IMG/VR virus record: IMGVR_UViG_3300042358_000030
Span: 52,499 to 72,498 of that record
From: an uncultured virus (IMG/VR IMGVR_UViG_3300042358_000030)
Lineage: Duplodnaviria > Heunggongvirae > Uroviricota > Caudoviricetes
Reading direction: 5' to 3' (one strand)
Length of the DNA stretch: 20,000 nt
Shown here: in pieces, positions 1 through 20,000 of the stretch
Layout of the letters: every line of letters starts with the position of its first letter
How positions within the stretch are numbered: position 1 is the first letter of the stretch
Program-made: the position numbers and the translations under genes
The notes under the pieces: generated by a model
What the model saw: only the letters and a program-made list of their open reading frames with translations
Database searches by the model: none
What the model was told of the DNA's origin: nothing

Positions 1-804
1 GAGACATTTAAAAAAATATCGGAAGCTTATGATACGATAGGTGATGATAATAAACGAAGACAATATGATAGTCAAAAAAATAATCCATTTTCTAATATGG
101 GTGGTGGAGGATTTAATCCTTTTGAGGATATGTTTCAGAATCATTTTCACCAACAAAGAAGAAGGTCGGCACCTGATAAGGTTATTGAAGTTAAAATAGG
201 TGTTATAGAATCGTATAACGGTTCGGAAAAAACTTTTACATATAATAGAAAACATAAGTGTGAACCATGTAATGGTAATGGTGGTGAAAGAATAAATTGT
301 ACTTCGTGTGGTGGAGAAGGGTTTATAACTCAAAGAGTGGGTTCCGGATTATTTGTCCAACTTATAAGACAAACGTGTAATTCATGTGGTGGAAAAGGAT
401 TCTCATATAAAACTGTGTGTGGTTCATGTAATGGTGAAACAACATCAACTAAAACTGAAACAGTTACAATTAAACTCCCACATGGAATTGATGAGGGTCA
501 ATTTTTAAAATTACAGGGTAAAGGTGATTATGTTAATGGTGTGTATGGTAATTTGGTAATTAGAGTTAAAGTTGCTCCTGAAGATAATTTTGAAAAATCG
601 GGGGATGATTTAATTTATAATGCTTATTTTGATTTGAATACATTAAAAAATGAAAAATTAGACTTGAAACATCCTAAAGGTGTTATGTCAATAAAATTAC
701 CTGAAGAGTTTGATACAGAAAAACCCCTTAGAGTAAAATCTAAAGGGTTTCATAATACGGGTGACTTATTTGTTAAGTTACACGTTAAATTTAAACGTAA
801 TTAA
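1..804 (+). CDS. dnaJ: DnaJ/Hsp40 co-chaperone (5' partial)
   Basis: Frame is open from base 1 (ETFKKISEAYDTIGDDNKRRQYD, end of a J-domain). It has a short G/F region, four CxxCxGxG-type zinc motifs (CEPCNGNG, CTSCGGEG, CNSCGGKG, CGSCNGET) and a C-terminal DnaJ domain (LPHGIDEGQFLKLQGKG). Confidence 0.95.
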   Translation, partial: ETFKKISEAYDTIGDDNKRRQYDSQKNNPFSNMGGGGFNPFEDMFQNHFHQQRRRSAPDKVIEVKIGVIESYNGSEKTFTYNRKHKCEPCNGNGGERINCTSCGGEGFITQRVGSGLFVQLIRQTCNSCGGKGFSYKTVCGSCNGETTSTKTETVTIKLPHGIDEGQFLKLQGKGDYVNGVYGNLVIRVKVAPEDNFEKSGDDLIYNAYFDLNTLKNEKLDLKHPKGVMSIKLPEEFDTEKPLRVKSKGFHNTGDLFVKLHVKFKRN

Positions 805-1004
805 AAAAGACTTATTATTTTCTCAACTAATTTAATAGTCCCGTATATTGATGCGAATAATAAATAAACTGATGATATTACCATCGTCCAATGTGTTTTT
901 GATAATGTTTTACGTTTGCAAGATTTACATTCTTTTTTAGGTTGTTCAGGAGTGGCGTAAATAATATCCTTTTCCTCAATAATTTGTCCTTCGATTGTTT
1001 CCAT
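801..1004 (-). CDS. small membrane protein with CxxC motif
   Basis: 67 aa ORF; CKSC is followed by a hydrophobic segment (WTMVISSVYLLFASIYGTI). Confidence 0.7.
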   Translation of the reverse strand: METIEGQIIEEKDIIYATPEQPKKECKSCKRKTLSKTHWTMVISSVYLLFASIYGTIKLVEKIISLF

Positions 1005-1051
1005 AATAATATATTTTAAATAAGTATAGTGAAAAAAAATGAAAGAGAAAC

Positions 1052-1080
1052 TTGCTTTTTCACTTTTTATTTCTTATACT
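1052..1080 (+). promoter_or_regulatory. sigma70-like promoter (TTGCTT-N17-TATACT)
   Basis: -35 at 1052-1057 and -10 at 1075-1080, with 17-nt spacing, just upstream of the ATG at 1097. Confidence 0.6.
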
Positions 1081-1096
1081 TTAAAAAAAGAAAATT

Positions 1097-1945
1097 ATGG
1101 CATTATCATACATCGGGGGAAAATCAAAAATAGGTAAGTGGATTGTTCCATTCATACCTCAAGACATTGAAACATACGTGGAACCATTTTCAGGTATGTT
1201 TTGGGTGTTCTTTAATATGGACCTAACCAAATACCCAAACTTAAAAGAAGTTGTATATAACGACTTCAATCCACTTAATTATAATTTATTTCAATGTCTT
1301 CAGAATCCTGAGAGATTGTTAGAGGTTGTTAACTCAATTCCGTGTCAACAAAGAGATGAGTTCCCAACACCGGACATCTATAAAGAACAATTTATCAGCT
1401 TCCAAGCTGAAATATTTAAAACAGATTTCAGGGTAGAGGCTTACGATTATCAGGTTGCAGCTAAATACGCTTATGTACTAGCTCAGGTATTCTCAGGGTC
1501 TAAACCGGAAACAAGTTCATTTATAGACTTGAAAGGGAAATATAAATCAAAGTATCTTACCTTCAGAGATAAGTTATCTAAACCGGATTGGGTGGAACAT
1601 TTCTTAAAGATTACTAAAGTTGAAAATTTAGACTTTCAAGATGTTATTCAAAAGTATGATGGACCATCTACTTATGTTTACGCTGACCCCCCATATTGGA
1701 AGACAGAGAACTATTATAACAACCACGACTTTGATAGTAAAGACCACGAGAGATTAGCTGATTGTCTAAAAGGTATTCAGGGGAAGTTCTCATTATCGTA
1801 TTATGATTTCCCACAATTACATACTTGGTTCCCTCCTCTTCAATATGTTTGGGAGAAGAAAGAATTTGCTAAAGCTGCTGCGGCTAAGAAAGGTAAAGTT
1901 CAGAACATGGGGGAAGAATTACTAATTATGAATTATAGAAAATAA
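1097..1945 (+). CDS. dam: Dam-like (D12 class) N6-adenine DNA methyltransferase
   Basis: N-terminal YIGGKS, motif I YVEPFSG, VYNDFN, and catalytic DPPY in alpha-class order. Target specificity cannot be determined here. Confidence 0.9.
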   Translation: MALSYIGGKSKIGKWIVPFIPQDIETYVEPFSGMFWVFFNMDLTKYPNLKEVVYNDFNPLNYNLFQCLQNPERLLEVVNSIPCQQRDEFPTPDIYKEQFISFQAEIFKTDFRVEAYDYQVAAKYAYVLAQVFSGSKPETSSFIDLKGKYKSKYLTFRDKLSKPDWVEHFLKITKVENLDFQDVIQKYDGPSTYVYADPPYWKTENYYNNHDFDSKDHERLADCLKGIQGKFSLSYYDFPQLHTWFPPLQYVWEKKEFAKAAAAKKGKVQNMGEELLIMNYRK

Positions 1946-1976
1946 ATTGGATATCAAAAAATAAGCGTTATCTTTG
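1946..1976 (+). promoter_or_regulatory. Bacteroidota-type promoter (-7 TATCTTTG)
   Basis: TATCTTTG at 1969-1976; the -33 element is imperfect (ATTG at 1946-1949). Confidence 0.55.
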
Positions 1977-2028
1977 TCCCGCTGAACAAAAGTAAATGGG
2001 TTTTGGCGAATTATTTAGAAAAAACAAA

Positions 2029-2036
2029 TATTTATA
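2029..2036 (+). promoter_or_regulatory. TATTTATA phage promoter motif (putative late)
   Basis: Recurrent intergenic motif, 15 nt before the ATG at 2052. Confidence 0.6.
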
Positions 2037-2051
2037 ATAAAAACAATTAAA

Positions 2052-3410
2052 ATGAGACTAACTAATACACTATCAACTTTAATTACAGAACAATCACGTT
2101 TCCAAGTCTTATATGACAAATTGGTGAAACCTTCTGACAAACCAAGAAAACCTGGTGAAAAACCTAAAGGCGCTATGGATTTTGAAACATTAAAGAATAT
2201 TATCTTTGGGGACCCTTCAACAACTGTCCCTCAAGGGTTTGATAAAGAAAGTGCGACTTTTGAAGACATGGGTAAAATACATGTTGGTAAATATGTTCAA
2301 TGGATGTTGAAGAACTTTATTCAACCTAAATTAGAAGATGAAGTAGGTACTCCGGAATATAAGCAAAACGCTAAAGAATATCGACGTTTATTCATAGAAG
2401 ATATGGATAAGTTAAATGTTGATTTACTAAAATTTGAAAGATTTAAAAGTAGATTACCTGTAGGTGAAAGAGACATTAATAAGTATACTCCTCAAACTTT
2501 ATCATTAGCGGTTGATGAATTCAAATTAACTAAAGATTCTAAATCGGCAAAAGAAGAAAGAATTACTAAAGAAAACCCTTATAAATTTGAAGGGTCTACT
2601 ATTGATTTCGTTGGTCCTAATTGGACTATTGTTAAAATAGAGGATAAAACAAAAATTGGTGACGCTGCGGCTGATTACTTTGGTGGTTACTACGATACGA
2701 GAGATGAGTTTGATGAAACTAATTGGTGTACGTCAAACGTTGGTGGTAGTTATTTCTACACTTATATTAAAGACGGTCCATTATATGTTATTTTACCTAA
2801 TAATGCTACGGAATTTGGTAAGAAGACTGGATTACCTAAAGAAAGATATCAATTTCACTTCCCTTCAAACCAATATATGGATAGGAGAGACAGACAAATT
2901 AATTTGGTTGAATTTTTAAATGGTAAAGGTGAAGAACTTAAAGAATATTTTAAACCACAGTTTGCGAAAGGATTGGTTAAAGGTGGTTCAGGTAATGTTG
3001 TGGATATTGCATACCCTGATAATGCTGCCGGTAAATTCATTGCGTTATATGGTTTTGATGAATTATTTGATAGTTTACCGGACACGATTGAAAGATTATT
3101 AATTAGTAATAAATCAAACGAGGATATTGCGTTGGTGGTTCCGGAATCTATTGGAAGATTTAAAAATTTAGAAGCGTTAAAATTAGAGAAGATTTGTAAA
3201 AGTATTCCTGATTCAATCTGTAATTTAAAATTATTAAATTTCTTGGCGTTACCAAATAACAAACAATTAGAATCGTTGCCCGAATGTTTAATGACTTTAC
3301 CTGAATTGGCATTTATTAATTTAAAGGATAGTAATCCGAATGTTAAAATTCCTGAGAAATTAAAAGAACGATTGACAGATGAAGGAATGGGGTTCTATTA
3401 TTTTAACTAA
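2052..3410 (+). CDS. phage protein with central WCT-motif domain and C-terminal leucine-rich repeats
   Basis: TNWCTS...GPLYVI...ERYQFHF block; LRR units VPESIGRFKNLEALKL, IPDSICNLKLLNFLAL and LPECLMTLPELAFINL. Confidence 0.75.
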   Translation: MRLTNTLSTLITEQSRFQVLYDKLVKPSDKPRKPGEKPKGAMDFETLKNIIFGDPSTTVPQGFDKESATFEDMGKIHVGKYVQWMLKNFIQPKLEDEVGTPEYKQNAKEYRRLFIEDMDKLNVDLLKFERFKSRLPVGERDINKYTPQTLSLAVDEFKLTKDSKSAKEERITKENPYKFEGSTIDFVGPNWTIVKIEDKTKIGDAAADYFGGYYDTRDEFDETNWCTSNVGGSYFYTYIKDGPLYVILPNNATEFGKKTGLPKERYQFHFPSNQYMDRRDRQINLVEFLNGKGEELKEYFKPQFAKGLVKGGSGNVVDIAYPDNAAGKFIALYGFDELFDSLPDTIERLLISNKSNEDIALVVPESIGRFKNLEALKLEKICKSIPDSICNLKLLNFLALPNNKQLESLPECLMTLPELAFINLKDSNPNVKIPEKLKERLTDEGMGFYYFN

Positions 3411-3433
3411 TACTAATACTTAAAAATAAACAA

Positions 3434-3724
3434 ATGAAAAATGTTGACGTTGAAATCTACATTAATCAATTTATAACTTTCTTTAACAACAACCCCAATG
3501 ACTTACTTGAGTTAATTGGGGATGTTTTGAAGGATGACTTCTACGACAGAGTAAAACAACAATCTTTAAATAATATTGATAATGGTGAGGATGTTTCCTT
3601 AACTCAAAAACAAATCATATCTATAGTTGTGGCTCTTAAACAATCTCAGAACGATGAGGTTGATATGGATAAGATTAAGTCCATAATTTATCACACAAAA
3701 TTCGCTCACTTTTCCCTTAATTAA
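3434..3724 (+). CDS. hypothetical protein
   Basis: 96 aa ORF, co-oriented with neighbours, A-rich leader. Confidence 0.8.
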   Translation: MKNVDVEIYINQFITFFNNNPNDLLELIGDVLKDDFYDRVKQQSLNNIDNGEDVSLTQKQIISIVVALKQSQNDEVDMDKIKSIIYHTKFAHFSLN

Positions 3725-3756
3725 TTTGTATATCTAAATTTAATGTCTTACTTTTG
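3725..3756 (+). promoter_or_regulatory. Bacteroidota-type promoter TTTG-N20-TACTTTTG
   Basis: TTTG at 3725-3728 and TACTTTTG at 3749-3756, upstream of the ATG at 3775. Confidence 0.65.
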
Positions 3757-3774
3757 TGGTTCAAAATAAACCTG

Positions 3775-5529
3775 ATGAAAGAAGAATTATTTAACTATAC
3801 CGTAAAGAAGTATCAAGTATCTGAATACTTGGATACCAATCCTATTCGACCTCTTAAAAAAGAAGTTGAGGATGATTTTTGGGGGACAATAGAAACTAGT
3901 TTAAGTTCTGGTAGACATACAAGTTATACGCCTTGGGGTGACTATACTTTTAATGCGGATTATGATACAGAAGAAAAATTCGTAGAACATTACGGAAACC
4001 CACTGACTCAATTATATTTGAACAGGGTAATTATTTGTGTGACTAAAGAGAATGATAAAGTTTCTTTTAAGATATTTGATTATAGTAAAACAAGACGTGT
4101 TGCGGGTAAGTGGTTTAAATTAAGAACTAAATGTCAGTTCATTACATTCAACTATAAAACAAATGCGTTATATACCGGTTCATTACAGAATTATCATTTG
4201 AAAACAAAATGTCGTAAAAAAATTAGAAGAGTTTTATTTAATAGTGACCCTATTAATAATATGAGACGACATTTACGAGATTCGTTGAACTCAATAGTTG
4301 ATAAAAAAGTGGTGGATGTCCCAACAATTATTAATCAGGTAATCTCAACCTTTGTGAATGCCATTCCCGGAACTGAATTATATGCCGACTTACTTCCTGA
4401 ACAAAGAATCTACAAAAGATATTTGGATGCTCAAGGAACCAAAGTTCCAAACAATTGGTTTGAACTTATGAATGTCTATCCCCAACCAAAGAAGAAAGAT
4501 TTGGTGAAGTGTGACTATAAGTATATTGATGCTCTAATGAGGGTTAACGGATTAAAGGGGGATAAGGTTAAAAGGGTATTACATAACGTTAAATCATTTG
4601 AGGGTGTTCTTAATTTTAATAACGCTTGTTCAATATTTGGTGAGAAGTTTATTTTAAATCAACCGGATGAGTTTGTCCAATTATTATTGGAACATAATAA
4701 ACAAAGTACATTTCATAATAATATTGGAAAAGGATTATTAACTAAAAAAGAGTTCTCCAATTTTTTTGAGATATTTAAATTATTTCAAAAAGGATTGATT
4801 AACTACAATGTGATTGAAGACCACTTTAGATTTTATCGTTTGTTAGACCAAATGGAGACAGTTAAATGGACATCAAGAACTCACGATGAGTTTGTTCAAG
4901 AACACTACGATTGGTCGGAGAAATACAACCATTATACCAATGGTGACTTTACTAGAATTTACAACCAAGAGTTTGTGGATAAGGTGAATGAGGTTATCTT
5001 AACCAAAGATGGTCCGTACTTCCCGGAGGTATTGACAACATCCAAACGATACAACAATGAGTCATCATTCCAGTCCAATTGTGTTAAGACATATGTTAGA
5101 CGAGTGGATTCTTTATTAATCTCTATGAGACGAGGTGAGGGTGAAACGGAAGAGAGAGCGTCAATTGAATATCGTATAACTTTACCTTCACTACATAATA
5201 CTTTTGATTTAGAGAGAGTTCAAACTTTGGGTAAACACAATCGTAGTTTAGATGAGAGTTGGAATGAAGTGTTAGTCAAATTGGATAATAAAATTTACCA
5301 ATATGAGGATTTGTTTGATACCTTACAAATTAAGGGTGAGTTTAAAAATAAAGAATTGTTCTCTGATTGGGGTACTATGAGTGTGAAAACATATTCGGTG
5401 ACTAAGACAGGAAAAGATGTAACTAAATTGGGGTTATGTTGGGAAAACGATTCAATTATGAAATTAAATTCGTATAATAATTATAACCTTGTTCCTGTCT
5501 ATAATGATGAGAACGATTTAGGATTTTAA
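3775..5529 (+). CDS. PcfJ-like domain protein
   Basis: C-terminal EVLTTSKRYNNESSFQSNCVKTY...ISMR...ASIEY...VQTLGKHN resembles the PcfJ E-x4-[HN]CV-x2-Y pattern. Start moved to ATG 3775 because the TTG at 3754 lies inside the promoter. Confidence 0.65.
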   Translation: MKEELFNYTVKKYQVSEYLDTNPIRPLKKEVEDDFWGTIETSLSSGRHTSYTPWGDYTFNADYDTEEKFVEHYGNPLTQLYLNRVIICVTKENDKVSFKIFDYSKTRRVAGKWFKLRTKCQFITFNYKTNALYTGSLQNYHLKTKCRKKIRRVLFNSDPINNMRRHLRDSLNSIVDKKVVDVPTIINQVISTFVNAIPGTELYADLLPEQRIYKRYLDAQGTKVPNNWFELMNVYPQPKKKDLVKCDYKYIDALMRVNGLKGDKVKRVLHNVKSFEGVLNFNNACSIFGEKFILNQPDEFVQLLLEHNKQSTFHNNIGKGLLTKKEFSNFFEIFKLFQKGLINYNVIEDHFRFYRLLDQMETVKWTSRTHDEFVQEHYDWSEKYNHYTNGDFTRIYNQEFVDKVNEVILTKDGPYFPEVLTTSKRYNNESSFQSNCVKTYVRRVDSLLISMRRGEGETEERASIEYRITLPSLHNTFDLERVQTLGKHNRSLDESWNEVLVKLDNKIYQYEDLFDTLQIKGEFKNKELFSDWGTMSVKTYSVTKTGKDVTKLGLCWENDSIMKLNSYNNYNLVPVYNDENDLGF

Positions 5530-5530
5530 A

Positions 5531-5851
5531 ATGATAGAAATACCACAAAATTGTATAGATACCTTTAAAGAAAGGTTTAAGAGTTACCCTAATATTGTAG
5601 AGGTGTATCCAAATATGTCTAATGAAGATACAGATAAATTATTAAATAAATCACTTTTACTATGGTTTGACTATTTTGTAAATAATGAACATGAGATAGT
5701 TTATAAAGATAGATTATATGAATATGATGCGACTGGTATTTTAATTTTACGGAAGTCAAAAACCAAGATATTTATTTTAACAAAGGTGGATAAACAAAAC
5801 GTAGTAGAGTATTTATTACTACAAATAAAACGATTAACAAAAAAAGATTAA
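5531..5851 (+). CDS. hypothetical protein
   Basis: 106 aa ORF, tightly packed in the operon. Confidence 0.8.
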   Translation: MIEIPQNCIDTFKERFKSYPNIVEVYPNMSNEDTDKLLNKSLLLWFDYFVNNEHEIVYKDRLYEYDATGILILRKSKTKIFILTKVDKQNVVEYLLLQIKRLTKKD

Positions 5852-5853
5852 GA

Positions 5854-6177
5854 ATGGAAATTACACAAGAATTATTACAGGAAAAAATTAACAATGGTGA
5901 AAAATTAGTAGTGGACTTTTGGGCGCCATGGTGTGGACCTTGTAAAGTTATGAAACCAGCGTTTGAAAAAGTTTCCGAACAATACAGAAATGAAAATTCA
6001 GAAGTTCAATTATTCACATTGAATGTTGAGGAAAATAAAGAATTTGCCGCTCAATTAGGTATTAGAGCAATTCCAACAGTTAAATCATTTTCCGCAGGTA
6101 AAGAAGTTTATTCTCAACCGGGAATGCAAATGGAATCACAAATTAAACAATTAGTGACTAATTTAATCAATGGATAA
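5854..6177 (+). CDS. trxA: thioredoxin
   Basis: VVDFWAPWCGPCK active site, cis-Pro motif IRAIPT, 107 aa. Confidence 0.95.
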   Translation: MEITQELLQEKINNGEKLVVDFWAPWCGPCKVMKPAFEKVSEQYRNENSEVQLFTLNVEENKEFAAQLGIRAIPTVKSFSAGKEVYSQPGMQMESQIKQLVTNLING

Positions 6178-6454
6178 GTTACTGATTCTTTTCACGATGA
6201 AAGGTTGTCCATATTGTGATATGATGAAGGAACAACTTATTAAAAATGACATTGGGTTTGTTATAAGAGATATAAACGAACACAAAGATGAATACGATAT
6301 GTTTGTTGAAATTACTGAAAACGAATTTGTACCGGCATTTATGATTGTAGAATCTCCGGATGAATCACCAAAGAGTTATTTATTCGCACCTGAAAGAGAT
6401 TTTAATGAAATTGATGAAGGTATTGACATAATTAAAGAACATTTTGGAAAATAA
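6170..6454 (+). CDS. glutaredoxin-like protein
   Basis: FTMKGCPYC active site and FVPAF; 8-nt overlap with the thioredoxin gene. Confidence 0.85.
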   Translation: MDKLLILFTMKGCPYCDMMKEQLIKNDIGFVIRDINEHKDEYDMFVEITENEFVPAFMIVESPDESPKSYLFAPERDFNEIDEGIDIIKEHFGK

Positions 6455-6455
6455 A

Positions 6456-6485
6456 AAAATCCCCTTGATTGGGGATTTTCTTTTT
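6456..6485. terminator. bidirectional intrinsic terminator
   Basis: AAAATCCCC-ttgatt-GGGGATTTT with A/T tracts, between convergent genes. Confidence 0.8.
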
Positions 6486-7305
6486 AAAATAATATAAGGT
6501 CTTTAATTTTATCTCTTGTTAGCCAAGGTTTTTTATCAAATGGTAAAGTGGTGTCTTCAATTATATCGTAATCTTCAATTTTATTATTAAACACCAACAT
6601 ATCAAAATCAAAAACATCTAACACCATTGATATGATATCTTTTTTCGGATGTATTGAATTACTAACAATGTCAATTTGATTATCATCGTCCACTTTAACG
6701 GAAGAATATTTAAAAGTTAACTTGTCTGTTAGTAGTACATCAAATAATTGATTACAGATGTATTCTGAATAGTATAACTCTTGTCTACCCATACTTAAAC
6801 TATATCCGTGAGGAAACTCCGATGAAATATTTAATGGTGAGTATGTGTAATAATTTAAATTAGAGGTGTCATCTTCAGAATAATCTAATTCGTATTCTAA
6901 TCTATTGTTATTATACGATATTGAATTAAATTTAGGTTGGGGATTATCAATTAAATCTTTGATTATACCTGAATGATATATTGGTCGTGAAGAATTATGG
7001 AAATCAAAAATATATTCAAGTTTTTTGGATAATTCAGTATTATATATAATAACATCAATAATATTTAAATTTTTATATCCAAACTCTTCCATTAAGGATT
7101 GATATTCTTTATAGAATCCCTCTTTAATGATTACCATATCCAATATTTTATCTGAATTGGTTAATCCATTTACTATGAAAAATTTACCACAATCGGTAAC
7201 TTCAATAACAACATCATATTGATTGGTTTTGTTTATCTCTTTTACTAAAAAGTCTGCGAATAGGTTTACAATCCCTTTATTTGAATTTTCATTTACGTAT
7301 TTCAT
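6484..7305 (-). CDS. degenerate S-adenosylmethionine synthetase (MetK)-fold protein
   Basis: By-eye alignment to the MetK N-terminal domain (VNE..I....AD..V..E..IVNG...LD) and C-terminal domain ([15 protein letters not shown]...LTDK; VLDVFDF; PWLTRDK). The GHPDK and GGGAFSGKD motifs are lost. Confidence 0.65.
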   Translation of the reverse strand: [273 protein letters not shown]

Positions 7306-7353
7306 ATTTTTAAATTATATGAAAGGATATACAAATTAAATTTAATTATAAAT

Positions 7354-7386
7354 GAAAAAAGGGACAAAAAATCCCTTTATTTTTTT
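7354..7386. terminator. possible intrinsic terminator
   Basis: AAAGGGA-caaaaaa-TCCCTTT hairpin flanked by A and T tracts, downstream of the small minus-strand ORF. Confidence 0.5.
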
Positions 7387-7398
7387 AAACACATAATA

Positions 7399-7557
7399 TT
7401 ATTTTTTAGTATAATATCTCTCAACAACTTTACGAATAGATTCTTGTATTGGCTGAGTTTTTGGTGTTTGAGCCTGAACCTGCTGTAGAGTTTGAGATTG
7501 ACTTGATTGTTGTGTCGTTTGTGTTTGTTGTGCTTTGTTTTTACATCCGCAACCCAT
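7399..7557 (-). CDS. small MGCGCK-type, Gln/Thr-rich protein (52 aa; not in ORF track)
   Basis: Manual translation: MGCGCKNKAQQTQTTQQSSQSQTLQQVQAQTPKTQPIQESIRKVVERYYTKK*. Preceded by minus-strand GATATTTATT (7585-7594). Confidence 0.8.
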   Translation of the reverse strand: MGCGCKNKAQQTQTTQQSSQSQTLQQVQAQTPKTQPIQESIRKVVERYYTKK

Positions 7558-7584
7558 GATAATTTTTATTTAAACGTTTATAAC

Positions 7585-7644
7585 AATAAATATCTACCTT
7601 TTACGTTAATTGTAAAGATTTATTTTTAATTACTGGTATTTATT
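7585..7644. promoter_or_regulatory. divergent TATTTATT promoter pair
   Basis: TATTTATT on the minus strand at 7585-7592 and on the plus strand at 7637-7644, each pointing into a gene start. Confidence 0.55.
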
Positions 7645-7647
7645 AAT

Positions 7648-9018
7648 ATGAATAAGAAAATGATTTTAACAAATAAAGAATTATTACAAGTTGTAAAACA
7701 AATTGTTGAACAAGTTGAGGAAGAATATTATAAAATATCTCCTGAAGAATATTTGCAATTAATGTCGTTAGGTAGTTATCACGGTAAAGCAATAACTAAA
7801 ATGAAAAGATTTGAAGGTAAACCATTATGGATAACCGGAGATTTAAGTCTTGAAGGAACCCCAACAGATAACTTGGGAAATGTTGCTTATGTTGATGGTT
7901 CATTAAATATTAGTAATACTAAGGTATCTAATCTTGGTGATATGAGAGTTAAATCATATATTAGTGATAGGGACACTCCTCGTGAGAAAATTAGAGAGAG
8001 ACAAGAACTTTTGGGTAAACAAGCTGAGATGGATTCTAAAAGAGAAGATGATGAATGGAATTTTCAAAACCATGATGAAGAGGGATTAAAGGCTATGGCG
8101 TTATTAGAATGGCTTGAAGGTGAAGGTAGAGTTACAGTATTGAATGATGAACAAAAAGAAGAATTAAGTTTGTTAACTCAACAATTAGAAGAACTTAATG
8201 CGGATTATGATGATGAACATAGAGATGGTGACCCAGATGAGAATGTGGAAATATTAAATAAAATTGAAGATGTTGAGGAGAGAATTAGTGAATTAACAGA
8301 GGATGTTGCTGACATATATGATATGTATCCAGTATCAAAATATAGTCATTATGGTTTAACCTCATTCGAAGTTTTAGTTGATGGGTTTAGAGATGAGGAA
8401 TATTCGGTGGGAACCCACGATGAAATGGATAAAGCTGCATTAGAGTATGCTGAAAGTTATGTTGATGATATTGGTGTTGATGGGTTTAGTAAAGGTTTTA
8501 TTGATGATTATTTAGATGAAGATGCTATTGTTGAATTTGCTAGAGAAGATTATGAATATCAAGTGAGGGAGAATCCTGAAAGTTATTTTAATGATGATGA
8601 TTATGAATTGACTTCGGAGCAAGAAGAAAGAATAGAACAACTTGAATCTCAAATTGAGGATTTGGAACAACAAAAACTTGAATTAGATTCGGATGATGAA
8701 AATTATTATGACTACGAAGAAGATTTAGATAATCAAATTGAAGCACTCCAAGAGGAATTAGATAATATTGAAGTTGATACTGAACCAACCGAAGATATGA
8801 TTGATAATATGGTTGAGAGTTTAGTTAGAGACGTAAGAAGAGACCCTATTGGGTATCTTAATGATTATGGGTTACCTGTTAAAGAATATGTTGATGAATC
8901 AGCTTTAGCTCAGGGATTAGTTGATTCCGAAGGTTGGGGTTTTATGAATAGTTATGATGGTAATTATGATAGTGTTGATATTGCCGGTGAGACTTATTAC
9001 GTAATGAGAATTAATTAA
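7648..9018 (+). CDS. large highly acidic protein with short solenoid-like repeats and coiled coils
   Basis: 456 aa, very D/E-rich. GDLSLEGTPTDNLGNVAYVDGSLNISNTKVSNLG repeat; two heptad segments (EQKEELSLLTQQLEEL, EQEERIEQLESQIEDL). Confidence 0.85.
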   Translation: MNKKMILTNKELLQVVKQIVEQVEEEYYKISPEEYLQLMSLGSYHGKAITKMKRFEGKPLWITGDLSLEGTPTDNLGNVAYVDGSLNISNTKVSNLGDMRVKSYISDRDTPREKIRERQELLGKQAEMDSKREDDEWNFQNHDEEGLKAMALLEWLEGEGRVTVLNDEQKEELSLLTQQLEELNADYDDEHRDGDPDENVEILNKIEDVEERISELTEDVADIYDMYPVSKYSHYGLTSFEVLVDGFRDEEYSVGTHDEMDKAALEYAESYVDDIGVDGFSKGFIDDYLDEDAIVEFAREDYEYQVRENPESYFNDDDYELTSEQEERIEQLESQIEDLEQQKLELDSDDENYYDYEEDLDNQIEALQEELDNIEVDTEPTEDMIDNMVESLVRDVRRDPIGYLNDYGLPVKEYVDESALAQGLVDSEGWGFMNSYDGNYDSVDIAGETYYVMRIN

Positions 9019-9066
9019 AACTATTCCTTTTTCCAATCTTTTCCCGTATATTTTAAATAATATAAT

Positions 9067-9834
9067 ATGGAAATGAAACAGAAAAATAAGAATAAATTTA
9101 TAATGGACACCGATTGGTTATTTGACGGCATTTTAGACGCTGAACAAAAACAATATGTATTATTAGATTACTTCCAAAAGATGAACAAACATCTTGAAAG
9201 GATGGAGGTCTACCCAATGTTTATTGAGCTTTCATTACACTTGGGTAATATACAAACCTTACTAACGCAAAACAAAATTTTATATGTTGATAAAAAATTA
9301 ACATCAAATGATGATGAACTAGTATTGTCTGATTTAAAGGTTAAAGATATTCCTGTTCTTGACGATGAGGAAATTATTGAATATCAAAAAATATTAAAAA
9401 ATAGTCAACCACAACTACATGACTATTTTAATTTTGCAAAATCAATATGGAGTATTGTTTATGATTCTATTGATGTTGTTGTAAAGAAAAACAAAAATAA
9501 TTTACAAAATAAATCAGGTTTTTTTTACTTTAAATTACCTGAAGAAATGTTTATATGGCAATATACCACAAGAAAGGTGTATAAGACCAAAAATCAAACA
9601 AAAACATCTTTAAAATTAATTTTCAAAGGACAACAGGGTAGTTTGACTATTCCGGAAATTATCTCTACATTTTCAAAAACATACGAAAAAAATAACGAAA
9701 TGGATTATCCAATATTTGAAGTTTTTTGTAGTGACATCTTTCCGTTAAAGGAAACATTAGTTCCAATTTTTAAAAGAAAAATATTATCATATATTAATCA
9801 AAATGTCAAAATAACAAGAAAACTATTATCATAA
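9067..9834 (+). CDS. hypothetical protein
   Basis: 255 aa ORF; no motif recognised. Confidence 0.85.
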   Translation: MEMKQKNKNKFIMDTDWLFDGILDAEQKQYVLLDYFQKMNKHLERMEVYPMFIELSLHLGNIQTLLTQNKILYVDKKLTSNDDELVLSDLKVKDIPVLDDEEIIEYQKILKNSQPQLHDYFNFAKSIWSIVYDSIDVVVKKNKNNLQNKSGFFYFKLPEEMFIWQYTTRKVYKTKNQTKTSLKLIFKGQQGSLTIPEIISTFSKTYEKNNEMDYPIFEVFCSDIFPLKETLVPIFKRKILSYINQNVKITRKLLS

Positions 9835-10016
9835 TGGACAAAAAACAAATTAAAGTATTAATGGATAAGTTGAGACGACCAATTCATATTAGTTACGTTT
9901 CAAAATATATTCTTAGACAGAATCTTGAAGAAACAAAAAAACAATTGGATATTTTAATATCTGAAGGATATGTTAAAGAAAGTGGTATTAGTGAAGGGTA
10001 TTATGTGGCTATCTAA
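9834..10016 (+). CDS. small protein, possible winged-helix
   Basis: 60 aa, TAATG coupling to the upstream gene; PIHISYVSKY...LDILISEGYVKES resembles a wHTH pattern. Confidence 0.65.
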   Translation: MDKKQIKVLMDKLRRPIHISYVSKYILRQNLEETKKQLDILISEGYVKESGISEGYYVAI

Positions 10017-10224
10017 AAAAACATATTACATCGGTAGTGGTTGTAGTCAGACAATAATTAAAATTTTTAATTACTCCGTATTGTTTAGTATTTCACCTGT
10101 TGGGTGGTCAATTAGATTTAATGGTGGGTTCGGAATTAATGTAACCACAAAACCACTATTCTCTGTTAGAAATGGTTATAAAAAATCCCTTAAATTGGGT
10201 AAATATTATATAGTAAAATTATGA
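10003..10224 (+). CDS. hypothetical protein
   Basis: Likely start at ATG 10003 (MWLSKK), which minimises overlap; ATGA coupling to the next gene. Confidence 0.6.
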   Translation: MWLSKKTYYIGSGCSQTIIKIFNYSVLFSISPVGWSIRFNGGFGINVTTKPLFSVRNGYKKSLKLGKYYIVKL

Positions 10225-10460
10225 GTGAAAATAAAGAAATGGTGAACCATCCATTACATTATGGTGGTGAAGATAACCCATACGAGGTTGTTAAAGTATG
10301 TGAGGCTTGGGGTCTTGACCACGATGCTTATATCTTCAATGTCGTAAAGTATGTTGCAAGAGCGGGATTAAAAGATTCGGATAAAGAAATACAAGATTTG
10401 AAGAAAGCTTTATGGTATTTAAATCGTAAAATTGAAAATTTAGAAAAAAACAAAATATAA
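10221..10460 (+). CDS. DUF3310 (SaV-like / T7 gp1.7-like) protein
   Basis: MVNHPLHYGG...NVVKYVARAGLK...QDLKKALWYL signature. Confidence 0.9.
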   Translation: MSENKEMVNHPLHYGGEDNPYEVVKVCEAWGLDHDAYIFNVVKYVARAGLKDSDKEIQDLKKALWYLNRKIENLEKNKI

Positions 10461-10465
10461 AAATT

Positions 10466-10648
10466 ATGGCGAAATTAGAAAAAATTGAGACAACAACTTA
10501 TGTTTATGAATATGAGTTATCAGATGACGAGTATCAACAATATTTAGAAGACGAAGATGCGTTTTGGAGTACGTTTGAAGAAAATTGGGAATTAGTTGAT
10601 GAGGATGTGGATTCAATACCAACTGAAATTAATTTACTTGATGAGTAA
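10466..10648 (+). CDS. small very acidic protein
   Basis: 60 aa, dominated by D/E and aromatic residues. Confidence 0.75.
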   Translation: MAKLEKIETTTYVYEYELSDDEYQQYLEDEDAFWSTFEENWELVDEDVDSIPTEINLLDE

Positions 10649-10946
10649 AGTGACTGTCGATATTGACCAATATGCGGAAGGTGCGATTCTATTGGATGGG
10701 TTAGAAAGTGCTATTATAGGTATTGTTGAGGACTTTGGTTCTCCGGGAAGAAAAATCTTATATTCAAAACAAAGAATATTAGATATTCTACAAGAAAGGG
10801 ATTTAATGCTTTATGGAGAAGCGGAAGAGTTTTATGATTATAATATATTAGGGTTATACGCGGGTGAACAGAATGCGGTTTTCTTGGACCAAAGTTTAGA
10901 ACCAATTAAAAATAAAGAAAACGAGTGGGAATACCACGCAAAATAA
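10641..10946 (+). CDS. conserved phage hypothetical protein
   Basis: Likely start at ATG 10641 (MSKVTVD); LLDGLESAIIG...EAEEFYDYNILGLYAGE is a pattern common in phage hypothetical proteins. Confidence 0.75.
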   Translation: MSKVTVDIDQYAEGAILLDGLESAIIGIVEDFGSPGRKILYSKQRILDILQERDLMLYGEAEEFYDYNILGLYAGEQNAVFLDQSLEPIKNKENEWEYHAK

Positions 10947-10950
10947 TAAA

Positions 10951-11814
10951 ATGATAGAAACAGGAAAGATAATTAATGGAGATTGTATTGAGGTAATGAA
11001 AACTTTCCCGGAAGGTTCAATTGATTTATTGGTGACATCACCACCCTACGGAGTTAACATCAAATATGATGTTTATAATGATAGTATTCCTATGGATGAA
11101 TATTGGGATTTTACAACGCAGTGGTTAACAGAATCTTATAGAGTATTAAAAGATGATGGTCGGATAGCAATCAACGTTCCTATAGAAATTAACGTACAGG
11201 AAAGAGGTGGTAGAATATTATTCAACGCAGAGTTTTGGATGAAAATGAAAGAGGTTGGGTTTAAATTTTATGGAATGGTTGACCTTACAGAAGATAGCCC
11301 ACATAGAGTTAGACAAACAGCTTGGGGTTCTTGGATGAGCGCAAGTTGTCCTTACATCTATAATCCTAAGGAATGTATTATTCTAGCTTACAAGAAAACT
11401 AATAAGAAATTAACCAAAGGGGAGTCTCAGTGGTTAGGTACACCAACTGAAGTAACTACAGAAGATGGTAAAACTAAAAATAAAATGGTTTATCAGGACG
11501 AAGATAAGAAAGAGTTTATGAACTTGGTTTTTGGTAGATGGGAATATTTTGCAGACACTAGGTCATTAACTAAGGCGACATTCTCAATGGATATTCCATC
11601 AAAAGCAATTAAGATATTATCATATAAAAATGATATAGTTCTTGACCCTTTTATGGGAAGTGGAACATCGGCATTTGCTGCTGAGTTATTGGATAGACGA
11701 TGGATTGGGATTGAGTTATCTCCGGACTATACAGAGATTGCGAGAAAAAGAGTCCAATCGTTAATTGATGAACATAAACAAACAAAATTAGAATTAAAAG
11801 AAGAGGTGTTATAA
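10951..11814 (+). CDS. beta-class N4-cytosine/N6-adenine DNA methyltransferase
   Basis: GDCIEVM...VTSPPY (motif IV) precedes VLDPFMGSGT (motif I) and IGIEL. Confidence 0.92.
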   Translation: MIETGKIINGDCIEVMKTFPEGSIDLLVTSPPYGVNIKYDVYNDSIPMDEYWDFTTQWLTESYRVLKDDGRIAINVPIEINVQERGGRILFNAEFWMKMKEVGFKFYGMVDLTEDSPHRVRQTAWGSWMSASCPYIYNPKECIILAYKKTNKKLTKGESQWLGTPTEVTTEDGKTKNKMVYQDEDKKEFMNLVFGRWEYFADTRSLTKATFSMDIPSKAIKILSYKNDIVLDPFMGSGTSAFAAELLDRRWIGIELSPDYTEIARKRVQSLIDEHKQTKLELKEEVL

Positions 11815-11824
11815 CCTCTTTTTT
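11801..11824 (+). terminator. intrinsic terminator
   Basis: AAGAGGT-gttata-ACCTCTT followed by a T tract. Confidence 0.7.
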
Positions 11825-11834
11825 ATTTTCGGTA

Positions 11835-11842
11835 TATTTATA
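11835..11842 (+). promoter_or_regulatory. TATTTATA phage promoter motif
   Basis: Lies immediately after the terminator and 15 nt before the ATG at 11858. Confidence 0.6.
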
Positions 11843-11857
11843 ACTAAAAGATTTATT

Positions 11858-12211
11858 ATGGCAAAAAGATTTATAATTTCAGAAGAAGAAAAAGGCGATA
11901 TCCTTTCAAAATACGGATTAGTTAATGAACAAATGAATCAACAAAAAGGTGTTGATGTTCAAATGGGGAAAATTAAACCTGAAATGGGGGGTAAATATTG
12001 TTTTGGTGACCCAAAACGACTTCAAGCAACTTATGGTTACAATGTTAAACTATATAAAGTTAAATCAGGTGATACGTTAAGTGATATTGCATCAAAATAT
12101 CCTGGTGTTTCGAGTGTTGATGAGATTATCGCAACAAATAGAAGTTGTAATTTAGGTAAAGGTCTTAAAGGTGGAGATGTTATAGCAATAACTATTTTAC
12201 CTTCAATGTAA
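11858..12211 (+). CDS. LysM domain protein
   Basis: YKVKSGDTLSDIASKY...VDEIIATN...LKGGDVIAI. Confidence 0.9.
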   Translation: MAKRFIISEEEKGDILSKYGLVNEQMNQQKGVDVQMGKIKPEMGGKYCFGDPKRLQATYGYNVKLYKVKSGDTLSDIASKYPGVSSVDEIIATNRSCNLGKGLKGGDVIAITILPSM

Positions 12212-12212
12212 T

Positions 12213-13619
12213 ATGAAAAAACTTATAAAAGAAAGTGGTTTAAGAGATATTAATGCTCTTGCTAAACGATACCCCAAAGCTGAAATATATTTTCATCAAG
12301 ATTTGGATGGGGTAACGACGGCAATTGCTATGAAACAATATCTTGAGAACAACGGTATTAAAGTGGTGGATGCTCATATTATTCAATATGGCGATAAAGA
12401 GTTTGCTGTAAAGAAGAATGACGCAACCGGTGATGTTATGCCAGTATTGGTAGATTTTGCTCACGGAAAACCAATGTTTGTGATTCATACGGACCACCAC
12501 GATAGACAAGCGGGAGCTGAAGAAACTAAATCCACATCATTTAGAAGTTCTCGTTCAAATGTTGAAACAATATCTCAAGTAGTTTCTCCAAAAGAATTAT
12601 TCCCGTCTTCAGATATATTACTTATTTCAACAGTGGATTCTGCAAATTATGCGGTTAATGAAATTTCAGTAGACCAAGTAATTTCTTATTTATTTAAATT
12701 GGATAAGGACAAATCGTTAGAGAAAAATAAAATGTTAATGGGGTTAGTTGCAAACAAACTATTATTAGCATTTAAAAATAAGCCAGGGTTCTTAGAAACG
12801 TTGGTTATGGAATGTACGCCATCATTATTAAATATCCTTCAAACTATTAAACGAATAATGGTTGAAAAGGGATATGCTAAACCGGAAGAGCTTGAAAAAA
12901 ATAAAGAAGATTACGTTAAATCAATGCAAACAAATCCTAATGTTAAGGTATTAGGTAATGTTATTGTTCAATACGGAGGTGGTTCAATGTTTAAACCCGG
13001 TTCATACGATAGATATACACCATTTAAAAACAATCCTGACGCTGATTTTATTGTAATTGCTTGGCCTTTAGGTTTAGTTCAAGCGTCTTGTAACCCATTT
13101 AAAGGTGAACGTCAATTGAAAGGTGTTAACTTAGGTGAGATTGCTCAAGAAGTATTATCAAAATGGGAAGACCAATTAAAACAAAGAGAAATATCCCTTT
13201 CAACAATTAAGTGGATATCGGAATCTTCAAAAGATTTTAACCCTGAATCAACAGGATTTACATTTAAAGACTTTGTTGCGTTATATGGTAAAGATTTCAA
13301 AACTATGGATAATGGTAGAGAAAAACTAACACATATTGGTGAGATGATGGAAAAACCATTTTCTGAATTGCCAGAAGAACATAGACAAATGTTAGATGAT
13401 ATTAAGGTAAACGCTTGGGATTTCATTCAAGCAAATAGTGGTGGACACAAATGTATTACAAATATCTCAGGATTAAACTTTATGGGTAGAAGTACTCGTC
13501 CACCAAAAGGAAGTGGTGGGTATAATAGAGAATCGGAAGATGCTCCTTATATTAAGTTTACAAAAATGATTCAGAATGAGTTTGTGAAATTGTTACAGGA
13601 AAAGATAAATCAATCGTAA
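12213..13619 (+). CDS. DHH-family phosphoesterase-like protein
   Basis: FHQDLDG (motif I), LVDF (II), TDHH (III), and C-terminal SGGH (DHHA1-like). Confidence 0.75.
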   Translation: MKKLIKESGLRDINALAKRYPKAEIYFHQDLDGVTTAIAMKQYLENNGIKVVDAHIIQYGDKEFAVKKNDATGDVMPVLVDFAHGKPMFVIHTDHHDRQAGAEETKSTSFRSSRSNVETISQVVSPKELFPSSDILLISTVDSANYAVNEISVDQVISYLFKLDKDKSLEKNKMLMGLVANKLLLAFKNKPGFLETLVMECTPSLLNILQTIKRIMVEKGYAKPEELEKNKEDYVKSMQTNPNVKVLGNVIVQYGGGSMFKPGSYDRYTPFKNNPDADFIVIAWPLGLVQASCNPFKGERQLKGVNLGEIAQEVLSKWEDQLKQREISLSTIKWISESSKDFNPESTGFTFKDFVALYGKDFKTMDNGREKLTHIGEMMEKPFSELPEEHRQMLDDIKVNAWDFIQANSGGHKCITNISGLNFMGRSTRPPKGSGGYNRESEDAPYIKFTKMIQNEFVKLLQEKINQS

Positions 13620-13957
13620 TGAATGATTTTGTCTCCGGACTTAATCCCTAATTTTTTACAGGTACCACCTTGAAGTTCAAGTATCATATCACCTTCACCA
13701 CAATAGTTTCTACAATCTTTGGTTTTACAAGGAGGACAGTTGTGGTGAATTTTTGTTATAATATCGTCTTCAATCATAATGATATCCAATGAAATTATAC
13801 AATTCTTCATCCAAAAACAGTGATGACCATCTGACATAATAAATAACATACCATTAAAAGTATCGTCAAATCTTTTATTCATCATACCACGACTAGTGTC
13901 TTTGGGAGATATAACAGTTTTGACTTTGAATTTATTTTTGTTTATAGTTAGTTCCAT
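13610..13957 (-). CDS. DUF192 family protein
   Basis: RGMM...GMLF...FWMKNCIISLDII...ILELQGG signature. Start at ATG 13957, after minus-strand TATTTATA (13963-13970). Confidence 0.88.
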   Translation of the reverse strand: MELTINKNKFKVKTVISPKDTSRGMMNKRFDDTFNGMLFIMSDGHHCFWMKNCIISLDIIMIEDDIITKIHHNCPPCKTKDCRNYCGEGDMILELQGGTCKKLGIKSGDKIIHYD

Positions 13958-13986
13958 ATACTTATAAATACACAAAAAAATATAAA

Positions 13987-14406
13987 ATGAAAGAAGTTAA
14001 ACGATATTCCGGTGTAATTGTTAAATGTGGTGATGAAGTATTACTTTGTAAAAGAAATGCTACAGGTACTTTGCCCGGACAATGGAGTATACCTTGTGGT
14101 CATTTGGAAAACGATGAACATCCAATGGATGGGGTCCAAAGAGAGTTCAAAGAAGAAACAAATTATACGTTAGATAATAAATTAAATTTAGTTGGATTTG
14201 TTAAAAGATATAATCGTGATGGTTCTGAGATTAAAGGATTGATGTATGTGTTTATGATGGAGACGGATGAGAGAATCAACCCTGACTTGGAAAATGCTAT
14301 CGATGGTGATGAACATTCTATGTGCTCATACTTCAATATTAACAACCTACCATTTGAGGACAAAAATGACCAACTATGTCGTTTAATTAAAAGAATTTTA
14401 CAATAA
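13987..14406 (+). CDS. NUDIX hydrolase
   Basis: Nudix box GHLENDEHPMDGVQREFKEETN (GX5EX7REUXEE). Confidence 0.92.
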   Translation: MKEVKRYSGVIVKCGDEVLLCKRNATGTLPGQWSIPCGHLENDEHPMDGVQREFKEETNYTLDNKLNLVGFVKRYNRDGSEIKGLMYVFMMETDERINPDLENAIDGDEHSMCSYFNINNLPFEDKNDQLCRLIKRILQ

Positions 14407-15072
14407 TTTACTACCTTTTATTAAATTATCTTTCGCCCATAATGGTTGAAGATTAGTATAATGATTTAATTTATATAACTCATCTTCTGTTTTTGCTGAT
14501 GATAATGGAATAATGTGGTCAATATGGATTTCAGAACCTAATTTGTCCCAACACATACCTTCGGTAAATAATGATTCAAAATAAATCTTGAATGAATCAT
14601 AATCACAACCAATAATTTCGGTAGTTGTAAATCTTTTATTTTTAAGGTATCGTAATATTGTATTTCGTAATGTTTTTTTTAATTTGTATAATATATCTGT
14701 TTTTATTTTTAATTTTTCATAATTTTTTTTATATTCTTTTATATTTTCTTTATTTTTTTCTCTCCATTTTTTTGTTGATTCTTTTATTTTTTCATTATTA
14801 AGTTTTTTCCACTCACGATTTCTAATAATTTCTGAAGTTTTATTTTTTTCTCGCCATTTTCTCGTTTTTATATTTACTAATTCTTTATTTTCAGAGTTAT
14901 ATTTACGAGACAATTCTAATACCTTATTTGGGTTATTTATTTTCCAATTTTTGTCGTATAAAGACATACATAGTTTGCAAGAACCTCTTTTACCGTCTTT
15001 GGTTGTTTTGTCAGAATAAAATTCACAAACATTTTTTTCTTTACCACATTTTTTACAAATCTTTCTTTCCAT
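14398..15072 (-). CDS. HNH endonuclease (homing-type) with N-terminal zinc finger
   Basis: CKKC...CKLC, Lys-rich KWRE repeats, and C-terminal HIDHIIPLS...HYTNLQPLWAKDNLIKG. Confidence 0.88.
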   Translation of the reverse strand: MERKICKKCGKEKNVCEFYSDKTTKDGKRGSCKLCMSLYDKNWKINNPNKVLELSRKYNSENKELVNIKTRKWREKNKTSEIIRNREWKKLNNEKIKESTKKWREKNKENIKEYKKNYEKLKIKTDILYKLKKTLRNTILRYLKNKRFTTTEIIGCDYDSFKIYFESLFTEGMCWDKLGSEIHIDHIIPLSSAKTEDELYKLNHYTNLQPLWAKDNLIKGSKLL

Positions 15073-15205
15073 AATACTCTTTTAATAAATTTTCAATCAA
15101 TCTTGATTTGTTTATCATTTCATTATCCATTCTCTTAAAAAGTTTTGGGTCTAAACTAATAGCGAATTTAATTTTCTTATCTTCTTCGTTTTTTCTTGGT
15201 TTCAT
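15053..15205 (-). CDS. ribbon-helix-helix-like small DNA-binding protein (50 aa; not in ORF track)
   Basis: Manual translation: MKPRKNEEDKKIKFAISLDPKLFKRMDNEMINKSRLIENLLKEYYGKKDL*. Beta strand (KFAISLD) plus two helices (NKSRLIE); overlaps the HNH start by 20 nt. Confidence 0.75.
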   Translation of the reverse strand: MKPRKNEEDKKIKFAISLDPKLFKRMDNEMINKSRLIENLLKEYYGKKDL

Positions 15206-15218
15206 AATTGTCTTTATA

Positions 15219-15256
15219 TATAAATATCACGAAAAGTATGAAAAGTTATACTTTTG
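15219..15256 (-). promoter_or_regulatory. TATTTATA promoter plus AAAAGT repeat (candidate operator)
   Basis: Minus-strand GATATTTATA at 15219-15228; AAAAGT at 15232 and 15241; ACTTTT at 15250-15255. Confidence 0.45.
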
Positions 15257-15309
15257 TAAATATAATTATAAAAAAGATTAACTTTTTTAATTTTACGATA
15301 TATTTATAA

Positions 15310-15388
15310 TCTCATAAGCCAACAACCCCTTTCTTACGGTTGGACACATTGAAACCTCAACAGAGTAAAATTTGTTGAGGTTTTTTTT
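15310..15388 (+). ncRNA. candidate small RNA (promoter-hairpin-terminator)
   Basis: TATTTATA at 15301-15308, CCAAC/GTTGG stem (15319-15343), terminator at 15352-15388, and no ATG-started ORF. Confidence 0.45.
15352..15388 (+). terminator. intrinsic terminator
   Basis: AAACCTCAACA / TGTTGAGGTTT stem followed by a T tract. Confidence 0.85.
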
Positions 15389-15416
15389 GTTTATATTAAA
15401 AATAGTATTATCTTTG
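15386..15416 (+). promoter_or_regulatory. Bacteroidota-type promoter TTTG-N19-TATCTTTG
   Basis: TTTG at 15386-15389 and TATCTTTG at 15409-15416. Confidence 0.75.
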
Positions 15417-15438
15417 TCGGGAATTTAAATCTTAAATT

Positions 15439-15948
15439 ATGGTAGTATTAGGGATTATATTGGGGGTTATTTTAGTAGTGTTAATGATAATTGGGGTTAA
15501 CGGTTCAGGTAAAGATAACTATAGAAAGAAAAAATGTAAAAATTGGAAGGTTGGTGATAAACTGATTCTAACCCGAGTTGGTGATTACGTTTCAATATTA
15601 AAACAAAATAGAAAAGAATTCGCAACCCTTAAAGGTTGGTCTTTGACTGATTTATATATTGATTGTGGTGATGGTTCCACTTATAAAGTAAATTGGAATG
15701 TATTACTTACTAATAAATCCGACTTATGGAGACAAAACTATGAAGAGGCTAAAAAAGTAATGGGTGTTAATCCTGGTTTTAGTGGTACTATTGGTGATGA
15801 ATTAGAAACTACAGGTAAAAAAGTTGATGGTAAACCTATTGACTTAATGAATGAGGTTGAATGTGAGGTTTATTTGAAGAAAGCTTTGGAAGAAGAAGAT
15901 TATGACACCGCTGAGTTGATTAAAAAAAGAATGGAAAAATTTAGATAA
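15439..15948 (+). CDS. membrane-anchored protein with C-terminal UVR (UvrB/C) motif
   Basis: N-terminal TM helix; LKKALEEEDYDTAELIKKRME at the C-terminus. Confidence 0.75.
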   Translation: MVVLGIILGVILVVLMIIGVNGSGKDNYRKKKCKNWKVGDKLILTRVGDYVSILKQNRKEFATLKGWSLTDLYIDCGDGSTYKVNWNVLLTNKSDLWRQNYEEAKKVMGVNPGFSGTIGDELETTGKKVDGKPIDLMNEVECEVYLKKALEEEDYDTAELIKKRMEKFR

Positions 15949-15949
15949 T

Positions 15950-16204
15950 ATGAGAAATAGTGTGTTAGGTTTTATGGTGATAATTTTATTACTTATCGTA
16001 ACCTCTGTAGGTTATAAAGTTTATTTGGTTAGTGGAATAAAAAAGGGGGGTCATTTATATGAAATCTCCATTCCGGGTAACAGACGACAAGAGACAAGTT
16101 TCTATACTGAAAAGTATGTGGAGAAAGATGGATGTATAACATTCAAAGATGAGTTTGGTAGGTCACATAGAATATGTGGTATGTATAACATTACAGAATA
16201 TTAA
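15950..16204 (+). CDS. small membrane-anchored protein
   Basis: 84 aa, N-terminal hydrophobic helix. Confidence 0.75.
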   Translation: MRNSVLGFMVIILLLIVTSVGYKVYLVSGIKKGGHLYEISIPGNRRQETSFYTEKYVEKDGCITFKDEFGRSHRICGMYNITEY

Positions 16205-16211
16205 AAAAAAA

Positions 16212-16242
16212 TTTGTATATTAAAAAAATAGTATTATCTTTG
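16212..16242 (+). promoter_or_regulatory. Bacteroidota-type promoter TTTG-N19-TATCTTTG
   Basis: TTTG at 16212-16215 and TATCTTTG at 16235-16242. Confidence 0.75.
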
Positions 16243-16262
16243 TCCCATAGAAAATTAAACAT

Positions 16263-16538
16263 ATGAAAACAAATACTTACTCTATTAGAATTGAGAACGA
16301 AAAGTTCGGAAAACTATTACACGAGACATTCGTGGACGCAATTCAATTCAAATTATTCTTGAAGATGGTCCAGGGTTGTATTGAGTTGAAAAATGATTTA
16401 ACATTCTTCAACGGGAGTGACTTCTTAATTCACGTCCCACACAAATACTTAGTTGATTCAATTATTGTTACATCAGTTAACGATTACGACTTGGCTGACC
16501 ATATGAGAAGTAAAGTAGAAGCATTAGTAACTAAATAA
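16263..16538 (+). CDS. hypothetical protein
   Basis: 91 aa ORF directly downstream of a promoter. Confidence 0.8.
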   Translation: MKTNTYSIRIENEKFGKLLHETFVDAIQFKLFLKMVQGCIELKNDLTFFNGSDFLIHVPHKYLVDSIIVTSVNDYDLADHMRSKVEALVTK

Positions 16539-16547
16539 TAGTAAGGT

Positions 16548-17048
16548 ATGAGCACAAATTATTACAAAATTCCAAAAGCAAGTGAGGTTAGAGTCAAATA
16601 CCTTAACTTGGTTGAACAAATAAACGATTTGGACATATGGAGTCCGGAAAACATTTATAATGAATTTAGAACCACTGAAAAGGGTTATGAGAGATGGTCT
16701 GCTTGGGATGAATTCCTTGATGGTATGAAAATTCATATTGGTAAAAGAAGTTCAGGGTGGAAATTCTTATGGAATTTCCAAGATAACAAATTTTACACTA
16801 ATAAGGAAGAACTATTTAAGTTCATCCGTTCAGGTAGAGTTGTGGACGAATATGGTGAATTACAAGACACCGAAGAGTTCATTAAGATGGCTTTGGAGTG
16901 GGGTCAACCGGATGGTTATGTGTTGGATAAGAATTATATGGACGAACAAAGTAAGTTGGCTCATTACAAACCTTTTACCGATATGTCAAAATATTATGAT
17001 AAAGAAGTTGATGGACTTCGAGTATCATCATCAACTGAGTTTTCCTAA
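16548..17048 (+). CDS. conserved phage hypothetical protein
   Basis: 166 aa; MSTNYY...IHIGKRSSGWKFLW...VDEYG pattern. Confidence 0.8.
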   Translation: MSTNYYKIPKASEVRVKYLNLVEQINDLDIWSPENIYNEFRTTEKGYERWSAWDEFLDGMKIHIGKRSSGWKFLWNFQDNKFYTNKEELFKFIRSGRVVDEYGELQDTEEFIKMALEWGQPDGYVLDKNYMDEQSKLAHYKPFTDMSKYYDKEVDGLRVSSSTEFS

Positions 17049-17101
17049 TTCTCTTTAAAAATAGGATGGTGGAGTCGCCGACTTTATGTCGGTCCAAAAT
17101 T

Positions 17102-17128
17102 AACCCTCACATAAAGTGGGGGTTTTTT
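17102..17128 (+). terminator. intrinsic terminator
   Basis: AACCCTCAC-ataaa-GTGGGGGTT followed by a T tract. Confidence 0.8.
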
Positions 17129-17139
17129 GTTTAATCGGA

Positions 17140-17147
17140 TATTTATA
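17140..17147 (+). promoter_or_regulatory. TATTTATA phage promoter motif
   Basis: Follows the terminator, 12 nt before the ATG at 17160. Confidence 0.6.
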
Positions 17148-17159
17148 AATAAAAGAATT

Positions 17160-17477
17160 ATGGGTAACGTTATATTAACAGAAAAACAACTTGAAAAGTT
17201 GATTAGTAAAATGAGAACAGTTAACGAGAATCATGAAGAAGGTTCTTACATGGCTAAACAACAATTATTTACTATTGCAACATTAGCTAACGCTATGTGG
17301 GAAAAAATGGAAAATGGGGAGCAACTTGAAGATTGGATGGAATCTAAAATATCTCAAGCAGAACAAAGTATTATTGGTGTTGTAAAAACATTTATGTATG
17401 ATGAATTTAAGGGTGAGTCCCAAAACAATGATGGAATGGGTAAATTAAATTACGATGAAATTATAATTGGTAAATAA
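17160..17477 (+). CDS. hypothetical phage protein (helical)
   Basis: Start at ATG 17160 (MGNVILTEKQLEKLI); EGSYMAKQQL...LEDWMESKI. Confidence 0.8.
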   Translation: MGNVILTEKQLEKLISKMRTVNENHEEGSYMAKQQLFTIATLANAMWEKMENGEQLEDWMESKISQAEQSIIGVVKTFMYDEFKGESQNNDGMGKLNYDEIIIGK

Positions 17478-17497
17478 TAAATTACAATTAAACGATA

Positions 17498-17505
17498 TAT
17501 TTATA
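17498..17505 (+). promoter_or_regulatory. TATTTATA phage promoter motif
   Basis: 14 nt before the ATG at 17520. Confidence 0.6.
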
Positions 17506-17519
17506 TGTAAAACTTTATT

Positions 17520-17978
17520 ATGGGAAACAATGTATTATTAGAAGTTAAGAAAAAAAACTTAATGAGAGAGCAAAAAGAAGAGGGTGAAATTGAGGTAGAT
17601 GATACAAAAACCAATTCAGGGTTTAAAGATATGGTGTCTATTTTATTGCATTCACAAACTCAAGTACACATTTTTCATTTACAAACAAAATCATATTCAG
17701 AACATAAGGCTCTACAAGGGTATTATGAAGGGATTGATGCACTTATAGATGGTATTATTGAAAGTTATCAAGGTAAACACGATGTGATTACTGGATACAA
17801 TTCAATCAAAACTGAAGAGTATAAAAGTTCTGAACAAGTTATTAAGTACTTCAAATCATTGGATTCAATGGTTGAAAAAAACAGAAAAAGTGTGAAAGAA
17901 TCATTTCTTCAAAATCAAATTGATACAGTTCAAGAATTAATATATTCCACATTATATAAATTAAGATTCTTAAAATAA
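17520..17978 (+). CDS. ferritin/Dps-like four-helix protein (DUF5856-like)
   Basis: HIFHLQTKSYSEHKALQGYYEGIDALIDGIIESYQG...LQNQIDTVQELIYSTLYKLRFL. Confidence 0.75.
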   Translation: MGNNVLLEVKKKNLMREQKEEGEIEVDDTKTNSGFKDMVSILLHSQTQVHIFHLQTKSYSEHKALQGYYEGIDALIDGIIESYQGKHDVITGYNSIKTEEYKSSEQVIKYFKSLDSMVEKNRKSVKESFLQNQIDTVQELIYSTLYKLRFLK

Positions 17979-17982
17979 TATA

Positions 17983-18903
17983 ATGAAAGAACTAATTAGA
18001 CGTATACTACGAGAAGAACAAGAAGGTCCTTTAACTAAAAAGGAAATTATGTTATTTAAGTATATTGACAAACATAAAAGGGAAACTAAGACTCAACCTG
18101 AATTTTTAAAATTTTTAAGGTCTATTTTACCGGTACTTGGAATGTCACCAAACGACTCTCATTTTTATTATGAAGTATACACGGCTAACTTCAGACCGGA
18201 AGGGGATTATGAAAATTTAACAAACGAGAATTTCAAGGATTTCAGACAATTCAAACAGAGAAAAGTTACTAATAATACGGCTTATGAATATGCGTCGGCT
18301 AGAATGCCGTTTAAGGGTTCAAATATTGAAGGTCAGTGGAATGTAAATAATAATAATGATTGGTATTATGTTATTACATCATATGGGTGGTATCCAGTGT
18401 TCTTATTTATTAATGACCAATGGTACAGAACATTAGAAACGTATTCAAGTTCTACAAGAAAACAAATGAGTCAGGTTAACCCTGTTAAATTTGATTCAAA
18501 CTTAAATGCAAATGTTATGAGTATTACCAAAGATGAGATGGAAGGTCTTATTCGAGGAAGTCGTAACATTGAAACGGTTAAATCTAGTAGAGTTTCAAAC
18601 TTTGTAAAAGATAAAGATAAAATAACTAATCAATCAAAATTAATCAGTGGAGGTTGGGGGGATAATGCTCACAGAGTTAATTTTATGATTAAAGACATTG
18701 AGGATGTTGATGGTAAAATTAAAATATCTGTCAAAGTTCTTAAAGCTGGTAAAATGGTTGACAGGAAAATGATACCGGATTCCAATTTTAGAGACAATCC
18801 TGAGTTATTGAACAATATTACAAATACAATTAAACAAGACATACTAAGAACTTATCCGAAATACTTAACGGATGATAACACTGAGATAGAATTATTAGAT
18901 TAA
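17983..18903 (+). CDS. hypothetical phage protein
   Basis: 306 aa; N-terminal MKELIRRILREE leader; YVITSYGWYP...YSSSTRKQ block. Confidence 0.85.
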   Translation: MKELIRRILREEQEGPLTKKEIMLFKYIDKHKRETKTQPEFLKFLRSILPVLGMSPNDSHFYYEVYTANFRPEGDYENLTNENFKDFRQFKQRKVTNNTAYEYASARMPFKGSNIEGQWNVNNNNDWYYVITSYGWYPVFLFINDQWYRTLETYSSSTRKQMSQVNPVKFDSNLNANVMSITKDEMEGLIRGSRNIETVKSSRVSNFVKDKDKITNQSKLISGGWGDNAHRVNFMIKDIEDVDGKIKISVKVLKAGKMVDRKMIPDSNFRDNPELLNNITNTIKQDILRTYPKYLTDDNTEIELLD

Positions 18904-18933
18904 AAAAAAAGGAACATTTAGTTCCTTTTTTTT
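18902..18933. terminator. intrinsic terminator (bidirectional form)
   Basis: A9-GGAAC-attta-GTTCC-T8. Confidence 0.8.
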
Positions 18934-18961
18934 GTTTATATGGGATTAAGTATTATCTTTG
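18931..18961 (+). promoter_or_regulatory. Bacteroidota-type promoter TTTG-N19-TATCTTTG
   Basis: TTTG at 18931-18934 and TATCTTTG at 18954-18961. The ATG at 18966 would give a near-leaderless mRNA. Confidence 0.7.
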
Positions 18962-18965
18962 TACT

Positions 18966-19301
18966 ATGAATCCGTATCCAAAACCTTTACAATTATTATT
19001 AAAAGAGATATATAAGGAGTTTCCTCACTTGAGGAGACATCCTGAATATCGTTTTTATTATTTACATTACGGATATCCTACAAAGGAGTACTTCCTTGTT
19101 CTAACAAACTTGATACCTGAATCTTACAATGACAATGACCTTGTTTCTTACATAAATCAAATGGCACCTGTTTTTGGTTTTATTGAGGCGGCATTGATGA
19201 AACCGGACGATTTTGAAAAATTTATTTTAGAACCAATAAATGAGAATATAAAAGATTTACGGGGTAGTGAGTATAAAAGTTTTGGATATGAGGTGTGGTA
19301 A
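18966..19301 (+). CDS. hypothetical protein
   Basis: 111 aa ORF downstream of a promoter. Confidence 0.75.
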   Translation: MNPYPKPLQLLLKEIYKEFPHLRRHPEYRFYYLHYGYPTKEYFLVLTNLIPESYNDNDLVSYINQMAPVFGFIEAALMKPDDFEKFILEPINENIKDLRGSEYKSFGYEVW

Positions 19302-19302
19302 T

Positions 19303-19331
19303 TTGACTTCTTAATAAAAAATAATTATACT
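19303..19331 (+). promoter_or_regulatory. sigma70-like promoter (TTGACT-N17-TATACT)
   Basis: -35 at 19303-19308 and -10 at 19326-19331. Confidence 0.65.
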
Positions 19332-19360
19332 ATACAAACAAACAATAAAACAATTTTATT

Positions 19361-19798
19361 ATGAACATAAAGAAAGCTTTAAAAGAGAAAAACCGATTGG
19401 TTAAAGAGATTTTAGATTTACACACTAGAGTGGCGACATACAACTCAGTTGAGGTTGGGAATGTTAGACCATATTCGGCTAAAGAATCAATGGAATTACT
19501 TAACCAAAAAAGTAATGAGTTAGTGGAACTTAAAACTAAAATCCACAGAGCAAATGATTTGGTGTATCAACACATTTTTAGATTGTCGGAATTGAAATCT
19601 ATGATTGCGAGAATTAAAAACTTGGATTGTAATGAGGGTATTGTCCAAGATTACTACTCAAGAAATCGTGAGACACCTGCTGTGAAAGAAACGGAAATCT
19701 CAATTGTTGAGAGAGACGAGATGGTTAAACATATGGAAGGACAAATTGAAGAGATTCAAGATATTTTGGATTACCATAACCAAATCACCGAAATATAG
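19361..19798 (+). CDS. DIP1984-like (DUF6847/'septicolysin'-annotated) coiled-coil protein
   Basis: MNIKKALKEKNRL...LVELKTKIHRAN...IQDILDYHNQITEI matches my recollection of the family pattern MxLxEAL...LxxxIxxxN...IxxxNxxTxI. Confidence 0.65.
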   Translation: MNIKKALKEKNRLVKEILDLHTRVATYNSVEVGNVRPYSAKESMELLNQKSNELVELKTKIHRANDLVYQHIFRLSELKSMIARIKNLDCNEGIVQDYYSRNRETPAVKETEISIVERDEMVKHMEGQIEEIQDILDYHNQITEI

Positions 19799-19987
19799 TT
19801 CAGTGTCCGGAAGGGATATAATGTAATATATATGGACTATTCCGTATTACCTACAAACTCATTATGAAAGTCGTCGACGTTTTGATGATGATGAAGTACT
19901 CAAACCTCAACACTCAGCAGTTCAAAATTAATTTGTCAAAACTTAAAACTCTTTTTGATTTACTTATTGAACTTCCAACCTGACTAT
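19795..19987 (+). ncRNA. candidate structured RNA with 7-nt periodic TCA array
   Basis: Closing stem ATAGTtCAG/CTGACTAT plus GGAAG/CTTCC; hairpins at 19823-19850 and ~19859-19893; periodic array at 19898-19952. A terminator-like arm AAAAAAACCCCTC begins at 19988. Confidence 0.6.
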
Positions 19988-20000
19988 AAAAAAACCCCTC

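Follow-up and report, generated by a model that had tools for sequence, protein, structure and literature searches.

The window, that is, the whole 20,000-nt stretch of viral DNA analysed here, ends in a two-part module on the + strand: a gene of the DIP1984/DUF6847 family and, starting at its stop codon, a non-coding RNA of ~190–200 nt (Table 1). Five parts can be told apart in the RNA, namely a two-part closing stem (P1), a variable hairpin (P2), the motif CUACAA, a GAU-rich stretch and an array of eight heptads with the consensus nUYAAAn, and this layout is kept in all 49 distinct phage loci examined. Window coordinates correspond to those of a relative that is identical across the scanned region (L003; window position = L003 position + 16360). 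Both the 145-aa gene and the promoter candidate of the first-pass annotation are present; the latter, a consensus match only, has 10/12 matches and is the best of eight sites in the 1.2 kb scanned (L003), a number of sites that is not enriched, because shuffled sequences average 5.5.

Table 1. Features at the end of the window (positions are those of the 20,000-nt stretch)
Feature	Position	Strand	Basis or remark
Sigma-70-like promoter candidate, TTGACT-N17-TATACT	19303..19331	+	Upstream of gene; consensus match only
145-aa DIP1984/DUF6847-family gene, phage branch	19361..19798	+	HMM, profile and fold matches
Processed RNA	19792..19984	+	Metatranscriptome contigs; 5′ boundary 19792–19794; 3′ end is the C of CCUGAC
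Closing stem P1, 5′ arm	19795..19813	+	Includes the TAG stop codon of the gene (19796–19798)
P2 hairpin (inner stem 19830–19847)	19822..19855	+	Place conserved, sequence variable
Conserved CUACAAAC motif following P2	19850..19858	+	CTACAA[AC] aligned in most groups
GAU-rich conserved segment (CGACGUUUUGAUGAUGAUGAAG)	19876..19897	+	GA dinucleotides invariant
G-poor single-stranded array, eight units	19900..19956	+	Consensus nUYAAAn; lag-7 statistics
Closing stem P1, 3′ arm (CUUCC A AC CUG ACUAU)	19972..19987	+	Folds, arm energies, covariation
Intrinsic terminator, left half, cut by the contig end	19990..20000	+	Completed in relatives

The proposed membership of the protein in the DIP1984/DUF6847 family stands on profile homology and fold, whereas the direct matches stay under the curated cut-offs (PF20935, 19.8 bits, E 8e-4, cut-off 27; NF038048, 31.6 bits, E 1.5e-7, cut-off 70). 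PF20935 is matched by 29 of 61 relatives at E<1e-3, and hhalign of the phage alignment (A2) against bacterial DIP1984, with five members that each score 150–180 bits to PF20935 as targets, gave a probability of 97.4% and an E of 1.1e-11 over 129 columns. The AF2 model of the window protein (pLDDT 95.9) has three long helices and a beta-hairpin and is predicted to form an antiparallel homodimer. Its top Foldseek match, 3kdq_A (TM 0.66/0.64, prob 1.00, E 0.014; runner-up prob 0.25), is also the sole structural match, the search having found no toxin-like, nuclease-like or known DNA-binding fold; a profile search of PDB sequences likewise led to 3kdq_A (E 0.02). This solved member of the DIP1984 family is a Corynebacterium diphtheriae protein of unknown function. 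The homodimer model scored 0.45 against 0.00 for the best control, with runs agreeing in at least 94% of contacts and a pLDDT of at least 82; 20 of 30 solved pairs attain that score mark, as does 1 of 23 single chains, and passing it may here reflect likeness, because the solved relative 3kdq exists. The protein is not basic (median pI 6.85; pI 6.0 and net charge −3 in the window). On Acinetobacter plasmids the domain is mislabelled ‘septicolysin’, and an ESM Atlas search confirmed the family and that label and nothing beyond. Searches of plasmids with the window protein and of genome contigs with P0215 gave no matches. The paper that a search for DIP1984/DUF6847 brought up names the gene and says no more, and Burroughs and Aravind 2016 (NAR 44:8525) may already list the protein among Rtc neighbours.

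The 3′ element is a real structured RNA of the + strand. P1, the end pairing described by the first-pass annotation, appears in every predicted fold and covaries, with a compensatory change in 15 of 15 pairs of the model-fitted alignment and 92.3% of its cells paired, compared to 67.8 ± 1.5 in shuffled and 33–52% in slid controls. Cognate P1 arms pair at a mean of −20.65 kcal/mol versus −11.06 ± 3.33 for non-cognate arms (n = 508), the cognate partner ranks best in 18 of 24 elements, and the arm duplex is stabler on the + strand in all 24. Where relatives carry an inserted Zn-ribbon ORF, the 5′ arm begins at the stop codon of that ORF instead. Taken alone, the window element is modestly unusual in folding energy (z = −2.15). 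The first of the two hairpins previously drawn inside it, our P2, is retained in relatives as a hairpin of changing sequence, the inner stem reading AUAUGGA/UCCGUAU in the window and AAUAUUGA/UCAAUAUU, GUAUGG/CCAUAC and others elsewhere. The second (~19859–19893) is not conserved: its left arm changes uncompensated (CTCATTATGAAAG versus CTATTAACAGAG), and consensus folds drop it. A further helix from RNAalifold, GUUUUGAU/GUCAAAAC, is not kept in other groups and was rejected, and RNAalifold returned no pairs on the gapped model alignment A5. Within the GAU-rich segment, G81 A82 are invariant and G89 A90 and G95 A96 T97 nearly so; the interior motifs are conserved across 30–50% protein identity. 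The suspected left arm of a terminator at the window end is real, since relatives complete the hairpin as AAAAACCCCTCGAGAAATCGGGGGGTTTTT, with a 13-pair stem, and a GC hairpin with a T-run lies 163–200 nt past the stop codon in 37 of 49 distinct relatives. The terminator hairpin could work on both strands, because an A-run precedes it and a U-run follows.

A conserved hallmark of the element is its array. The units in the window, TCAAACC, TCAACAC, TCAGCAGT, TCAAAAT, TAATTTG, TCAAAAC, TTAAAAC and TCTTTTT, start at 19900, 19907, 19914, 19922, 19929, 19936, 19943 and 19950, exactly as first read, and the family array has 7–8 heptads nUYAAAn and closes with UUAAAACUC (weight matrix from 128 units). 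The 7-nt periodicity holds across relatives: 29 diverse elements together contain 60 T[CT]AA pairs spaced at lag 7, versus 3.9 ± 2.0 in 500 dinucleotide shuffles (z = 28), and lags 14–16 and 21 are likewise enriched. Mimicry of tRNA-Leu anticodon loops or T-loops by the heptads was rejected as too slight a case, built on a 4-nt likeness together with tRNA-Leu(UAA) genes near three loci. We also rejected a reading as Rho rut sites (YC dimers), which fails on the UUAAAA-type arrays of LR756511.

The element had been called non-coding, and no ORF, frame, start codon or length is common to the 30 elements compared. An encoded small protein, either from the 39-aa ORF at 19864–19983 or in a 32-aa form from internal AUGs, is thus about as improbable as any reading that we considered: the window group has the ORF open and the closest relatives preserve its frame (LMMIKYSNLNTQQFKINLSKLKTLF..), but the first ATG is already lost in close relatives, no ORF with a start codon covers the core in L020, L074, L078 or L099, and there is no Pfam match. 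Heptads are also known from DNA, where the pSM19035 omega protein binds 7-bp repeats, and the array might in principle act as iterons for a DNA-binding protein in partition, replication or repression, given its 7-bp period with a TCA core and the small dimeric helical protein encoded alongside. This we regard as very improbable in view of the long-range covarying stem, which includes G–U pairs and works on the + strand only (24/24 elements), the high and bounded RNA cover described below, the restriction of G-poverty to the transcribed strand, and the protein fold, which is no known DNA-binding one.

The module is carried by a large clade of freshwater jumbo phages. Our set of phage loci comprises 21 close and 80 diverse ones, and all 42 + 9 distinct downstream regions inspected hold the element. 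The DIP1984-like gene is the sole ORF common to all 33 representative loci, and its association with the RNA persists at ~30% protein identity (LR756500/LR756511); judged from these sequences, the linkage is tight and ancient. Complete phage genomes have a single full copy of the module each, and one relative (L029) has, besides its full copy, a partial one of 48 nt; that locus was the one relative added by a pattern scan of IMG/VR, which otherwise gave five chance matches within genes. Of 60 phage loci, 15 have tRNA genes within 1.5 kb; GOLLD is also present in one lineage, and at L091 the module sits between tRNAs, freshwater-1 and GOLLD.

The locus was also followed in metatranscriptomes (24 runs from 21 studies, each with 6–14% of the words of a 2-kb stretch), and contigs were mapped for four lake runs, X1–X4, as assembled contigs and not as reads. 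The small word shares in the 20 other runs say nothing on habitat. The RNA is cut out ahead of the terminator, with its 3′ end at window position 19984: contigs of X3 and X4 stop there (L003 3624) and continue into Illumina adapter (AGATCGGAAGAGC). The element is covered deeper than the gene in the four lake metatranscriptomes, for example 361 versus 22.7 in X3, 58.8 versus 4.06 in X4 and 11.8 versus 5.6 in X1, contig depth being a poor measure of expression. In none of the four runs does contig cover extend past L003 3639, so none falls on the terminator; the absence of cover there and upstream of the gene is a hint only. The RNA is co-transcribed with the gene, and one X3 contig carries the end of the Zn-ribbon ORF together with the element, which shows co-transcription with the upstream ORF. 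That contig, the position of the element between stop codon and terminator, and a stem of ~17–22 bp would all suit a purely cis-acting 3′ UTR, in which an RNase III-type processing or stabilising stem precedes the terminator and the heptads are an accident of A-rich, G-poor composition. We consider such a UTR improbable, since dinucleotide-preserving shuffles lack the periodicity (z 28 in phages and 25 in the bacterial relatives described below), the interior motifs withstand the protein divergence noted above, the element outnumbers the mRNA, and the same layout recurs in bacteria with different sequence. That the non-coding RNA coupled to the DIP1984-like gene is real, conserved and processed is, in our judgement, very probable.

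The element forms closed cycles in two of the runs and therefore may be circular. The X4 cycle is 195 nt (L003 3432..3623 plus 3 nt, ATT) and the X1 cycle 200 nt (L003 3433..3631 plus 1 nt, T), and both show the 30-nt (k−1) overlap expected of a circular unitig; none of 49 loci has a tandem copy of the element in its DNA. The two junctions differ and carry extra letters, and reverse-transcriptase template switching on an abundant linear RNA gives the same signal. RNA libraries may also contain DNA. The RNA could accordingly be an abundant linear small RNA or sponge derived from the 3′ UTR, with a stem that blocks exonucleases and with circles that arise as template-switching or assembly artefacts. 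The adapter-defined 3′ end at L003 3624 in two runs, the extra letters at both junctions, the differing places of the two junctions, and the two runs with linear pieces only (X2 and X3) speak for this; however, the X1 cycle at a mean depth of 11.8 needs repeated junction k-mers that rare artefacts would not supply, cycles with an exact k−1 overlap come from two independent studies, the stem holds the ends together in a manner ideal for ligation, and the bacterial relatives adjoin an RNA ligase gene. We see a linear RNA as a real possibility, though not the probable one. Trimming, possible circularity and the bacterial rtcB–rtcA context had no place in the first-pass annotation.

Bacterial DIP1984 genes are followed, or rarely preceded, by a closed-stem RNA of their own with an invariant A every 7 nt (positions 125, 132, 139, 146 and 153). 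By the criterion applied first, the element was found in 67 of 72 distinct bacterial downstream regions, and a bacterial covariance model, R2, recovered the five misses, three downstream (L161, L162 and L206) and two upstream of the gene (L225 and L228). Its stem a pairs at −17.81 kcal/mol for cognate versus −6.43 ± 4.15 for non-cognate arms, and [TG]CA pairs at lag 7 number 89 versus 10.8 ± 3.1 in shuffles (z 25). Applied to the phage elements, R2 gave no match (best E 1.3); the phage and bacterial RNAs are alike in layout and are analogous, which does not imply common ancestry of the RNAs. RtcB and/or RtcA, identified by Pfam at 430 and 257 bits, lie within 1.2 kb of 24 of the 84 bacterial loci and are always co-oriented: RtcB in 14 of 58 loci with at least 900 nt upstream and RtcA in 14 of 64 with at least 900 nt downstream. 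About three quarters of the bacterial loci have no rtc gene inside the 1.2-kb flanks. RtcB was found in none of five phage genomes (G001–G005), and RtcA and Ro/TROVE each in none of five (G000–G004); the link to repair is thus drawn from the bacterial homologues. An Rnl2-family ligase domain is present in three of five phage genomes. The distribution of the module is patchy and resembles that of a mobile element (5/401 and 1/400 sampled genomes, plasmid contexts), the class-level genome sample yielding the centre genome itself only (1/400).

An alternative to repair, put forward in the first-pass annotation, is that the subunits of an oligomer formed by the upstream protein each read one heptad of the array, in an autoregulatory, scaffolding or RNA-antitoxin (type III-like) unit. 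The strict gene–RNA linkage, the single invariant position per 7 nt in bacteria and the nUYAAAn unit in phages, the modelled homodimer and the mobile-element-like distribution with its plasmid contexts are all consistent with such reading, which we nevertheless hold to be doubtful: the protein is neutral to acidic, the modelled assembly is a dimer only, the lone structural match is of unknown function and no toxin-like fold was found, the RNA is unlike ToxI in not being a tandem repeat of processed units, and both the rtcB/rtcA neighbourhood and the head-to-tail junctions would be left unexplained.

We propose instead that the module is an RNA–protein pair of the RNA-damage and repair sphere, comparable to the Ro60–Y RNA pair of rsr-yrlBA-rtcBA operons. 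P1 would offer both RNA ends to an RNA ligase, either host RtcB or a phage Rnl2-type enzyme, and the outcome would be a circle that resists nucleases or a nick that can be sealed. The array would serve as a periodic single-stranded platform for several copies of one partner, perhaps the DIP1984-like protein as a dimer or else a host factor that binds or cuts RNA, and during infection the module might benefit the phage by buffering, sensing or decoying attacks on RNA. Taken as a whole, this repair and ligation mechanism could equally well hold or fail; we lean slightly towards the view that the helical-protein gene and the adjacent non-coding RNA of this giant freshwater phage constitute an undescribed RNA–protein module tied to RNA repair or ligation. 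A broader and clearly more tentative proposal, possible but rather unlikely to hold in this form, is that DIP1984/DUF6847 proteins and their RNAs make up a widespread undescribed class of ribonucleoprotein, in which the RNA would be excised from the mRNA, circularised by an RtcB- or Rnl-type ligase and read at one A per heptad, the array would be occupied by protein dimers in a row or by a host enzyme that targets RNA, and jumbo phages would have captured the module against host attack on tRNA or rRNA.

Rtc RNA-repair operons are a case in which the natural substrates are still debated, and if the proposal is true they would gain a second, Ro-independent non-coding RNA arm besides Y RNA. Phages would then also have their first natural circular RNA with a protein partner, and the circle, if real, would be a natural case of a circular RNA made by a ligase in a bacterial virus. 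The module would further give a first functional handle on a domain with a solved structure and no known role, and lake metatranscriptomes and jumbo-phage genomes would gain a new class of RNA that is abundant and easy to recognise. As a recognition code, a strict 7-nt register in which one base of each unit is invariant would be unusual.

Among known systems, no Rfam 15 family spans the element, whether in the window or in the 10 phage and 13 bacterial loci scanned; the Rfam search proposed at first reading gave no family match, and permissive thresholds returned chance-level matches only (snoRNA snR69, E 3.3). The models for YrlA (RF02553), YrlB (RF02565) and Y_RNA have no match at E<=10 in window positions 19200–20000, and across the whole window the Y RNA models give nothing at gathering score. 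With GOLLD, ROOL and freshwater-1 the element shares its occurrence in freshwater phages near tRNA clusters, whereas it is much smaller, has another architecture and is without an Rfam match in the window and those 23 loci. TRAP on the trp leader and HutP on hut mRNA are oligomeric proteins that read spaced NAG triplets, and the evenly spaced short motifs in unpaired RNA may by analogy suggest one subunit per repeat here; the protein, however, has an unrelated fold, the motif is UYAA, or YCAY with an invariant A, and the TRAP and HutP arrays lie in a leader that controls a terminator, whereas the new one is part of a closed RNA excised from downstream of the gene. In type III toxin–antitoxin systems, tandem 36-nt ToxI units stand upstream of the endoribonuclease toxin ToxN and the RNA is processed. 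The likeness consists in a protein with a repetitive processed non-coding RNA on mobile elements and phages; we rejected a type III RNA, which consists of tandem direct repeats of ~36–45 nt ahead of the toxin gene, because the units are 7 nt long within one ~190-nt RNA, which follows the gene, and because the helical protein has no nuclease fold among its structural matches.

Archaeal circular C/D-box sRNAs and other ligase-made RNA circles (PMC9014305) are small structured RNAs in which an RNA ligase joins the paired ends. The new RNA is likewise small and structured with paired termini, and its ligation is proposed; it differs in being bacterial or phage-borne, in having no C/D-box family match and in that the circle is inferred from contigs. 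The closest comparison is Ro60 (Rsr) with Y RNA (YrlA/YrlB), which PMC3854526 and PMC7790460 place next to rtcB and rtcA in rsr-yrlBA-rtcBA operons, and some jumbo phages, according to the review PMC7824862, have Ro/TROVE with a tRNA-like partner. Both modules combine a protein gene with an adjacent non-coding RNA of ~100–200 nt whose 5′ and 3′ ends meet in a long stem, both adjoin rtcB/rtcA (the new one at about a quarter of its bacterial loci) and occur in phages, and some bacterial variants of the new RNA have a T-arm-like hairpin (L240, L242 and L239). Ro60 is a TROVE ring, whereas the DIP1984-like protein is predicted to be a small helical dimer of the 3kdq fold; Y RNAs are without a heptad array, whereas the new RNA has one; and in the new module the gene comes first and the stem of the RNA begins at its stop codon. 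The new RNA and Y RNA are not the same thing, because both kinds co-occur at the L239 locus, where the YrlA/YrlB-like matches are separate RNAs upstream of the gene.

We show that the DIP1984-family gene is coupled to a non-coding RNA that is real, conserved, processed, and abundant, and that keeps a strict 7-nt register. Across the phage loci fetched (21 close and 80 diverse), every distinct region 3′ of the gene has one layout (see the table), and the closing stem covaries among them. The DIP1984-like gene is the sole ORF common to 33/33 representative loci, and each complete genome carries one full RNA copy. Except for a second hairpin (∼19859-19893), of which one side changes uncompensated and which is missing from consensus folds, the features listed in the first-pass annotation are present where it placed them, among them the gene, the paired RNA ends, eight TCA-like units, and, in the last window bases, the left arm of a terminator whose remainder is supplied by relatives. 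The proposed promoter is the best sigma-70-like site nearby, but the regional site count is not above shuffles. The 3′ element had also been called non-coding, with which we agree because a 39-aa ORF over the array is conserved in neither frame, start codon, nor length (30 elements); it was rejected as a coding region.

Features of the module and its surroundings (L numbers are fetched phage or bacterial loci; positions refer to the sequence in the first column)
Sequence	Feature	Position	Remark
Window	DUF5856 protein (75 bits)	17520-17978	two genes upstream of module
Window	candidate promoter TTGACT-17-TATACT	19303-19331	
Window	DIP1984-like gene	19361-19798	
Window	pairing element ends	19795-19813 with 19972-19987	
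Window	TCA-like units, starts	19900, 19907, 19914, 19922, 19929, 19936, 19943, 19950	
Window	RNA 3′ end	19984 (L003 3624)	within 3′ arm, between CCUGAC and UAU
Phage element	1, 5′ arm		begins at stop codon
Phage element	2, hairpin		sequence variable
Phage element	3, CUACAA		
Phage element	4, GAU-rich stretch		GA dinucleotides invariant
Phage element	5, G-poor array		nUYAAAn units, terminates in UUAAAACUC
Phage element	6, 3′ arm		
Phage element	7, terminator (usual)	163-200 nt from stop codon	37/49 distinct loci
Bacterial element	1, stem a		then loop GGGCGAG
Bacterial element	2, stem b		
Bacterial element	3, hairpin		with CACAACA
Bacterial element	4, GAAAAYAUACUGG		
Bacterial element	5, GGGCAGCGC		
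Bacterial element	6, G-poor half		
Bacterial element	7, CACYACC		plus stem b′
Bacterial element	8, CUGAC		plus stem a′
L005	63-aa ORF	3440-3631	
L050 (LR756511)	Lys-rich ORF	∼3480-3570	
L049 (LR756500)	TnpB-like fragment	3613-3807	
L029	full RNA copy	341-540	
L029	partial second copy	1489-1536	
L091	tRNAs	231-1446	
L091	freshwater-1	823-885	72.4 bits
L091	GOLLD	2642-3076	242.8 bits
L091	tRNA-Met	3122-3194	
G004	Rnl2-family RNA ligase gene	C1:133328-133897	module ∼126-130 kb
L225, L228	RNA 5′ of gene	972-1141 (both)	
L239	YrlA- and YrlB-like RNAs	314-755	upstream of DIP1984 gene
L240	element with T-arm-like hairpin	592-762	
L242	element with T-arm-like hairpin	1539-1714	
L239	element with T-arm-like hairpin	1680-1866	

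Without recourse to an alignment, we paired the first 45 nt with the last 50 nt of phage elements, cognate or unrelated. Cognate arms averaged -20.65 kcal/mol versus -11.06 ± 3.33 kcal/mol for unrelated arms (n = 508), the best partner was the cognate one in 18/24 elements, and the duplex was stabler on the + strand in 24/24, which is what a + strand RNA in which G-U pairs matter should show. R1, the covariance model of the window-group element, was run on 52 sources and matched 42 times, always 3′ of the gene and on the + strand. Its alignment shows compensatory change in 15/15 stem pairs, with 92.3% paired cells compared to 67.8 ± 1.5% when shuffled and 33-52% with slid partners; these figures lean towards structure because the alignment was fitted to R1, and the alignment-free test agrees with them. 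The periodicity proposed for the array is borne out: T[CT]AA recurs at 7-nt spacing 60 times, compared to 3.9 ± 2.0 in 500 dinucleotide-preserving shuffles (29 diverse elements), and lags 8, 14-16, and 21 are enriched too, with no enrichment at other lags in these elements. The consensus of 128 units is n-U-[C/U]-A-A-[A]-[A]. Heptad arrays are kept in the huge phages LR756500 and LR756511 despite ∼30% protein identity, and the array end UUAAAACUCUUU is identical in one of the two.

The GC-hairpin terminator is absent from 12/49 distinct phage elements (L086, L087, L090, L091-L096, L098, L104, L105, L112, L116, L118); several of these have a T-run directly after the closing stem, which may therefore itself terminate transcription. 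Between gene and RNA, 11/21 close loci (L005-L009, L014-L017, L019, L021; part of the clade) carry a 63-aa Zn-ribbon-like ORF with two CxxC pairs (MSGDVEFDECDFCH...CFECGVPKV). The RNA stem then begins at the stop codon of this ORF instead, which occupies the gene-stop position within the 5′ arm; window-type genomes are without it. A small Lys-rich ORF (MAKGKTPKKEPKKAPKK...) separates gene and RNA in LR756511, and a TnpB C-terminus-like fragment (..NPAYTSQTCSECG..) follows the array in LR756500. In L029, a 215-kb phage contig, a partial copy ∼950 nt beyond the full one comprises the last two heptads and the 3′ arm; it is preceded by a TATAAT-like box and has a terminator of its own.

Metatranscriptomes were queried with a 2-kb stretch of L003 that is identical to the window; 24 runs from 21 studies each contain merely 6-14% of its words. 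Contigs mapped from four lake runs (X1-X4, four studies) cover gene and element, with no cover beyond L003 3639, and the terminator hairpin is unrepresented. Contig depth, a crude measure, was 361 for the element versus 22.7 for the gene in X3, 58.8 versus 4.06 in X4, and 11.8 versus 5.6 in X1. The natural 3′ end of the RNA is at L003 3624, since contigs of two runs go from there into Illumina adapter; the deepest contigs (517 and 287) stop there too and come from a variant with an array like that of the L029 phage. The L029 full-copy variant is the commonest form in X3 and X4. A 230-nt contig of X1 reads 3433..3631 + T + 3433..3459 (L003 numbering) and a 225-nt contig of X4 reads 3566..3623 + ATT + 3432..3595; because the overlap is exactly 30 nt, as for a closed cycle in a k = 31 graph, these represent cycles of 200 and 195 nt, respectively. 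No DNA locus examined has a tandem copy of the element. The contigs point to an RNA joined head-to-tail, though as contigs they are not proof, and the two junctions differ and both have extra letters, which counts against proof of a circle. The other two runs gave linear pieces only. An RNA ligase may join the stem-held RNA ends.

The 145-aa product, earlier assigned to DIP1984/DUF6847, is a divergent member that falls below both curated family cut-offs, but profile-profile comparison places it with bona fide bacterial DIP1984 members (probability 97.4%, E 1e-11). The family has 1074 representatives (50% identity, E ≤ 1e-3), and 29/61 relatives match PF20935. The sole structural match of an AF2 model built from the alignment (pLDDT 95.9) is 3kdq, an unannotated Corynebacterium diphtheriae structure (TM 0.66, prob 1.0). 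Complex modelling supports a homodimer (score 0.45 versus 0.00 for the best control; contact agreement between runs at least 94%, pLDDT at least 82) by a mark that 20/30 solved pairs and 1/23 single chains attain, and the pass may reflect likeness to the solved relative 3kdq. The heptad array could be a platform on which one partner binds periodically in several copies, the DIP1984-like dimer being a candidate for that partner. The first-pass annotation pictured, by analogy with TRAP, an oligomer of the DIP1984-like protein as the putative array reader, which we retain as a live sub-hypothesis; the family is not basic (median pI 6.85). The RNA-antitoxin idea of the first-pass annotation found no support.

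A published primer led us to the Acinetobacter “septicolysin”/DIP1984 gene loci, and the bacterial set further included 80 metagenome loci. In small samples, 5/401 genomes of other Pseudomonadota and 1/400 of a class sample were above cut-off. By an operational test, 67/72 distinct downstream regions carry an element of ∼165-200 nt, and R2, its covariance model, recovered the five misses. In L161, L162, and L206 the RNA is in the usual place 3′ of the gene, whereas in L225 and L228 it lies 5′ of it. Stem a covaries (cognate -17.81 versus non-cognate -6.43 ± 4.15 kcal/mol), with the cognate as best partner in 34/45 elements, and [TG]CA at lag 7 occurs 89 times compared to 10.8 ± 3.1, lags 14 and 21 being enriched too. 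In an alignment of 22 bacterial elements, A is invariant at 125, 132, 139, 146, and 153 and nearly so at 118. Some high-GC variants have a T-arm-like hairpin. Novelty of the RNA was checked in Rfam 15, where no family matches the bacterial element, and by literature searches. Phage and bacterial RNAs have a common architecture and homologous partner proteins; the likeness is in layout, and an R2 search found no phage element. Several bacterial lineages (L161, L162, L239, L242, and L244) have, 10-40 nt 3′ of the element, a G-tract motif (GGGUGGGAACGGGG, GAGGGUGGGAUAGGGG, or similar) that could form a G-quadruplex.

Clustering the ORFs that flank the bacterial loci revealed two conserved neighbours, by Pfam RtcB (430 bits) and RtcA (257 bits). 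One or both occur within the short (1.2-kb) flanks in 24/84 loci, always co-oriented, usually as rtcB - DIP1984 - RNA - rtcA and in two loci as rtcA - DIP1984 - RNA - rtcB. The window closes an IMG/VR virus contig of 72.5 kb, of which it is the final 20 kb; close relatives are complete jumbo phage genomes (270-318 kb). Besides the module, the window encodes DnaJ, two DNA methylases, thioredoxin, glutaredoxin, NUDIX, a DHH protein, and HNH, all auxiliary genes typical of jumbo phages; a scan of the whole 20 kb found no tRNA gene or Rfam RNA. The DUF5856 protein has a homologue at similar distance in L101, L102, and L107, not clade-wide. Among the phage genomes searched, RtcB was found in 0/5 (G001-G005), RtcA in 0/5 (G000-G004), and an Rnl2-family ligase domain in 3/5, two above cut-off; in G004, a 257-kb phage, ligase gene and module are ∼4-7 kb apart. 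The module sits amid tRNA genes in three phage lineages, in one of which (L091; also L092-L096, L104, and L112) it lies within the tRNA cluster and adjoins GOLLD and freshwater-1, thus bringing three non-coding RNA classes within 3 kb.

According to Das and Shuman (PMC3854526), unnamed ORFs lie between rtcB and rtcA, and one operon variant has Ro and a non-coding RNA; Hughes et al. (PMC7790460) describe rsr-yrlBA-rtcBA, induced by damaged tRNA. In one bacterial lineage (L236-L238, L243), a Phd/YefM-type antitoxin gene (PF02604, 47 bits) follows the RNA, ∼740-1020 nt past the gene start, an arrangement reminiscent of the dinJ-yafQ cassette that PMC3854526 reports 3′ of Salmonella rtcA. We infer that the module belongs to the RNA-damage/repair sphere. 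It differs from Ro60-Y RNA in that the phage genomes are without TROVE (0/5, G000-G004), yet the DIP1984-like protein and its RNA may act somewhat as Ro60 does with Y RNA.
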